Positions 1 through 64,000 of a DNA stretch of 64,000 nt are shown here, piece after piece (within the stretch, counting starts at the first letter, position 1; each line of letters begins with the position of its first letter). The position numbers and the translations under genes were made by a program. Source of the DNA: an uncultured archaeon (GTDB lineage Archaea > Aenigmatarchaeota > Aenigmatarchaeia > PWEA01 > JAGHBM01); assembly GCA_964640225.1 (NCBI GenBank), contig CAZXFI010000001.1:51507-115506 (forward strand), written 5' to 3'. The notes below the pieces were generated by a model that saw nothing but the letters and a program-made list of their open reading frames with translations, was not told the DNA's origin and ran no database searches.

Positions 1-781
1 TGAAACCGGACAAGCTGTCAATGGGCTTTGTTCTGGCTCCGAGAGTGGAAGATTAACTCCTTCCGAAAGTTGCTATGGCGTGCCTGTGTCTCCAGTAGAA
101 CTTGAAGAAAGCGAGCAGAAAGCCTATAACGAACCCTATCACAAATCCTATTATAATACCTCCCACGTCTGAAAAAACGGGGTTGGAAAAAAACGCGCTG
201 AAATCAAACTCCTGGGCCAAATTATCACCTAATAGTATTGTGTTCCTATATTTAAAAATTTTTATTTGGGCGTTTCCAGAATTATAGCATGGGGGTCGTG
301 AATATAGAGGAACAAATGAGGTTCTATTATTTCAGGCGGGTGGACAACTATTTCGCTTTTGCAGATCCTGACTGCTACGTGAACATAGAGAATTGCACTA
401 AGCGGCTGTAAAATCAGCAATTGTCGATTTTGTCACTACTTTTTAGAGTTAACTATTTAACTTTCAGAAACCAGTTATGTTTACAGTAATGAAAGCAACC
501 ATCCCAGTGACTGCAGAGGGATGACGTTAATTCTGACTTCACCCTGACGTGTTTAGGGATGGCTGGCTTTGCGGGGGGTGATGAGAATGAAGAAGGAAGA
601 AAAACTGCCGATATACGAGGTTTGCGGAAACGACTGCATCGGCATACTGGAGAACGGGAGACTTGTCACTAAGTTCAGGCTGAAGAAAATCAAAAACTTT
701 TTGGGCAAGGAATAATGCGAAAAAGTTTTGGTTTTGCTAGCCCAGAATATTTTTTTATATTCCCGCAATTATAGGTTATTT

Positions 782-3034
782 ATGGTCTGCGAATACGAAC
801 TGGACAACGGCGTTCTCAAGGTCAACTGCCTGGGCTGCATTCACGGCGCAAGCGTGGAGGACTACGACGACTGCATGGCGAGGGTGGTTGACAAGGTAAT
901 AGAAAACAAGGGAGTTGAGAGCATAGTCCTTTCCAAGGAAAGGGAGTACGAATACAACAGGGAGCAGACCCAGATGATAGTTGAGCTGGCCGGAGCCCTC
1001 AAGGAGATAGTGAGAAACAAGGCCCTTCTCAACCCGCTTGAAGAGGGGGAATGCAAAAACGTAACAGACAAAAAAGCGGCCAGCCTCAGGAGGCTTATAC
1101 TCGGGAGGATGAGAAGCGATCCCATAGGAACTTACGTGGCACTGAAAAGAATGATAAGGCACACGAGAATAAGAATAAGCTCCCTCCCGGAAAAAAAGGC
1201 CCGGTGCAACGAGATTTTTCTTGAAAAGGTTCTTATCCCCATAAGGGGCATTTTTGAGGAGCTTGAAATCATAAAGAAGGTAAGGCCCTTCCTGGGAAAA
1301 TACAGGACCGGAGACCGCTCGGTATACAGGGAAATATTCCACCCCACGATAAAGCCCAAGTTCATGAGAACCAAGTACGTTTCCGTGCCCCCGGAAAAAA
1401 GCGAGATAGTGGACAGGTACGAGCTTCCAGGAAAGATACAGGTTGAGATATACAGGAAGCCCGACACGGTGCGCTGCTTTTACCACGTCACCCCCCCGGA
1501 ACTTAGGCTTTCCGAGGACAAGTACACCATCCTGGACGCTGCCATAAGGTACATGACCCAGCACAAGCCCAAGACAACTGAATTCGCCGAGCCCGATAAG
1601 ATGAGGGAGGTCTTCTCCAACATAGGAAGGGACCTGATAGCCGACATAACAGAGCAGATGGGGCTGCGGCTGTCCTCCCAGGACGTGGAGGAGCTCACCT
1701 CAATACTCGTACGATACACCTCGGGGCTGGGCATAATAGAGGTCATACTGGCGGACCAGAAGATCCAGGACGTTTACATAAACTCCCCCGCGGGAGAGCT
1801 CCCCATTTACCTTTACCACTCCGACTTCCAGGAATGCGAGACCAACCTGATTCCCACGCAGGAAGACGCGGAATACTGGGCCACCAGGTTCAGGATTCTT
1901 TCCGGCAGGCCCCTGGACGAGGCGAATCCCGTCCTGGACACGCAGGTTTCCGTTCCCGGAGGAAGCGCGAGGATAGCCGTGATAACCAGGAGCCTGTCAC
2001 CGGAGGGCCTGGGATTTGCCATAAGGAGGCACAGGGACCAACCCTGGACTTACCCGCTTTTCATTCAGCCCAGCGTGGGATATATGAGCCCGCTTTTCGC
2101 GGGATTCATGTCTTTCGTGATTGACGGAGCCCGGACATTCCTGATAGGAGGAACCAGGTCCTCGGGCAAGACCTCCCTGCTGAACGCCTCCCTGCTGGAG
2201 ATAATGAAGAAAAACAGGATAATCACGGTTGAGGACACGCTGGAACTCAGCGTGGAGAGGATGAAACAGCTGGGCTTCAACGTGGAGAGGCTGAAATCCC
2301 GCTCGGTGATAACGCAGGTTGAAACGGAGCTGCCCACCGAGGAAGCCATAAGGACCGCCCTCAGGCTCGGAGACTCTTGCCTTATTCTGGGGGAAGTCAG
2401 GTCAACTGAGGCCAAGGCGCTTTACGAGGCCATGAGAGTCGGAGCGCTGGCCAACACGGTCGCGGGCACCATACACGGGGAAAGCGCCTACGGGGTTTTT
2501 GACAGGGTCGTGAACGACCTTGAGGTGCCGGCCACCTCGTTCAAGGCGACCGATTTGATAGTGATATGCAACATGCTCAGGTCCCCGGACGGGCTTCACA
2601 ACTTCAGGAGGGTCGTGGCCGTCACCGAGGTAAGGAAGCACTGGAAGGACGACCCCGTAAGGGAGAACGGCTTCGTGAACCTCATGGAATACTCGGCCAA
2701 GGATGACGAACTGAAACCCACATCCACCTTCCTTAACGGGGAAAGCATGGTCCTTAACGACATAGCAAGAAAAGTCAGGGAATGGTCCGGGAACTGGGCG
2801 GCTGTATGGGAGAACATAGAGCTGAGGAGCAGGGTAAAGAAGACGATAACGGACACGGCCCTCAGGACGGGAAAGCTTGAGCTCATGGAGGCACCTTTCG
2901 TGGTAAGGTCAAACGAGAAGTTCCACATAATCTCGGACGAGGTCAAGAGGGAACTGGGCTCAATAGACGCTAACGTGGTCTATGAAAAGTGGAGCGGCTG
3001 GCTAAGGGAAGTAATAAAGAAGGAAAGATTCTAG
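782..3034 (+). CDS. Type II/IV secretion-family assembly ATPase (archaeal FlaI/PilB/GspE-VirB11 superfamily); ORF track starts at 728 but ATG 782 is preferred
   Basis: Walker A GGTRSSGKTSLLNA and Walker B-like CLILGEVRSTEA in a roughly 750 aa protein. A polytopic platform gene lies immediately downstream. A TATA-like TTTTTTATATTCC sits about 20 nt upstream of ATG 782, suggesting a leaderless start. Confidence 0.8.
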   Translation: MVCEYELDNGVLKVNCLGCIHGASVEDYDDCMARVVDKVIENKGVESIVLSKEREYEYNREQTQMIVELAGALKEIVRNKALLNPLEEGECKNVTDKKAASLRRLILGRMRSDPIGTYVALKRMIRHTRIRISSLPEKKARCNEIFLEKVLIPIRGIFEELEIIKKVRPFLGKYRTGDRSVYREIFHPTIKPKFMRTKYVSVPPEKSEIVDRYELPGKIQVEIYRKPDTVRCFYHVTPPELRLSEDKYTILDAAIRYMTQHKPKTTEFAEPDKMREVFSNIGRDLIADITEQMGLRLSSQDVEELTSILVRYTSGLGIIEVILADQKIQDVYINSPAGELPIYLYHSDFQECETNLIPTQEDAEYWATRFRILSGRPLDEANPVLDTQVSVPGGSARIAVITRSLSPEGLGFAIRRHRDQPWTYPLFIQPSVGYMSPLFAGFMSFVIDGARTFLIGGTRSSGKTSLLNASLLEIMKKNRIITVEDTLELSVERMKQLGFNVERLKSRSVITQVETELPTEEAIRTALRLGDSCLILGEVRSTEAKALYEAMRVGALANTVAGTIHGESAYGVFDRVVNDLEVPATSFKATDLIVICNMLRSPDGLHNFRRVVAVTEVRKHWKDDPVRENGFVNLMEYSAKDDELKPTSTFLNGESMVLNDIARKVREWSGNWAAVWENIELRSRVKKTITDTALRTGKLELMEAPFVVRSNEKFHIISDEVKRELGSIDANVVYEKWSGWLREVIKKERF

Positions 3035-3066
3035 TTATTTATAAAAACGGCTATCATAATTAAATC

Positions 3067-5166
3067 ATGGCCAAGCCCCCGAAGAAGACAGAGGAAGACA
3101 TAAGAAGGGAGGAAATAAAGAAAATTCTCAGCGAGACAAGCCCGGAGTTCAAGCATCTTGCCGGGAGCAGAATAGAGACCCAGAGCAAGGAATACAAGGA
3201 GTTCAAGGAAGAAGAGATTGAAAAAAAGCTTTCTGTTTATGAAAAACTGTGCAACTTATCCGAGAAAATAGGTCTGGAACCGGATAAGGAAATGGCACGG
3301 AAAATGCAGGATGCCATAGATTTTGCGCACCTCAGGATTACACCGAAAGGGGCCTTTTCCTTTGCCATAGTGGCATGCGTCTCAATAATTTTCCTTACCA
3401 TAATCGGAACAATAACCGAGCTGGCCCTGACCGGAACCGCCAACGTAAACAATCTGCTAATATTCTTCGGTATTTCCATAGCCTCCCTGTTCGCGCTTAC
3501 AAAATACCCGGAATTCGTTGCCGACAACTTCAGGATAAAGGCCGCGCAGGAGATAATACTTGCCATAATTTACATGGTAATATACATGAGGACTTCGCCC
3601 CAGATGGAGGGGGCGGTAAGGTTCGCGGCCAAGAACCTCTCCGGCCCGCTGGCCTACGACCTGAGAAAGATACTTTGGGACGTGGAAACCAGAAGGTACG
3701 AGACAATTTACGACGCGATGACGGACTACCTGAAAGGGTGGGAAAAGAACAAGGAATTCATGGAGGCCATACAGCTCATAAGAACTAGCCTGGAGCAGCC
3801 CGAGGCCAAAAGGTACCAGATGCTGGACGAGGCAATAAACATAATACTTCAGGGGACCGAGGAGAAAATGAGACACTATTCGCAGTCTCTGAGGACTCCG
3901 GTGACCATAATATACGCGCTCGGGATAACGCTCCCCGTGCTCGTACTGGTTTTATTTCCCATCATCATGCTCATGCTGAGCGACACCATAAACCCGCTTT
4001 TCCTGGTAGTGGGCTATGACGTGGTGCTGCCGATATTGATATTCGTTATAAGCTACGAGATTCTCATGCGAAGGCCCATAGGATACAGTACGCCCGACAT
4101 AACGCTTCACCCCAAATATTCCCCGCTGGGAAAGCTCAAGCTGGTGCTAATGGGAAAGGAAAAGTTTATGCCGCTATGGCCCATGGGCGCCGCGGTGTCC
4201 GTACCCTTTGTTATTGCCGGGGTGCTGATAATGCTTTCGGACCCGTCTCCCGTGGGCTTCATCAACCTGGTCGGCTCCCTTGTCTTCGTGTGGGGCCTGG
4301 GAATAGGTTTTGCCGTGGTGTTCCTGATTGAAAGCAAGATGAAAATAGGCATCAGGAACCAGATAAAGAGCATACAGGACGAGTTCAGCGAGGCCCTGTT
4401 CCAGCTTGGCAACAGGCTGGCCCTGGGCAACCCCATGGAAAAGGCAATGGAGCAGACCATAGAAAAGGCTTCAAACCTGAAAATATCGGACCTTTTCAGG
4501 AAGGCCCTCCGCAACATAAAGAGAAGCAGCCTCCCGCTTGAGGCGGCGCTGTTTGACAGGAAAGTGGGGGCAATATGGGAATACCCATCCAAGCTCGTGA
4601 TAAACGTCATGAAAATACTCTTTGAGGCCACGAAAAAAGGCGTGAAGAACGCGGCACTGAGCGCCATATCAATATCCCGCTACGTCAAGCAGATACACAA
4701 CATAGAGGAAAGCCTGAAAGAGATGCTCAGCGAATCCACGGCAAGCATGAGGGTTCTGGGAATGTTCATCGCGCCCCTGATAGCCGGGGTAACTGTAACG
4801 ATGACAGCCATAATGATGATGATATTCAAGACTCTGGGAGAGCTCATGGGAACGCTTGAGATTACGGAAGGCAACACGGTCGGGGGAATGGGACTCCAGA
4901 ACCTCATGATAGGCTCCTGGGGAACAGTAGGAAACATACTGACAATAGGCGTTTTCCAGATAATCGTGGGTGTGTATATGATTGAAATCGGGTATCTGCT
5001 GGCCTACCTGGTCTCGGGAATAGACAACGGCCAGGGAGACCTTATTGGTAGGAGGGAACTGGCCGGGTACAACATTTTAATAGGACTGGCTGTATATACT
5101 CTTACAGTGCTTGTCACGTATTTCATATTCGCTCCCATGGTGGGAGTGCTCGTGGGCACAATGTAG
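3067..5166 (+). CDS. Polytopic membrane platform protein of archaeal type IV pilus/archaellum-like systems (FlaJ/TadC/GspF-like)
   Basis: 699 aa with multiple hydrophobic helices in N- and C-terminal blocks separated by a cytoplasmic domain, as in FlaJ/TadC. It is translationally coupled downstream of the secretion ATPase. Confidence 0.65.
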   Translation: MAKPPKKTEEDIRREEIKKILSETSPEFKHLAGSRIETQSKEYKEFKEEEIEKKLSVYEKLCNLSEKIGLEPDKEMARKMQDAIDFAHLRITPKGAFSFAIVACVSIIFLTIIGTITELALTGTANVNNLLIFFGISIASLFALTKYPEFVADNFRIKAAQEIILAIIYMVIYMRTSPQMEGAVRFAAKNLSGPLAYDLRKILWDVETRRYETIYDAMTDYLKGWEKNKEFMEAIQLIRTSLEQPEAKRYQMLDEAINIILQGTEEKMRHYSQSLRTPVTIIYALGITLPVLVLVLFPIIMLMLSDTINPLFLVVGYDVVLPILIFVISYEILMRRPIGYSTPDITLHPKYSPLGKLKLVLMGKEKFMPLWPMGAAVSVPFVIAGVLIMLSDPSPVGFINLVGSLVFVWGLGIGFAVVFLIESKMKIGIRNQIKSIQDEFSEALFQLGNRLALGNPMEKAMEQTIEKASNLKISDLFRKALRNIKRSSLPLEAALFDRKVGAIWEYPSKLVINVMKILFEATKKGVKNAALSAISISRYVKQIHNIEESLKEMLSESTASMRVLGMFIAPLIAGVTVTMTAIMMMIFKTLGELMGTLEITEGNTVGGMGLQNLMIGSWGTVGNILTIGVFQIIVGVYMIEIGYLLAYLVSGIDNGQGDLIGRRELAGYNILIGLAVYTLTVLVTYFIFAPMVGVLVGTM

Positions 5167-5174
5167 GTGTAAAA

Positions 5175-5288
5175 ATGAAAGGAATCTTGGGTTACGGGCT
5201 TTGGCAGACCATAGTGGCCGTCACGATAGGCCTTGCACTTGTGCTTTTCATAATAGCAATGTTCTACAACGTGTGGGGGGCGATATAA
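5175..5288 (+). CDS. Mini single-pass membrane peptide (37 aa), pilin-like N-terminus MKG-ILGYGLWQTIVAV
   Basis: ATG preceded by GGTGTAAAAATG. Sequence is MKGILGYGLWQTIVAVTIGLALVLFIIAMFYNVWGAI. Its stop overlaps the next start (TAATG). Confidence 0.45.
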   Translation: MKGILGYGLWQTIVAVTIGLALVLFIIAMFYNVWGAI

Positions 5289-5416
5289 TGGAGATGAGAA
5301 TCGTGATAACAATAGCGCTTTTCCTGGTGCTGTTCGTGGTGGCTCTCTTCATACTTGCGCCCAGCCTTTCGGCTTTTTTGGGGCATATCTCTGATATGGG
5401 TTTCACTCCTGAATAA
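5288..5416 (+). CDS. Mini single-pass membrane peptide (42 aa)
   Basis: MEMRIVITIALFLVLFVVALFILAPSLSAFLGHISDMGFTPE. Start overlaps the previous stop. Lies in frame within ORF 5111..5416. Confidence 0.4.
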   Translation: MEMRIVITIALFLVLFVVALFILAPSLSAFLGHISDMGFTPE

Positions 5417-5448
5417 TTTTATATTTAAAACAGGATATAATATTATTC

Positions 5449-5646
5449 ATGGACAAGAAGATGGCCGAAATAATATTTGTTATACTTGTTTTCCTGGTAG
5501 GCTTCATATTTTTCATAGCAATGTTCGGTGAAACTTTGGGAATAGGTACTATTTTCACAAAAATGTGGTGCTACGGGTACTGCGCCATGAAGATAACCAA
5601 TCCGTTGTGGGGCGGCGCAATTCCGGGAGGTTTTTGCGGATGCTGA
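5449..5646 (+). CDS. Small membrane peptide (65 aa) with C-terminal Cys/Gly-rich tail
   Basis: MDKKMAEIIFVILVFLVGFIFFIAMF followed by CYGYC and GGFCGC. ORF-track entry. Confidence 0.45.
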   Translation: MDKKMAEIIFVILVFLVGFIFFIAMFGETLGIGTIFTKMWCYGYCAMKITNPLWGGAIPGGFCGC

Positions 5647-5798
5647 AGGGGGTGTCGCACCTGATGTGGTTCGTGCTTGCCTTCGTGGTTATAGTGATAC
5701 TGATAGCAGTCAGCGTGCTTATACTCAATCAGGGGCAAGGCTATGCCCTGGGTGGCATAGAAGACATGATAAACAGCGTCAGTGACATGATAGGGTGA
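5640..5798 (+). CDS. Mini single-pass membrane peptide (52 aa), class III-like MLKG-VSHLMWFVLAF
   Basis: ATG overlaps the previous gene's stop (GGATGCTGA). KG followed by a roughly 25-residue hydrophobic helix. Confidence 0.45.
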   Translation: MLKGVSHLMWFVLAFVVIVILIAVSVLILNQGQGYALGGIEDMINSVSDMIG

Positions 5799-5802
5799 TT
5801 AT

Positions 5803-5970
5803 TTGAAAAAGGGATTTTCCGGCTTGCCTTCAATGGTTTACATAATAATAATACTGGTAGTGGCAGTCGCGGTGTTCTTTTTCATCTACATGAACGTGGA
5901 GGGCAACGCGGACAGCATATTTGATGCTATGAGGGACATTTTAAAGGGTATCCCTCCCGACTTGGGGTGA
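5803..5970 (+). CDS. Mini single-pass membrane peptide; probable TTG start (KKG-FSGLPSMVYIIIILVVAV), alternative ATG at 5833
   Basis: In-frame TTG AAA AAG GGA TTT begins 5 nt after the previous stop. K-K-G then a hydrophobic helix. Ends GIPPDLG. Confidence 0.35.
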   Translation: MKKGFSGLPSMVYIIIILVVAVAVFFFIYMNVEGNADSIFDAMRDILKGIPPDLG

Positions 5971-5998
5971 CTTTGTGGGATATCTAACGTGGCAGAGC

Positions 5999-6118
5999 AT
6001 GACAGGAAAAATATGGACAATCCTGCTGTTCGTCATCATCCTTATAATAATGTTCCTGATAATAACCGCCGTGGTGCCGGAAATGCAGCTGATAGCGGGA
6101 GTTTTTGAGGAGATGTGA
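5999..6118 (+). CDS. Mini single-pass membrane peptide (39 aa)
   Basis: MTGKIWTILLFVIILIIMFLIITAVVPEMQLIAGVFEEM. Stop lies 3 nt before the next gene's ATG (6122). Confidence 0.4.
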   Translation: MTGKIWTILLFVIILIIMFLIITAVVPEMQLIAGVFEEM

Positions 6119-6121
6119 AAA

Positions 6122-6904
6122 ATGGCGAAAGGCTCAATAGACAAAATACTTTCAATATTCATAGCAGCGGTCGTGATTCTTTTGATAGTTGCCGCTGCCT
6201 ACAACGTCATAAAAGGATTGGGAGCCCACATGGCCGAGTCTATATCAACCGGAAGTTCGGCTGAAGACATAGCAGACGCGGTGAACGACATCAACGAATG
6301 CATAGAGGAAAACGGCGAAGGCAGATGCACCGAGGAAATAACCCTGGATATAAGCGTGCCACAGGGGCTCGAAGACAGCGGAATGCCTTACGTAGGTGCG
6401 GACCCCCTGTGGGTAATTTACCACGACAAGTGCCTTTCAAACGATGATGATACGGGCTTGCCGGGAGAAAACGACGACTCCTGTGAAAACATAGGGGATG
6501 TGGAACCCCTGGTGAAGGAAAGTGACTGCGAGTGCCACAGTCTGTGGGACAGCGGAAAATTCGCGCCCAGGTGCGAGAACGACTTTTGCTGGGGAATGGT
6601 GGAAAACCAGGCTCCGGGAAGGTCGCAGGTAAACCCGAGAGCCCTGGAAAGGCTCCAGTCTTTCTACATAATAGACCCGTGCTACGCCAGAATCAAAGTG
6701 CGCGAGAACCCGGCCAATCCCGGGAAGATAGAGATATGCTTTGAAGAGCCTCTTGAACCTCCCGTGCCCGGCTACGCCAACTGGTGCTGCGCTGATCCAG
6801 ACAAGGTGGACTGTGCCTTGCAACCGCCCATGGGAAAAGAGTGGCCGTTTACTGCTAACGGGGTGTGGAATGGTCTGCAAACAGGCACCTGCCATAAATG
6901 CTAG
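6122..6904 (+). CDS. Secreted Cys-rich protein with archaeal class III (prepilin-like) signal peptide
   Basis: N-terminus MAKG-SIDKILSIFIAAVVILLIVAAAY (K-G-S then a hydrophobic helix). The remainder is hydrophilic with about 20 Cys. Confidence 0.55.
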   Translation: MAKGSIDKILSIFIAAVVILLIVAAAYNVIKGLGAHMAESISTGSSAEDIADAVNDINECIEENGEGRCTEEITLDISVPQGLEDSGMPYVGADPLWVIYHDKCLSNDDDTGLPGENDDSCENIGDVEPLVKESDCECHSLWDSGKFAPRCENDFCWGMVENQAPGRSQVNPRALERLQSFYIIDPCYARIKVRENPANPGKIEICFEEPLEPPVPGYANWCCADPDKVDCALQPPMGKEWPFTANGVWNGLQTGTCHKC

Positions 6905-6912
6905 TGATTTGA

Positions 6913-7353
6913 ATGCCCTCAACTGAATCCCTGATGGAGATGTTCGCGACTCTGATACTTTTCGCGCTGATAGCCATGCTACTTCTCACCGTTTTCGGCA
7001 AAACCGTGGGAGGAGGGGAAGTTCCCATGGGCCAGGCTTACCCGGTGACTCAGAAAATCGTGTTCAGGATTAACACAATGTCGGCGAGTCTGCAGAACGA
7101 GACAGCGATACTTAAGATAGACCCCTTCCAGTACAACATAACTTTTGACGTTAACAACAACTACGTGGAAAGCAAAGTCAAGTATTTCGGCGATACAAAG
7201 TACGGACTTTTCCTTTTTCCGGACATAAGCCTAATTGCCCCGGACTACATAGACTGTCCCCACGGCGAATGCCTGCCCAAGAACCTTGTCATAGAAAAGA
7301 AAGTTTATGAAGACGGTCCTGTTGAGATAACGGTCTGGGAGGAGATAATATGA
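6913..7353 (+). CDS. N-terminally membrane-anchored or pilin-like secreted protein
   Basis: N-terminal helix MFATLILFALIAMLLLTVFGKTV followed by a soluble domain containing a CPHGEC motif. Lies inside the pilin-like gene array. Confidence 0.45.
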   Translation: MPSTESLMEMFATLILFALIAMLLLTVFGKTVGGGEVPMGQAYPVTQKIVFRINTMSASLQNETAILKIDPFQYNITFDVNNNYVESKVKYFGDTKYGLFLFPDISLIAPDYIDCPHGECLPKNLVIEKKVYEDGPVEITVWEEII

Positions 7354-8132
7354 AAGGCTCCCTTTCAACAGCAGTAACTGCCGGGCTTATAATACTTTCC
7401 ATGATTTTCATTGTAATCTTGCTTTTTAGCACGGCCGAATTGACAGCGGAATCATACGCCAGCGCCACTCTTCAGATAAGCAAGTTTTCCGTGTTCCACA
7501 AGATAATGACCTCAAGGAACTGCGTGAGCACTGGGGAAACAGGCATACTCAACAAGACTCTTCTGGATGACGCAAACAACGGGGGAGAACTTGAATGCGC
7601 ATACCTGCCAGACTGCGCCCATTACGTGAGAGTGGACAACCTGAACAACGGGGAAAGCTGGGACTGGAAATTCGGCTACAAGGGCGACGGGGACTGGCAG
7701 GACTACATGGAGACTTACGTCTCTATAATGGACGGCAGCGACGTCATACCCGGGTTCGTGTCAATGAAGATAAACTGCAAGGACCCCGTGATAAACGAGG
7801 AGGAAGACAACTTCATAATATGCCTGACCGCGGCAGCGGAGAGGGCGTGGATAACGGGGGAACTGGAAAAGAAATGCAACATGGGGAGCGAGATTATGGC
7901 AGACAAACTAATAGACGTGGACTTTGACCCCGACAAGATATGCCTCAAGGACAGCGGAGGTGTGATAGAATGCAGAAACTTTTACCAGGCGGTTGCCGAC
8001 GACGTGACAAAGCAAAAAGGTAGCCAGAAAGACATGTGCACCGTGAAATATGTTAAAGTTGGTACAGAACTGATAATAGACGAGTTTGAATGCGAAAAAG
8101 GTAAATTTAACGGACTGGACGGAGTTGATTGA
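7350..8132 (+). CDS. Secreted Cys-rich protein with class III signal peptide (MKG-SLSTAVTAGLIILSMIF)
   Basis: K-G-S motif then a hydrophobic helix. A Cys-rich hydrophilic domain follows. The 4-nt start/stop overlap with the upstream gene indicates translational coupling. Confidence 0.55.
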   Translation: MKGSLSTAVTAGLIILSMIFIVILLFSTAELTAESYASATLQISKFSVFHKIMTSRNCVSTGETGILNKTLLDDANNGGELECAYLPDCAHYVRVDNLNNGESWDWKFGYKGDGDWQDYMETYVSIMDGSDVIPGFVSMKINCKDPVINEEEDNFIICLTAAAERAWITGELEKKCNMGSEIMADKLIDVDFDPDKICLKDSGGVIECRNFYQAVADDVTKQKGSQKDMCTVKYVKVGTELIIDEFECEKGKFNGLDGVD

Positions 8133-8580
8133 AATTAGGAAAGGTTTCGTGATACAGGTATTCACTCTGTTTTTCATAATAGGCCTTACGATGGGCATTT
8201 TCATAGCAGGCATCCTTATAGCTTCGGGCCACCTGAAGCTAATACTGGCCGTTGAAACCAATTTTGAAAGACCCTCCATGACGCAGATTTCCGCCAATTC
8301 TTTCATGAGAATGGAAAACAGCTACCCGGATCAGGGAAACGAGATGAGAAACATTATGTCCAACTTCAGGAACAGCGGCGACGACGCCGTTCTCAGGCAG
8401 GCCATAACAGATTCCATGGATGAGATGTTTGACGTGGTGGGGGACAGCAGCAACGTGATGGTGAAGGTGGGAGACCTTTACTTCAACAAGGGGCTTATGG
8501 GAGACCATGACACGGGCTTCGGGCTGGTTGCTTACCCTGAAGGCCAGGCGGAAAAAATACAGGTGAGGGTTTACAAATGA
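8086..8580 (+). CDS. Pilin-like secreted protein; the real start is probably TTG around 8128-8131, giving MIEIRKG-FVIQVFTLFFIIGL
   Basis: ATG 8086 overlaps the upstream gene by 47 nt. The in-frame sequence TTG ATT GAA ATT AGG AAA GGT TTC gives a canonical R-K-G-F class III motif just before the hydrophobic helix. Confidence 0.45.
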   Translation: MNAKKVNLTDWTELIEIRKGFVIQVFTLFFIIGLTMGIFIAGILIASGHLKLILAVETNFERPSMTQISANSFMRMENSYPDQGNEMRNIMSNFRNSGDDAVLRQAITDSMDEMFDVVGDSSNVMVKVGDLYFNKGLMGDHDTGFGLVAYPEGQAEKIQVRVYK

Positions 8581-10079
8581 CTGGTAGAAAAGGCATTGCC
8601 ATAGGAATAGCCCTTTTGATAGGATTTTTCTTGGCAATGGGAGGCATTCTCCTGGCAATACTCGGCTTCACGCTGGGCCTGACCCAGGCAATAACCATGG
8701 AAACTGCATACGACGCCAAAACCCTCATAGAGGACAAGCTCCATTTTGACTCGGAAAGGCACTACCTTGAGAACGGGCTCTGGGTCGCCGGGGCTTACGC
8801 CGCCTTCAAGAACGGGGAAAACGGGGGCATATACAACGACGGGTGGGACACCTGCTCCGGCTACGTTTGCTGGAGGGACCACGACGACCTGAAAATACCA
8901 CCGGAGAATCAGGTAACTGACGAGGTTTTTGAAAGAACCGACGACACCTTTCAGGATTATTTTTCAAACACGGAGTACACCGTGATGGAAGAAACTCCTT
9001 TGGGGGAGCCGGATATAACCCCGCTGGAAATGGAATACGACAGGCAGGAATTCAGTTTTTCCTACAGGATAGCCGAGCTGAACCTTTCCGGCGATTCATA
9101 CGACCAGTCGCACGAAATGAGGGAGAGACGCGTCTGGATTAACACCACAATTCCCATCAGGTACCTCAGCCTTTACGATGACGCCTCCGGCTTTGCCACG
9201 AACTCGCGCACAAGGCTCAACGACAAGGTAATAGACGCGCTGGACGACGTGACCGTGTGCAAGGGCCAGGGCCAGCTCACGCAGAGCGCCGCGCAGAACA
9301 AGATTCAGGACGCTCTTGACGGAATAGCGGGAGACGAAACAAACGGATTTGAGTGGGAACTGCAGCTGCTTCAGATAGACGACTTTGAGGAAGTACAGGG
9401 CCCGCCCAACCTGAGGTACAGGATAGTTTTCACGGTTCTCGTTACCGTGAGGGACAAGGAGGACGGAAGGAGGGTTCCGAACACCGACAGCGTGGAGAAG
9501 CTGGGAATTAGGTTTGCTTTGAAAGATGAGATAGTCTTTGATAGGGTTGTTTACCAGATATGCGACTGCGGGGTGGAGTGCACGGGCCAGTCCAAATGCC
9601 AGGGCGAGACCATACCCGCGGACACATGCGACGGTAGCGTCAGGGTGATATGGAGGGTTGAAGGGACCACCACGAGCGAGGCCCCGGGAGACTGCTCCTC
9701 CGGAGACGACTGCTACTGCGAGAAGAGGATTGAATGCGCTCCGGCACCTTGCTGCGTGGATGTTTGCTGCGCCGCGGGCGAGTCGTGCTGCGGAGGCACC
9801 ACCTGCTGTGGCAATGCCTGTTGTGGAGGGACGTGCTGTGGAGCAGGGGACTTCTGCTGTGACGACAAGTGCTGCAGCGGCGATTCCTGCTGCGGTACCA
9901 CGTGCTGCTCAAGCACCTGCTGCGACGGGAACTCGTGCTGCACGGACACGTGCATCGGCGGCTCCTGTGTGGACTGCGGAGGCTGCAGTTGCGCACCAAT
10001 GGGCCCGTGCCAGTTCGGTACATGCCCGCTTGCATGCTGCCCCGGCTGCATAGGAATATGCTGTGCCCCTGGGCCTTAA
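8577..10079 (+). CDS. Large secreted pilin-like protein (class III signal MTGRKG-IAIGIALLIGFF) with an extreme C-terminal CC-dipeptide repeat domain
   Basis: 500 aa. The C-terminal roughly 110 residues read CCVDVCCAAGESCCGGTTCCGNACCGGTCCGAGDFCCDDKCCSGDSCCGTTCCSSTCCDGNSCC. The DNA shows TGCTGC recurring about every 21 nt. Confidence 0.6.
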   Translation: MTGRKGIAIGIALLIGFFLAMGGILLAILGFTLGLTQAITMETAYDAKTLIEDKLHFDSERHYLENGLWVAGAYAAFKNGENGGIYNDGWDTCSGYVCWRDHDDLKIPPENQVTDEVFERTDDTFQDYFSNTEYTVMEETPLGEPDITPLEMEYDRQEFSFSYRIAELNLSGDSYDQSHEMRERRVWINTTIPIRYLSLYDDASGFATNSRTRLNDKVIDALDDVTVCKGQGQLTQSAAQNKIQDALDGIAGDETNGFEWELQLLQIDDFEEVQGPPNLRYRIVFTVLVTVRDKEDGRRVPNTDSVEKLGIRFALKDEIVFDRVVYQICDCGVECTGQSKCQGETIPADTCDGSVRVIWRVEGTTTSEAPGDCSSGDDCYCEKRIECAPAPCCVDVCCAAGESCCGGTTCCGNACCGGTCCGAGDFCCDDKCCSGDSCCGTTCCSSTCCDGNSCCTDTCIGGSCVDCGGCSCAPMGPCQFGTCPLACCPGCIGICCAPGP

Positions 10080-10095
10080 GAGGTGAAAAGGGAAA

Positions 10096-10683
10096 ATGAA
10101 AGGAGACATATCCCCGTGGGTCTTGATAACGATAATAATAGTCTTCATAGCCCTGGGAATCACGCTTGTCGCGCTTTACCAGGCCAGGCTCCAGGAGGGA
10201 GTAGATGAGGCCATAACGGAAACGGACATACCGGTTGCTGGTGACGATGAACTTTCAACTTGCACGGACAGCGACGGGGGCAGAAATTATTTTACCGAGG
10301 GCAGTGTTACCACGTACACGGAAACTTATGACGACGAATGTGACTCGGGGCAGGCCACGGAACACCTGTGCCTGACGGTCATGGACGAGGTAGACACGGT
10401 TACCTATGTTTGCCCCAACGGCTGCGACGGGAACGCATGCAGCGACACACCCCATGTACTAGACGAATGCGAGGACAGTGACGGGGGCAAAAACTACTTT
10501 GCCCAAGGCACGGTGACTCTGGGCCCGGAAATCTACCAGGACGAGTGCAAGCCTATAGGAGACCAGAGTGTCCTAGTGAAGGAATACTTCTGTGAAAAGG
10601 AGGAGGACAACCCGGTTGAAGTGAAGTATACCATTTACCAATGTCCTATTCTTTGTGAAGGAGGGGCTTGCTTAGAGGGTTGA
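10096..10683 (+). CDS. Secreted protein with class III signal (MKG-DISPWVLITIIIVFIAL) and two tandem Cys-containing repeats of about 60 aa with a C-[TE]-DSDGG-[RK]-NYF motif
   Basis: The repeats CTDSDGGRNYFTEG...CPNGCDGNAC and CEDSDGGKNYFAQG...CPILCEGGAC are visible in the translation. Confidence 0.55.
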   Translation: MKGDISPWVLITIIIVFIALGITLVALYQARLQEGVDEAITETDIPVAGDDELSTCTDSDGGRNYFTEGSVTTYTETYDDECDSGQATEHLCLTVMDEVDTVTYVCPNGCDGNACSDTPHVLDECEDSDGGKNYFAQGTVTLGPEIYQDECKPIGDQSVLVKEYFCEKEEDNPVEVKYTIYQCPILCEGGACLEG

Positions 10684-10687
10684 TAAA

Positions 10688-11068
10688 ATGAGTAAGGGAG
10701 TTTCATTCTGGGTCATGATAACCATAGTTGCCGTTCTTATACTGCTGGTGGTTATAGCTTCAGGACTGGTCAACCTCAACCCCCAGGGAAGGATAGATGA
10801 CACAATGGGAGAGGTTGAAATCAAAGGGGCATGCGACCATTTTCAATGCCCGCAGGGCTCTTGTTGCAAGGAAGGTGGGGGAACAGACTACCAGACCAGG
10901 CAGTGCATAAAGAACGACACGGAAAGCTTAAGAGACACCTGTACTGACGCCACCGGTGAGAGGCTTGGCTCAACCTACGTAAAGGAATATTATTGCGATG
11001 GGAATATCATAAGGGCAGACATACACTACTGCGGCACGAACAGTTGCATGAACGGAGCCTGCACCTGA
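10688..11068 (+). CDS. Small secreted Cys-rich protein with class III signal (MSKG-VSFWVMITIVAVLIL), related to the C-terminal repeat of the upstream gene
   Basis: KEYYCDGN...YCGTNSCMNGACT resembles KEYFCEKEED...YQCPILCEGGACLEG of 10096..10683. Confidence 0.5.
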   Translation: MSKGVSFWVMITIVAVLILLVVIASGLVNLNPQGRIDDTMGEVEIKGACDHFQCPQGSCCKEGGGTDYQTRQCIKNDTESLRDTCTDATGERLGSTYVKEYYCDGNIIRADIHYCGTNSCMNGACT

Positions 11069-11104
11069 TTGAGCAAGAATTTAAATGATTAAGATGAAAT
11101 CTTA

Positions 11105-12553
11105 TTGTGGTTAATGATGGCAAGCGTGATTTTCCGGATAATCGCCATAATAGCCGCTCTTATTGTTCTCAGCATAGCCATAATTTTCATGCTCGGCCTT
11201 CCGATGGAAGAATCGGCCGAGGTGCTTCGGCAGGAGCAGATTGACCAGCAGGTGGACAAATTGTGCCCCTCCTCCAGGCAGTCGCCTACCATGGTTTTTC
11301 TTCAGCTAAACGGCGACTGCGGGCGGTGTGAAAACCCCGGTCCGCCCCCCTGCAACCCGTTCTGCAACGACGCCTCAGCCTGGTACCAAGTCTGCCAAGA
11401 TGAAAGGCCCGACGGAGAGGTAACTGTGGCAGATTATTGGCAATGTGACGCTCCGGAGGGGGGTAGTTGTATGGTTACCAAGATATCATACTACCAGTGG
11501 GTATACAACGGATGCCGTTTATCAAGAATCAATCCCATACTTGGTTTCAACGATTACAGGATTTACAAGGGCACGGACCCCACGGGCGACCTGGACTTTG
11601 AAGAATGGGACAACTGCAGCGAAGGCTATGGAATGGGCTCCAGGTGGTGGGATTTATTCTGTGCCGATGACGAATGCAAATACATCTCAAGCGTGAGTCC
11701 AATCCTGGACAATAAAGGAGTTTACGGGGAGGGACAAGACTTGTATTTCTCTATAAATTTTGTCACTGCTATAAAAGACCCGTACGACAGACTGCTTAAT
11801 CCCGAATACGGCATCTGCGAGGGAACTGTCTGCAAAAGGCATGAAGAGGAGTTCCACCACTATGAACTGAAAGTAGCGGGAAGGTACTGCTGCCCTGAGG
11901 GCACGGAGTGGAACACGGACTTCCAGGCATGCTGCGGGGAGGATGACTGCGCGGACGCCGACTGCAGGGAAATCGGGGGCACCTGGCTCTACGGTGAATG
12001 CTGGTTCATGGGAAGCGGCGGGGAAAGCTGCAGCGAGGTTTGCGAGGACAAAAACGCGGTGTGCAAGAATCCGGATGACTGGGCGAGCGTGCCGAAAGAC
12101 TGCGCGCTTCACGAGGAGGTTTTCAAGGACATGGGACTTTATCCCGTGCCGTTTAACTGCACTTTTTGCCTTCAGAACATGCTGCCTCCGCCAGAATGGT
12201 ATTCCCCGTATTCAGGCTCCCTGACAAAATGCTATTACAAAAACAACGAGGCCCCGCCACCCTTTGACGATTACATGTGCGACGCGGTGGCTCCGGGAGG
12301 CAAGCCCAGAATCTGCGCCTGCGAGCCCCTTTGCCCCGGGCCGGACCTGAACGGCCGCGTTCCCGCTCCCAGTTATTTTGCCGGGACGTGCCAGGGCGGG
12401 TGCCACGGCGATTATTACTACCACACGGGCTATGGAAGGTGTTACTGGGACTACCTGGGGCACGCGGAAAACGACCCGTGGGGCGAATCATGCATATGGA
12501 GACATTCGGCGGACTGCGCCGAGGCCCAGTGCACGGCCGCGGGCTGCATCTGA
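11105..12553 (+). CDS. Large N-terminally anchored extracellular Cys-rich protein (paralog A)
   Basis: N-terminal helix IFRIIAIIAALIVLSIAIIFMLGL. About 40 Cys. Shares blocks with 12567..13976 (CCPEGTEWNTDFQACCGEDDC, GECWFMGSGGESCSEVCED, CALHEE, RICACEPLCPG). Confidence 0.55.
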   Translation: MWLMMASVIFRIIAIIAALIVLSIAIIFMLGLPMEESAEVLRQEQIDQQVDKLCPSSRQSPTMVFLQLNGDCGRCENPGPPPCNPFCNDASAWYQVCQDERPDGEVTVADYWQCDAPEGGSCMVTKISYYQWVYNGCRLSRINPILGFNDYRIYKGTDPTGDLDFEEWDNCSEGYGMGSRWWDLFCADDECKYISSVSPILDNKGVYGEGQDLYFSINFVTAIKDPYDRLLNPEYGICEGTVCKRHEEEFHHYELKVAGRYCCPEGTEWNTDFQACCGEDDCADADCREIGGTWLYGECWFMGSGGESCSEVCEDKNAVCKNPDDWASVPKDCALHEEVFKDMGLYPVPFNCTFCLQNMLPPPEWYSPYSGSLTKCYYKNNEAPPPFDDYMCDAVAPGGKPRICACEPLCPGPDLNGRVPAPSYFAGTCQGGCHGDYYYHTGYGRCYWDYLGHAENDPWGESCIWRHSADCAEAQCTAAGCI

Positions 12554-12566
12554 TGCGGTGAAAAAG

Positions 12567-13976
12567 ATGAGCAAGGAAAATTTTTTCGGTGTGTTGATAA
12601 CAATCGTGATAATGCTTTTGGTTCTCGTGATAATAACCGGAAGCCTGTCCAACGTGGACTCCCTGGGGAAGACAGACGAGGCCATGGAGCAGTCCATGGG
12701 GCTTGCCGACACCTTCAAGGTGCCCTACACCCTGTGCGGCGACGGAAGGATGTCCGGGGGCTACCAGAGGACCATTGACACCGCGGGCGAGGCTACCGTC
12801 TTTTTCAGGGAACTGAGCGGGACTTTTGACTGCTCCCTGGAAGGCACCGGCGAGGGGGAGTGCATAATATACGGGCTTTACAGGAGAGAGTGGTGCGCAG
12901 ACGGCGGGTTCCTTTGCGGGAACGGCAACGGGGAGAACATAGGCACCTACCAGTTCACCGTGGACTCAGGGGAACCGGAGCTTGCCCTTGACTTCACCCC
13001 GGAATGCGTGGACAACGTCAATGTCCAGGGCTGCTGCGTAAATCCGAAAAAGGGAGACGGAAGGGACTGGCTCTGCGACTGGTGGATTTACGAGTGGACT
13101 TATTACGGAGACAAGGGATTCCTCAACATAACCGTGGGAAACGGGGAAAGCGTGGATGTCTGGAGCAGGTTCGCCGACAAGTGGGAAGGAGGCGCGGTGG
13201 AGGACCCGCACAACTGCAGCTACGGGGGCGACATGTACCAGTTCCACAAGGAAAGCTACAAGTACAAGAATGGGGAGCTGGCCGTCAGATACGTAAAATG
13301 CTGTCCCAATGGTTACACGTGGAACGATAATTATAAAACATGCTGCTATGACGAGGCCTGCACCAACTACCTGTGCAGATACCCGGCCTTTTTCATGTTC
13401 GGGACCTGCTGGATGGTTAGCGAACCCGGGGAAAGCTGCGAGCAGGCCTGCCTGAGAACGGGAAAGACCTGCAGCCTTGAAGCGCTTGAGAACGCGATTT
13501 CTGAAGGCCTGGAAGACAACTGCGACCTGCACGCGGAGGCCGGCTACGCATGCGCAAACTGCAACGAGGCCACGGGATCGGAAAACACGCTTGCCCCGTA
13601 CTTTGACCCCCCCGGCGACTGCTACTATTACAGCGAGGCCGAGGCCGCGGCAAACCCGTTTGACTGCGGGACATCGGACCCGGGCCTGAACAGGATATGC
13701 CCCTGCAAGCTCACCGGAAAAACCGGTGAAGATTATAAATGCGACCATCTGGTCCACGAGCCCGGAACCTGCATGGACGAGGACGGGGGGCTTGTCTGGG
13801 ACGTGGCTGCCTGCGTGATAAACGACAGTTATTCGTGGAGGGACCAGTGCCATGACCCCGGCACGGGAGCCAGCGTGCCGGAGAGCAATACTTTAAGAGA
13901 GCATTTCTGCGGCTCCGGTGACGTTATAGGAACACAGCTCCATTCCTGTGCGTGCAGAGACGGGACCTGCGTCTAG
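12567..13976 (+). CDS. Large N-terminally anchored extracellular Cys-rich protein (paralog B); start taken at ATG 12567 rather than the 12378 track start
   Basis: MSKENFFGVLITIVIMLLVLVIITGSL helix. Shares blocks with paralog A (CCPNGYTWNDNYKTCCYDEAC, GTCWMVSEPGESCEQACLRTGKTC, CDLHAE, RICPCKLTG). The 12378 extension overlaps the upstream gene. Confidence 0.55.
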   Translation: MSKENFFGVLITIVIMLLVLVIITGSLSNVDSLGKTDEAMEQSMGLADTFKVPYTLCGDGRMSGGYQRTIDTAGEATVFFRELSGTFDCSLEGTGEGECIIYGLYRREWCADGGFLCGNGNGENIGTYQFTVDSGEPELALDFTPECVDNVNVQGCCVNPKKGDGRDWLCDWWIYEWTYYGDKGFLNITVGNGESVDVWSRFADKWEGGAVEDPHNCSYGGDMYQFHKESYKYKNGELAVRYVKCCPNGYTWNDNYKTCCYDEACTNYLCRYPAFFMFGTCWMVSEPGESCEQACLRTGKTCSLEALENAISEGLEDNCDLHAEAGYACANCNEATGSENTLAPYFDPPGDCYYYSEAEAAANPFDCGTSDPGLNRICPCKLTGKTGEDYKCDHLVHEPGTCMDEDGGLVWDVAACVINDSYSWRDQCHDPGTGASVPESNTLREHFCGSGDVIGTQLHSCACRDGTCV

Positions 13977-14017
13977 CCTGAAATTTATTTAAGCAAGTAC
14001 AATAATTAAGGGATAAC

Positions 14018-14389
14018 ATGAAAGGACTTTCCATTTCAACCAACGTCCTGGTGGCGCTGGCCATAGCGCTCATAGTGCTCCTGGCACTGGTTTCCATGCT
14101 CATGGGAATAGTCCCGGGAACCTCGGAGGCCCTGGGCTGCGAGGCCGACTTCCGGGTGCAGTGCAACAGGTTCATAGCCGCGGGAGGCTGCAAGGAGACT
14201 TCGGGGATGAGCATACTGGACGGATGTATCGGAGTTACGGATAACTGTCCCGGTGCTGAGGGCTACGACGAAGACTGCAGGTTCGTGAAATGCAGCACGG
14301 CAGACTGCGCCCTGGGAACGCTAATTGGAAGCGAAATAGAGGCGGCGTGCTGCGGAACCGAGACCACGACCACCACCGTGGGTCCCTGA
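14018..14389 (+). CDS. Small secreted Cys-rich protein with class III signal (MKG-LSISTNVLVALAIALIVLLAL) and C-terminal Thr run
   Basis: K-G-L motif plus a hydrophobic helix. 11 Cys. Ends TETTTTTVGP. Confidence 0.5.
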   Translation: MKGLSISTNVLVALAIALIVLLALVSMLMGIVPGTSEALGCEADFRVQCNRFIAAGGCKETSGMSILDGCIGVTDNCPGAEGYDEDCRFVKCSTADCALGTLIGSEIEAACCGTETTTTTVGP

Positions 14390-14467
14390 AAATAAACTTT
14401 AAATATTTCTGAGTTTATTTAGTATTACTGACAAGTAAACAGAGCTTACGGAGGTGTACAAAAATCA

Positions 14468-14492
14468 CTGAGAACAGGTTCTCAGGTTTTTT
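14468..14492 (+). promoter_or_regulatory. Perfect 8-bp hairpin (CTGAGAAC-AG-GTTCTCAG) followed by T6, in the alba leader between two copies of GGAGGTGTACAAAAAT
   Basis: Read directly from the sequence. The first 16-nt copy is at 14450-14465; the second at 14504-14519 carries the alba SD and ATG. Confidence 0.35.
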
Positions 14493-14517
14493 GTAACTGT
14501 AATGGAGGTGTACAAAA

Positions 14518-14808
14518 ATGGCAGAGAAAAAAGGAAAGGCAGACGAAAACATGATATTCGTGGGAAAGAAGCCTACGATGTCTTACGTTCTGGCTTGCGT
14601 GACGCAGTTCAACAGCGGCCTCAAGGAAATCCACATAAAGGCCAGGGGAAAAGCGATTTCAAAGGCCGTGGATGTCGCGGAGATAACCAAGAACAGGTTT
14701 GCAGAGGGTGCAAAAATAAAGGACATAAACATAGGCACCGACGAGATAGAGTCTGAAGAAGGGGACAAGCTGAACGTCTCCACCATAGACATAGGCCTTG
14801 TGAAATAA
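14518..14808 (+). CDS. alba: Alba (Sso10b/Sac10b family chromatin and RNA-binding protein)
   Basis: 96 aa. Motifs [38 protein letters not shown] and VSTIDIGL are typical of Alba. SD GGAGGTG lies 7 nt upstream. Confidence 0.85.
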
Positions 14809-14816
14809 AATACGTC

Positions 14817-14848
14817 AGGGGAACGAACCCCTCCTTTTGTTTTATTTT
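14817..14848 (+). terminator. Hairpin AGGGG-AACGAA-CCCCT followed by a T-rich tract (CCTTTTGTTTTATTTT) after alba
   Basis: Stem-loop plus oligo-T, the usual archaeal termination signal. The psmA promoter (TATA 14866-14874) follows. Confidence 0.4.
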
Positions 14849-14914
14849 GGGAAATGACAGAAACCTTTTTAAATGTGCGAGCCCAAAAGTGATTATTATT
14901 ACGGAGGTTATTTA

Positions 14915-15628
14915 ATGGAAATTATGCCTGATATGGGCAAGATGGGTTATGACAGGGCCATTGTCACCTTCTCGCCCGAAGGAAGATTATTTCAGGTAGA
15001 GTATGCAAGAGAAGCTGTTAAGAGAGGTTCAACTTCAGTAGCCGTAACTTTCAAGAATGGTATAGTATTGGTAGCAGCCAAGCATGTTGATAAGCTGTCC
15101 GCGGAAAATTCCATGAACGAGAAAATACAGCAGGTAGACGAGCACATAGGCGTTGTATCCTCCGGACTGCTCGGAGACGCCAGGGTGGTTATAGACAAGG
15201 CCAGAATAAAGTCACAGATACATAAGGTGACCTATGACGAGAAGATAGACACGCCTACGCTCGCCAAGTACATTTCAGACCTGAAACAGCTCCACACCCA
15301 GTACGCAGGGCTCAGGCCCATGGGAATCTCGTTTTTGATAACCGGGGTGGATGAAAACCCCGTGATATTTGAGACGGACCCCGGGGGCTCCATGTTTGAA
15401 TGGAAAGCCCAGGCAATAGGAAGGGGGGTGGAGACTGCGAGGAAGATTCTGGAAAAGGAATGGAAAGACGGCATGGACAGGGAAAAAGCTATTTCTCTTG
15501 CGCTGAAAGCCCTTAAGAAGTCCGAGAAAGGACTCACAAAGGAATACGTTGAACTGGCCGTGATAGACAAGAAAGGACTTGTAAAGTACAAGGGCAGGGA
15601 AAAAATAAGGATGTTAAAAGGATTTTAA
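14915..15628 (+). CDS. psmA: Proteasome alpha subunit
   Basis: MGYDRAIVTFSPEGRLFQVEYAREAVKRGSTSVAV is the canonical alpha-subunit N-terminus. The 14873 track start lies inside the TATA box TTTTTAAATG. SD GGAGGT lies 8 nt upstream of ATG 14915. Confidence 0.9.
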   Translation: MEIMPDMGKMGYDRAIVTFSPEGRLFQVEYAREAVKRGSTSVAVTFKNGIVLVAAKHVDKLSAENSMNEKIQQVDEHIGVVSSGLLGDARVVIDKARIKSQIHKVTYDEKIDTPTLAKYISDLKQLHTQYAGLRPMGISFLITGVDENPVIFETDPGGSMFEWKAQAIGRGVETARKILEKEWKDGMDREKAISLALKALKKSEKGLTKEYVELAVIDKKGLVKYKGREKIRMLKGF

Positions 15629-15638
15629 CCGGTAATTT

Positions 15639-16355
15639 GTGGGGAATGTTATGTCCATTTCTCTGGAAAAGGCAGTAATAGCCAGACTGAGTTCGTATGG
15701 CAAGGATTTTGAGATTCTTGTGGACCCATACAGGGCCCTGGAAGTCAAGAAAGGCAGGGACGCGGCTCTTGAAGACCTGGTGGTCATAGAGGAAGTCTTT
15801 GAAGACTCCGCAAAGGGGGAAAAAGCCTCCTCAGAGGACCTGAAAAAAGCTTTTAATACTTTAGATTTCAAGACTATTGCCTATCGCATAATAAGAAAGG
15901 GCGACGTGCAGCTCACCACGGAACAGAGAAGAAAGATGAAAGAGGAAAAGACGAAAAAAATCGTGGACATGATAGCAAGAAGGGCTATGGACCCGCAGAA
16001 AAACGTTCCGCACACGCCGCGGAGGATATTAAAAGCGATGGAAGAGGCGAAAGTGCACGTGGATGAAACGCAAAGCGCGGAATCCCAGGTGGAAAAAATC
16101 GTGGACGCCCTGAAGCCCATAATACCCATAAGCATTGAATCACTGGAAATCATGGTCAAAGTGCCTCCCCAGTACACGGGAAAGGCCTACGGAAAGATAT
16201 CGGAATTCGGCAAGCTCAGGAAGGATGAATGGAGAAACGACGGATGCTGGGTTGCCGTGGTGGAAATACCCGCGGGCCTGCAGGGGGAATTTTACAACCT
16301 CCTGAATTCCCTCACGAAAGGGGAGGGGGAGGCGAAAATCGTAAAGAAATCTTAG
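15639..16355 (+). CDS. SBDS/Sdo1 ribosome maturation protein homolog
   Basis: LEKAVIARLSSYGKDFEILVDPYRALEVKKGRD matches the SBDS N-terminal (FYSH) domain. Conserved position between psmA and rrp4 in archaeal exosome superoperons. Confidence 0.8.
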   Translation: MGNVMSISLEKAVIARLSSYGKDFEILVDPYRALEVKKGRDAALEDLVVIEEVFEDSAKGEKASSEDLKKAFNTLDFKTIAYRIIRKGDVQLTTEQRRKMKEEKTKKIVDMIARRAMDPQKNVPHTPRRILKAMEEAKVHVDETQSAESQVEKIVDALKPIIPISIESLEIMVKVPPQYTGKAYGKISEFGKLRKDEWRNDGCWVAVVEIPAGLQGEFYNLLNSLTKGEGEAKIVKKS

Positions 16356-16371
16356 ATTAAGAGGTGTATAT

Positions 16372-17124
16372 ATGACAGATAAAAAAGAAGTTTTGGATAA
16401 AAATTCGGACAAGAAAGAAGAGAGCCAGCTCATGGTTCAGGAAAAGAGCATAGTTGTTCCAGGAGAGCTTCTTGCAAAGGGAATAGATTTCCTGCCCGGG
16501 CACGGGACTTACAAGGAGAACGGGGAGATAAGAAGCAAGATACTCGGACTGGTAAAGGTAAAGGAGCATCTAATAGGCGCGGTGCCCCTGTCCGGCGTCT
16601 ACATACCAATGACAGGCGACGGCGTGATAGGAATAGTAAGCGATGTGCAGATTTCGTCTTGGATGGTTGACATAAACGCGCCTTACATAGGCTTCCTGCC
16701 CCTCTCGGAGGGCACGGAGGAGTTCGTTGACCTGACCAGGAGCGACATAACAGATTACTACGACGTGGGAGACGTTATTTACGCCAGGGTCAACAGGGTG
16801 ACGAAAAGAAAAGACGTGCAGCTCACCATGAAGGACAGGATGTGCAGGAAACTGCACGGCGGAAACATGCTCAGGATAACGCCGGCAAAGGTGCCCAGGC
16901 TCATAGGAAGGTCCGGCAGCATGATAGAGATGATAAAGAAGAAGACCGACTGCCACATAATAGTGGGCCAGAACGGACTGGTATGGATAAAGGGAGAAAA
17001 AGAAAGCCTGGCCAAGGAGGCCGTGATGACAGTGGAAAAGGAAAGCCACACGGAAGGCCTTACGGACAGGATAGAGAAAATGCTTGACGAAAAAACCGGG
17101 GCCGGTAAAGAGGTGGTTAAATGA
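16372..17124 (+). CDS. rrp4: Exosome complex RNA-binding subunit Rrp4 (S1 + KH)
   Basis: VVPGELLAKG...YIPMTGDGVIGIV has the S1 architecture, with a C-terminal KH domain. Operon position. Confidence 0.85.
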   Translation: MTDKKEVLDKNSDKKEESQLMVQEKSIVVPGELLAKGIDFLPGHGTYKENGEIRSKILGLVKVKEHLIGAVPLSGVYIPMTGDGVIGIVSDVQISSWMVDINAPYIGFLPLSEGTEEFVDLTRSDITDYYDVGDVIYARVNRVTKRKDVQLTMKDRMCRKLHGGNMLRITPAKVPRLIGRSGSMIEMIKKKTDCHIIVGQNGLVWIKGEKESLAKEAVMTVEKESHTEGLTDRIEKMLDEKTGAGKEVVK

Positions 17125-17873
17125 GCAACAAACAGATTGCAGAAAAACTGATAATAAAGGGCAAGAGGCCGGACGGCAGGAAACTGGATGAAATGAGGGA
17201 AATGGAGGCCAGGGCAGGAGTCATAGAAAGGGCGGACGGCTCGGGATACTTCAGGCTAGGCAACACCATAGCTGTTGCGGCTGTCTACGGTCCGAGGGAG
17301 CTTCACCCGAAGCACCTGACCGACCCGGTAAGGGCTTACGTGAAGTGCAGGTACAACATGGCACCCTTTTCCACCACGGAGAGAATAAGACCGGGGCCCA
17401 GTAGGAGAAGCACCGAGATAAGCAAGGTCATAAAGGAGGCCCTGGGTTCGGTAATGTTCCTGGAGGAATACCCCGGGACGGGCATAGAGGTATACATAGA
17501 AGTCCTGCAGGCCGACGCAAGCACCAGGTGCGTGGGACTTAACGCGGCTTCAATAGCTCTTGCTGACGCGGGAATACCCATGAAAGACCTCATAGCCTCG
17601 TGTGCCGCGGGAAAGGTTGAAGGGGAAATTCTCCTGGATGTGGCAGGAATAGAGGACTGCGAAGGGGAAGTGGACCTGCCCATAGCTTACGTGCCCAGGG
17701 AAAACAAGATATACCTCCTTCAGATGGACGGAATCATAAGCAAGGATGAGATAAAGAAAGCCGTGGAAATGGGCATAGAAGGATGCAAAATAATTTATGA
17801 AAAACAGAAAGAAGCCCTCAAGAAGAAATACGAGGCTTTGGAAAAGGTTTCACAGGAGGTGAACAAAAAATGA
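17121..17873 (+). CDS. rrp41: Exosome complex exonuclease Rrp41 (RNase PH domain)
   Basis: GKRPDGRKLDEMREMEARAGVIERADGSGYFRLGNTIAVAAVYGPRE is a canonical Rrp41 N-terminus. SD GAGGTGG lies upstream. Confidence 0.9.
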   Translation: MSNKQIAEKLIIKGKRPDGRKLDEMREMEARAGVIERADGSGYFRLGNTIAVAAVYGPRELHPKHLTDPVRAYVKCRYNMAPFSTTERIRPGPSRRSTEISKVIKEALGSVMFLEEYPGTGIEVYIEVLQADASTRCVGLNAASIALADAGIPMKDLIASCAAGKVEGEILLDVAGIEDCEGEVDLPIAYVPRENKIYLLQMDGIISKDEIKKAVEMGIEGCKIIYEKQKEALKKKYEALEKVSQEVNKK

Positions 17874-18646
17874 TTACGGAAATAGACAAGGAATACGTAA
17901 AGAGCGTGGTAAAGGAAGGTAAAAGGATAGATGACAGGGGCTTTGAGGACATAAGGAACCTGAAAATAGAGACAGGATACGTGCAGAACGCCGAGGGCTC
18001 CGCCATGATTACCATGGGTAACACAAAAATCCTTGTGGGCGTCAAGATGAAAGTCGGGGAACCTTTCTCCGACACGCCCGACTCCGGAGTATTGATGGTC
18101 AACTCGGAGCTCGGACCAATAGCCTCGCCCGACTTTGAGACAGGCCCGCCGAAACCCCAGTCGGTTGAGCTGGCAAGGGTTGTTGACAGGGGAGTAAGGG
18201 AATCCAAGTGCATGAATCTTGAAAAGCTCTGCATAGAGAAAGGCGAAAAGGTCTGGATGGTATGTATAGACATACACGTGCTCAACGATGACGGGAACCT
18301 GATAGACGCGTCAAGCATAGGGGCCATAGCAGCGCTGCTTGATGCCAAGGTACCGGGACTTAACGAGGACGGCACCATAAACAGGGATGAAATGAAGGAA
18401 AAACTTGAAACAAGAAACATACCGATAGCCTGCACCATCCACAAGATAGGGGAAAACCTTTTGCTTGACCCCACGCTCAAGGAGGAAAGCGCGGTGGACG
18501 CAAGGCTTACGGTAACCACGATAGACGGCATGGTCTGCGCCATGCAGAAGGGTGGCGAGCAGGGCTTCACGCCGGAAGAAATATATAAAGCTATAGATAT
18601 ATCACTAAAGAAGGGTTCCGAGATAAGAAAAAAGTACTTTAAGTGA
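17870..18646 (+). CDS. rrp42: Exosome complex subunit Rrp42 (inactive RNase PH-like)
   Basis: [41 protein letters not shown]. Operon position after rrp41. Confidence 0.85.
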
Positions 18647-18650
18647 TATT

Positions 18651-18902
18651 ATGAGAAAGAAAAAGAAGACTGGCGGGAAAAAGAAGGTGGGAACTGCCGG
18701 AAGGTTCGGTCCCAGGTACGGGAGAAAAATAAGAATGTCCGTCTCAAAAATAGAGAAGTCCGCGAGAGGGACTTACGAATGCCCTTCCTGCAAGAAAACG
18801 GGACTAAAAAGGGAAAGTTTCGGTATCTGGAAGTGCAGAAAATGCGGAAAGAAATTCGCCGGAGGAGCTTACAGGCCTCCTTCACAGGTCAAGGGTGAAT
18901 GA
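18651..18902 (+). CDS. rpl37ae: 50S ribosomal protein L37Ae
   Basis: [36 protein letters not shown]...[15 protein letters not shown] carries a C4 zinc ribbon typical of L37ae. Confidence 0.9.
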
Positions 18903-18904
18903 AC

Positions 18905-19039
18905 ATGTACAAATGCATGAATTGCGGCAAGGAACTATCGGAAGAGGATTTGAAAAAAAGGATAAGGTGCTCCTACTGCGGGTACAGAATTCTTCTGAAA
19001 AAAAGGCCGGAAATAGTAAAAAAAGTTAAGGCAAGGTGA
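18905..19039 (+). CDS. rpoP: DNA-directed RNA polymerase subunit P (Rpo12/RpoP), 44 aa zinc ribbon
   Basis: Not in the ORF track (<60 aa). MYKCMNCGKELSEEDLKKRIRCSYCGYRILLKKRPEIVKKVKAR, with CxxC...CxxC. Conserved neighbour of rpl37ae. Confidence 0.75.
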   Translation: MYKCMNCGKELSEEDLKKRIRCSYCGYRILLKKRPEIVKKVKAR

Positions 19040-19043
19040 TAAA

Positions 19044-19412
19044 ATGGCAGAGAAAGTTTCTCCGGAAGCGCAGAAGATGTTCCTTCAGCTTCAGCAGCAG
19101 CAGAAGCAGCTTCAGGGCATAGACGTGCAGAGGCAGAGCCTCTCCTACCAGAAAATGGAGATAGAAAAGGCGCTGGAGGAAGTCAAGAAAAGCGAGGACA
19201 GGGAAGAAATGTTCAAGATAGTGGGACCCATACTCATAAAGAGCTCCAAGGACAGGCTTGAAAAGGAGCTTCAGGAAACCACTGACAAGATAAACAATAA
19301 CCTGAAAATACTGGAAGACAGCGAAAAAAAGCTGGGGGAAAGGATGAACAGCAACCAGCAGAAGCTCCAGGAGATGCTCAGCGGGGGCAAGCCGGCCGCA
19401 GAAGCCGGTTAA
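19044..19412 (+). CDS. pfdB: Prefoldin beta subunit
   Basis: 122 aa coiled-coil protein (QKMFLQLQQQQKQLQGIDVQRQSL...KLGERMNSNQQKLQEML). Conserved end of the exosome superoperon. Confidence 0.8.
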   Translation: MAEKVSPEAQKMFLQLQQQQKQLQGIDVQRQSLSYQKMEIEKALEEVKKSEDREEMFKIVGPILIKSSKDRLEKELQETTDKINNNLKILEDSEKKLGERMNSNQQKLQEMLSGGKPAAEAG

Positions 19413-19446
19413 ACCTTTTTATTTATTTCTTTTTCATATTCTACTT

Positions 19447-20394
19447 ATGAAAGAAATAGCCGAGTTTTTGAAGAAAAAGGACAATTACCTGATACTAACG
19501 CACCACAACGCTGACGTTGACGCCGTGGCTTCGGCCGTTGTTCTGAGGGACTCCCTGGTCCGTATGGGCAAAAAGGCAAGAGTCGGTGTTCCGGAAAGCG
19601 TGAGCGAGGTGGCCCGCAACTTTCTCAGGGAGGAGCTGGAAACTGACCCGGAGGTAAGGGATGAAAAAATAATAGTGGTTGACACCTCGGCCCCGGAGCA
19701 GCTTGAACCCGTGAAAATAGAAAAAGCTGACGTGGTTATAGACCACCATATTCAGGGCAACATAAAATCCGGGCTTTCTTACGTGGAACCCGAGGCAAAA
19801 TCCTGCTCCGAACTGGTCTACATGCTATGCGGGGAAATGGGAACGGAAATAACCCCGGAGATGGCAACCCTTCTCACCGGGGGGATTATATACGACACGG
19901 CCCACTTCAGGAGGGCCGGCCCCGAGACGTTCGTACTTGTGGCTGAACTTCTTAAGAAGGCAGACCGGGATTACCAAAAAATACTTAGCATGCTCAGGAC
20001 CGAGACCGACATCTCGGAGAAGATAGCGATTTTCAAGTCAATGAAAAGGCTCAGGACCTACAGGGCTGGGGAGGCCCTGGTCTGCATCACCTCGGTAGGC
20101 TCCTTTGAGGCCTCCGTGGCCCGGAACCTTCTGAGGCTGGGAGCGGACGTGGCCATAGTCGGCGCCCCGAAGAAAAAGGGGCTCCGCATATCAGGCAGGA
20201 TGAACTGGGCTCTCAGGGAGAAGCTGAATCTTGCGGAAATCTTTGCCAAAACCGAAACCCTGATAGGAGGCTCTGCCGGGGGGCATGACGTGGCGGCCTC
20301 CGCGAACGGCAAGAATCCGGAGAACATGGGCAAGGCGCTGAACCTGATACTCAGGGAAATAGAAAACAGGTTCGGAAAAGCAAAAGAATTATAG
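19447..20394 (+). CDS. DHH-DHHA1 family phosphoesterase (NrnA-like nanoRNase/pAp phosphatase)
   Basis: LILTHHNADVDAVASAVV, VVIDHHIQG and GGGHDVAASA are DHH, DHH and GGGH motifs. Confidence 0.7.
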   Translation: MKEIAEFLKKKDNYLILTHHNADVDAVASAVVLRDSLVRMGKKARVGVPESVSEVARNFLREELETDPEVRDEKIIVVDTSAPEQLEPVKIEKADVVIDHHIQGNIKSGLSYVEPEAKSCSELVYMLCGEMGTEITPEMATLLTGGIIYDTAHFRRAGPETFVLVAELLKKADRDYQKILSMLRTETDISEKIAIFKSMKRLRTYRAGEALVCITSVGSFEASVARNLLRLGADVAIVGAPKKKGLRISGRMNWALREKLNLAEIFAKTETLIGGSAGGHDVAASANGKNPENMGKALNLILREIENRFGKAKEL

Positions 20395-21129
20395 GTTTTT
20401 CACCTTTCCCAGATAGGTCCCATCCAAAAGGTAAACGCCACATTCTTTGGTCTTTATAACCCCGTTCTTCATGATGGGCCCCAGCTCCGAGCCCTCCCTG
20501 TTCACAGGAAGGCCGCCCACCAGGGGATTGAACGCGGGCACCACAACAGCTTCCCTTGTTTCTCCCTTCTCCCCGTACTTTTCCGCAACCTTCTTCCTGT
20601 CCAGCCTGCACCTAAGCCAGCAGGGCTCTATTGAGCGGAATCCCAGCGAGTCGCGGAATTCCACCGCGGGGTGGGAGTGCCCCCTTACCAGAACAAAGGC
20701 CTTCAGCAGCTCTTTGCCTGGCCAGCTGTGCCCGTGGTTGAAGAAGTATTCACCGGACCTGAAGCCGGAAGAAGGATGAACGCGAACCTTTTTCGGGGCT
20801 ATTTTTTTGATGTTGCCGTCATGGTTTCCTGGGCACACGTGGACCTCCAGCTCTTCGGACAGCTCCTCCAGGAAAACGGGTACTTCCCTTTCCTCCTGCC
20901 TGCTTATCCCGTAAAAGTCGTGCTTCACGTCTCCCAGGAGCACCAGCCTGCCGCACCCGTTGCCCGAGGCAAGCTTCAGTATTCTGTCCCTTATCTTCCC
21001 TATGTTTGAAATGACCGTAAAACCTGACCTGTAGAACTCGCTCTCTATTCCCAGGTGAAGGTCCCCCACGACGAGAGTCCCGTCTGCCACAAGGGCCGGC
21101 TCGCCTGTTATGAACTTCATGAAAACCAC
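20389..21129 (-). CDS. Calcineurin-like metallophosphoesterase
   Basis: [28 protein letters not shown] and RGHSHP motifs. Confidence 0.6.
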
Positions 21130-21161
21130 TTTTTAATAAACTAAAATCAATTAATTATTGT

Positions 21162-21905
21162 ATGTTTAAATTGGTTCTTCTGAGGCACGGGGAAAGCGTC
21201 TGGAACAGGGACAACCGCTTCACCGGGTGGACTGACGTGGGGCTCAGTGAGAGAGGCGTTAATCAGTCCAGGGAAGCCGGCAGGATTCTCAGGGAAAACG
21301 GGTTCACCTTTGACATAGTTTTCACCTCGGTGCTCAAGAGGGCTATGAAAACCACGGAACTTGTCCTTGAGGAAATGGGCCTGGACGTGCCTGTTGAAAA
21401 GTCATGGCGCCTTAATGAAAAACATTACGGGGCCCTGCAGGGATTGTACAAAAAAAAGACTGCAGAGGAGGTCGGAGAAGAACAGGTCCACAAGTGGAGA
21501 AGGTGCTATGACGTCAGGCCTCCGGCGCTGGAAAAAAGAGACAACAGGCATCCCGCGAAAGACCCGCTTTACAAGGGCTTGGATGAAAAGGATTTGCCCG
21601 CAACGGAGTGCCTGAAGGACGTGGTGGAGAGGTTTCTGCCCTACTGGCACGAAAAGATAAAGCCCGCAATCAAATCCGGAAAAAAGGTTCTTGTTTCGGC
21701 GCACGGCAACAGCCTCCGGGCCCTGGTGAAGCATCTGGATAAAATACCGGACAAAAAAATCGCGGAACTGAACATACCGGTAGGGGTGCCCCTGGTGTAC
21801 GAGTTGGATGACGAACTTAAACCATTGAGACACTACTACCTGGGCGACCAGGAAAAAATAAAGAAAATGGTACAAAGCACGGAAAACGAAGCAAAGATTA
21901 AATAG
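21162..21905 (+). CDS. gpmA: 2,3-bisphosphoglycerate-dependent phosphoglycerate mutase
   Basis: [29 protein letters not shown] and [13 protein letters not shown] are dPGM catalytic His motifs. 247 aa. Confidence 0.85.
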
Positions 21906-21934
21906 GTTTTTGCACAATCTTATAGAGTGGTATT

Positions 21935-23443
21935 ATGAGCATAGGCACAGTCATATCAACGCAGGACGGGCCGAGCGTCTCCTCTTTCAGCTTCGTTATA
22001 AACGAGGACGGGCCCACGGCAAAGCAGGGCCAGTTCGTCACGCTGAAAACCCCCGAGGGCACCATGGTGGCCAGAATATGCGACATTTTCAAGTCCAACC
22101 GCTATTTCCAGAGGGCAGAAAGCGTTCGTGAGTACGAGAAATCGGGGAAAAGGATGTCCGAGATTTTCCCTGTGGAAAGGTGGGAATATCTCATAGGCAA
22201 GGCCAAGCCCCTTGCGGTTTTCTCCGGGTCGCTTTTCCAGAGGCCGTGTTTTCCTCCCTCGCCGGGGGACTCCGTGGAGCTCGCATCAAGCGACGTTTTG
22301 TCGGAATTCATAGGCTTTGACACGAAAGGAATGGACATAGGCAAGATAAACTTTCATGACGTGCGGGCCAGACTCAGCCTTACGAGGCTCCTGCAGAAGC
22401 ATCTGGCCATTCTGAGCATAAGCGGAGGGGGGAAAAGCTACCTGACTTCGGTGATAATAGAGGAACTGCTGGACAGGAAGCCCGAGGACGGACAGGTCGC
22501 CACGATTATAATAGACACCCACGGCGAGTACATAGGTTTCGCCGAGGACGGGAATTACAGAGACAGGGTTTCCGTGGTTACCGGGAAGGACTTTAAGATA
22601 GGGGTGCCCGGGCTTTCCGTATCGCTTCTCTCTCATTTCATACCGGACATGACGCATGTCCAGGAAAGAGAGTTGAGAAGGATACTCAGCGACGCAAGGC
22701 AGACCATGAAAGGCAGGGCCTACGATTTGAACGACATAATAAGGATGGTGGCGGAGGATGAGAAGGTGAAGAGCTCCACCAAGGACATACTGATAACGAT
22801 ACTTTCCCACCTGCGGGGCACGGGCTTCTTCGGTGTCGGGGACAATCCGAGCCTTGACACCCTTGCAAAGCAGGGCCACGTTACGGTCATAGACGTCTCG
22901 GACATAACGTCACTAAGGAAAAGGCAGATGCTTGTCTCCTACCTGGGCAGGAAGCTTTTTGATGCCAGGACCGAGAACAGGATTCCGCCCTTTGTTTTCA
23001 TAGTGGAGGAGGCCCACAACTTCGCCCCCGAGGGAGTCAAGCGGGAGGCCGCGCTGAGCAAGGGCATCATAGAGAAAATAGCAAGGGAAGGCAGGAAATT
23101 CCATGCCTCGCTGTGCCTTATCTCGCAGCGCCCGATTCAACTGTCCACCACGGCGCTTTCCCAGTGCAATACACACATAATCCTCCGAGTAACGAACCCT
23201 TACGACCTGGACCACATAGGAAAGAGCTCCGAGGGGCTCACGAGGGACGTGCTGGACACGATATCCTCGCTGAGGGTAGGGGAGGCCCTGATAGTCGGGG
23301 AGGCCGTGAACTGTCCGGTGTTCGTCAAGGTAAGGAAAAGGAAATCCGTGAAGAGCGAAAGGGGGATGCCGCTTGAGGAAGCGGCCGTGAAGTACCACAA
23401 GGAGCGCGCGGAGAAAAGCAGCGATGCCAGGAGTTTTATGTAA
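21935..23443 (+). CDS. herA: HerA-like (DUF87/FtsK-HerA superfamily) ATPase
   Basis: N-terminal HAS-barrel-like segment. Walker A SISGGGKSYLTSVI and Walker B VFIVEEAHNFAP. About 500 aa, as for HerA. Confidence 0.7.
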   Translation: MSIGTVISTQDGPSVSSFSFVINEDGPTAKQGQFVTLKTPEGTMVARICDIFKSNRYFQRAESVREYEKSGKRMSEIFPVERWEYLIGKAKPLAVFSGSLFQRPCFPPSPGDSVELASSDVLSEFIGFDTKGMDIGKINFHDVRARLSLTRLLQKHLAILSISGGGKSYLTSVIIEELLDRKPEDGQVATIIIDTHGEYIGFAEDGNYRDRVSVVTGKDFKIGVPGLSVSLLSHFIPDMTHVQERELRRILSDARQTMKGRAYDLNDIIRMVAEDEKVKSSTKDILITILSHLRGTGFFGVGDNPSLDTLAKQGHVTVIDVSDITSLRKRQMLVSYLGRKLFDARTENRIPPFVFIVEEAHNFAPEGVKREAALSKGIIEKIAREGRKFHASLCLISQRPIQLSTTALSQCNTHIILRVTNPYDLDHIGKSSEGLTRDVLDTISSLRVGEALIVGEAVNCPVFVKVRKRKSVKSERGMPLEEAAVKYHKERAEKSSDARSFM

Positions 23444-23576
23444 CCGGAAAGTATAAATAATAACAGTGTTATATATTATTGCTCGCCTTTGAAAGGAATT
23501 TAAATAACTTTTGCCACATAATATAATGGCCATGTGGCCGAAAAAGCCACAAAATGCCCCTGAAGAGGTGAGTTAG

Positions 23577-23801
23577 GTGTGCGAAATATACAAAGATTCG
23601 TTAAGACCTGTTTCTTCGGACGAGATGCTGTTCCGCGATGAAGACGGGGAAATTAAAGTATACAACAAAGGAGAAATTTACGGCTGGGTGGCGAGACGTA
23701 GCCCGGATGGTGTGAAAATAGGACTCAGCGAGTATGACCCAAGGGTACAGGAATACATCAAAAAGCATATAGACAGCGAAGATATAGTTGAAAGAAAATA
23801 A
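23577..23801 (+). CDS. Hypothetical small protein (GTG start), in AT-rich island
   Basis: ORF-track entry. SD-like GAGGTGAG upstream. No recognisable domain. Confidence 0.3.
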   Translation: MCEIYKDSLRPVSSDEMLFRDEDGEIKVYNKGEIYGWVARRSPDGVKIGLSEYDPRVQEYIKKHIDSEDIVERK

Positions 23802-23849
23802 ACGAAAAATAAGATGGCGCTTTAATATTTTGTTTTAGGTGGGGGTTGA

Positions 23850-24644
23850 ATGGATAACCCAAAAATAGAATTTGATAGCTTCTATGAGGACTGGCAAAAA
23901 AACTTAGGCATGAAATTCAAGAGAGATAAAAACTACTTAATGGACCTTCTTATGCCGGATAGGAAACTTGTCAAGATATACGAGTCCATAAAGGAACTTT
24001 CTCTGGGCAAATTCGCCAGTTATATCAAAGACTCCGGTAAAGACGAAATAAACGTGGAAGACCTCATAAGCCTTTACTCGCTTGAAAAGAAGCTGAACAA
24101 CGGCGACGGCTCCAAGAGTTTGAAAACTATTGAAATGAAAAACCTGATGGAAGAATATTTTGACACGCAAATAGAGCTTCTGGGATTCGGAAAAACCAAC
24201 GAAAAACTGGAACTAACGGAACCTAAAAGTATAGGAAACAAGAAGAACCTTGAAAGGGCTTACCAAAACGTAACTAATTTTACCAATGAGTTCAAAAAAT
24301 ACACAAACTATTTGAAAAACAAACTACAACCCGTTGAAAAAAATCTTCAAAGCAAAATAGAATGTTATGAAAACAAAATAAAAGAATACGACATGAACCT
24401 AGAAGAAAAGCAATCCCACCCCTTCAAGAGAATTGAGAAGAAGAGGGAAGACACAGAAATCGACAAGAAGGGAGCGGAAATTGAGAAGAAGGAATACGAA
24501 CTAATTCTCCAGAGAATTAACGGCTCCATAGAATACATGCATAACGAAAGGAAAAGGGAAATAAAAAACATAATAGCCCATTTGGAAATAGATAAAATGG
24601 ACAGAACCAGAAATAAAGAAAGCCAGCAAATAATGTACGGCTAA
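23850..24644 (+). CDS. Hypothetical Lys/Glu/Asn-rich protein in AT-rich island
   Basis: 264 aa. Codon usage is AAA/GAA/AAT-rich, unlike the neighbours. No recognisable domain. Confidence 0.4.
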   Translation: MDNPKIEFDSFYEDWQKNLGMKFKRDKNYLMDLLMPDRKLVKIYESIKELSLGKFASYIKDSGKDEINVEDLISLYSLEKKLNNGDGSKSLKTIEMKNLMEEYFDTQIELLGFGKTNEKLELTEPKSIGNKKNLERAYQNVTNFTNEFKKYTNYLKNKLQPVEKNLQSKIECYENKIKEYDMNLEEKQSHPFKRIEKKREDTEIDKKGAEIEKKEYELILQRINGSIEYMHNERKREIKNIIAHLEIDKMDRTRNKESQQIMYG

Positions 24645-26659
24645 TTATAGGGACTGCCGACCAGCCTTACGTGCGTGGGCTCGTTCTTCTCTCTCTTCCT
24701 TTCCAGCCTGTAAAGATATCCGGTAACAGCGCTCTCCAGCTTCTCGTCGTGGGTTATCAAAAACACCTGGTCCACGAACTCGCCGACCCTGGTCCTGAGG
24801 ACCTCGGCCAAATACTCCACAGCCTGCGAATCCAGGTTGTGCGTGGGCTCGTCCAGCACCAGCCACTTCAGGTTGGGAGCCAGCACCAGAGCGAACGCAA
24901 TCCTCAGGGCAAGGCACGCCGTGGTCCTCTCGCCCCCCGAGGCAATTCCCTCAACCGTGACCCAGCTTCCCCGGGATTCCTTGAGCTCCAGGCTGTAATC
25001 GCCCTCATTCACGGAAAGCCTCAGGTTGGTCAAATCCTCGTAAGGGTACAGGTACTCCCATATCCTGTCCATGGTGAAATTCACGGCATCCACGAATTCT
25101 CTTCTCAGGGTTACCTGGGTTTCCTTCAGGGCCTTTTCAAATTTTTTCAGTTCCTCCGAAAGGGCCTGCATCTTTTTTACCTGCTTCCTGTAACTCTCAA
25201 AAAGCTTTTTCTTTTCCTCCACGCCTTTAAGCTGCTCCTCTCTTTCCTTCAGCAGCCTCCGGTTGTTTTCCAGGTTTGCCCCCAGTTCGCTGCATCTCCC
25301 GTAAAGCTCCTGCAGTCTTTTCTGCAGCTTCTCCGCCTTCTCCTTGCCCGCGGCTTTCTTTTTTTCCTCCAATTCCTTCTCCAGCCCATGAAGCTTTTTC
25401 TTGTACTCAACCAGTTTCTTTTTCTTTTCCTCCTGCTCCTTTATTTTTTTCTCCATGCTACCCAGTTCGTATAATTCCTCTTTTGCCCGGTCTATTTTTT
25501 TCTTCAAGGTCCGGTTTTTCTCTTCCAGCTCCTCCAGCTCCTTCCTTGTCTTTTTCATCTCCCCTTCTTTTTTCCTGATTTCCTCCTTGCTCTTCTTTAT
25601 TATTTTTTCCTTGTGCGACTTTGTGAGCTTTTTTTCGCAGACAGGGCATTTCCCTTCCGCGGGCTTGAGGCTTTCTATCCTTTCCACCAGCTCCTTTATG
25701 GAAACCCTGCACCCGCTTTCCTTTTCCAGGGCTTCCCTGATTTTTTTCCGGTTCTCCTCCAGTGCCTTCTCTTCTTTCTCCAGCTCATCCTCAGCCTTTT
25801 TAATTTTTTTCGCGATTTCCTTGCCTGTTTCCAGGTTCCTGAAAGTTTCCAGGTCCTCGGAAAGATTCTTCACGGCTCCCGTAAGCACGTCCAGCTCCTT
25901 TTCCTTTTCCTTAAATAGACTTGCCTTTTCCTTTTCCTTTTCATAATCCTTCTCCAGCTTTTCCTTTTCCTTCCCTGCCTTGCTTCTTTCCTCCTCCAGC
26001 TTTTCCTGCTCTTTCTCCAGTCCCCTTATCTCTTTTTCCAGCTCCCCTATCTTTCCGAAATCCTCCTTGTCCTCCATCTCTCCGATAAGCTTTGTCTTGT
26101 CCCTTACGTTGTCCCTTATCCTGTTGGCCAGCGTGGTGGCGGAAGACCTGGCGCTTTCAAACTTATCTATCCTCAGGAGCGCGTCAATCTTCCTCATCCT
26201 CTGGCCCCTGGGTATGGTGAGAAAAGAATCCAGCCCGTTCTGCTCCGAGTAGATGGCGCGGGAGAAAAGGTCGTAGTTTATTTTGAGGGCCTTCTCCACC
26301 AGCTCGGTGACCCTTGAAGAGCCCGTGTCCAGCAGGATCCCGCCCTTCCTTATCTCCGCCTTCGTGGTGCCCTTGCCCCGCTCCACGACTCTCTTCACCG
26401 TATACTTTTCCCCGGCCTCAAACGAGACCTCCACCTCGGCTTTCTCCCTGACCTGCGGCCTGTTCATTATAACGTTGTCCAGCGTAAGCTTCCTTGCCTG
26501 GAGCGCGGGAAAGGTCCCGAAAAGCGCGAAGCTTATTGAGTCAAGCAGGCTGCTCTTCCCGGCCCCCATCACTCCTATAAGGGCGTTGGTGCCCTTTGAA
26601 AAGGAGAACTCCGAATCCCAGTGGCTCCTCCAGTTTTTCAGCTTTACATCACTAATCAT
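24641..26659 (-). CDS. rad50: DNA double-strand break repair Rad50 ATPase; start taken at internal Met (MISDVKL) to avoid overlap with mre11
   Basis: Walker A GVMGAGKSS. Long coiled coil with a CPVCEKKL zinc hook. C-terminal signature and D-loop LVLDEPTHNLD. Confidence 0.85.
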   Translation of the reverse strand: MISDVKLKNWRSHWDSEFSFSKGTNALIGVMGAGKSSLLDSISFALFGTFPALQARKLTLDNVIMNRPQVREKAEVEVSFEAGEKYTVKRVVERGKGTTKAEIRKGGILLDTGSSRVTELVEKALKINYDLFSRAIYSEQNGLDSFLTIPRGQRMRKIDALLRIDKFESARSSATTLANRIRDNVRDKTKLIGEMEDKEDFGKIGELEKEIRGLEKEQEKLEEERSKAGKEKEKLEKDYEKEKEKASLFKEKEKELDVLTGAVKNLSEDLETFRNLETGKEIAKKIKKAEDELEKEEKALEENRKKIREALEKESGCRVSIKELVERIESLKPAEGKCPVCEKKLTKSHKEKIIKKSKEEIRKKEGEMKKTRKELEELEEKNRTLKKKIDRAKEELYELGSMEKKIKEQEEKKKKLVEYKKKLHGLEKELEEKKKAAGKEKAEKLQKRLQELYGRCSELGANLENNRRLLKEREEQLKGVEEKKKLFESYRKQVKKMQALSEELKKFEKALKETQVTLRREFVDAVNFTMDRIWEYLYPYEDLTNLRLSVNEGDYSLELKESRGSWVTVEGIASGGERTTACLALRIAFALVLAPNLKWLVLDEPTHNLDSQAVEYLAEVLRTRVGEFVDQVFLITHDEKLESAVTGYLYRLERKREKNEPTHVRLVGSPYN

Positions 26660-27920
26660 GCCTGCCACCTGACCACGCAAGGAGGTTCTTCCTCCCGGGC
26701 TTTTCCTCGCTTTCTTTCTCAAAAAACTCCTTTACATTCTCTTCCTCGCCGGACTCTTCCGCGCCCTCCGTCTCCCTCTCGGACGGCTCTCCCGCGGCTT
26801 CCCGGGATTCACCTGAAAGAAGGTGCACCATGGCCGAATCCACGCTGCCCTCCACCAGGAGGTCAAAAATTTCCTCGTATTTGGCCGAAATCCCCAGCTC
26901 CTTCATGTTCTCCCTCAGAATGCGGAAGCCCATCTCCTCAACGCTTATCCTGCTTTCCCTTATGTCCTTCAGCAGCTTCATCTTGCTCTCCATGGCCTCG
27001 TCCGAAACCCTTGATGAGACAGACAATATCATTCTTTTCCCGTGCTTTTCCTTTACGGGAGAGAAATCCAGCTCCTTCCCCTTTTCCAGCCTTCCGGTTA
27101 CCCTTATCCTGACAAGGGGCTTCTTTTTCTCCTTTATTCCCTGCAGGTAAGTGTCAATCTCCTCCATTACGTCACCCCCAAGCTTGAACTCCCTGTAGAA
27201 AACCTTCCTGGGGGACTCCAGCTCCACGAACTCAATGCCTTTTTTCGTGTCCACTATGTAGAATCCCTTGGGGAATTTTGCCTCGGTCTTGTTCACCTGG
27301 GTGGTTACGGTGGAACCCGGTATTATGAATGGCTTTCCCATGACCTCGGTCTTCTCGGGCCAGTGTATGTGCCCCGACACGTAAAGATCAAACCCCTCCG
27401 GCAGGTCCTCCAGCTTCAGGGAAGGAGGTTCCACCGGGTTGTAGATGTAGGGCTGTATGGACTGGTGAAGCATGAATATGTTGTAGCCCTCCGCGGGCTT
27501 CGGGTTCCACTGGAGAAGCACCTCCTTCGCGTAGGCCTCGGGCACCCCGCTCATTCCGTGGACCGTGATTTTCTCGCCCTTTATCTCGTAGCTCTCGGAC
27601 TCGCAGTGCAGGTGCTTCAGGAATCCCGCGTGCTCCAGCCCCTCCACGCAGTTTATGAGCCCCTTGCCTCTTCTTTCGTGCGTTCCGTGTATTGCCGCCA
27701 CGGGAATTTTCAGCTTTGAAAAAATAGCTAGGGCCCCTGCCCAGTCCTCGGGCCTCGGTATTTTCTGGTCAAATATGTCCCCGGGCAGGATTATCAGGTC
27801 GCAGTCCCTGGCCTTCCCGAAGGCCTCCTCAGCGGCCTCCCAGCAGTCCCCAGACCTTTCTGTGTCCCTTCCGAAACCGAAGTGAAGGTCAGAAATAACA
27901 GCTATTCTTGCCAACAACAC
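26652..27920 (-). CDS. mre11: DNA double-strand break repair nuclease Mre11
   Basis: IAVISDLHFG, ILPGDIFD, GTHER and GHIHW phosphoesterase motifs. Acidic C-terminal tail. Immediately upstream of rad50. Confidence 0.85.
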   Translation of the reverse strand: MLLARIAVISDLHFGFGRDTERSGDCWEAAEEAFGKARDCDLIILPGDIFDQKIPRPEDWAGALAIFSKLKIPVAAIHGTHERRGKGLINCVEGLEHAGFLKHLHCESESYEIKGEKITVHGMSGVPEAYAKEVLLQWNPKPAEGYNIFMLHQSIQPYIYNPVEPPSLKLEDLPEGFDLYVSGHIHWPEKTEVMGKPFIIPGSTVTTQVNKTEAKFPKGFYIVDTKKGIEFVELESPRKVFYREFKLGGDVMEEIDTYLQGIKEKKKPLVRIRVTGRLEKGKELDFSPVKEKHGKRMILSVSSRVSDEAMESKMKLLKDIRESRISVEEMGFRILRENMKELGISAKYEEIFDLLVEGSVDSAMVHLLSGESREAAGEPSERETEGAEESGEEENVKEFFEKESEEKPGRKNLLAWSGGRHD

Positions 27921-28260
27921 ACCCCCGATAAGACAAAATAGGGGGCTGAAGAAATAAAAAGTTTAGAGAAACCTGTCCAGCCTTACTCCCTTGGATAAAA
28001 ATTCAGAAAGAGGCACCTGCCTCATATTGGCCGCGGTTTCCATGCTCCTGTCATCTTTCCACTTGCTGATTTCCATCATCACACCCCCAAAAAACACTAA
28101 CAAGTCTTTCTCTTTCATACTTAAAAAGATTAATATACAAAAGAATACAATACCCTTTCGGTAGTGAACTCCGCAATTTATTAATTAAAAAACCGAATTG
28201 TTATTAGGCGAGAAAAATGAGCGAAATTAAAATTTCGTATTTTTTAACGGTGGTTAAAAA

Positions 28261-29688
28261 ATGAGCGAAGAGCTTGGAATGACTTTCAAGAAAAAGAACT
28301 TCAATGAGTGGTATCTGGAGGCCATAAAAAAGGCCGGTATGGCCGATTACTCCCCGGTATCCGGGTGCATGGTGATAAGGCCTTACACCTACAGGATATG
28401 GGAGAGAATCCAGGCCCTCCTAAACGAAAGGTTTGACAGGCTGGGCGTAAAGAACGCCTACTTCCCCGTTTTCATACCCGAGCGGCTCCTAAAGAAGGAG
28501 GAGGAGCATGTGGAAGGCTTCACCCCCGAGGTCGCCTGGGTGACGGAGACAGGCTCTTCCAAGCTGGAGGAAAGGCTGGCTGTAAGGCCCACATCCGAGA
28601 CAATCATGTACGATTCCTACTCCAGGTGGATACGCTCCTGGAGAGACCTGCCCCTGAAAATCAACCAGTGGGTCAACGTAGTCCGCTGGGAGTTCAAGCA
28701 CCCGATACTTTTCCTCAGGAGCCGAGAATTCCTGTGGCAAGAGGGGCACACGGCTTACGCTGACAAGGAGGACGCGGAAAAGGAGGTTCTGGAAATCCTG
28801 GAGGTTTACAGGGAGGTTGTTGAAGACTACATGGCCATACCCTCGGTGAAGGGGAGGAAGTCGGAAAAGGAGAAATTCGCTGGCGGAGAGTACACCGTGA
28901 CGCTGGAGCACCTGCTTCCCAACGGCAAAGCCATACAGGGGCCCGATTCCCACCACCTGGGGCAGAATTTCTCAAAGGTTTTTGATGTCAAGTTCCTGGA
29001 CAGGAACGAGAAGGAAGAATACGTGTGGCAGAACTCGTGGGGATTCTCCACCCGCCAGCTGGGAATAATGTTCGCGGTGCACGGCGACGACAAGGGGCTT
29101 GTAATACCTCCCAAGGTAGCCCCGGTGCAGGTGGTTATAATCCCCATTTACAGGGAAGACACCAAAAAGGAAGTCCTGAAACAGGCCGGCAAAATCCGGG
29201 ACTCCCTTGCAAAAAAATTTTTAACAGAGTTGGACGACAGGGACTGGTACACCCCGGGTTTCAAGTTCAACGAATGGGAACTGAAAGGGGTGCCCCTGAG
29301 GATAGAGATAGGGCCGAAGGACATGAAAAAGGGGCAGGCGATTCTTGTAAGAAGAGATACCGGGGAAAAGAAGGCCGTCGGTACCAAGGATTTGGCAAAG
29401 GAAACGAAGAAAACGCTTGACTCGGTGCAGAAAAGCCTGTTTGAAAAGGCCCGGAAATTCATGGAAGAACACACAAAAGAAGTTGAGAATTATGACGGGC
29501 TGAAGAAGAACCTGGAAGGAAACTGGATAATCGCCCCGTGGTGCGGTTCCGTCTCATGTGAGGAAAAGGTGAAGGACGAAACAGGGGCCAAAATCACCAA
29601 CATACCCTTCGGTCTCAAGGCAAAGGGAAAATGCGTTGTATGCGGGAAAAAGGCCGGGCACGCGGCCTGCTTCGGAAAGAGCTACTAG
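28261..29688 (+). CDS. proS: Prolyl-tRNA synthetase (archaeal/eukaryotic type)
   Basis: 475 aa class II aaRS. FPVFIPE, RPTSET, FLRSREFLWQEGHTA and a C-terminal Zn-binding segment CGSVSCEE...CVVCGK. Confidence 0.9.
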   Translation: MSEELGMTFKKKNFNEWYLEAIKKAGMADYSPVSGCMVIRPYTYRIWERIQALLNERFDRLGVKNAYFPVFIPERLLKKEEEHVEGFTPEVAWVTETGSSKLEERLAVRPTSETIMYDSYSRWIRSWRDLPLKINQWVNVVRWEFKHPILFLRSREFLWQEGHTAYADKEDAEKEVLEILEVYREVVEDYMAIPSVKGRKSEKEKFAGGEYTVTLEHLLPNGKAIQGPDSHHLGQNFSKVFDVKFLDRNEKEEYVWQNSWGFSTRQLGIMFAVHGDDKGLVIPPKVAPVQVVIIPIYREDTKKEVLKQAGKIRDSLAKKFLTELDDRDWYTPGFKFNEWELKGVPLRIEIGPKDMKKGQAILVRRDTGEKKAVGTKDLAKETKKTLDSVQKSLFEKARKFMEEHTKEVENYDGLKKNLEGNWIIAPWCGSVSCEEKVKDETGAKITNIPFGLKAKGKCVVCGKKAGHAACFGKSY

Positions 29689-31064
29689 TCAAATGGATTT
29701 TCCCCTGTTATGCACATGGTGCAAAGATGTTTTTTCGGCAAACCCACCGCCCTGACCACGTTCTCAACTGTGTTGTAATATACCTTGTTTATGGAGGGCA
29801 GATTCCCGGCCACTTCTTCGCCTATTTCAAACACATCCCTGTATTCCATGCCGCCTGCGGCCAGCTTCTTGTTGAATTCATCCGAATGGCAGGAATAGAA
29901 TATCGGGGCATAGCTTACCAGAAGCTCAACCTCCTTGGCTCCCGCGTTCAGAAGCGTCCTTGACACGGCCTCGCTTATGGTGCCCCTTACAACGCTGTCG
30001 TCCCCGAACATGACTTTTTTTCCTCTAACCACTTCTTTTATGGGGTTGTGCTTCAACGTGGCGGCCTGAACCCTTTCACTGGGGTCCGGTATTATGTACG
30101 TGCGACCTATGTACTGGTTCTTTATCAGCCCCTCGTCAAGAGGCATTCCAGTTGCCTCGTGCACTCCCAGTGCCACAGACCTGCCTGAATCCGGTATGCC
30201 TATAATAACCTTGTCTTTATTCTTCCTTATGCCGTGCAAATCCACCAGCAAATGCCCGAGTTTTTTTCTGACCGTGTGGGAGGTCTTTCCCTCAATAACC
30301 GCGTCTGGCCTTGCGGTGTAAACCCACTCAAAAACGCAGTGCCTCCTCTCCGAAGGCAAGGCCTGTTTCTTGTAAAAATCCTGGTCAAAGCCGATGATTT
30401 CTCCCGGAACAACATCCCTCCTTTCTATAAACTCTTCCCCGAAATTCTCAAACATGTCAATTGATCCGGACTCCGAGGCAACGTAAAGGGAATCCTTTGT
30501 CCTTCCAATGTACATGGGCCTCACTCCTCTCTTGTCCCTTCCCCCGATAAGCTGGCTCCTCTGTTCCTTCTTGTCCCTTACCCCCATGACAAAGGAAAAA
30601 TACGCCCTGTCAAGCTCTTTCATTGTATCGGCAAGAGAATCCTTTATGTCGCCGTATTGTTCGGTTTTTTCCAGAAAAAGCCTTCCGAAAATTTCCTCAT
30701 CGGTGGAAGCCCTGAACCCGTGATCTTTGTTTACTTCCCCGCGGTTCAGAACAAAACCGTTTATTGATACGGAAATTTCGTAATTTTCATTCTCAGAGAT
30801 TGTGGGGGGTATGTCCTTTCTTTCAACTTTTTCGCTCCCCAGGTGGCCCACGGCCACATAGTCGGTTGGGTGAATGAAAGACTTGAAGAGTTCTTCATGG
30901 AATACCTTTGATATAAGCCTCTTTCCCTTGTAAGTCCTTAGCGAATGGTTTCCCATGGCGGAAATTCCCACGTTTTCCTGCCCACGGTGCTGGGTCTGGA
31001 AAAGAGCCTGGTGGGCATAAATGCTGGCATTATCCTTGGAGTAGATACCCACGATTCCGGACAT
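29685..31064 (-). CDS. purF: Amidophosphoribosyltransferase-like (PurF family); Ser encoded where the catalytic Cys1 is expected
   Basis: MSGIVGIYS N-terminus (Ntn glutaminase fold). PRTase motif VIIGIPDSGRSVALG. 459 aa. Confidence 0.75.
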   Translation of the reverse strand: MSGIVGIYSKDNASIYAHQALFQTQHRGQENVGISAMGNHSLRTYKGKRLISKVFHEELFKSFIHPTDYVAVGHLGSEKVERKDIPPTISENENYEISVSINGFVLNRGEVNKDHGFRASTDEEIFGRLFLEKTEQYGDIKDSLADTMKELDRAYFSFVMGVRDKKEQRSQLIGGRDKRGVRPMYIGRTKDSLYVASESGSIDMFENFGEEFIERRDVVPGEIIGFDQDFYKKQALPSERRHCVFEWVYTARPDAVIEGKTSHTVRKKLGHLLVDLHGIRKNKDKVIIGIPDSGRSVALGVHEATGMPLDEGLIKNQYIGRTYIIPDPSERVQAATLKHNPIKEVVRGKKVMFGDDSVVRGTISEAVSRTLLNAGAKEVELLVSYAPIFYSCHSDEFNKKLAAGGMEYRDVFEIGEEVAGNLPSINKVYYNTVENVVRAVGLPKKHLCTMCITGENPFD

Positions 31065-31121
31065 ATAAGATAGGAGGCCCTGAAAACATTTAAACCTTTA
31101 CTCCACAAAACTTATTTCATG

Positions 31122-31324
31122 GGCCCGTGGCGTAACCGGATAACGCGCTCGGCTTCGGACAAGCTTTTTAGAAAAAAGCTTGAGCAAAAACACGGAAACA
31201 GGGGAAACCGAGAGACTGGGGGTTCGAAAACAAAAACCTTTTGGAAAAAGGTTCTTGTATCTCCAAAACCTGGAAACGCAAAGCGTTTCCCAGTGGGGAA
31301 CGAAATTCCCTCCGGGCTCACCAA
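31122..31324 (+). tRNA. tRNA-Arg(TCG) with two introns (anticodon loop 31161-31208 and T-loop about 31230-31307); CCA encoded
   Basis: Hand-folded. Acceptor GGGCCCG/CGGGCTC, D-stem GCGT/ACGC, anticodon stem CTCGG/CCGAG with loop CTTCGGA, T-stem GGGGG/CCCTC with loop TTCGAA-T. Confidence 0.6.
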
Positions 31325-31485
31325 CAAATCCTTTTTTAGAAAAAGGCTTTGTAATTTGGAACAAGGTTCCAAGATTCCCAAAAACCTGGAAAAGCCCTGC
31401 TTTTCCCAAATAAAACGTTTAAAAGCATTTGAAAACACAAAATAAAGGTAAGTTGAAGCACATGAAATGTGCTTATTTTCAATTT

Positions 31486-31653
31486 GCTCCCATAGTCTAG
31501 TGGCCAAAACTCAAGGAGTTTTGTACTCCAGCAATAATGCTGAAGTGGCCAAGGATGCTGGCCTCTCGTAAGCTTTTTGGGAAAAAGCTTAAGCAAAAAC
31601 CAAAAGCTTTAAGAAAGCCAGAGACCGGGGTTCAAATCCCCGTGGGAGCACCA
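31486..31653 (+). tRNA. tRNA-Glu(CTC) with two introns (D-loop about 31508-31552 flanked by duplicated AGTGGCCAA; anticodon loop 31570-31616); CCA encoded
   Basis: Hand-folded. Acceptor GCTCCCA/TGGGAGC, anticodon stem CTGGC/GCCAG with loop CTCTCGT, T-arm CGGGG-TTCAAAT-CCCCG. Confidence 0.65.
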
Positions 31654-31677
31654 CCTTTAAAACTAAATTATGGATTT

Positions 31678-33468
31678 CTAATCTCCGGCCCACTTCCAAC
31701 TCTTAGAGCCCTGGGAGCCAAGCCCGAACAAATTCAATGCCTTGTTAAAGAAATCAACTATTGTGTTGTAGAACTCGTCCAATGGATTATAGCTTTTTTC
31801 AGAATATCCCACTCCGCCTCCTCCACCGCCCCCGCCACTGCCTCCGGATGTGGTTGTAGTGGTTGATTCGGATAGGGACGTAGTGGTGAACGTGGAGGTA
31901 GAAGTTGTGGAAGAAACGATCGTAGTTTCAACAGTAGTTGTCTCTGCGGTAGAAGAGGAAGACGTAAAGACAGTAGACGTGGAAGAGGTAGTTGTGCATA
32001 TTGTGGTGGTGGAACCTCCAGACAATGGCGCGAGCGAGGGTCCAAGATCGCCCGGAGCGCCGGTTTTTCTTTCACTGTACCACTGGTTCCATGTCCTGTA
32101 TCCGGTGTTTACCCCGTCTGTATCAAAAACCTGCACGGTGCCTCTACGATTTAAACCGCCTATGGATTTAACCCCCATTCCAACTATTTCATTTAATCCG
32201 TCATTGTCAATGTCCTGGACTATCATCTGGTTCAAATAAACATTCAAATCCTGTTTTATATCAAAATCATGGGCGCCCGGATTCCACTGGTAAATGACCA
32301 ACCAGCCCCGGTTTAATCCGCTGGTAAATCCTATAAGCTCCATTTCATTGCCATTTCCGTTTTGCCACACGTTCCCAATGGCAAGAGGGTGGCTGTAACC
32401 AACTCCGCTTGCAGCCCAAACAGGGGAGTAATCCTCCATTTTCCAGTCTCCCAAATCAAAAATATCAGCGCCACTGTTTTTGTTGTTGTCGCCGCTAATC
32501 AGTTCAAGATTGCCGTCTCCGTCAATGTCGTAGACATTGTTATTGTCATGGGCGCCGAAATTTGGTATATTCTCCTGCCACTTTCCAGTCATCGGAGACA
32601 TTGTTGAGCCGTCGACAACGCCTATACCGTCACCGGCCTGGTCTGTTATTACCACATCTAAAACTCCGTCACCGTCAACATCCACTATTGTTGAACAGTG
32701 ACTGCTGCAATATATGGATTTCCATGCATGCATTATGTTCAAACTACTGTCCAGTTGCATCAAACCGTTGCAACTATCACCGCCACTGCCTCCCCTGTCT
32801 GTGTCAAATATTTCAACAGTCCCGTCACCATCCAAATCCCAGCCTGTAAATCCCCCGTGGCAAGTGTGGCAGGCGACCGGCTCCGATTCTATTATTGCAC
32901 CGTCCGTGCCCCTGAATTTCATTACCGGAGAAACGGCACCGTTGCCTGACACGTAAATGTAAACTGTTCCGGCCTCCTTTAAAAGCAGGGGGTGCTTGTC
33001 TTTTCTCCCGTGGGTGGTTGGATTGTTGTGATTGGGGTCATTCCAGTAATCCCATTTCATAGTGCCTGATTCGGCCTCAAACACCGCGACCTGGTTCATA
33101 CCGCATGCGACCAGCTCAAGCTTCCCGTCCTGGTCCACATCGCCAAGTTCCACGACGGTATGACGGCCCAAACCGTTGCTTGTATAAACCCATTCCAAAG
33201 CCCCTGTCTGCCCATCCAAGCATATCACGAAACCTGGATGCGGCTCGCCGCTTCCTGCATCTGTTCCACCGGCCTGGAATATTTCGTGGTATCCATCGCC
33301 GTCCACATCCGCAGTAACAGGCAACGTGCTGCTGCTGTACGAAGAGGACAATCCTGTATGCACAGACGTGTCTGTATACCACTTTAGAGAAATGTCTGCA
33401 TTTACAGGAACTGCCATGAAAACAATCATAACAACAGGAAGTAGCTTGAGATATCTCGTTTGCCGCAC
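31678..33468 (-). CDS. Secreted FG-GAP/beta-propeller repeat protein with C-terminal Ser/Thr-rich stalk
   Basis: N-terminal signal peptide LLPVVMIVFMAVPVNA. At least six D-x-D-G-D-G FG-GAP-type calcium-binding motifs. Near the C-terminus a roughly 60-residue S/T run, then GGSGGGGGGGG. Confidence 0.7.
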   Translation of the reverse strand: MRQTRYLKLLPVVMIVFMAVPVNADISLKWYTDTSVHTGLSSSYSSSTLPVTADVDGDGYHEIFQAGGTDAGSGEPHPGFVICLDGQTGALEWVYTSNGLGRHTVVELGDVDQDGKLELVACGMNQVAVFEAESGTMKWDYWNDPNHNNPTTHGRKDKHPLLLKEAGTVYIYVSGNGAVSPVMKFRGTDGAIIESEPVACHTCHGGFTGWDLDGDGTVEIFDTDRGGSGGDSCNGLMQLDSSLNIMHAWKSIYCSSHCSTIVDVDGDGVLDVVITDQAGDGIGVVDGSTMSPMTGKWQENIPNFGAHDNNNVYDIDGDGNLELISGDNNKNSGADIFDLGDWKMEDYSPVWAASGVGYSHPLAIGNVWQNGNGNEMELIGFTSGLNRGWLVIYQWNPGAHDFDIKQDLNVYLNQMIVQDIDNDGLNEIVGMGVKSIGGLNRRGTVQVFDTDGVNTGYRTWNQWYSERKTGAPGDLGPSLAPLSGGSTTTICTTTSSTSTVFTSSSSTAETTTVETTIVSSTTSTSTFTTTSLSESTTTTTSGGSGGGGGGGGVGYSEKSYNPLDEFYNTIVDFFNKALNLFGLGSQGSKSWKWAGD

Positions 33469-33746
33469 CTCATTTAGTTATGAAATTCGGGTTATTAAAA
33501 AATTTCAAAGCCCGAATTCATACGTAACCGGTAATGTACTCGGGAGAATCCGGCTTTTTCATCGGCTTGAACGGGTACTTCTTTAACAGTTCCATTTTCC
33601 GGTCAAATTCTTCCAGATTTCTCATGATGCGGTAAAAGCAGGACATTTCTTGCACCTGTTCAATATTAAGACCTGAAAAGATTTAAAACAGCGGATCCGG
33701 ACAAGAACTGAATAAAAACCTCTGAAAAAACCTGTTTCAGAGCAGT

Positions 33747-33950
33747 TTAGTTTTTGAAACAGTTTGTGAAAAAACCCGGCCTTAACTCCCCGTCCATGCC
33801 TCTTAAGGTATCCCTGCATACGGTGCAAAGCCAGGTGCCGTCCGACCTCTGGAGAAACGGGCTGAAGTTCTCGCACCTTTCGCAGAATCCGCTTATTTTC
33901 TTCATTCCAACCCCCACTGAGTTTATAGAAGTAGGAACACGGTTCTTCAT
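33747..33950 (-). CDS. Small putative zinc-ribbon protein
   Basis: CERC...CTVC pairs in 67 aa. No other support. Confidence 0.25.
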   Translation of the reverse strand: MKNRVPTSINSVGVGMKKISGFCERCENFSPFLQRSDGTWLCTVCRDTLRGMDGELRPGFFTNCFKN

Positions 33951-34011
33951 CCTTCCATTGATATATGGGAACGGATGCTTAAATTATTTTGCCTTTTTCA
34001 GGTCCTAAAGT

Positions 34012-35268
34012 CTATTCATACCTCAAAGCCTCCGTGGGTTGCATTCGCGAGGCCATTCTTGCCGGAATCAGGCCTGATACCACCCCCATGGCCGTGGAGA
34101 AACCCAGGGCAAATGCTATTAGTTCCGGCCTGATTGTGGCTATAGAGCTGACTCTGCCCATGGCCAGGCTGAACCCCATTTCCGACATGATTCCTATAAG
34201 GATGAAAGAAAGGAAAATACCCACAAGCCCTCCCGCGAACCCTATTATCGCGGATTCTGTCAGGAAGAGTTTCATTATTTCAAAATTCGTGGTCCCGAGG
34301 GCCTTCAGAATTCCTATCTGCTTTGTCCTCTCCATGACCGACATGAACATCGTGTTGGCTATTCCTATTGCGCCAACCAGAAGTGATACCGCGGCGATGC
34401 CCGCAAGAAACATGCTGAGAGTTGAGGAAACCTCCGAGATCGTCTCTATCATTGACTGGGAAGAGCTGACCGTGAAATCCTTTGTTTTTTCCGTGACGTG
34501 CCTTGAAAGCATAAGTTTTTGTTCAATCTCCTCTATCACCTCCTCAACCAGCTCCTCGTTCGAGACCTTGACCTCCACTGACGTGTAATGGTTCGCGTCT
34601 ATGTCCTCAAAAATATTTACTGCAGAATCGTACGGCACGAACACGGACCTGTCGTTTCCCCCGCCAAAGCCCCCTGACTCTTCCAGTATGCCTATTATCT
34701 TGAAAGAAACTCCCTCTATGCTTATCTGGGAATTGAGCGAAAGCGGCTCCTTGAACATTTCCCCGGCCACTCCGCTTCCGAGAATGACCACGTTCCCGTC
34801 GTTCTGCGTGAAATACCTTCCGGACGCCAGCTCGGATGTTGTTATTTCCTTCCAGGCTATGGGGTCCACCCCCTCCACCGTCAGGGAAACGCTCTCCGAC
34901 AAATATGAAATTTCAGCCCTGTCCGACGCCACTCCGTTGACGTACTGCACTCCCGGAACAGATTTTATTATCTGTATGTCCCTGTTGGTTATGTTTTCCT
35001 GGGAACTGGAATCTTCACCGGGTCCCCCTCCAGGCCCTCCGCCGAAGCCCCTCATGGAGGCCCTGCTGAACCCGGGACTGACCCTGATTATGTCCGCCCC
35101 CAGGTTCCCAAGCTGGCTTTCAACGCTCTGCTGCATGCCCTCTCCCAGTGACAGTATAGCAACCACCGCGGCCACGCCTATCACTATTCCCAGTATCGTC
35201 AGCCAGCTTCTCAGTTTCCTCTGCATGAAGCTTTTCGCGGAAAGCCTCAGGATATAACCAAACCTCAT
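34012..35268 (-). CDS. ABC transporter permease, MacB/FtsX family
   Basis: N-terminal TM, a large extracytoplasmic domain, then a C-terminal 3-TM FtsX-like bundle. Operon with an ABC ATPase. Confidence 0.8.
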   Translation of the reverse strand: MRFGYILRLSAKSFMQRKLRSWLTILGIVIGVAAVVAILSLGEGMQQSVESQLGNLGADIIRVSPGFSRASMRGFGGGPGGGPGEDSSSQENITNRDIQIIKSVPGVQYVNGVASDRAEISYLSESVSLTVEGVDPIAWKEITTSELASGRYFTQNDGNVVILGSGVAGEMFKEPLSLNSQISIEGVSFKIIGILEESGGFGGGNDRSVFVPYDSAVNIFEDIDANHYTSVEVKVSNEELVEEVIEEIEQKLMLSRHVTEKTKDFTVSSSQSMIETISEVSSTLSMFLAGIAAVSLLVGAIGIANTMFMSVMERTKQIGILKALGTTNFEIMKLFLTESAIIGFAGGLVGIFLSFILIGIMSEMGFSLAMGRVSSIATIRPELIAFALGFSTAMGVVSGLIPARMASRMQPTEALRYE

Positions 35269-35274
35269 GTTTCA

Positions 35275-36243
35275 TCACTTGGGCTTCTTCTTTTTGTGCC
35301 AAATCCTGAACAATACCGCTATCGCGATTATTCCTGCAACGCCGGTTCCTATGTACAGGAATCCGTTTCCTCCCGTCCCGGAACTTTCTCCCGACATTCT
35401 GGTAACGGCCCCGGTTACCCCCGTCCCGGCCAGCTCCACCCTGACTTCTTTCTGGGTTGTTCTTCTTATGCCAAGTTCGTCCGTGTAGGACAGCTCCACC
35501 AGAACGTTTCTGGGTCCGGTTTCCCTGATAGTTTCCCTGGTAACGTTTTCCTGAACGAAGTCTCTTTGCCTGAAGGGAATGTCTGTCACGTTTAGCGCGC
35601 CTGAATTTACCTGGAAGCTTGCCAGAGTATAATCCCCCGCGTCCAGGTTACCGATGACGTTGGCGGAAGCCCCGGTTATTCTGTAGCTTTCCTGTTCCGG
35701 AATTCTTATAATAAGGGAATAAGCCGTGTTTTTTCCCGTGTTGACTATGGCAAAAGTAACGGAATCTTCCGAGGAATCCTGCATAACCACCTCAAATTCC
35801 GTCTTGGGGTCCGAAATCTCTATATCAAATTTTTTTGAATAGGTGACCCCGCCGGAGCCGTACCTGTAGCTTACGCCGATTTTATTCTCCCCGTCTATTG
35901 CATCCTTGTCAACCCTTGCCTTGTACTTTATCAGAAAAGCCCTCTCGCCATTTTGCAGGCTTTCCACGGTTCCCAGTTCCCTTGCTGCGCTGACTCCGGA
36001 ATCCAGGGAAAACGGGTATTCCGGCGCCAGCTCCAAAACCACGTTTTCCGCTTTCTTGTTTCCCTGATTCTCCACCTTGAAAAGCAAATCAACGTACCCT
36101 CCCGGCTCGGCCGGGTAGGGATCCTGGTTTACCAGCGAAATGTCCAGAGAAACCCCCTCAACTACGCTGTACGTTGAGTTCGTGGCCGCGCCTGCCAGCG
36201 GACTCAGGAAAACCAGAAAAAACAGTGCCAAAAATCTCTTCAA
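35275..36243 (-). CDS. Exported protein with C-terminal membrane anchor, encoded within the MacB-type ABC operon
   Basis: Signal peptide FLALFFLVFLSPLAGAA, a beta-rich body, then C-terminal TM GVAGIIAIAVLF + KKKKPK. Confidence 0.5.
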   Translation of the reverse strand: MKRFLALFFLVFLSPLAGAATNSTYSVVEGVSLDISLVNQDPYPAEPGGYVDLLFKVENQGNKKAENVVLELAPEYPFSLDSGVSAARELGTVESLQNGERAFLIKYKARVDKDAIDGENKIGVSYRYGSGGVTYSKKFDIEISDPKTEFEVVMQDSSEDSVTFAIVNTGKNTAYSLIIRIPEQESYRITGASANVIGNLDAGDYTLASFQVNSGALNVTDIPFRQRDFVQENVTRETIRETGPRNVLVELSYTDELGIRRTTQKEVRVELAGTGVTGAVTRMSGESSGTGGNGFLYIGTGVAGIIAIAVLFRIWHKKKKPK

Positions 36244-36932
36244 TTCATTTCACCTCCTTTTATTATCCGCCCGTCTCTCAGATTAACAATTCTCCGGGCG
36301 TACTTTGCCACATCTTCCTCATGAGTGACCATTACAATCGTTTCGCCTTCTTTGTGAAGTTTTTCAAAAAAATCCATGATTTCTCCGGCCGTCTTCGTGT
36401 CCACGTTCCCTGTGGGCTCGTCCGCCAGGATTATTGACGGGTTCGTGGAAAGAGCTCTGGCTATCGCTACCCTCTGTATCTCGCCGCCGGACAGCTGGGA
36501 AGGCAGGTGCTCGTGCCTGTTTTCCAGGCCCACCATTTTCAGCAACCCTGACACCCTGTTCCTTACCTCTTTCTCGCTGTAGTTGTGTATTCTCATGGGC
36601 AAGGACACGTTCTCCGTGACCGTAAGGGAGGGGTACAGGTTGAAAAACTGGAATATGAATCCAATCTTACTTCCTCTTATTCTCGCCAATCCGCTCTCTC
36701 TCAGCTCTGAAATGTCATGCCCCTCCAGAAACACGGTGCCGCTGGTGGGAACGTTCAGGCATCCTATCATGTCCATGAGTGTGGATTTCCCGGACCCGCT
36801 GGGGCCCATTATGGAAACGAATTCCCCTCTCCTAACTTTCATGCTCACTCCTCTGAGTGCATGGACTTCCACTTCTCCCATACGGTAAATCTTGCTCACG
36901 TTTTTTAATTCTATTATCGTTCTGGATTTCAT
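36240..36932 (-). CDS. ABC transporter ATP-binding protein (MacB/LolD-like)
   Basis: Walker [11 protein letters not shown], signature [15 protein letters not shown], Walker [12 protein letters not shown]. Confidence 0.9.
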
Positions 36933-37052
36933 TTCTTCATCTCCTGTGTAAGATTTTGCTTTTATATACCTGAAAAGGTAGATTAAGTTATAGTGAAACG
37001 GATTGAAACGGTATATAAGACCCTGAAGAAATCAAGTGAAACGTGATGCTTT

Positions 37053-37577
37053 ATGAAAAAGAGGTACGTAACAGTAATGATTCTGTGTTTTGTTTTCGGG
37101 GGATATTTCCTGTTCTCTTCCCTGTACCAGATGCGCATCTTTTCTCTGGGGGAGGGAAGCGGCATTTTTCCTGAACCTCCCAATTTTTCCGATGACTTGA
37201 ACGACAGCTTTAACAGAAGTAGAATAAGCAGGGGTTTCCAGCAAAACCCGTTTACGGCTTCAATACCGTTCCAGTTTGCGGGAGGCCTGGTGCTGATTAT
37301 GGCCGGAATAACCGTATGGTATCTTACAAATGAAAAAGAACTGAAAAACGTAAAGGAAGGTGTGACCAATTCGCTCCTGCTTCCCGAGGAAAAGGTCATA
37401 CTGGAGGAACTGAAGAAACACGCAGGCCAGCTCACACAGAAGAAGCTGGCGAGGGAAACCGGTCTGACCAGGGTGAAGATACACAGGGTCTTGAACAAGC
37501 TTGAGGAAAAGGGGCTGGTAAAAAGACACCCCTACGGCTCTACCAAGATGGTGGTTATAAAAAAGGATAGAATGTGA
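37053..37577 (+). CDS. Membrane-anchored winged-helix transcriptional regulator
   Basis: Two predicted TM segments, then LTQKKLARETGLTRVKIHRVLNKLEEKGLVKR (HTH/wHTH). Divergent from the ABC operon. Confidence 0.55.
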   Translation: MKKRYVTVMILCFVFGGYFLFSSLYQMRIFSLGEGSGIFPEPPNFSDDLNDSFNRSRISRGFQQNPFTASIPFQFAGGLVLIMAGITVWYLTNEKELKNVKEGVTNSLLLPEEKVILEELKKHAGQLTQKKLARETGLTRVKIHRVLNKLEEKGLVKRHPYGSTKMVVIKKDRM

Positions 37578-38659
37578 TAATTTCCTGTTCTCTGAAAATC
37601 AGTCCATAAATTCCTTGCCCAGTATGTTTTCCCTGTAATCCCTGATTGCAAAGGGTTCCACTGAAATGCTTTCCTGCATGTAGTATATGTTCACCAGGGC
37701 ATTGCTTTTTAATTTCTTTTCTTCGGGCGGTATGCTCATGGACCGGATTTTTTCCAAATCTCTGTTGAGTATCTCTTCCGGATATAATTCCATTGTATTC
37801 CCTTTAGTAGTTGGGAAGAAAAAGATTTAAACCCGTTCTGTATCAAAAGGGGTTATTTCTGGCTCCGTTAAAACTCGCTCCCGGAGCCTTATGGAGCCAC
37901 TTGAATCCAGTCTGTCTGAAATATATCTTGCCGGAGAGATATCTTTATATCCCGAATTCTGCGATAGAGAATCGTCAAACTGGAACGGAGGTGGGGTGGG
38001 ATGGCAATCAAGAAAAAGAAGAAGGTAAACAAAGAGATGGAAGAATAGACGGCAGATACTTTAGGCTTATTTTTTTCTTTTTTTTTATTTTAACATTTCA
38101 TTTCCTTTACACGGCTTCTGATCCTGTCCATTCCAACGTAAACCCTGTCGGGAGCGTCGCAAAGCACCGGCTCTTCTCCGGACTCCCCGCCGTAATGGCA
38201 AGGCGCGTACCTGTTTATCTCCCTTAAAAGTCCCTTCATCTCCGGATTCATTTCCCCGAACAAAGTGAGCGCAGGGCCGGTTTTCCTGCCCATGAAAAAT
38301 ATTGGGTGAGGGAAAATTTAAATTTTTGGATTTAGCCGATGTAGCTGACGTCCCTGCGGGGAACCTTTTTCTTCTGTTTCTCCACGGCTTTCTGGAGCTT
38401 TTCTATGAGGGATTCCACCTGGGGCAGCCGCATGTGTATCTTGGTGAGCTTCTCCTTTCCCTTAGGGGTGGAGCCCAGAAGCTCTATGTAGAACATGTCC
38501 CTTTTCCATTTTATTGAAAATCCCTTTACAAGAACCATGGGTTATTATTCGGGGAAGAATTATTTAAATGCCTCCCGCAAAACCTGTTCGGGAAAGAAAG
38601 TTAGGGAAAAACCGAACAAAATAAGCAGTTTTTTATTTGTCCCTGTCCTAAAAATTAGC

Positions 38660-40768
38660 ATGATAAGCGTTGCAAAAATCATAGGCGTTTTGTCCGTGGC
38701 TTTGGTGATTTTACTGGGTTTTGTTTATTTTTCCCCGGAATCCGTAACCTACGAGGAAGAGGAGGAATACAAGACTTTCTCTTCATGCGAGCAGATGGAA
38801 TCTTTCATCAACGAGACCTCAGACTATTATAATTTTTACGGCCTGGATACGGGAATTATGAGAACGGCAGAAGCCCTGGAGTCCGCGCCGCAGGCTATGG
38901 GTGAGATGGCAGGCAAGGGAGCCGACGAATCCTACGGCACGCCGGAGTACTCCGAGACCAACGTGCAGGTTGAGGGGGTTGACGAGGCCGACATAGTAAA
39001 AACCGACGGCAACTACATCTATGTTCTGTCCCAGAATAAAGTTTCAATAATAGACGCTTATCCCGCAGAAGACGCGGAAATAGTGTCAACCATAGAGTTT
39101 GAAAGCGCCCCGCAGGAGCTTTTCATAAACGGGGACAGGCTCATAGTTTTCGGCCAGTCTTCCCGTTATTACGATTACTACCCGGAGCCTGTGAAAGGCT
39201 TGGCCGTGGACATGGAAATTGGGGAAGAACCCGTGACCAGAGGCTACAGGCACGTGCCCCATGCCTTCATGATGGTCTACGACGTGGAGGCCAGGGAAGA
39301 CCCGGAGCTGGAGAAGAACGTCACGCTGGAAGGATACTACTACGACTCAAGGATGATAGGAGACTACGTCTACATGATAGCAAGCAAGGACGCGAACAGG
39401 AACGACCCGGCGATACCCGTGATATACGAGGACGGGGAATCTAGGTCAGCGTGCAGCTGCGGGGACGTGGGATATTTTGGGATAAAAGACAGCTCCTACA
39501 GGTTCACCACTATTCTCTCCCTTAACACACAGAGCGGGGAAATAAGCAGCGACGTTTACCTGATGGGATACGCCCAGAACCTTTACGTTTCGCGGGACAA
39601 CATTTACATAACCTCCATGAAGAGAATGAGCTACACTAAGTACAGGGAAATGATGATAGAGCAGGTCATAAAATCCTTCGTGCCCCTGGACGTGGCCCTG
39701 AAACTGGACGAGGTCATGAACTCCGACATGAAGGATTACGAGAAGTGGCAGGAAGTGGAGGAAATCATGCAGGATTATTTCAACAGGCTTACCCCCGAAG
39801 AAAAGGAAATGCTGATGACCGAGGGGGAGGAAAAGATGGAGGAGTTTGAAAGGAAGATGGCAAAGGAAATGGAAAAAACAGTCATACACAAAATCGGAAT
39901 AAAGGAATCAGAAATATCGTACAGGGGCAAGGGCGAGGTTCCCGGCTACGCGCTCAACCAGTTTTCCATGGACGAGCACGACGGCTACTTCAGGATAGCC
40001 ACCACCACCGGAAGCTGGAGGTCCGAGAATTACAACCACCTTTACGTCCTGGATTCTGACCTGGAGATATCCGGGAAGCTGGAGGATTTGGCCGAAGGGG
40101 AAAGGATAAAGTCCGCCAGGTTCATAGGCGACCGCTGCTACCTGGTGACTTTCGTGCAGATAGACCCGCTGTTCGTGATAGACCTCTCGGACCCTGAGGA
40201 CCCGGAAGTCCTGGGCGAGCTCAAGGTAAGCGGCTACTCAAGCTACCTTCACCCCTACGACGAGGACCACCTGATAGGCATAGGAAAAGAGACCGAGGAA
40301 GGCAAGTGGGGCCCCATAGAGACCGGGGTCAAGCTCGCGCTTTTTGACGTAAGCGATGTCTCCGAGCCCGAGGAGGTTTCCAAGTACGTGATAGGAGGAG
40401 GCTGGGCCTACACTCCCGTTATGGACGACCACAAGGCCTTCCTGTTTGACAGGGACAGGAACCTGCTCGTAATACCGGCGCAGATAAGCGGAAGAACCCT
40501 GGGATTTTACACGACCTGGCAGGGGGCGTACGTGTTTGACCTAACGCTTGAGGAAGGCTTTGAGCTCAGGGGAACCGTGAGCCACGAGGAAACCAAAGAG
40601 GAAAGCGAGGAAGAGGAGGATTACTATTACAAGTACAGGACCGGATGGGAAAACTACGTGAAAAGGAGCTTTTACATAGACGACGTGCTCTACACCGTGT
40701 CGCAGAGGCTTGTGAAGATGAACGAGCTGGATGACCTGGAGGAAGTTGGGGAAGTCAGCCTAGCATAA
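38660..40768 (+). CDS. Secreted beta-propeller domain protein (PF09826-like) with N-terminal anchor/signal; start at internal ATG 38660
   Basis: MISVAKIIGVLSVALVILLGFVYF. YSETNVQVEGVDEADIVKTDGNYIYV is characteristic of this beta-propeller family. Acidic C-terminal region. Confidence 0.6.
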   Translation: MISVAKIIGVLSVALVILLGFVYFSPESVTYEEEEEYKTFSSCEQMESFINETSDYYNFYGLDTGIMRTAEALESAPQAMGEMAGKGADESYGTPEYSETNVQVEGVDEADIVKTDGNYIYVLSQNKVSIIDAYPAEDAEIVSTIEFESAPQELFINGDRLIVFGQSSRYYDYYPEPVKGLAVDMEIGEEPVTRGYRHVPHAFMMVYDVEAREDPELEKNVTLEGYYYDSRMIGDYVYMIASKDANRNDPAIPVIYEDGESRSACSCGDVGYFGIKDSSYRFTTILSLNTQSGEISSDVYLMGYAQNLYVSRDNIYITSMKRMSYTKYREMMIEQVIKSFVPLDVALKLDEVMNSDMKDYEKWQEVEEIMQDYFNRLTPEEKEMLMTEGEEKMEEFERKMAKEMEKTVIHKIGIKESEISYRGKGEVPGYALNQFSMDEHDGYFRIATTTGSWRSENYNHLYVLDSDLEISGKLEDLAEGERIKSARFIGDRCYLVTFVQIDPLFVIDLSDPEDPEVLGELKVSGYSSYLHPYDEDHLIGIGKETEEGKWGPIETGVKLALFDVSDVSEPEEVSKYVIGGGWAYTPVMDDHKAFLFDRDRNLLVIPAQISGRTLGFYTTWQGAYVFDLTLEEGFELRGTVSHEETKEESEEEEDYYYKYRTGWENYVKRSFYIDDVLYTVSQRLVKMNELDDLEEVGEVSLA

Positions 40769-40943
40769 ATATTTGTAAAACTCGTACTTCCAGTACCCCA
40801 CTTTTTTCAGCACGTCATTAATGGAGGCGCCTTTCTTTATCACGTAGAAGTTTTCATTGTGGAACAATATGAACTCGTTTTTCATTACATCTGTTGGAAT
40901 GTAAATTATTTAAACCTCCCGGGAAAAGAAATATTGTGGGGTT

Positions 40944-41924
40944 ATGTACGAAAAAAAGCAGCCCATATCCTCCCTCAACGAGGGGGACAGGGTGGAAGAC
41001 ATATTCGTGGTCAAGATAAAAAAAGGTATGATGCCCTATAGGAACAAGGAGGGCTCCTACTTCAGGCTTCTTCTTTCAGACAAATCGGGAAAAACACTGG
41101 AATACAACTACTGGGGTTCCGAGGACACGGCGGCGGTAAAGAAAATCTACGACTCCGTAAAGCCGGACTCCGTGATACTGGTAAAGGGTGTCGTTTCAAG
41201 CTTCGGGGGAAAGCTCCAGCTCACATCAAACGAGCCCTCCGAACTAACAGTGCTTAAACCGGGTGAATACGACGAGAGGGAATTCATAAAGCCCCCGAAA
41301 AGGGACCCGAAAAAAATGTACGAAGAGCTTCTCAGGGAAATAGACTCGGTTAAAAACGCCCAAATAAAAAAGCTCCTGGAAAAGATTTTCAAGAACAAGG
41401 ATACAGGTAAAAAGTTCATGAACTACCCCGGGGGGATAGAGATACACCACAATTGGACAGGCGGACTGCTCCAGCACACCCTTGAAGTTCTGGAATACTG
41501 CAAGCTCAGCAGGGAGCAGTTCCCGGAGCTTGACATGGATTTGCTGACAGCGGGAGCGCTTCTTCACGACATAGGGAAGCTGGAGGAGCTGGCAGTAACC
41601 TCAAGGATAAAGGGCACCAACAGGGGCCAGCTGGTCGGGCACATAGTTTTGGGGGCCACCTACGTTTCAAACAGGATGGACGAGACAGGGATGGATGAAG
41701 AGCTCAGGGACAAGATTCTCCACATGATGGTAAGCCACCACGGGAAGCTGGAGTACGGCTCGGCGAAGGAGCCCATGTTCCCGGAGGCCTTGGTTCTTTA
41801 CTACGCGGACGAGATGAGCTCAAAGATAGCCGAGATAAGCGATTTCGTGAAGTCCTCCAGGGAGGATACCGAGGACGACTTCATGTACAACAGGAGAAAA
41901 AGAAGGAACATACTGCTGAAGTAG
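40944..41924 (+). CDS. OB-fold + HD-domain phosphohydrolase (YhaM-like 3'-5' exoribonuclease architecture)
   Basis: N-terminal OB-fold segment. HD motifs HHNWTGGLLQHTLEV, LLHDIGK and VSHHGKLEYGS. Confidence 0.65.
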   Translation: MYEKKQPISSLNEGDRVEDIFVVKIKKGMMPYRNKEGSYFRLLLSDKSGKTLEYNYWGSEDTAAVKKIYDSVKPDSVILVKGVVSSFGGKLQLTSNEPSELTVLKPGEYDEREFIKPPKRDPKKMYEELLREIDSVKNAQIKKLLEKIFKNKDTGKKFMNYPGGIEIHHNWTGGLLQHTLEVLEYCKLSREQFPELDMDLLTAGALLHDIGKLEELAVTSRIKGTNRGQLVGHIVLGATYVSNRMDETGMDEELRDKILHMMVSHHGKLEYGSAKEPMFPEALVLYYADEMSSKIAEISDFVKSSREDTEDDFMYNRRKRRNILLK

Positions 41925-41951
41925 TCTCGGTTTTCTCATAAACATTAACTA

Positions 41952-42548
41952 TTATTTCTTCCTGGCCTTTTTGGACTTGGGTTTTTTCTTTTTCCCAAGC
42001 CTGACCAGCTTCTTAAGCTTTTTCTTTTTCCTTTCCTTTCTTTTTTCCATTCTCATCTCCCTTACGACCCTGCTCCTCTCAAGAAGTATTATGGTCAGCC
42101 TGCTAATCTTGTAGCGGAAAAACAGGTATATTGAAAAATATAGTACAAGGAATCCTGCAAAAGAAAGCGCCATGTAGGAGTAGTTGAATTTCGTGACGAA
42201 GGTGAGAAATATGGCGCCCAGAGAATACACGGTCAGGGCTATGGCAATCGTGTTCCCCTTGTTCTCCAGGTACTCCTCCCTCAGCTCCCTGTACTCGTTT
42301 ACCTGCTCCATTTTTCCCAGTTCCCTTGAGACTTCCTCGTTCGTGTGGAGAGGCTTGCCCCTTTTTACAAAGCCCGTAATGAGTATCTCCGCCAGAAGTA
42401 CCACTACCGCGGTCTCTATGAAAGTCCAGCCGTTTGAATTCAGGAAAAGAACCACAAGGAAAACTGCGAGAACCATGTAGAAGACCAGAAAATTGAATAT
42501 CTTCCTTTCCCTTGATACAAGCTCCTCTATTCTCCCTATCCCCACCAT
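41952..42548 (-). CDS. Polytopic membrane protein with poly-basic C-terminal tail
   Basis: Four hydrophobic helices. The C-terminus is KRKERKKKKLKKLVRLGKKKKPKSKKARKK. Confidence 0.4.
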   Translation of the reverse strand: MVGIGRIEELVSRERKIFNFLVFYMVLAVFLVVLFLNSNGWTFIETAVVVLLAEILITGFVKRGKPLHTNEEVSRELGKMEQVNEYRELREEYLENKGNTIAIALTVYSLGAIFLTFVTKFNYSYMALSFAGFLVLYFSIYLFFRYKISRLTIILLERSRVVREMRMEKRKERKKKKLKKLVRLGKKKKPKSKKARKK

Positions 42549-42579
42549 GAATAAAATAGGTTTTTTGGCTTTAAAAGCA

Positions 42580-42981
42580 TTAGATTCTGTCAGCGAATAT
42601 GTATTTTTTCTTTACCACAAAGGCCGCGAGCAGGCACAGAATAAACTGGGCCACGTAAAGCATAAAATTCTGCAGGTTGAATATCTGGGACTCCAAAAAA
42701 ATGAAAAGCACGCCGTAATCCATGAGGATATGTATTATTATGAATACTATGCCGAAGGCCGGGCCCTCAAGCCACTCAAACCTCTTTATCTTTCTCATGT
42801 ATACGAAGGCGGCCGCGAAAGTCCCTGCCGCCGCGAAAACCATGTAGTTGTGCATCCACAGCTCGGTGCTTCCCATCAGGGACAGGGTGAGAACCGCCTC
42901 CAGAAATATGAAGAGCCATACCAAAACCGCCAGAAGTATGGCAAGGCCCCAGTTGCTGAGGAATTTCCTCTCTTCTATCAT
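42580..42981 (-). CDS. Small polytopic membrane protein
   Basis: 133 aa with four hydrophobic segments. ORF track. Confidence 0.4.
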   Translation of the reverse strand: MIEERKFLSNWGLAILLAVLVWLFIFLEAVLTLSLMGSTELWMHNYMVFAAAGTFAAAFVYMRKIKRFEWLEGPAFGIVFIIIHILMDYGVLFIFLESQIFNLQNFMLYVAQFILCLLAAFVVKKKYIFADRI

Positions 42982-43045
42982 ATTGATATTATAGGGAGAT
43001 AGACTTAAAAAGTTTTTAAATGTATTGTGCCATAACTATAGTTAT

Positions 43046-43285
43046 GCGGGGGTGTCCGAGTAAGTTTTTAGAAAAAGCTTAAGCAAAAACTAAAAGCTTC
43101 GGGAATGGCCAAAACTGAAGTTTTGAACCCCGCCGGCAGACCGGCAAGGTGGCCAGAGGAGCAAGGTTGAGGGCCTTGTGGCTTAGTGCCTTCGCGAGTT
43201 CAAATCGGTCGACATGCACGAAGTGTATGTCCGTGCGTAGCACGTAAGGCGGAAGCCTACCGTGGAGTTCTCGTCCCCCGCACCA
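43046..43285 (+). tRNA. tRNA-Leu(GAG), type II, with two introns (D-loop 43061-43149; T-loop 43206-43269); CCA encoded
   Basis: Hand-folded. Acceptor GCGGGGG/CCCCCGC. D-arm TCC-GAG[intron]TGGCCAGA-GGA. Anticodon stem CAAGG/CCTTG with loop TTGAGGG. Variable arm GGC-TTAGT-GCC. T-stem GCGAG/CTCGT with loop TTCAAAT. Confidence 0.55.
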
Positions 43286-43439
43286 CACTTTGAAATGACC
43301 CCTCTCTTTTCAGGTTTCCGCATTTTTCAAAGCATAAATGTTTGCGCGTAATTGACTTCCGTTGAAGGTATTATATGTTCTCTCCCCGGACTGTCCAGCA
43401 ACCGGCCGCTGATTATCCCGATTTTACCATGTCCCCGCA

Positions 43440-44960
43440 TCACGGATTGAGCTCCTCAAGCAGGCCCTCTATCTCTTCCAGCTTCCTCTCTATCTCCACT
43501 ATGGTTTCTGTTGTATTCCGGGTTTCCTGTTCCTCCGCCTCTGTTTCGTTAACGGAGCCGATCTTTATGAAATCCTGGATTTCCCTGTCGGTCTTGAACT
43601 CCATAACCTCGTTTGTCCTGCTATTGACGAATGCCTGGTAGGCTATACCGGCCGCGTCGTTCGGCACCACCGCAACCTTCCAGTAAAGCGTGTCGTCGGT
43701 CACGAAGGGCAGGGACTCCACCATCCTGAACTTGCTCCAGTCAACCACCGGGTTCTCCCTCCTCACGAAATCCGTGGACTTCACCGGACCGGTGAGAGTC
43801 TCCTTCAGGGGAAGCTCGTACCTCTCTATGGAGCCGTCCGCGGCGTCAATAAGGAAAATCTTGAAAATCCCATGGCTTTCTCCGTAGGGCTCCGTGCTTA
43901 TGAACCACTTAAGCCCTTCAGACGTGTTCATGAGGAAAGGCTGCCTGTTGCTTGAGTCTATGTCCTGTATGTCTATCTGGTCATCGTGTATGAACCACTT
44001 GTTTATCAGGCCCTTGTGGTACTCGTAGGCCCCTATGTAGTAGCGGGCAAGGTTCTCGGGGAATATCCTGTTGTTCTCCAGGACCGGGTTTTCCTGCGCC
44101 TCGTCCGGCTCAAGGAACTGCGTGTTTCCGGAGGAGTCTATTAGAAGAATGCCCTCAAACCTGGGCACTGTGTAAACCAGCCCGAACCAGTGGTGGAAAG
44201 AATAGGATATGGTTGGCACCACAGTGTAAAGCTCGCCGTCCTTCTCCAGGTAATACGGGTCGTCCAGGTCCACCCAGTACTTTTCCTTGTAGATGTTCCA
44301 CTGCAAGTTGTCAAACACCTGCATGCTTTCCCCGACCGCCATGTCCTTCCACACTATGTTGGTGTTTTTTCTCTGCATGGTGGCGTCCACGAAAATCACT
44401 CCCTTGTTCTTTAGCATGAACTCCAGTATGAACCCGTCAGGCACCAGCGGGAACATCCATGTCAGGTTGCCGTTGACGTTGGCTATGTTTTCCGTTCCCA
44501 GCCTGTACTGGCTCAGCTGCAGCGAGTCCTTGCTGTACCTGTAGGCCACTTCAAAGGGCATGAGCCTTATGTTTTCCCTTGTTTCCGGCAGGCTGTCTAT
44601 CGGCCTGTATTCAAGTTCTTCCACCAGGTGCAGTTGCGGGAGCAGGGACGAGAAAACCGGTGAAACCGCGAAAAGTACTATGAGAAGCGGCAGCAGTGAA
44701 AAGGCAAGATTGAACTCCCTGGAAGAGAATTTTCCGTTCTCAAATTTCTGCAGCCTGATTCTTTTCTTGAACACGAATTTAACCAGGACCAGGAGTACAA
44801 CAAGAATCTCTATTATTATAGGAGACCTGTAAAAGAACATGAAAAATCCGTGGAACCAGGGCCTGAAGTACCACACGAAAACAAGTATTACGAGGGCTGG
44901 AATAATTTTCTTGAGAAGATTGCGGGAAATTTTCAGCTTTTTTTTCTTTGCCTGGGCCAT
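43440..44960 (-). CDS. Hypothetical membrane-anchored protein
   Basis: 506 aa. Basic N-terminus, 4-5 TM helices, a large soluble domain and an acidic coiled C-terminus. Confidence 0.45.
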   Translation of the reverse strand: MAQAKKKKLKISRNLLKKIIPALVILVFVWYFRPWFHGFFMFFYRSPIIIEILVVLLVLVKFVFKKRIRLQKFENGKFSSREFNLAFSLLPLLIVLFAVSPVFSSLLPQLHLVEELEYRPIDSLPETRENIRLMPFEVAYRYSKDSLQLSQYRLGTENIANVNGNLTWMFPLVPDGFILEFMLKNKGVIFVDATMQRKNTNIVWKDMAVGESMQVFDNLQWNIYKEKYWVDLDDPYYLEKDGELYTVVPTISYSFHHWFGLVYTVPRFEGILLIDSSGNTQFLEPDEAQENPVLENNRIFPENLARYYIGAYEYHKGLINKWFIHDDQIDIQDIDSSNRQPFLMNTSEGLKWFISTEPYGESHGIFKIFLIDAADGSIERYELPLKETLTGPVKSTDFVRRENPVVDWSKFRMVESLPFVTDDTLYWKVAVVPNDAAGIAYQAFVNSRTNEVMEFKTDREIQDFIKIGSVNETEAEEQETRNTTETIVEIERKLEEIEGLLEELNP

Positions 44961-45263
44961 AGACTATTATTGTGCGCGCTCCATATAAATGGTTCCAAGC
45001 CAGGCAATAGTTTAAATATGTCCGGGTTGAAATATTTTTGGTGATATTATGGAGACCTACAGAGGCTTGGAAATTCTTAAGCGGCCTGAAGTGTCTGCCA
45101 GGGATGTGGAGTACGTAAAGAAAACACTTGAATCCGGGAATTTCACGCAAGAGGTCAAGGACGGCGTGCTGCACATCTATCCCAGGGAGCAAACCAGCTT
45201 GGAAAAAGCTTAAACAGTTAACGGGCCTGATATTGGCTTCAGTTTATATTCTTTCCATTATTT

Positions 45264-45464
45264 CTATTCCTTGTATTTTATCTTCACAATCAGGGCCGCT
45301 ATGAACCCCATGGCCAGGCCCAGGAAGGGTGCTATGTCCCACCTTCCGTAGAAAGCTCCCAGCGCCATCCCCAGGAAGAAAAATCCCACGAAAGCCGTTC
45401 CGAACAAGTCCTTATCCTTGAACTTCTTTGCCATACATATTTTAGAATTGGTTAAATAAAACAT
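45264..45464 (-). CDS. Small two-helix membrane protein
   Basis: 66 aa, hydrophobic. ORF track. Confidence 0.3.
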   Translation of the reverse strand: MFYLTNSKICMAKKFKDKDLFGTAFVGFFFLGMALGAFYGRWDIAPFLGLAMGFIAALIVKIKYKE

Positions 45465-45520
45465 AATTCCGGGTTTTCAGGGAGATTTTTGCAAAATCGG
45501 CCTTATTGCCCTGTGGAAAG

Positions 45521-45529
45521 ATATATAAA
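45521..45529 (+). promoter_or_regulatory. Archaeal BRE/TATA-like element (GGAAAG-ATATATAAA) upstream of the small zinc-ribbon gene
   Basis: TATA-like octamer about 90 nt upstream of ATG 45616. SD AAGGAGGT at 45601-45608. Confidence 0.3.
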
Positions 45530-45615
45530 GGTTCGGTTATTAAGAATAATATCAATACCATAGAAGAGGGAACTTTTTCTCTTGTATGTTATTTGACTAA
45601 AAGGAGGTTTAGACA

Positions 45616-45780
45616 ATGGGAGATTTTAGGAGAGGCGGCTTCAAGAAAAGCTTCGGCCCTAGGGAAATGCACAAGGCAGTTTGTTCTGACTGCGGCAAAG
45701 AGTGTGAAGTTCCGTTCAAGCCGACAGAAGGCAAGCCTGTTTACTGCAAAGATTGTTACATGAAAAAGAAGAAGTGGTAA
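45616..45780 (+). CDS. Small zinc-ribbon protein (54 aa), not in ORF track
   Basis: MGDFRRGGFKKSFGPREMHKAVCSDCGKECEVPFKPTEGKPVYCKDCYMKKKKW. Strong SD AAGGAGGT lies 8 nt upstream. CxxC-x16-CxxC. Confidence 0.5.
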   Translation: MGDFRRGGFKKSFGPREMHKAVCSDCGKECEVPFKPTEGKPVYCKDCYMKKKKW

Positions 45781-45873
45781 TTCTTTATAGGATTATTTTA
45801 CATTTTTATTTTATTATTTTTCAATAAAAAGGGATTAATGCTTAATTTATTCTAACCAGGCCAAATACTACAC

Positions 45874-47112
45874 ATGGAAGTCTTCAAAGCTTTCTCCGAA
45901 GAGGTCAACGGCCCGGAAGGGAAAAAACTCGGGGAAAATATTTCAAAACTGACGGGAAAGCCGGACCTGGTTATATTGTATTTCACAATAGAGCATTCAG
46001 GGGAAGAGGACGTGAGGGCTTACCTGGAAAAAATCCGGGAAAGCCTTCCTGAAGGAACCGTGCTGGCGGGGGTTTCCGTTGCCGCCTTCAAGACCAACGA
46101 AAACAGGCTCATACGAACCCAAGGGGGAGTGGCCATAATTCTGAAGGGAATTCAAGTTAAAGCCAACCGGCTGGAGAAGAGTATATGGAACGCGAGCGTG
46201 GATGAGGTAAAAAAAGTGTACATGGAAAATTCAGGCAGTGGCTCTTTCAACTTCATCTTCTGCTGCGGGCCGCGGCAGAGCAGGAAGGAATCCGTTGTAT
46301 GGAAGTACGCGCAAAAACAGGCAATCAAGGCCCTGAAAATACCCCTCTTAAGGGAAAAAATAATTAACATGACTCTGAAAAGGGCGTGGAAAGACAAGAT
46401 AGGTTACCCTCCCGGATATTTCGGGCTCAATTCCCTTGCGTCCGGGGGCAGAAAATTCCTTTGGAACGACTCGGTTGACGGGGGCTCCTGGACGAAAGGT
46501 TACGAGATCCTGAACACGAAAATTTTCAATTCCGAAACACTCATAAATGTTTCCCTGAGCCCTGCTTCAAATATCAAGGTTTTGGAAACCCTCCCGCTGA
46601 CAGACGAGAATATGAAAAAACTGGACGTGGTAAGGGAGTACAAAAAGGTGGATTATTACAAGAGTGTTATATACGGCCTTGACGGGAAATCAATCAGTAG
46701 CGTTAGGGAAGAGCTGCCGGTGGCTACAAGAAGGCTTGAAAGGGGCGGATTCGGTTACTACGGAATTTTTGTTTCAAAAAAAAGGAGAATACCGCTTACG
46801 TTCGGTAACATAGACGTGATTCCCCTGGAGTTCCTGGTGGAGGAGCCAGGGAAAGTGCTTATAGTAAGGGCCGAGGGCCTGGGGGACTACAAGGAAAAGC
46901 TGGAGAAAAAAGTTGAGAGCCTGGACAGAAACAAGCTGGTGCAGGTGAACATCCACAGCTCCGTTATAAATTTCTTCGGGGAAAAGATGGAAAAGGTAAT
47001 GGACTCCCTGAACGGGAAACTAAATAACTGGGTGGTTATTATAGGGGACAATTTTTATTGTTCAAAAGGCAGCCAGAACTTTTTTTATCCCGTTATTGTT
47101 ACTTACGGTTAA
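45874..47112 (+). CDS. Hypothetical protein (weak FIST-domain-like N-terminus)
   Basis: 412 aa. PDLVILYFTIEHSGEE and GVSVAAF resemble FIST_N, but this is not conclusive. Confidence 0.35.
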   Translation: MEVFKAFSEEVNGPEGKKLGENISKLTGKPDLVILYFTIEHSGEEDVRAYLEKIRESLPEGTVLAGVSVAAFKTNENRLIRTQGGVAIILKGIQVKANRLEKSIWNASVDEVKKVYMENSGSGSFNFIFCCGPRQSRKESVVWKYAQKQAIKALKIPLLREKIINMTLKRAWKDKIGYPPGYFGLNSLASGGRKFLWNDSVDGGSWTKGYEILNTKIFNSETLINVSLSPASNIKVLETLPLTDENMKKLDVVREYKKVDYYKSVIYGLDGKSISSVREELPVATRRLERGGFGYYGIFVSKKRRIPLTFGNIDVIPLEFLVEEPGKVLIVRAEGLGDYKEKLEKKVESLDRNKLVQVNIHSSVINFFGEKMEKVMDSLNGKLNNWVVIIGDNFYCSKGSQNFFYPVIVTYG

Positions 47113-47168
47113 TTTTTTTCTTCATTCGGGATTTCAAAGTCTTAAGACTTTGTCTTAAGTATTGAAAA

Positions 47169-47579
47169 TTACCCTCCTTTATCGGGATTTTCAAAATCTT
47201 CCAGCGTGCGCTCCCCGAAGAACTTCCTCTTGGCCGCCTTCATGGTGCCGCTCACCCCGAGCGTGTAGGGTATAACCCTGGTGTCGCCTATCCTTTCTAT
47301 AAGCGCAAGCGCGGCTCTCACGTACTCCACGTAGTTGTTGTCGCACCTTATGAGCCCTCTCTGGTTGGCCTCATCCCAGCTGTCGCTTACAAACCATATG
47401 TTGGCCTCCGAGGCCCCCAGCTCCCCGACCAAATTGAGCAGGGAATGCCAGAAGGCGTTTAGAATGTCGCCGAAATTGATTTTTTCCTGGCTTATTATCT
47501 CAAAGGCCAGGTACCTCTTCTTTTCCCTGAGAGTCGGGGGAAGGATTTTGGTCCGGTCAGCCACCCGCACCACCTGCAA
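47169..47579 (-). CDS. rnp2: RNase P protein subunit Pop5 (Rnp2)
   Basis: LREKKRYLAFEIIS is the Pop5 signature N-terminus. About 130 aa. Adjacent to the Rpp30 gene. Confidence 0.7.
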   Translation of the reverse strand: MQVVRVADRTKILPPTLREKKRYLAFEIISQEKINFGDILNAFWHSLLNLVGELGASEANIWFVSDSWDEANQRGLIRCDNNYVEYVRAALALIERIGDTRVIPYTLGVSGTMKAAKRKFFGERTLEDFENPDKGG

Positions 47580-48222
47580 TCATTTTAGGCACGTCGGACA
47601 CGGATTTCATTGACTCCTCAAGCCCCATGCCAAGCACCTGCCCCAAGGCCGCGAGCTCCCTCGGGTCCCTCATGTCCCATTTGCTTCTTGAAGCCGAGGT
47701 TATGACCACGGGAGCCCTGTATTTCCTGGCAAGCTCTATGTTGAGCCTCATGTGGCTCAGAACGAAGGACCTTACCTTTTTGAAAGTCTCAAGAACCTCG
47801 TGGAAGTTTATTTCTATCGCCACGTTGTTTTCCATGCAGAACCTTGCTATCACGTGGTCAACGCCCGAATCAGACCTCCTGTACTCCGGGTGCGAGAGAA
47901 GCGAAACGCGGGAATCCTCCGAGGCGGCACGGTTTATCTTGTATTCCCCGCCCGAAACTATTATAAATTTTGAATGCTTCCCGGCCTTGGTCAAGGACCT
48001 CTTCATCTCCTTGACCCCGTCGGCCTCAACCTCTATTCCCGGCACTATCTTCAGGTTCTTCACGGAACGGGCCATTTCGCTTATTTTCCTGAACCTGTCC
48101 AGGTTTGCGTATTTCTCTACAAGGCCTATTCCGGAATATCCGAGCCTCTTGGCGGTTTCCACTACCTCGTCAAACTCTTCCAGGTTGTCTAGATGTATGT
48201 TTAAATCGTAAAAGTCCATCAA
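47557..48222 (-). CDS. rnp3: RNase P protein subunit Rpp30 (Rnp3), TIM/PHP-like barrel
   Basis: MMDFYDLNIHL start and about 220 aa, typical of archaeal Rpp30. Overlaps the Pop5 start by 23 nt. Confidence 0.7.
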   Translation of the reverse strand: MMDFYDLNIHLDNLEEFDEVVETAKRLGYSGIGLVEKYANLDRFRKISEMARSVKNLKIVPGIEVEADGVKEMKRSLTKAGKHSKFIIVSGGEYKINRAASEDSRVSLLSHPEYRRSDSGVDHVIARFCMENNVAIEINFHEVLETFKKVRSFVLSHMRLNIELARKYRAPVVITSASRSKWDMRDPRELAALGQVLGMGLEESMKSVSDVPKMIAGGAGG

Positions 48223-48292
48223 ACCCCCACCAAATAAATATAACAGGAAAGCATATTAAAAGCTTAAAAAACGGCAATTATCGGGCTTTCCC

Positions 48293-48850
48293 TTATTTTT
48301 TTGAGGATTTGGATTTTTCAAAGCCTTTTCCTCTGCCGTGGAGTCCCCTGCCTTCCTTTCCCGAGGAAGTCTTGCCCCTGAATACCCTTCCGCTTCCTGC
48401 CTTGCAAATCCAGTTTATCTTGTCATCCTTCTTTATGACAGGGTGGCTAGGATCCACCATTATTACCTCGTACCACTTGTGGACTCCGTCTTCGGCCACG
48501 TAGTAGGAATTCAGGACTTCCAGGTTGGAGAATTTTCTTCCGGCCCTTTCCTCGGCTATCCACTTGAGGCTCTTGGACGGGGAAAACCTGGTCATTCCGT
48601 ACTTGCTGGGTTTCCTTCCTCCTTTCGGTCTGGGCCTCTTCCTTCCTCCTCTCTTGACCCTTACCCTGGCAAGAACATAGCCCTGCTTGGCCTTGTAGCC
48701 CAGGCTCCGGGCCCTGTCAATCCTGGTGGGCTTGTCTATCCTCTCTATCACGTTCTGCTTTCTCCAGTCAACAAGCCTCTGCTTCCACAAATCTCCGAGA
48801 TTTTCCTTGGGCCTTTTCCACAGGTCCCTTACTCTTCCGTACATTCCCAT
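48293..48850 (-). CDS. rpl15e: 50S ribosomal protein L15e
   Basis: [16 protein letters not shown]...[28 protein letters not shown]...[20 protein letters not shown] is canonical L15e. Confidence 0.9.
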
Positions 48851-49018
48851 GCTTTCACCTTTTTTTGAGGCGAAAATTGAAACTTCAGTTTCATTTTTTC
48901 ACCTCTTAACCTTCACCAATCCTCCCTCAAGCCGGGAGGTATCGGAACCATGCTGAATGGTTCTGATGGCACATCGCAGGTTTACAGAAAAACTATGGAA
49001 GACACGTATTTAAATGTT

Positions 49019-50266
49019 TCACCTTTTCAAGAGCACTCTCAAATCGTTCAGGTTGGTTCCCGTGGGGCCCGTGACTATGAGGCAGTTCCTTTTCTTCAGG
49101 AAAGTGTAGGAATCGCTGCCCTTCAGGGCCTTTTCCACCTCGTTTTTTTCAAAGCCCCTGAAATCTCTCTCGTCCGCAACCGCCCCCGCGGCGCGCGAGT
49201 TGCCGTCTATCCCGTCCGAATCCATGGAGGCCGAGGTGCACGGAATTTTGCGGCAGTAAAGAACGAACTCCTGGTTGGGCCCGCCCCGGCCCCTTCCCCT
49301 TACCTTGGTGCTCAGCTCCCCGCCCGATATCAAGCAGGTCTTTCTTTTCAGCTTGGGGAGCGCGGAAAACTTGCGGGCAAGGGCTTCGGGACTTCCCTCG
49401 TATTCCGGAAACTTTACCATGGCTTTGTAGCCCAGCTTCCTTGCTTTCTCAGCAGCCTTTTTGAGAAGCATTGTGTTGTTCAGCAGTACAAAACTGTCCG
49501 CTTTCCTTTTTTTTCTTTTCTCCTTCTCCTTGATAGCCTTCAGGATTTTCAGGCTCAGCGGAATTTTGTGTTTTTTCAATATTTTGAGCACGCGACTGGA
49601 AGATGGGTTTGAATAAACCATTGGCCCGGAGCCCACATAATCCAGGGGGTCGCCCACAACGTCTGAAACCACCAGGTTCACGGCCTTGCCCCTGATGAAA
49701 CTCAGAAGCCTGCCTGCCTTGACCCTGGAAATTTTTTTCCTTACGGTATTTATTTCCTTCACGGTCATTCCCGCCTCAATCATTCTCTTGTTCAGGACCC
49801 TGTATTCCCTCAGGCCCGTCCTGGGGCAGCAGAGGAGCGATGAAGTCCCGCCGGAAGTCAGGTAAATTATAAGGTCGTTCGCACCGGCCTTTTCAAGCAT
49901 GCCGACCATTTTCCTGGTTGCCGCGAGGTTCTGCGCGGACGGAAGTGGATGCGTCCCCTTAACAACCCGTATCCTGCCAAGGTTCCTGTGCTTTTCCGTG
50001 TGGATCACGAGCCCGCCCGCTATTCTGTCCCCCAGAAGGGATTTTAGAAAGGAGGCCATCCCGTAGGAGGCCTTGCCCGACCCGAAAACGTAAATTTTTT
50101 CGTATTTGTCCAGCCTGTATTTCCTTTTCTTTACCTTCAACGCGTTTCCTTTAAGCTTTATGTTTTCCCTCATGGCTTTCTCTATGGATGTCTCTTTCAA
50201 AGCGTGCTTTAATATGGACAAAGCGTCTCTCCTGGTTTTAGAAAAAGTCTTATGCATATTACACAC
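49019..50266 (-). CDS. Glycerate 2-kinase (MOFRL family)
   Basis: 415 aa. N-terminal DUF4147-like region with IYVFGSGKAS. C-terminal MOFRL-like region GGELSTKVRGRGRGGPNQEF. Confidence 0.65.
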   Translation of the reverse strand: MCNMHKTFSKTRRDALSILKHALKETSIEKAMRENIKLKGNALKVKKRKYRLDKYEKIYVFGSGKASYGMASFLKSLLGDRIAGGLVIHTEKHRNLGRIRVVKGTHPLPSAQNLAATRKMVGMLEKAGANDLIIYLTSGGTSSLLCCPRTGLREYRVLNKRMIEAGMTVKEINTVRKKISRVKAGRLLSFIRGKAVNLVVSDVVGDPLDYVGSGPMVYSNPSSSRVLKILKKHKIPLSLKILKAIKEKEKRKKRKADSFVLLNNTMLLKKAAEKARKLGYKAMVKFPEYEGSPEALARKFSALPKLKRKTCLISGGELSTKVRGRGRGGPNQEFVLYCRKIPCTSASMDSDGIDGNSRAAGAVADERDFRGFEKNEVEKALKGSDSYTFLKKRNCLIVTGPTGTNLNDLRVLLKR

Positions 50267-51485
50267 GGGTGTATTTTTCTAAAAATTCCTGCCTGTGGCT
50301 CTTGAAGGTCGAGTATATGCTCTCAACCTCGTCCTCGGATTCCCTGTGGCTCATGTCTTTTATTTTTTTCACGTGGTTGTAGTACCTGCCGTACCATAGG
50401 CTCAGCAGGGCCTCCAGAACTTTCTGGCTTTTTTTCTTTTTGTAATAGAATGCGGCGGCGTAAACGAATTTTATCCAGTCCTCCTTTTCAACCCCCTTTC
50501 CGTTGGCAATTATTCTGGAAACTTTTTGCGCCAGGCTTTCGTCGTAGTCCCTGGCTATCCTACCAATCATGGTCCTGTTTTTTCTTGTCCTGCCCTTGAA
50601 GGAGCCCTTTATTTTTTCCACGTCAATCTTGAGAGGTATCTGCTCCTTGTCTTTCGTACCTCCGGGTATTTCCCTGTAGTCCGGCTTCCTCCCGCCGGTC
50701 CATATACACTCGTGCTGCTCAAGCATCCTGAACATCTGCCCCACAACCTGGCAGAACATGGGATCTATGTGCTTTTTTGGTATCACATACTTCCTGGTGC
50801 TGCTGTGTATCTTACTTCCCAATATGGCCTCCCCTATCTTGTAGTTCTTCACCAGGGCAGTGGTGGTTATGAAAATGTCTATCCCGAAATCGTGCGGCAC
50901 CTCCTCGGCCAGCAGGTCCTCAAGGAGCGGCCTTGATATTGAGAAGTCCCCGCCTATGGGCTGGCGCCTGTAGCCCCCGTATATAGCCTTGGTGAAAGGG
51001 TAAGCCAGCACATTGGTTATCATCCCGTCGTACTTGTGCCTGTGGTAAAACGGGGCAACCAGGCCGGCCCTTCCGTAAAGCGTTGGCTTTGCCAGAAGCT
51101 CTATCCAGCTGGGGGTTATGAAAACCAGGTCCGAGTCCACGATTGTAGTGGAGTAAGCCCCCACCTGCCTGCCTATTTCAAGCGTGGATTTCACCCCGGC
51201 CCCCTTTCCGTAGGGCTTTTCATCTTTTACCGAAACCAGGTCCACGCTTTTGGGAAGAGGAAGCATCTCGGCCAGGGCAAGGGTATTGTCTCTGGAGTGC
51301 CCGTCGGCTATCACTATAAGGCTTTTTTCGGAAAAATGCCTTGAAAGCCCCTCGGCCACGTTAGAAAGAACGTGAAGTATTGTTGACTCGGAATTCTTGG
51401 TGGGAATCCCCACAACAAGAGGATAATGACCCATTTTTTTGGCCTCATGCCTGCTTATGTTCCTCATGCTCGTTAATCCTCGCAT
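50259..51485 (-). CDS. GT-A fold glycosyltransferase (family 2-like; possibly glycosyl-3-phosphoglycerate synthase-like)
   Basis: LVVGIPTKNSESTI, IVIADGHSRDNT and a DSD (DxD) motif. 408 aa. Confidence 0.45.
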   Translation of the reverse strand: MRGLTSMRNISRHEAKKMGHYPLVVGIPTKNSESTILHVLSNVAEGLSRHFSEKSLIVIADGHSRDNTLALAEMLPLPKSVDLVSVKDEKPYGKGAGVKSTLEIGRQVGAYSTTIVDSDLVFITPSWIELLAKPTLYGRAGLVAPFYHRHKYDGMITNVLAYPFTKAIYGGYRRQPIGGDFSISRPLLEDLLAEEVPHDFGIDIFITTTALVKNYKIGEAILGSKIHSSTRKYVIPKKHIDPMFCQVVGQMFRMLEQHECIWTGGRKPDYREIPGGTKDKEQIPLKIDVEKIKGSFKGRTRKNRTMIGRIARDYDESLAQKVSRIIANGKGVEKEDWIKFVYAAAFYYKKKKSQKVLEALLSLWYGRYYNHVKKIKDMSHRESEDEVESIYSTFKSHRQEFLEKYTRV

Positions 51486-51604
51486 TCATCTTTTAATTAA
51501 AATTGTTTTGGATATTAATAAATTTTATATTTGAAACCGAGTTTAAAGTTTATATATAAGAATTATTTAAATTGTAACACGCTATTATAAAAGGAGGTTT
51601 TCAA

Positions 51605-51910
51605 ATGCATGCAGCAATAAAACTCGTATTTGGACTGATTTTAATTCTGCTGGGACTCTGGTTGCTTGTGCCCGTAGGCGCTCCCGTGCTTACCGCGGTG
51701 AAGCCTGCCAGCTGGGCGATGTTTGACTGGTGGTCGGAGTTCAAGACCGTGTTGAAGGGAATCATACCGCCGGTTGTAATAATACTGGGCCTGCTGATAG
51801 TATGGATTGAAAGCGAGGAGCTCAAGTCTCCGGTAGTGCCGGAACCCGAGGCAAAACCCGAGCCAGCCAAAAAGAAGAAGGCAGCCGGAAAGGCCCGGAA
51901 AAAGAAGTAA
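51605..51910 (+). CDS. Small membrane protein with Lys-rich C-terminus
   Basis: Three hydrophobic segments. TATA TTTATATATAAG at 51549 and SD AAGGAGGT at 51591. C-terminal AKKKKAAGKARKKK. Confidence 0.45.
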   Translation: MHAAIKLVFGLILILLGLWLLVPVGAPVLTAVKPASWAMFDWWSEFKTVLKGIIPPVVIILGLLIVWIESEELKSPVVPEPEAKPEPAKKKKAAGKARKKK

Positions 51911-51952
51911 ACCCTTTAAATTATTTATTGTTTCTTCGTTATTTTACTCTAT

Positions 51953-53146
51953 ATGGTTTCTACAGCCCAGCTCTGCATATACTGCAAGGGAGGAAAGAAC
52001 CTGTGCGGGCTCGGGAAGTGCCCCCTTCTTGACAAAGTCAGGATGGAGCAGAAAATAACCGGGATAAAGGACGGGTTCTTCGGGCCGTCCCCGTCCATCT
52101 TTGTGGGCAGGTTCGGATATCCTGATGTTTTTGTGGGGCCCCTCGGGAATATCGCACCCTCTAACATGCCCGAGAATCCCGGCACTTGGTTCGGCCGAAG
52201 TTACGGGGAGATAGTAGAAAAGAGGTCCCTGATTCTCCGTTCCAAGCACAGGCAAAACATCTTCTCCAAGTCCGGCCTCGTGGAGGACAACAAGCTTCTT
52301 GCTATGGCCAAAAAACCGGCCGACGTGGAAATGGAGTTCAGGGGGAAGCCGGTGTACCGCATGAGCTTTTCCAGCGTCGTGCAACCCATGGGGCCCTCTG
52401 TTTCCGTGAACAAAGTCAGGATAGCTGAAAACGTGAAAGTCCCCAGGATAGTGGACAAGGTTGTCAACGACGAGCTCAGGGCGGCGGAGGCCTCCTTTAT
52501 AATGTACAAAAAAAACGTGGACATTTACAAGCTTACCAACATACTTTCTTCGGGCGCCCTGGGCCTGGAGAAAAAGATGGTTCCAACCAGATGGAGCATA
52601 ACCGCCATGGATGACATCATAGGCAAGAGCCTGATGAAACAGGTCAGGAACTTCCCCCAGGTGAACGAGTTCCGGGTTTACGAATCCAGTTTTCTCAACA
52701 ATAAATTCGTGGTATTGATGATGCCGGGAAGCTGGGAGTTTGAGAACTTTGAGGCATGGAAGCCGGGCTCGTTCTGGAGCTTCAATCTCAAGAAGACGGA
52801 AATCGTTGAGGAGTACGAGCCGTTCCGCGGCAGGACCAGGTACGCGGACAAACAGGCAGGAGGGTATTATGCCGCAAGGCTGGGAGTTCTTGAGGAGCTA
52901 CTCAGGATGGGCAGGCAGGCCCGCGTGGTGAGTTTCAGGGAGGTTTACGAGGGATACGTTGTTCCGGTGGGCGTGTGGCAGGTCCGCGAGAACGTAAGGA
53001 ACGCCATGAAGTCCGGGTGCGAAAAGTTCGCGACCCTTGAGGAGGCGCTGGACTACATAAGGCCCAGACTGAAGATAAAACTCGGGGAATACAGGAAAAA
53101 AAGCGTTATGCTTAGGCAGAAAAGGCTCTCCGATTTCGCAACATAA
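51953..53146 (+). CDS. Hypothetical protein with N-terminal Cys cluster (possibly archaeal Nre-family DNA repair protein)
   Basis: CIYCKGGKNLCGLGKCP N-terminus. About 400 aa, archaeal-type. The family assignment is recalled from memory, not verified. Confidence 0.3.
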   Translation: MVSTAQLCIYCKGGKNLCGLGKCPLLDKVRMEQKITGIKDGFFGPSPSIFVGRFGYPDVFVGPLGNIAPSNMPENPGTWFGRSYGEIVEKRSLILRSKHRQNIFSKSGLVEDNKLLAMAKKPADVEMEFRGKPVYRMSFSSVVQPMGPSVSVNKVRIAENVKVPRIVDKVVNDELRAAEASFIMYKKNVDIYKLTNILSSGALGLEKKMVPTRWSITAMDDIIGKSLMKQVRNFPQVNEFRVYESSFLNNKFVVLMMPGSWEFENFEAWKPGSFWSFNLKKTEIVEEYEPFRGRTRYADKQAGGYYAARLGVLEELLRMGRQARVVSFREVYEGYVVPVGVWQVRENVRNAMKSGCEKFATLEEALDYIRPRLKIKLGEYRKKSVMLRQKRLSDFAT

Positions 53147-53174
53147 TTTATTTTTAACAGGTCCATTATTCTAC

Positions 53175-54332
53175 ATGCACCACTTCAACCGCGCTCATTT
53201 CTTCAGGAAAAAGGAAATCAACAGCATCTATGTTTCAATATTTTTAATGACGCTAGCCGAGTCCCTTATCTCCATATTCGTGCCCATATATCTCTACTCG
53301 CTGGGCTACTCCATACCGGCTGTAATTTTCTATTATTTTCTTATAAGCTTCTTTTTCGTCCTGCTGTCCACCCTGGGCGCAAGAGTGCTTTCAAGGGTGG
53401 GTATAAAGTACGCCATGCTTCTCTCAACTCCCCTTACAATCTTTTATTACATGGGGCTCAACTTCATCCAGTCCTCGGCCCTGGTCTTCCTGTTATTGCC
53501 CTCGCTCCTGGCTTCGGGTCTGATTCTGTTCAATTACGGGTTCCATATGAACTACATAGAGCACTCGGATATGAAAAAGGAAGGCCGACAGTACTCCTTC
53601 ATAGGAATTCTTGTAACAGTTGCAACGGCTCTAGGCCCCCTGGTGGCGGGCTACGTGATACTGGTCCTGGGCTACAGCATTCTATTCGCTCTGGGCTCTC
53701 TTATTCTCGTGTCCGGAACATTGCCCCTGTTTTTCATAAAGGAAAGGCACGAGGAGGTCCCGATTGACTTCGGGCTTGTGAAAAAATACCTTTTTGACAG
53801 GAAGCACGCCAGAAACGTGGCGAGCTTCATGGGCTACGCGGTGGAGTCAATTATAGGAAGAACCATCTGGCCCGTGTTCCTGATTATTCTCCTGCTCAAA
53901 ACCGAAACCGTGGGGCTGCTGGTTACGGCCACGCTCTTGGTTTCCATAATGACTTTCTATCTGATAGGAAATTTTACGGACAGGATAAAGGACAAAATGA
54001 AACTTGTAAGAACAGGCACCCTGCTCTACTTTTTCGGCTGGCTGGGCAGGCTGTTCGTGAACAGCCCCCTCAGCTTCATGATGGTGGACTCCTACAAGAA
54101 TGTCACGGAAAAAGTCCTGCGCGTGCCTTTCTGGGTGAACTCCTACGACATAGCCAGGAAGGAGCAGTACTTTGTTTTCATAGTCATGAGGGAGATATCC
54201 TTCAACCTTGTGAGAATAATAGTGCTGCCCCTGCTTGCCCTGGTTTTCTGGGCGGGATTTTACCCGTTTGAGATTTCCTTCATCACAGCGGCCCTGTTTA
54301 CCCTGCTATACCCTCTGCTGAAAAAGGCCTAG
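53175..54332 (+). CDS. MFS-type transporter
   Basis: 385 aa with about 12 hydrophobic helices in two 6-TM halves. Confidence 0.65.
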   Translation: MHHFNRAHFFRKKEINSIYVSIFLMTLAESLISIFVPIYLYSLGYSIPAVIFYYFLISFFFVLLSTLGARVLSRVGIKYAMLLSTPLTIFYYMGLNFIQSSALVFLLLPSLLASGLILFNYGFHMNYIEHSDMKKEGRQYSFIGILVTVATALGPLVAGYVILVLGYSILFALGSLILVSGTLPLFFIKERHEEVPIDFGLVKKYLFDRKHARNVASFMGYAVESIIGRTIWPVFLIILLLKTETVGLLVTATLLVSIMTFYLIGNFTDRIKDKMKLVRTGTLLYFFGWLGRLFVNSPLSFMMVDSYKNVTEKVLRVPFWVNSYDIARKEQYFVFIVMREISFNLVRIIVLPLLALVFWAGFYPFEISFITAALFTLLYPLLKKA

Positions 54333-55498
54333 GTTAGAATCTTTATAACATCCCCGTCCTTCAGCTCGTGGTCGGCCCCGATTTTTCTCTTGGTCCTGGC
54401 GTCTATGGCCCCTATGAACTTATCCCCGATATCCGAGTGTATGCGGTAAGCCAGCTCCCTGGCCGTGATTCCCTTCGGCACCAGGTGGGCATCGGGGAGC
54501 ACGTTACCCTTACGGTCCGACCAGTGCGTCTCGTCCTCAACCGGATAGACAACCATATAACCCATTAAGCCGAACACTGCCTTATTGAGACAATACTGCA
54601 CTCCCGTGGAGCCGTATTTTTCCAGCAGTTTTTTTATTTTTTCCAGTGCATGTTCCTGGCTTTTATTCAGGTCCTTCAGCAGGTCAAAAGACCCGGCCCC
54701 GGGCACGTACTTTATGAGGCCGGATTCCGCGGCCTTGCGAAGAGCCAGCTCCGCGTCAGCGCAGCAGGGCACCATGTTTTCACTCTTCAGGCGCCCGTAG
54801 TTTTCCGTGCTGCCCGGCAGGTCCATCTTGTTTGCGGCAGTTATTATGGGCTTTGACTCCTGGCGGAGGCACTTTGCAAACCTGTAAACGTCTTCTTCAG
54901 ACCATTCTGTGGGCCTTGTGGGGTCCACGTCCGCCTTTCTAACGGCCTCGTGCACTTGGTCTTTGTTTATACCCAGCCCGGAGAACCTGCCCAGTATCTG
55001 CTTCTCAAAGTCGCTTCTCTCTATCTCTGATTGCTTCGCCATCTGGTGCCACTCGCGTTTAAAGATGTTAGCATACCAGTAGTCCAGCTCCTCCTCAAAG
55101 AAAACCATGTCTTCCTTGGGGTCATGACCCCCAGAAGGGTTTCCCTCGGAATCGGTGGTCCCGGACATGTCCAGCACGTGAATCATTACCGGGGCGGGCC
55201 TGAGGTCGTCAAGGAACTGGTTTCCCAGGCCCCGGCCTTCGTGAGCTCCGGGAACTAGTCCGGCCACGTCCAGCAGTTTTACGGGTATCAGGCGCTTTCC
55301 CTCGTGGCACCTTGAATTTTTTGGAGAACAGGACTTTTCCAGCTCGGTGCAGGGGCATGAAGCAGAGACGTAAGCCACGCCCTCGTTCGGTTTTATGGTT
55401 GTGAAAATCCGGTTGGATATCTCCACATCCAACAGCGTGGCGGCCTTGAAGAAGGTGGATTTACCCACATTTGTCTTGCCCACGAGAGCTATCAGCAT
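54329..55498 (-). CDS. Obg-family GTPase (YchF/Ygr210-like) with C-terminal TGS domain
   Basis: G1 [12 protein letters not shown]3 [10 protein letters not shown]4 NKMD. C-terminal TGS-like GDVIKILT. Confidence 0.8.
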
Positions 55499-55566
55499 AA
55501 AACCCTGTAAAGAGATGGGGTCAGATTCTTAAATATCTTTTTAAGTTTTGTTCTCTTACTCTAATT

Positions 55567-57288
55567 ATGACAAGAATCGCTGTTATAGACCTGGACAAGT
55601 GCAACCCGAAAAAATGCAACCTGGAATGCATGAGGTTCTGCCCCAGGAACAGGGCGGGAGACAAGTGCGTCCAGGAAGGCGAGAGCGGGAAGCCGGTTAT
55701 AGACGAGAGCATTTGCATAGGGTGCGGCATCTGCGTCAAAAAATGCCCTTTCCATGCACTGCAGATAGTCAACACCCCGGAGGCCCTGAAGGAGGGACCC
55801 GTGCACAGGTTCGGCAAAAACGGATTTGTGCTCTACAGGCTGCCGGTGCCCGTTCCGGGAAAGGTTATAGGTCTGCTTGGCTCAAACGGGACAGGCAAAT
55901 CCACAGCCATGAAAATCCTGTCCGGGAAGCTCAGCCCCAACATGGGAGCAGACGGGGATGTGTCAAAGCTTTTCAGGGGGAGCGAGCTCCAGGACTACTT
56001 CAAAAAACTTTCCTCGGGAACAAAGACCGTTTACAAGCCCCAGCAGGTGGATGAAATTGTTGAAGTGTACGAAGGCAGCGTGAAAAAAATAACCAGGGGC
56101 AAAACCATGGAGCTCCTGGAAAGGCTCAACCTGGGCTACATCACCGAAAGGGATGTTGACGAACTTTCAGGCGGCGAGCTGCAGCGCCTGGCCATAGCGA
56201 TAGCGCTTTCAATGGAGGGGGACTTCTACTTCATAGACGAGCCTTCCTCTTACCTGGACGTGAGGGAAAGGCTTGAAGTCGGGAAGCTTATAAGGGAAAA
56301 AAGCCGGGAGAAAACAATCATTGTTGTGGAGCACGACCTGGCCACGCTGGATTTCATGGCGGACCAGATACACATATTCTACGGAGTGCCGGGGGCTTAC
56401 GGGGTTGTGAGCAAGCCTTACGGAGTCAGGGTGGGGATAAACGCCTTCCTTGACGGGTACATAAAGGAGGACAACGTCAGGATAAGGCCGGATCCTGTAA
56501 GGTTTGACGTCATGTCGCCGGCCAAGGGGGAGAAGAAGCCCATGCTTACAAGGTTCACCGACGTAAAAAAGGCCTTGGAAAAATTCAGCCTGGAAGTGGA
56601 AGCCGGAGAAATCTTCATTGAGGATGTTTTGGGGGTATTCGGGGCGAACGCCCTGGGTAAGACGACTTTTGCCAAGATACTTGCCGGGGAGATGGAACCG
56701 GACTCGGGAACCATAAATCCCCGGGTAAGAATAAGCTACAAGCCCCAGTACATACACCCCACCTACGAGGGAACCCTCGGAGAGGCCTTGGGCAAAAACA
56801 GGAACTTTTCAAAATACAAGAATTACCTCGTGGCCCCGCTGGGGCTGGAAAGGCTCATGACTTCTTCCGTAAAGACTCTCAGCGGGGGGGAAGCCCAGAG
56901 GCTTGCGATAGCGCTTTCCCTTCTCCATGATGCCGATATGTACCTTTTTGACGAGCCATCCGCCTACCTTGACGTGGAGCAGAGGCTTGCGGCGGCGAGG
57001 GTAATACAGAACGTGATACAGATGAGAGAGGCCACCTGCATGGTGATAGACCACGACCTGCTTTTCCTGGACCTTATATCAAAAAGGGGCATGGTTTTCC
57101 TGGGCGAATCCGGTATCAAAGGTAAGGCGCTTGAAACTTCAGGGCTGGAGAAATCCTTTAACGTTTTCCTGAAAGACCTTGACGTGACTTTCAGGAGGGA
57201 CCCGGAAAACGGCAGGCCGAGAGCAAACAAGCCTGGTTCCGTGAAAGACAGAGAACAGAAAGAAAAGGGAAATTACTACTACAGCTAG
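55567..57288 (+). CDS. abcE1: ABCE1 (RNase L inhibitor/Rli1) ribosome recycling factor
   Basis: N-terminal RIAVIDLDKCNPKKC plus a second CxxCxxC ferredoxin cluster. Two ABC cassettes (GSNGTGKST and GANALGKTT) with LSGGE signatures. Confidence 0.9.
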   Translation: MTRIAVIDLDKCNPKKCNLECMRFCPRNRAGDKCVQEGESGKPVIDESICIGCGICVKKCPFHALQIVNTPEALKEGPVHRFGKNGFVLYRLPVPVPGKVIGLLGSNGTGKSTAMKILSGKLSPNMGADGDVSKLFRGSELQDYFKKLSSGTKTVYKPQQVDEIVEVYEGSVKKITRGKTMELLERLNLGYITERDVDELSGGELQRLAIAIALSMEGDFYFIDEPSSYLDVRERLEVGKLIREKSREKTIIVVEHDLATLDFMADQIHIFYGVPGAYGVVSKPYGVRVGINAFLDGYIKEDNVRIRPDPVRFDVMSPAKGEKKPMLTRFTDVKKALEKFSLEVEAGEIFIEDVLGVFGANALGKTTFAKILAGEMEPDSGTINPRVRISYKPQYIHPTYEGTLGEALGKNRNFSKYKNYLVAPLGLERLMTSSVKTLSGGEAQRLAIALSLLHDADMYLFDEPSAYLDVEQRLAAARVIQNVIQMREATCMVIDHDLLFLDLISKRGMVFLGESGIKGKALETSGLEKSFNVFLKDLDVTFRRDPENGRPRANKPGSVKDREQKEKGNYYYS

Positions 57289-57662
57289 TATCTTCTGGGC
57301 TGTGGACCCGGCTGGGGTCGGTAGCCTTCAAGCCTGTCCAGCCTCCTTTCTATGTTATCAAGCCTGTAGAGTATCTGGTTAATCACGTTGTTGTTTTCTG
57401 GGATTCTGGGCTCGGCCATGTGGGGAGGCTCTTCTGCGGGGGGCGGCATCCGGGCAGGCCTTTCCGGCACCGGCGACCTGGGCTCCGGCGCGTAGCTTCT
57501 GGTTGGAGGACTCTGCATTCCCGGATTGGGAAGCCTCCTTATGTCCCGTGGCTCCGGTATCCTGTAGTCTTCCCGCGGCGCGTAATCCCTTTCAATCCGC
57601 GGGCTGTCCAAATCCGAGTCGTCTTTCTTACGGAGAATCATTTTTTTCAGCGTATCAAGCAA
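57285..57662 (-). CDS. Hypothetical Pro-rich, probably disordered, protein
   Basis: PEPRSPVPERPARMPPPAEEPP, with a short C-terminal coiled segment. Confidence 0.35.
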   Translation of the reverse strand: MLDTLKKMILRKKDDSDLDSPRIERDYAPREDYRIPEPRDIRRLPNPGMQSPPTRSYAPEPRSPVPERPARMPPPAEEPPHMAEPRIPENNNVINQILYRLDNIERRLDRLEGYRPQPGPQPRRY

Positions 57663-57740
57663 ATTCTCACCTATTTTTTTGATTTTGATTTACTATAAAA
57701 TATTAAAATAGCGCTATTTAAATAATTAAATGGTGTAAAA

Positions 57741-59003
57741 ATGGGCGCTATAGGTGGAACCAACAGGAAGCTTAAGATAAAAGGAGTTGCTGGTTTCCCC
57801 ACGGATGTGTACTTCAAAATAATCTCGCTTCTCAAGGACAAGTACAATTACGAGGTCAAAAAGTACAGGGACTGGCTGGAGATAAACCCCACCAGCCCGT
57901 ACCAGCAGGACATACTCCAGAAAAAACAGGCCCTGGAGCAGAGCGTGGGAAGGATTCTTAGCAACATAAGCGATATGAGAAGGGACATAGAGCTTATAAA
58001 CCACGACCTGAGAAAATTTGAGCAGGTGCTCAACCACTTCAGGGAAAACAAGTTTGATTCTCTCAAGTCGGATTTTGTGGACCTGGTGGACAGCCAGACT
58101 CCTTCGGGAATGCACAAGCTTGTTTCAAGCGGCAAGTTCCCTACCCTGGTGATAGACTTCTTCAAGATAGAAAAGAAGGAGGACATAGACAAGCTGAAGG
58201 TTTCAAACAGTGAAAAGGGTCTGCTGAAGACCAAGTGGATGCTTTACCAGGAATGGCTCAAGATGTACTCCAGGGGAGTTGAGGAAAGGGTAAGGATGCT
58301 CAGGGCGGAGCTTAACAACAGGCAGGCCGCCGTAGAAAACTACAAAAAATCCGTGGAGCCCTACCTGAAGGCCATACACAAGATAAAGATAGCGCAGGGA
58401 GGTCCGGAGGACTACACGGGCCTGGACGACCCAATGATGGTGGAGGGGTACAACACGAGCGTGTCCGGGGTGGAGCTTTTCTGCTGGAAGGAAATATCCG
58501 CGGAGACCGAGTACGAGTACAACAAGGAGAAGTACGCATTCTACTCATACATAGACATCAAAATACAGAAAAAAACCAGGATACTCAAGTCAGGGGAAAA
58601 GGAGGCGCTTGAGGTAAAACTTGAAGCCCATGTTAAAACCAGGAAAGACATAGACGAGCTCAAGAGGCTGCTCAAGGAAAAGGAAGAGATTATGTGGAGG
58701 GAAATAGAGCAGTTCAAGGGAGAAGTGGAGGAAGAGAAGAAGCCGGAACCCAAAGGAATCGAGAAAATAAGGGAATCCGTGAAAAAGTTCATGGGCGTGG
58801 CGGAGGAGAAGAAAGAGAAAAGCAGGACCTTTGAAGCGCTGGAGAAATCAGTCAGAAAAGTTATAGGGGCCCCGATTGAGGGGGAATTTCATATACCAAA
58901 AGGCATGGGCGGCAAGCTGGAAAAAATAGCCTACAGGGATTTTATAAATTTTTACGATGACATAAAAGACCTTTTCGGCGGCGTGAAGCTGAAGAGGCAC
59001 TAA
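57741..59003 (+). CDS. Hypothetical coiled-coil protein
   Basis: 420 aa, K/E-rich heptad-like regions. No recognisable catalytic motif. Confidence 0.4.
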   Translation: MGAIGGTNRKLKIKGVAGFPTDVYFKIISLLKDKYNYEVKKYRDWLEINPTSPYQQDILQKKQALEQSVGRILSNISDMRRDIELINHDLRKFEQVLNHFRENKFDSLKSDFVDLVDSQTPSGMHKLVSSGKFPTLVIDFFKIEKKEDIDKLKVSNSEKGLLKTKWMLYQEWLKMYSRGVEERVRMLRAELNNRQAAVENYKKSVEPYLKAIHKIKIAQGGPEDYTGLDDPMMVEGYNTSVSGVELFCWKEISAETEYEYNKEKYAFYSYIDIKIQKKTRILKSGEKEALEVKLEAHVKTRKDIDELKRLLKEKEEIMWREIEQFKGEVEEEKKPEPKGIEKIRESVKKFMGVAEEKKEKSRTFEALEKSVRKVIGAPIEGEFHIPKGMGGKLEKIAYRDFINFYDDIKDLFGGVKLKRH

Positions 59004-59015
59004 AACGGTTAGATT

Positions 59016-60554
59016 ATGATAAAGAAAGTTATAAAAAAAATTTTCAGTTCTGAGGAAAACAACAGGTTTCTAGAGCCGAAGAAATACAAGGTGGGAATCA
59101 CCACGGGCATACCCTCCTTTGACAAGGCCACGGTGGTGCAGCAGACCCAGATGGTTGTCTCAAAGGGCACCAAGGTGATACAGGTGGACCTTGAGTACCC
59201 CCAAAGCCCCACGCCCCACGACGTGGACGAGATAAAGAGAATCATAAAGGCCCAGAACGTGGATTTCACCATGCACGCCGCCACGAACATGACCCTGCCC
59301 ACCACCTCCGCGGAGCAGACGGACTACCAGATGGTTGAAAGGGACATGAAGGAATACATAAAGCTCTCCAAGAAAATAGGGTTCAAGGCAATAAACATAC
59401 ACTCCTCTTACCTACCCAGCCCGTTTCTGATGAGGGAGTACAGGAGGCTTTCCTGGAACATGGTGGACGACGAGGGGAAGCCGGTCAAGGAAAAGTTCCT
59501 CAAGTCCAAGAAAGCCATAGAGTGGTATGCAAAGGAAAGGATGAAAAGGGAGGACTACACCACCAGGCTGTCCCTCATGAGGGATTATATTTCAAAAAAA
59601 GAAAAGCTTTCCGGGGAAGAGCTTGAGGCAAGGATAAAATCCATATCCCCCGAGGAGAAAGAAAAGAAGGTCATGGAGGCCTTAAAGGACTATTTCAGAA
59701 GCAACCCTCCCGAGGAACTGATGGAACATCAGGCATACATAATAATGGGGTGGTACATGTACGAGAGAGGGGACAAGCTCTGGAAAAACATAGTGGGCAA
59801 GGAAAGCCCGGAGAAGCTGATTGATAAGGGGGAGGAGAAAAAGCTCGTGGACGCAGTGGCCGGCAAGTACCTTGAGGGCCATATAAAAAACATGCTGAAG
59901 GATCTCAAGGGCGCCAACGTAATGCTGTTGATAGAGACCCCGGACTGCAGGCAGAAGGAATTCAGGGGCTACCACAGGCTGGAAAGGCCCAGGGACCTGT
60001 TCCAGGTCATAAGGATCGTGGACCACCCGCTAGTAAGGATGACAGTTGACTTTGAGCACGTGGCAACGCACGGGATGGATGTGATGGAGGAAATAAAAAA
60101 CAGCCCGAGGGACATGGGCGAATACACCAAGATGCTTCACGTGGGCTCCTATCCCTCGCCGGCGCACCTGCACCATCCCGTGGAAAGGGACGATGTCTAC
60201 CTTTACAAGCTTATCTGGTATCTCAGGGAAAGGGGCTTCAGGGACGGCTACATAATCTATGAATGGGGAGGCGGCAGAAAAGAGGAGGAAAGGTGGCTTG
60301 ACAGCGTGAACGCCCTGAAGTGGATGTCAATGTGGCTTGAAAGGAACGTGGCTCCCGAAGACCTGCCGCCGGAATTTTTCGGCATAACGCCCGGGGAAAT
60401 AGAAAGGGAGAGAAGGATAATAGAAAAAAACACATTCAAACCGCTTGAAGGAACCCTTGAGTCTCCCGAGCTTTCACACGGCTGGCTGAGAGGGGAAGTT
60501 ATGAACAAGAAAAAGAAGCCGAGGGAAGTCTGGGACCAGGAAGAATATCGCTAA
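59016..60554 (+). CDS. Hypothetical protein (possibly TIM-barrel-like)
   Basis: 512 aa. No confident motif. Confidence 0.35.
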   Translation: MIKKVIKKIFSSEENNRFLEPKKYKVGITTGIPSFDKATVVQQTQMVVSKGTKVIQVDLEYPQSPTPHDVDEIKRIIKAQNVDFTMHAATNMTLPTTSAEQTDYQMVERDMKEYIKLSKKIGFKAINIHSSYLPSPFLMREYRRLSWNMVDDEGKPVKEKFLKSKKAIEWYAKERMKREDYTTRLSLMRDYISKKEKLSGEELEARIKSISPEEKEKKVMEALKDYFRSNPPEELMEHQAYIIMGWYMYERGDKLWKNIVGKESPEKLIDKGEEKKLVDAVAGKYLEGHIKNMLKDLKGANVMLLIETPDCRQKEFRGYHRLERPRDLFQVIRIVDHPLVRMTVDFEHVATHGMDVMEEIKNSPRDMGEYTKMLHVGSYPSPAHLHHPVERDDVYLYKLIWYLRERGFRDGYIIYEWGGGRKEEERWLDSVNALKWMSMWLERNVAPEDLPPEFFGITPGEIERERRIIEKNTFKPLEGTLESPELSHGWLRGEVMNKKKKPREVWDQEEYR

Positions 60555-60597
60555 CGTTTATATAGAAGCCTTTGTAATTATTATATAGTGATTACTT

Positions 60598-61920
60598 ATG
60601 GTTAAAAAATCCAAAACCAAGGCCCGTGCAAGGAAAAAAACCGGAAAGAAGATAAGGGAATTCGCCAAGCAGAGAAGGGCCAGGGTGGTGAAGGAGTTCT
60701 CCAAAAAAATTCTTGACAAGTTCGGCCCGGCAATCAAGGCGATAATCGTCTGGGGCTCCACCGCAAGGGACCAGTTCAAGTGCGAAAGCGACATAGACGT
60801 GGTCGTGCTCGTGGACGACACCAAGAGGGGCTTTTCCAAGGAAATTAGGGAAAAGATAGACGAGTTCGTGAGGGACACGGCCTGCAAGATTGACGACAAG
60901 CTTTCTCCCCAGCCGGTGTGGACCATAACGGAGTTCATGAGGATGGCAAAGAATTACGCCCCACTTGCTTACGCGCTTCTCAAGGACGGTATACCTGTTT
61001 ACGACACGGGATTCTTCATGACCAACAAGAAGCTCCTGGAGATGGGCGAAATGCCCGCAACCCCGGAAGCTTCCGAAAGGAGAATGGGCTCGGTTCCGAA
61101 AAGGCTGGTAAGGGCAAACCACGCCAAGCTGTGGATAATAGCCGAGGACCTGTACTACGCAATGATAGGAGCCGAGGAGGCAGTGATGATGTACCTGGGC
61201 AGGGGGCCGCCCGACCCGATAAACGCGGCCGAAGCCTGCAGGGAGTACCTGGTAAAAACAGGCATGCTTGAGGAAAAATACGCGGCCTTCCTTGACAAGG
61301 TTGTCAGGTTCAGGAAGGACGTGGAACACAGGAAAATAAACGAGATAAAGGGGGAGGAACTGGACAAGTACCTGAAGGAAGGGGAGGAATTCGTTGAGAG
61401 GTTCAAGAAGCTTCTATTTGAGCTCACCATAAGAAGAAAAAGGAGCGAGATACAGAAAAGCTACGAAATGATGGTCAAGGCCTCCGTCGCCGCCCTGAAG
61501 GCGCTGGACAAGCTCCCGGAAGACCCCAAGGAGCTTCCAAAGGCTTTCAAGAAATACCTTATAGACGACGGGAAGGTAAGCCCTGTCTACGAGGAGGTTT
61601 TCGGCAAAGTCCTTGAGATGAAGAAAAAGATGAACGACAAGAAAGTGGAGGACGTTCCCGAGAGGGAGATACACATAACCAAGGAGTACGTCAGGAGGTT
61701 CATAGGAAGCGTCAGGGAAATCTTCAAGGAGATAGAACTGGAAAGGGACGTGCCGGAAATACCGGTTGAAGAAAAGTCAGAGAAAGGGGCGAAAAAAAAG
61801 AAGCAGGAAAAGAGCAAGCCCGTAAGGCCGGGAACCGCCGAGGAATCCATGGGAGAACAGATAGAAACAATCAGGAAACACGAGGAGCCCGAGGAAAAGA
61901 TCCTGAAGAAATCAAACTAA
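60598..61920 (+). CDS. Nucleotidyltransferase-domain protein (Pol-beta superfamily) with long K/E-rich C-terminal extension
   Basis: GSTARDQFKCESDIDVVVLVDD matches the GS-x9-DxD minimal NTase motif. Confidence 0.55.
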   Translation: MVKKSKTKARARKKTGKKIREFAKQRRARVVKEFSKKILDKFGPAIKAIIVWGSTARDQFKCESDIDVVVLVDDTKRGFSKEIREKIDEFVRDTACKIDDKLSPQPVWTITEFMRMAKNYAPLAYALLKDGIPVYDTGFFMTNKKLLEMGEMPATPEASERRMGSVPKRLVRANHAKLWIIAEDLYYAMIGAEEAVMMYLGRGPPDPINAAEACREYLVKTGMLEEKYAAFLDKVVRFRKDVEHRKINEIKGEELDKYLKEGEEFVERFKKLLFELTIRRKRSEIQKSYEMMVKASVAALKALDKLPEDPKELPKAFKKYLIDDGKVSPVYEEVFGKVLEMKKKMNDKKVEDVPEREIHITKEYVRRFIGSVREIFKEIELERDVPEIPVEEKSEKGAKKKKQEKSKPVRPGTAEESMGEQIETIRKHEEPEEKILKKSN

Positions 61921-62547
61921 AGAAACGTTCACTTCTCCGTCATTCATTTCAAGGAGCACGGTTTTCATCGCGGCATTTATCACAGTGGTCTCGCCCAACC
62001 TTGCTATTCCCGCGGCCTCGTGTATGTGCCCGCACAGGAACACGGGAGGCCTGAATTCTTCTATTATTTTCATGAGCTCCTTTTTTCCCGCATTGACTCC
62101 CGTGTCGGTCATGTCCGCCACCCCTCTCGGAGGGTAGTGGCTTATCACTATTGTTTTCTCCGGAGACTTCTCCAGAAGGGACCTGAACATTTTCAGAGCG
62201 TAATCCGCTCCGGTGAAGGGGTAAAGGTAGTCGCCCAGGCCCACAACATAGTACTTCCCGAATTTTACCCTCCTGAGATGGACGAAATGCAGGTTGCCGT
62301 GTCGCTTTTCCGCATTTTCAAAAAAGGACATGTCAGGGTCAATGTTCCCGTTCACCAGAAAAAAGGGCAGCCCCAGGCCCAGCATGAACTCTAGGGGGGC
62401 CTCTGCGCTCTCACCCTCCCCTCCGAACCAGCCGTGGGGGGACAGGTCCCCGCCGTAAAGTATGGCGTCAATTTTTCTTTCCTTTACTATGCTTTTCATC
62501 TGCACCGGAACCACGCCGTGCAGGTCGCTTGAGCAGAGAAAATTCAT
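61912..62547 (-). CDS. Calcineurin-like metallophosphoesterase (YfcE/MJ0936-like)
   Basis: CSSDLHG, GGDLSPHG, VNGNID and CGHIHEAAG motifs. 211 aa. Confidence 0.7.
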   Translation of the reverse strand: MNFLCSSDLHGVVPVQMKSIVKERKIDAILYGGDLSPHGWFGGEGESAEAPLEFMLGLGLPFFLVNGNIDPDMSFFENAEKRHGNLHFVHLRRVKFGKYYVVGLGDYLYPFTGADYALKMFRSLLEKSPEKTIVISHYPPRGVADMTDTGVNAGKKELMKIIEEFRPPVFLCGHIHEAAGIARLGETTVINAAMKTVLLEMNDGEVNVSLV

Positions 62548-62604
62548 AAATAAACTAATGGCGGCAAACTTAAATCTTTTATTTCTATCCCTGGAATATT
62601 ATCT

Positions 62605-63693
62605 ATGGAAGAAACAAAAGAAGGCTCCGTCTCCATAAAGGTTCCCCGGGCCGACATGCCCGAGCATGCGGAGGTTTTTTATAACCCGGTGATGGAAAGG
62701 GACAGGAACATATCCGTGTGCGTTTGCAAACTCATCCCGGAAATCCTAGGCAAGAAAATGGGGGAAATTGAAGCCCTGGACGCCCTCTCGGCCACCGGGG
62801 TAAGAGCCCTCAGATACAAGAAGGAGGCGGGACTGGAAGCGTGGGCCAACGACTGCAACCCCAAGGCCGTGCTGCTCATGAAGGAGAATGCCGAGAGGAA
62901 CGGGGTAAAGCTGGAAATCAGTGAAAAGGATGCCAATCTGCTCCTGAGGGAGAAACACTTTGACTTCGTGGACATAGACCCCTTCGGGTCGCCTATCGGC
63001 TTCATTGACTCCGCTTCTGCAAGCCTTGGCGGGAAAGGCTTCCTGGCAATAACGGCCACAGACACCGCGCCCCTCTGCGGAAGCTATCCGAAAGTGGCGG
63101 AGAGACGGTACGGGATAAAATCCATGAAAACGGATTACTACAGCGAGCTGGGCCTGAGAATACTCATAACAGCCGTTATGAGAATTTTTGCAAGGTACGA
63201 AAGGGTTTTCATTCCGTATCTCAGCTACTCGCGGCTGCACTATTTTAGAGTTTACGGAAAGGTGGAGAAAGGCGTGAAGCGGGTCAACCGGGGGCTGAAG
63301 GATTTTTCTTACGTGAGCCACTGCTTCAAGTGCGGCTGGCGGGCAAATGTCCTGGAAAAAACATGTCCCCTGTGCGGCGAAGCCATCCGGTTCTGCAAAG
63401 TTTATCTCGGCCCTGTAAAGAACGAAGGGTTCCTGGAGAAATTGAAAAAGGGGCTAGAGAAAAACATGTTCGTGCAGGAGAGAAAGTTAGTTTCATTTGT
63501 AAAACAGGAAGAAAGCTTTCCGTTTTATTACGACCTGCACTACCTGTACAAGAAAACCGGGAAACGCCCGGACAAAATGGACAAAACCATGGAAAGGCTG
63601 AGAGAAAAGGGCTTCCGCGTCTCCAGAACCCATTTCTGCCCCACGGCCCTGAAGACGAACGCCTCCTTTGAGGAAATTAAAGAAATTATTTAG
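62605..63693 (+). CDS. trm1: tRNA (guanine26-N2)-dimethyltransferase Trm1
   Basis: FYNPVMERDRNISVCV, DALSATGVRALRY and DIDPFGSP are Trm1 hallmarks. C-terminal Zn motif CFKCGW...CPLCGE. Confidence 0.85.
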   Translation: MEETKEGSVSIKVPRADMPEHAEVFYNPVMERDRNISVCVCKLIPEILGKKMGEIEALDALSATGVRALRYKKEAGLEAWANDCNPKAVLLMKENAERNGVKLEISEKDANLLLREKHFDFVDIDPFGSPIGFIDSASASLGGKGFLAITATDTAPLCGSYPKVAERRYGIKSMKTDYYSELGLRILITAVMRIFARYERVFIPYLSYSRLHYFRVYGKVEKGVKRVNRGLKDFSYVSHCFKCGWRANVLEKTCPLCGEAIRFCKVYLGPVKNEGFLEKLKKGLEKNMFVQERKLVSFVKQEESFPFYYDLHYLYKKTGKRPDKMDKTMERLREKGFRVSRTHFCPTALKTNASFEEIKEII

Positions 63694-63922
63694 CCTTGTT
63701 GTTCTTCTCAAAGAACGGGCACTCGCCGTTCCTTGTCCAGAAGCATCTGGTTCCGAAGCACTGGCCTGTGGACTTGAAGAAGTTGCAGTCCTTTACAGTT
63801 CTACCGTCTCTGGAAACCACTGGCTTCCTTATCTTGACAAGGTCCTGCATGTCCCTAAAAGGAAACATATCCATGTCCATGGCCAAATCCGACCTGTACT
63901 TGTCCTGAATTCTGTTTTGCAT
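63686..63922 (-). CDS. Small Cys-containing hypothetical protein
   Basis: 78 aa with C-x8-C-x4-C-x7-C spacing. ORF track only. Confidence 0.25.
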   Translation of the reverse strand: MQNRIQDKYRSDLAMDMDMFPFRDMQDLVKIRKPVVSRDGRTVKDCNFFKSTGQCFGTRCFWTRNGECPFFEKNNKAK

Positions 63923-64000
63923 TTCAACCCCCCGCTTTACATATAAAAAATTTGAATTTACTCTTCTTCTCTTACCTTCTTCTCAACTTCCTCTTCTATT

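What the first reader, a model, noticed from the sequence alone, without database searches (positions are those of the whole stretch)
43046..43285. tRNA-Leu(GAG) with a roughly 89-nt D-loop intron and a roughly 64-nt T-loop intron
A type II tRNA with a long variable arm is reconstructed only if GAG[89 nt]TGGCCAGA forms the D-loop and TTCAAAT[64 nt] the T-loop. Acceptor and T-stems are then perfectly or near-perfectly paired (GCGGGGG/CCCCCGC; GCGAG/CTCGT). The D-loop insert contains the same hairpin motif as the anticodon-loop introns of the other two tRNAs.
Basis: seen in the sequence. Interest (0 to 1): 0.55.

Follow-up and report, generated by a model that had tools for sequence, protein, structure and literature searches.

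The report
Three-intron tRNA-Leu gene in a DPANN archaeon
This is a real leucine tRNA gene from a tiny uncultured archaeon (Aenigmatarchaeota), interrupted by three short protein-spliced introns rather than the two first proposed; the type is known, but here the introns clearly hop between tRNAs and positions.

Summary
Window 43046-43285 (+) encodes tRNA-Leu(GAG) with an encoded CCA. Standard finders miss it, and it reappears when the inserts are removed.

The interpretation needs one correction. The 89-nt "D-loop intron" is two bulge-helix-bulge (BHB) introns separated by a 7-nt micro-exon:
- Intron 1: 43061-43105, position 15/16.
- Micro-exon TGGCCAA: 43106-43112.
- Intron 2: 43113-43156, about position 21/22.
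- Intron 3, in the T-loop: 43205-43268, position 59/60. It is a textbook hBHBh' motif.

As a single 89-nt unit the insert has no BHB motif. It would also put G where every orthologue has A21.

Six orthologous loci in related Aenigmatarchaeota contigs carry 0, 1, 2 or 3 introns. Each of the window's three sites is occupied in some orthologues and empty in others. The spliced exons keep the cloverleaf, with compensatory changes.

The 15/16 intron belongs to a cassette family. That family also sits at 37/38 in tRNA-Glu and tRNA-Arg, and at 59/60 in another lineage's tRNA-Leu.

This resembles the multi-intron tRNAs and intron transposition known from Thermoproteales, seen here in a DPANN lineage. 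I rate it a new member of a known kind, of moderate interest. Splicing itself is inferred; no RNA data were available.

The parts
43013..43021 (+). TATA-box-like element TTTTTAAAT, ending 24 nt upstream of the mature 5' end. It is the inferred archaeal promoter.
   Evidence: Read from the sequence. L003, L008, L010 and L012 have TTTTATAAR at the same distance. L011 has only a TATTTTAAG-like box about 10 nt further upstream. Promoter function is inferred.
43046..43060 (+). Exon 1: GCGGGGG-TG-TCCG-AG, tRNA positions 1-15 (acceptor 5' strand, U8, G9, D-stem 5' strand, A14, G15).
   Evidence: It is conserved in all orthologues.
43061..43105 (+). Intron 1 (45 nt, position 15/16), a member of cassette family A. 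The central helix is TCCG (exon) with CGGG (intron). The bulges are AG|T and AA|T. The inner helix is 10 bp by the consecutive-pair count, with core AAGTTTTT/AAAAGCTT.
   Evidence: BHB scan. None of 20000 shuffled introns did as well. Forcing the motif costs +1.1 kcal/mol over the MFE. The same site is occupied in L003 and L012 and empty in L008, L010 and L011. It is 91% identical over 43 nt to the tRNA-Glu 37/38 intron of L073.
43106..43112 (+). Micro-exon TGGCCAA (U16, G18, G19, C20, C20a, A20b, A21). It consists of the last bulge nt of intron 1, the 4-nt central-helix strand of intron 2 and the first two bulge nt of intron 2.
   Evidence: It is contiguous with exon 1 in L008, L010 and L011, and contiguous with the next exon in L003 and L011.
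43113..43156 (+). Intron 2 (44 nt, about position 21/22). The central helix is GGCC/GGCC. The bulges are AA|A and AG|A. The inner helix is 3 bp. The D-stem can act as the outer helix once intron 1 is gone.
   Evidence: Shuffle fraction 0.00085. Forcing the motif costs +2.9 kcal/mol. After in-silico removal of intron 1 the MFE forms the D-stem plus GGCC/GGCC. The same site is occupied in L008 and L010. It is related to the D-loop intron of the window's tRNA-Glu (5 of 2000 shuffles).
43157..43204 (+). Exon 3: A22 through A59. It holds the D-stem 3' strand, the anticodon arm with anticodon GAG at 43169-43171, a 15-nt variable arm, the T-stem 5' strand and TTCAAA.
43205..43268 (+). Intron 3 (64 nt, position 59/60), a strict hBHBh' motif. 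The outer helix is the 5-bp T-stem. The central helix is TTCA/TGGA. The bulges are AA|T and GT|T. The inner helix is CGGT/ACCG.
   Evidence: Shuffle fraction 0.0004. Forcing the motif costs +1.3 kcal/mol. The site is occupied by unrelated introns in L008, L010 and L012 and is empty in L003 and L011.
43269..43285 (+). Exon 4: T60, T-stem 3' strand CTCGT, acceptor 3' strand CCCCCGC, discriminator A73 and the encoded CCA.
   Evidence: The last 43 nt (43243-43285) are identical in an independent Logan assembly contig (L001).
43303..43311 (+). T-rich tract TCTCTTTTC downstream of CCA, the inferred transcription stop.
   Evidence: Read from the sequence. L008 and L010 have a similar tract. Function is inferred.

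Best explanation
Window 43046-43285 (+) is a functional tRNA-Leu(GAG) gene of an uncultured Aenigmatarchaeota (DPANN) archaeon. Three protein-spliced BHB introns interrupt it, at positions 15/16 (45 nt), about 21/22 (44 nt) and 59/60 (64 nt).

**Proposed mechanism**
1. The gene is transcribed from a TATA-type promoter.
2. The archaeal splicing endonuclease (EndA) cuts after the second nucleotide of each 3-nt bulge flanking a 4-bp helix.
3. The RtcB-type ligase joins the four exons (15 + 7 + 48 + 17 nt) into an 87-nt class II tRNA. CCA is already encoded.

**Likely order of splicing.** The 7-nt micro-exon is held only by the GGCC/GGCC helix of intron 2. The central helix of intron 1 uses the D-stem 5' strand. 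Splicing is therefore probably ordered, with intron 1 removed first; the D-stem can then form and complete the motif of intron 2.

**Origin of the introns.** They are portable cassettes: a conserved hairpin core plus a 4-nt stretch complementary to the exon just upstream of the 5' splice site. In this lineage they have been copied between tRNAs and between positions.

**Shown:** exon and intron anatomy, BHB motifs, presence/absence among orthologues, exon covariation, intron families.
**Inferred:** transcription, cleavage, ligation, splicing order and the mechanism of intron spread.
For: **The spliced product is a tRNA**
- The BHB-consistent combination that best matches the intronless orthologue is exactly the three introns above. 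ARAGORN calls its 87-nt product tRNA-Leu(gag).

**BHB motifs**
- Each motif beats shuffled introns. The fractions doing as well are 0, 0.00085 and 0.0004 of 20000.
- Forcing all three motifs costs only 5.2 kcal/mol against an MFE of -97.
- The same cutting rule reproduces the canonical 37/38 site in the window's tRNA-Arg, which serves as an internal control.

**Orthologues.** They were found through a conserved divergent 133-aa neighbouring gene.
- L011 is intronless (ARAGORN; Rfam tRNA 48.1 bits).
- L003 has only the 15/16 intron.
- L008 and L010 have introns at 21/22 and 59/60.
- L012 has introns at 15/16, 53/54 and 59/60.
- All these junctions show 3 or 4 of 4 central-helix pairs.

**Covariation**
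- On the spliced alignment the cloverleaf is 100% paired. Five pairs change on both sides, including D-stem and T-stem pairs that span the introns. None of 500 shuffles reached the observed covariation score, and slid controls give 38-68% pairing.

**Intron families**
- The window's Leu 15/16 intron resembles the window's Glu and Arg 37/38 introns, the L012 Leu 59/60 intron and the L073 Glu 37/38 intron.

**Context**
- The other two tRNAs in the window also carry two BHB introns each, so the organism must splice such genes.
- The best named ProRS hits are Aenigmarchaeota/Aenigmatarchaeota at 71% and 63% identity, and the record title of L008 names the same group.
- Kaneta et al. 2018 (PMC5829648) link increased tRNA gene disruption in DPANN lineages to EndA enzymes that carry an extra loop.
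Against: - There is no RNA evidence of any kind. No transcript, junction or circular intron was seen.
- The splicing endonuclease and ligase genes were not found among the roughly 30 window ORFs scanned. The rest of the genome could not be examined.
- Introns 1 and 2 lack the outer exon-exon helix, so their motifs are relaxed HBh'-type.
- In the unconstrained MFE the 5' bulge of intron 2 is absorbed into an AAAAC/GUUUU hairpin.
- Several orthologue junctions have only 3 of 4 central-helix pairs, and the window's tRNA-Glu 37/38 intron has only 2 of 4.
- Whether another, intact tRNA-Leu(GAG) copy exists elsewhere in the genome is unknown.
- The cleavage rule (cut after bulge nt 2) comes from established knowledge of archaeal EndA. 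It was not tested here.
Confidence: 0.85

Rival explanations
1. One reading: two introns only, a single 89-nt D-loop intron (43061-43149) and a 64-nt T-loop intron. The second TGGCCA copy would be the exon.
For: Removing these two inserts also gives a sequence that ARAGORN accepts as tRNA-Leu(gag). The product differs from the three-intron product at one base only, G instead of A at position 21.
Against: Only 1 of 4 central-helix pairs forms at 43060/43149, with no flanking helices. Orthologues carry the 15/16 and 21/22 introns separately, and the sequence TGGCCAA is exonic in both cases. All orthologues, including the intronless one, have A at position 21. From established tRNA knowledge, A21 is a near-universal residue.
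Confidence: 0.07
2. A dead tRNA gene: a pseudogene broken by insertions of short repeated elements and never repaired at the RNA level.
For: Standard tRNA finders do not see it. The inserts belong to repeat families. A family-B-like copy also lies outside any tRNA, in the Arg-Glu spacer.
Against: Every insert sits in a BHB-type motif at the exact junction. The exons are intact, with compensatory changes across lineages. A promoter-like box and CCA are kept. All three tRNA genes in the window are interrupted in the same way, and so are their orthologues in an 833-kb contig (CP070662.1, L072) and in a 60-kb contig of another assembly (L073). These cannot all be dead.
Confidence: 0.04
3. A remnant of integration by a mobile element or virus into the tRNA gene, with duplicated att-like tRNA segments (the repeated TGGCCA), or an assembly artefact.
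For: TGGCCA occurs twice, at 43106-43111 and 43150-43155. The tRNA-Glu D-loop insert is flanked by the 9-nt repeat AGTGGCCAA. An independent Logan contig ends inside intron 3.
Against: The repeat follows from the palindromic central helix GGCC/GGCC and does not need a target-site duplication. The inserts are 44-64 nt, not element-sized. The same architecture recurs in independent assemblies from NCBI, ENA-derived, JGI and Logan sources. The Logan contig matches 43243-43285 at 100%. A viral-contig scan with the cassette core returned only unrelated coding-sequence matches.
Confidence: 0.02

Closest known systems
Multiple-intron tRNA genes of Thermoproteales (Crenarchaeota), found with SPLITS by Sugahara et al. 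2006-2009; reviewed in PMC4033280 and PMC4090602
   Same: BHB or relaxed-BHB introns lie at non-canonical positions, including 59/60 and 53/54, together with canonical 37/38 introns. There are up to three introns per tRNA, which PMC4033280 states as the known maximum. Standard finders miss these genes.
   Different: The host is a DPANN archaeon (Aenigmatarchaeota), not a crenarchaeon. Two introns share the D-loop and are separated by a 7-nt micro-exon, the smallest spacing that tandem BHB motifs allow. L012 has a 6-nt micro-exon in the T-loop. I could not find a described precedent for this spacing in the held literature. That is absence of evidence only.
[quoted passage not shown] 2010, as summarised in PMC4033280 and PMC4090602)
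   Same: Near-identical intron sequences occur in different tRNA species and at different positions. The BHB requirement fixes only the junction-proximal bases.
   Different: Here the same cassette is shared across lineages whose neighbouring proteins are only about 60-70% identical. The window's Leu 15/16 intron matches the L012 Leu 59/60 intron at 100% over 25 nt. It matches the L073 Glu 37/38 intron at 91% over 43 nt. Two contigs 89% identical overall carry unrelated introns at the same 59/60 site.
Disrupted tRNA genes of other DPANN archaea (Nanoarchaeum split tRNAs; ARMAN-2 and Mancarchaeum with epsilon2 EndA; L3-loop alpha4 EndA lineages; PMC3239211, PMC5829648)
   Same: It is a DPANN host with many non-canonical tRNA introns. 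Kaneta et al. explicitly expected unidentified disrupted tRNA genes in new DPANN genomes.
   Different: Aenigmatarchaeota tRNA sets were not among those analysed in that paper. No split or permuted gene is seen here, only cis-introns. The EndA type of this lineage was not determined.
Ectopic and multiple tRNA introns in Cyanidioschyzon merolae and in nucleomorphs (PMC3728597, PMC4090602)
   Same: These genes have introns in the D and T arms, up to three per gene, and splice-site choice depends on BHB motifs.
   Different: They are eukaryotic nuclear or nucleomorph genes, unrelated by descent, and the nucleomorph introns are much shorter.

Membership tests
tRNA-Leu (class II tRNA) | The spliced sequence folds into a cloverleaf with a 7-bp acceptor stem, a long variable arm, a Leu anticodon, G18/G19, a T54-T55-C56 T-loop and discriminator A73. 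| tested here: met
   ARAGORN calls the 87-nt product tRNA-Leu(gag). The intronless orthologue scores 48.1 bits against Rfam tRNA, above the gathering score of 29. Covariation supports all stems. The residues were read from the sequence.
Archaeal BHB (protein-spliced) tRNA intron | A 4-bp central helix is flanked by two 3-nt bulges that carry the splice sites (strict hBHBh'), or a relaxed HBh', hBH or BHL form. | tested here: met
   Intron 3 is strict, with central, outer and inner helices of 4, 5 and 4 bp. Introns 1 and 2 are HBh'-type, with 4, 0, 10 bp and 4, 1, 3 bp. Shuffle controls are and energy costs.
Archaeal BHB (protein-spliced) tRNA intron | The intron is excised in vivo by EndA and the exons are joined by RtcB. 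| not testable with these tools
   No transcript data were available. This needs tRNA-seq, circRNA-seq or an in-vitro cleavage assay.
Archaeal BHB (protein-spliced) tRNA intron | The genome encodes an EndA with broad substrate specificity, as needed for relaxed or non-canonical sites. | not tested
   No tRNA_int_endo domain was found among about 30 window ORFs scanned.
Transposed or mobile tRNA intron family (sensu Fujishima 2010) | Significantly similar intron sequences occur in different tRNA species and/or positions, while the host tRNA bodies are unrelated. | tested here: met
   (0 of 100 shuffles). (E-values 1e-7 to 4e-4). (0 of 2000 shuffles for family A, family B and the L012 pair). (91% over 43 nt against the L073 Glu 37/38 intron).
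   Only 1 of 4 central-helix pairs forms, and both flanking helices are 0 bp.
Split or permuted tRNA gene | The tRNA halves are encoded at separate loci or in permuted order. | tested here: not met
   All four exons are colinear within 240 nt on one strand.

The most novel reading that the evidence does not exclude
The introns could be an actively spreading, possibly horizontally exchanged, family of portable cassettes. Each would have a conserved hairpin core, |T-AAGCTTTTT-NNN-AAAAAGCTT-AAGCAAAAA, plus a 4-nt exon-complementary 'address' and a terminal AA. Such cassettes could colonise any tRNA site that offers four pairable bases. The core is as conserved across Aenigmatarchaeota lineages as the tRNA exons themselves. 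That would imply either selection on the core (a function of the excised, probably circular, RNA or a protein-binding site) or very recent transfer. Related contigs with different introns at one site (L008 versus L010), and tandem introns at the minimal 6-7-nt spacing, would make this lineage a natural system for working out how archaeal tRNA introns are gained.
Probability: 0.3. Interest if true: 0.7.

Novelty: new member of a known kind. Interest (0 to 1): 0.5.

Why it matters
- **Annotation.** All three tRNA genes in this 64-kb window are invisible to ARAGORN in default mode and to Rfam. Aenigmatarchaeota genomes annotated that way will appear to lack tRNAs they actually have.
- **Evolution.** Intron proliferation and intron copying between tRNA positions were described for Thermoproteales. 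Here they also operate in a DPANN lineage. Presence/absence and replacement differences among relatives could be used to time and dissect intron gain, whose mechanism is still unknown (PMC4090602).
- **Mechanism.** Two BHB introns separated by the minimal 7-nt micro-exon pose a concrete question about the order of cleavage and ligation. It can be answered with a single in-vitro substrate.

Tried and rejected
- **ARAGORN with anticodon-loop introns allowed.** It found only a mis-modelled "tRNA-Leu(caa)" at 31486-31653, which is really tRNA-Glu(CTC) with two introns.
- **Rfam.** The gathering and relaxed searches gave no tRNA match in the window. The gathering run also missed the intronless L011 tRNA, which a short-range relaxed run scored at 48 bits. 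Gathering-mode negatives are therefore weak evidence.
- **Weak Rfam RNase_P hit at 37994-38132.** It matches both strands of a low-complexity tract and lies far below the gathering score, so I rejected it.
- **Synteny through the 506-aa neighbour.** L005, L006 and L007 have no tRNA-Leu nearby. The 133-aa divergent neighbour worked instead.
- **Viral-contig scan with the cassette core.** It gave 58 hits. All were coding-sequence or unrelated low-GC contexts with no tRNA exons.
- **Acceptor-stem + NCCA scan for further hidden tRNAs.** Only the three known genes lie outside long ORFs.
- **C/D-box sRNA inside the introns.** No RUGAUGA box is present (read from the sequence), so I dropped the idea.
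- **Automatic BHB + ARAGORN combinatorics.** This is too permissive on its own, because ARAGORN accepted many odd products. Ranking against the intronless orthologue was needed.
- **Protein cluster look-up for organism names.** It returned no names.

Full report
**1. Observation**

GCGGGGG-TG-TCCG-AG is followed by 89 nt, then TGGCCAGAGGA and a GAG anticodon arm. A 15-nt variable arm follows, then GCGAG-TTCAAAT, 64 nt, and CTCGT-CCCCCGC-A-CCA ending at 43285. Deleting the two inserts gives an 87-nt sequence that ARAGORN calls tRNA-Leu(gag).

Nothing is detected on the unedited DNA:
- ARAGORN in default mode finds nothing.
- Rfam at gathering score finds nothing.
- Rfam in relaxed mode on 42950-43400 finds no tRNA.

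The shared motif is real and non-random.

**2. Organism**

The window is archaeal. It encodes RNase P proteins Rpp30 and Pop5, proteasome alpha, SBDS, L15e, ABCE1, Nre, Trm1 and ProRS. The best named ProRS relatives are Candidatus Aenigmarchaeota/Aenigmatarchaeota MAGs at 71% and 63% identity. A syntenic contig is titled Candidatus Aenigmatarchaeota archaeon RS_12_33. The host is therefore a DPANN archaeon, most likely Aenigmatarchaeota. The source genome itself is not among the species representatives searched.

**3. Anatomy: three introns, not two**

I scanned the locus with the archaeal BHB geometry: a 4-bp central helix H, a 3-nt bulge on each strand, and a cut after the second bulge nucleotide. 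This rule comes from established knowledge of EndA. It reproduces the canonical 37/38 site in the window's tRNA-Arg, which serves as an internal control.

Among all BHB-consistent combinations, the one whose product best matches the intronless orthologue consists of three introns.

| Intron | Coordinates | Position | Central helix H | Bulges | Inner helix h' | Outer helix h |
|---|---|---|---|---|---|---|
| 1 | 43061-43105 | 15/16 | TCCG/CGGG | AG\|T, AA\|T | 10 bp (consecutive-pair count; core AAGTTTTT/AAAAGCTT) | none |
| 2 | 43113-43156 | about 21/22 | GGCC/GGCC | AA\|A, AG\|A | 3 bp | 1 bp |
| 3 | 43205-43268 | 59/60 | TTCA/TGGA | AA\|T, GT\|T | CGGT/ACCG (4 bp) | T-stem (5 bp) |

- Shuffling each intron while keeping the exons gives motifs this good in 0, 0.00085 and 0.0004 of 20000 trials.
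- Forcing all three motifs costs 5.2 kcal/mol against an MFE of -97 kcal/mol. The MFE itself has a z-score of -3.96.
- The exons are 43046-43060, 43106-43112 (TGGCCAA), 43157-43204 and 43269-43285.
- The product is GCGGGGGTGTCCGAGTGGCCAAAGGAGCAAGGTTGAGGGCCTTGTGGCTTAGTGCCTTCGCGAGTTCAAATCTCGTCCCCCGCACCA.

**4. Comparative evidence**

The tRNA lies 64 nt upstream of a divergently transcribed 133-aa membrane-protein gene. The pair is conserved, so homologues of that protein lead to orthologous tRNA loci.

| Locus | Source | Introns in tRNA-Leu(GAG) |
|---|---|---|
| L011 | metagenome contig | none (ARAGORN; Rfam tRNA 48.1 bits) |
| L003/L009 | GCA_964584335.1 | 15/16 only, 49 nt |
| L008 | JAGLWW010000086.1 | 21/22 (54 nt) and 59/60 (80 nt); CCGAGTGGCCAA contiguous |
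| L010 | metagenome contig | the same 21/22 intron as L008, but an unrelated 45-nt intron at 59/60 |
| L012/L013 | metagenome contigs | 15/16 (80 nt), 53/54 (62 nt), 59/60 (38 nt) |

- L008 and L010 are 89% identical overall.
- Each of the window's three sites is thus occupied in some relatives and empty in others.
- TGGCCAA is exonic in every case.
- All orthologue junctions have 3 or 4 of 4 H pairs with the same bulge layout.
- All spliced products are called tRNA-Leu(gag).
- On their alignment the cloverleaf is 100% paired. Five pairs change on both sides: D-stem 10:25 and 11:24, anticodon stem 29:41, one variable-arm pair, and T-stem 50:64.
- None of 500 shuffles reached the covariation score, and slid controls pair at only 38-68%.
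- A TTTTATAAR-like box lies about 25-33 nt upstream of the mature 5' end in the window and in L003, L008, L010 and L012. L011 has only a similar box about 10 nt further upstream.

**5. The neighbouring tRNAs and the intron families**

The window's other two tRNA genes are also doubly interrupted.
- tRNA-Arg(TCG), 31121-31323, has introns at 31159-31206 (37/38) and 31229-31306 (59/60).
- tRNA-Glu(CTC), 31486-31653, has introns at 31508-31552 (D-loop, H = GGCC/GGCC) and 31569-31615 (37/38).

Intron sequences fall into families that ignore tRNA identity and position.
- **Family A** (core TAAGCTTTTT-NNN-AAAAAGCTTAAGCAAAAA). Members are the window's Leu 15/16, Glu 37/38 and Arg 37/38 introns, the L012 Leu 59/60 intron (100% over 25 nt) and the L073 Glu 37/38 intron (91% over 43 nt).
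- **Family B.** Members are the window's Arg 59/60 intron, the L008 Leu 59/60 intron, the L072 Glu 59/60 intron and a copy in the Arg-Glu spacer.
- **D-loop pair.** The window's Leu 21/22 intron resembles the window's Glu D-loop intron (5 of 2000 shuffles).
- **Within L012.** The 15/16 and 53/54 introns are copies of each other.

Only the 4 nt that pair with the exon differ between family A copies: CGGG, TAAG, GGGG and CGAG. This fits a portable cassette plus a short "address".

Orthologous Arg and Glu genes in an 833-kb contig (CP070662.1, L072) and in the L073 contig carry two or three introns each.

**6. Mechanism**

What is shown is the anatomy. The rest is inferred from the established archaeal pathway, as follows:
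1. The gene is transcribed.
2. EndA cleaves in the bulges.
3. RtcB ligates the exons.
4. The introns are probably released as circles.

A specific inference concerns the order of splicing.
- The H helix of intron 1 sequesters D-stem bases 10-13.
- The micro-exon equals the last bulge nt of intron 1, plus the H strand of intron 2, plus two bulge nt of intron 2. This is the minimal possible spacing.
- If all four D-loop cuts happened before ligation, the 7-mer would be held by only 4 bp.
- After in-silico removal of intron 1, the MFE forms the D-stem stacked on GGCC/GGCC.
- I therefore predict the order intron 1, then intron 2.

**7. Comparison with known systems**

Multiple-intron tRNAs with relaxed BHB motifs, a maximum of three introns, and intron transposition are established for Thermoproteales (PMC4033280, PMC4090602). 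Positions 59/60 and 53/54 are listed there as known sites. Kaneta et al. 2018 (PMC5829648) report increased tRNA disruption in several DPANN lineages and anticipate undetected disrupted genes, but Aenigmatarchaeota were not analysed. The finding is therefore a new member of a known kind.

The less familiar aspects are:
- tandem introns at minimal spacing;
- conservation of a cassette across lineages;
- intron replacement at one site between related contigs.

**8. Limits**
- There are no RNA data.
- The EndA and RtcB genes of this genome were not seen.
- Introns 1 and 2 have relaxed motifs.
- The numbering of the D-loop positions is by convention.
- Whether the genome has another Leu(GAG) gene is unknown.

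Noticed in passing
window 31121-31323 (+): tRNA-Arg(TCG) has two BHB introns: 31159-31206 (37/38, family A cassette; central, outer and inner helices 4, 5 and 0 bp) and 31229-31306 (59/60, family B; 4, 5 and 0 bp). The spliced 77-nt product is called tRNA-Arg(tcg) by ARAGORN. Default ARAGORN and Rfam miss it.
   Followed up: yes
window 31486-31653 (+): tRNA-Glu(CTC) has a 45-nt D-loop intron (31508-31552; GGCC/GGCC helix, flanked by the 9-nt repeat AGTGGCCAA) and a 47-nt 37/38 intron (31569-31615; only 2 of 4 central-helix pairs, but 8-bp inner and 5-bp outer helices). ARAGORN with introns allowed mis-calls the locus as tRNA-Leu(caa).
   Followed up: yes
window 31324-31485 (+), especially 31355-31408: The spacer between tRNA-Arg and tRNA-Glu starts directly after CCA with an intron-like element. 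It is related to the family B T-loop introns (76% over 54 nt). A similar element follows tRNA-Arg in L072 (8093-8170). So an intron-type cassette sits outside any tRNA body. It could be a processed trailer or spacer, or a relic. A further hairpin, GAAGCACATGAAATGTGCTT, lies just upstream of tRNA-Glu.
   Followed up: partly
L008 1163-1384 (-) versus L010 455-641 (-): These two contigs are 89% identical overall and share the same 21/22 intron in tRNA-Leu(GAG). They carry unrelated introns at 59/60, 80 nt (family B) versus 45 nt. This looks like an intron replacement at one site.
   Followed up: partly
L012 1149-1415 (-): This tRNA-Leu(GAG) has three introns at 15/16, 53/54 and 59/60. The first two are copies of each other (0 of 2000 shuffles). 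The last two are separated by a 6-nt micro-exon, TTCGAA, whose first base is also the third bulge base of the upstream intron.
   Followed up: partly
L072 7960-8400 (+) (CP070662.1, 833-kb contig) and L073 7995-8497 (+): These are orthologous tRNA-Arg and tRNA-Glu genes downstream of ProRS in two other Aenigmatarchaeota assemblies. Arg has two introns in both. Glu has two introns in L072 and three in L073 (15/16, 37/38, 59/60). The intron set differs from the window's at every gene. The parsing was by eye only.
   Followed up: partly
window 42580-42981 (-): A 133-aa predicted membrane protein of unknown function is transcribed divergently from the tRNA-Leu. The pairing and the spacing of about 64 nt are conserved in every orthologous locus found. 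A second box, CTTTAAAAAG, about 50 nt upstream of the tRNA may be its promoter.
   Followed up: partly
window 43440-44960 (-): A 506-aa protein with no Pfam domain has close homologues both in DPANN archaea (Woesearchaeota, Aenigmarchaeota) and in Bacillota/Limnochordia (46-50% identity). This suggests transfer between domains.
   Followed up: no
window 37994-38132: A weak Rfam match to the Plasmodium RNase_P model (36.8 bits against a gathering score of 100) appears on both strands of a low-complexity T/A-rich tract. I judged it an artefact. No archaeal RNase P RNA was detected in the window, although the Rpp30 and Pop5 genes are at 47169-48222.
   Followed up: yes
L011 182-269 (-): The Rfam gathering-mode run over five loci missed this plain, intronless tRNA. 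A short-range relaxed run scored it at 48.1 bits, above the gathering score of 29. Gathering-mode negatives from this tool should be treated with caution.
   Followed up: yes
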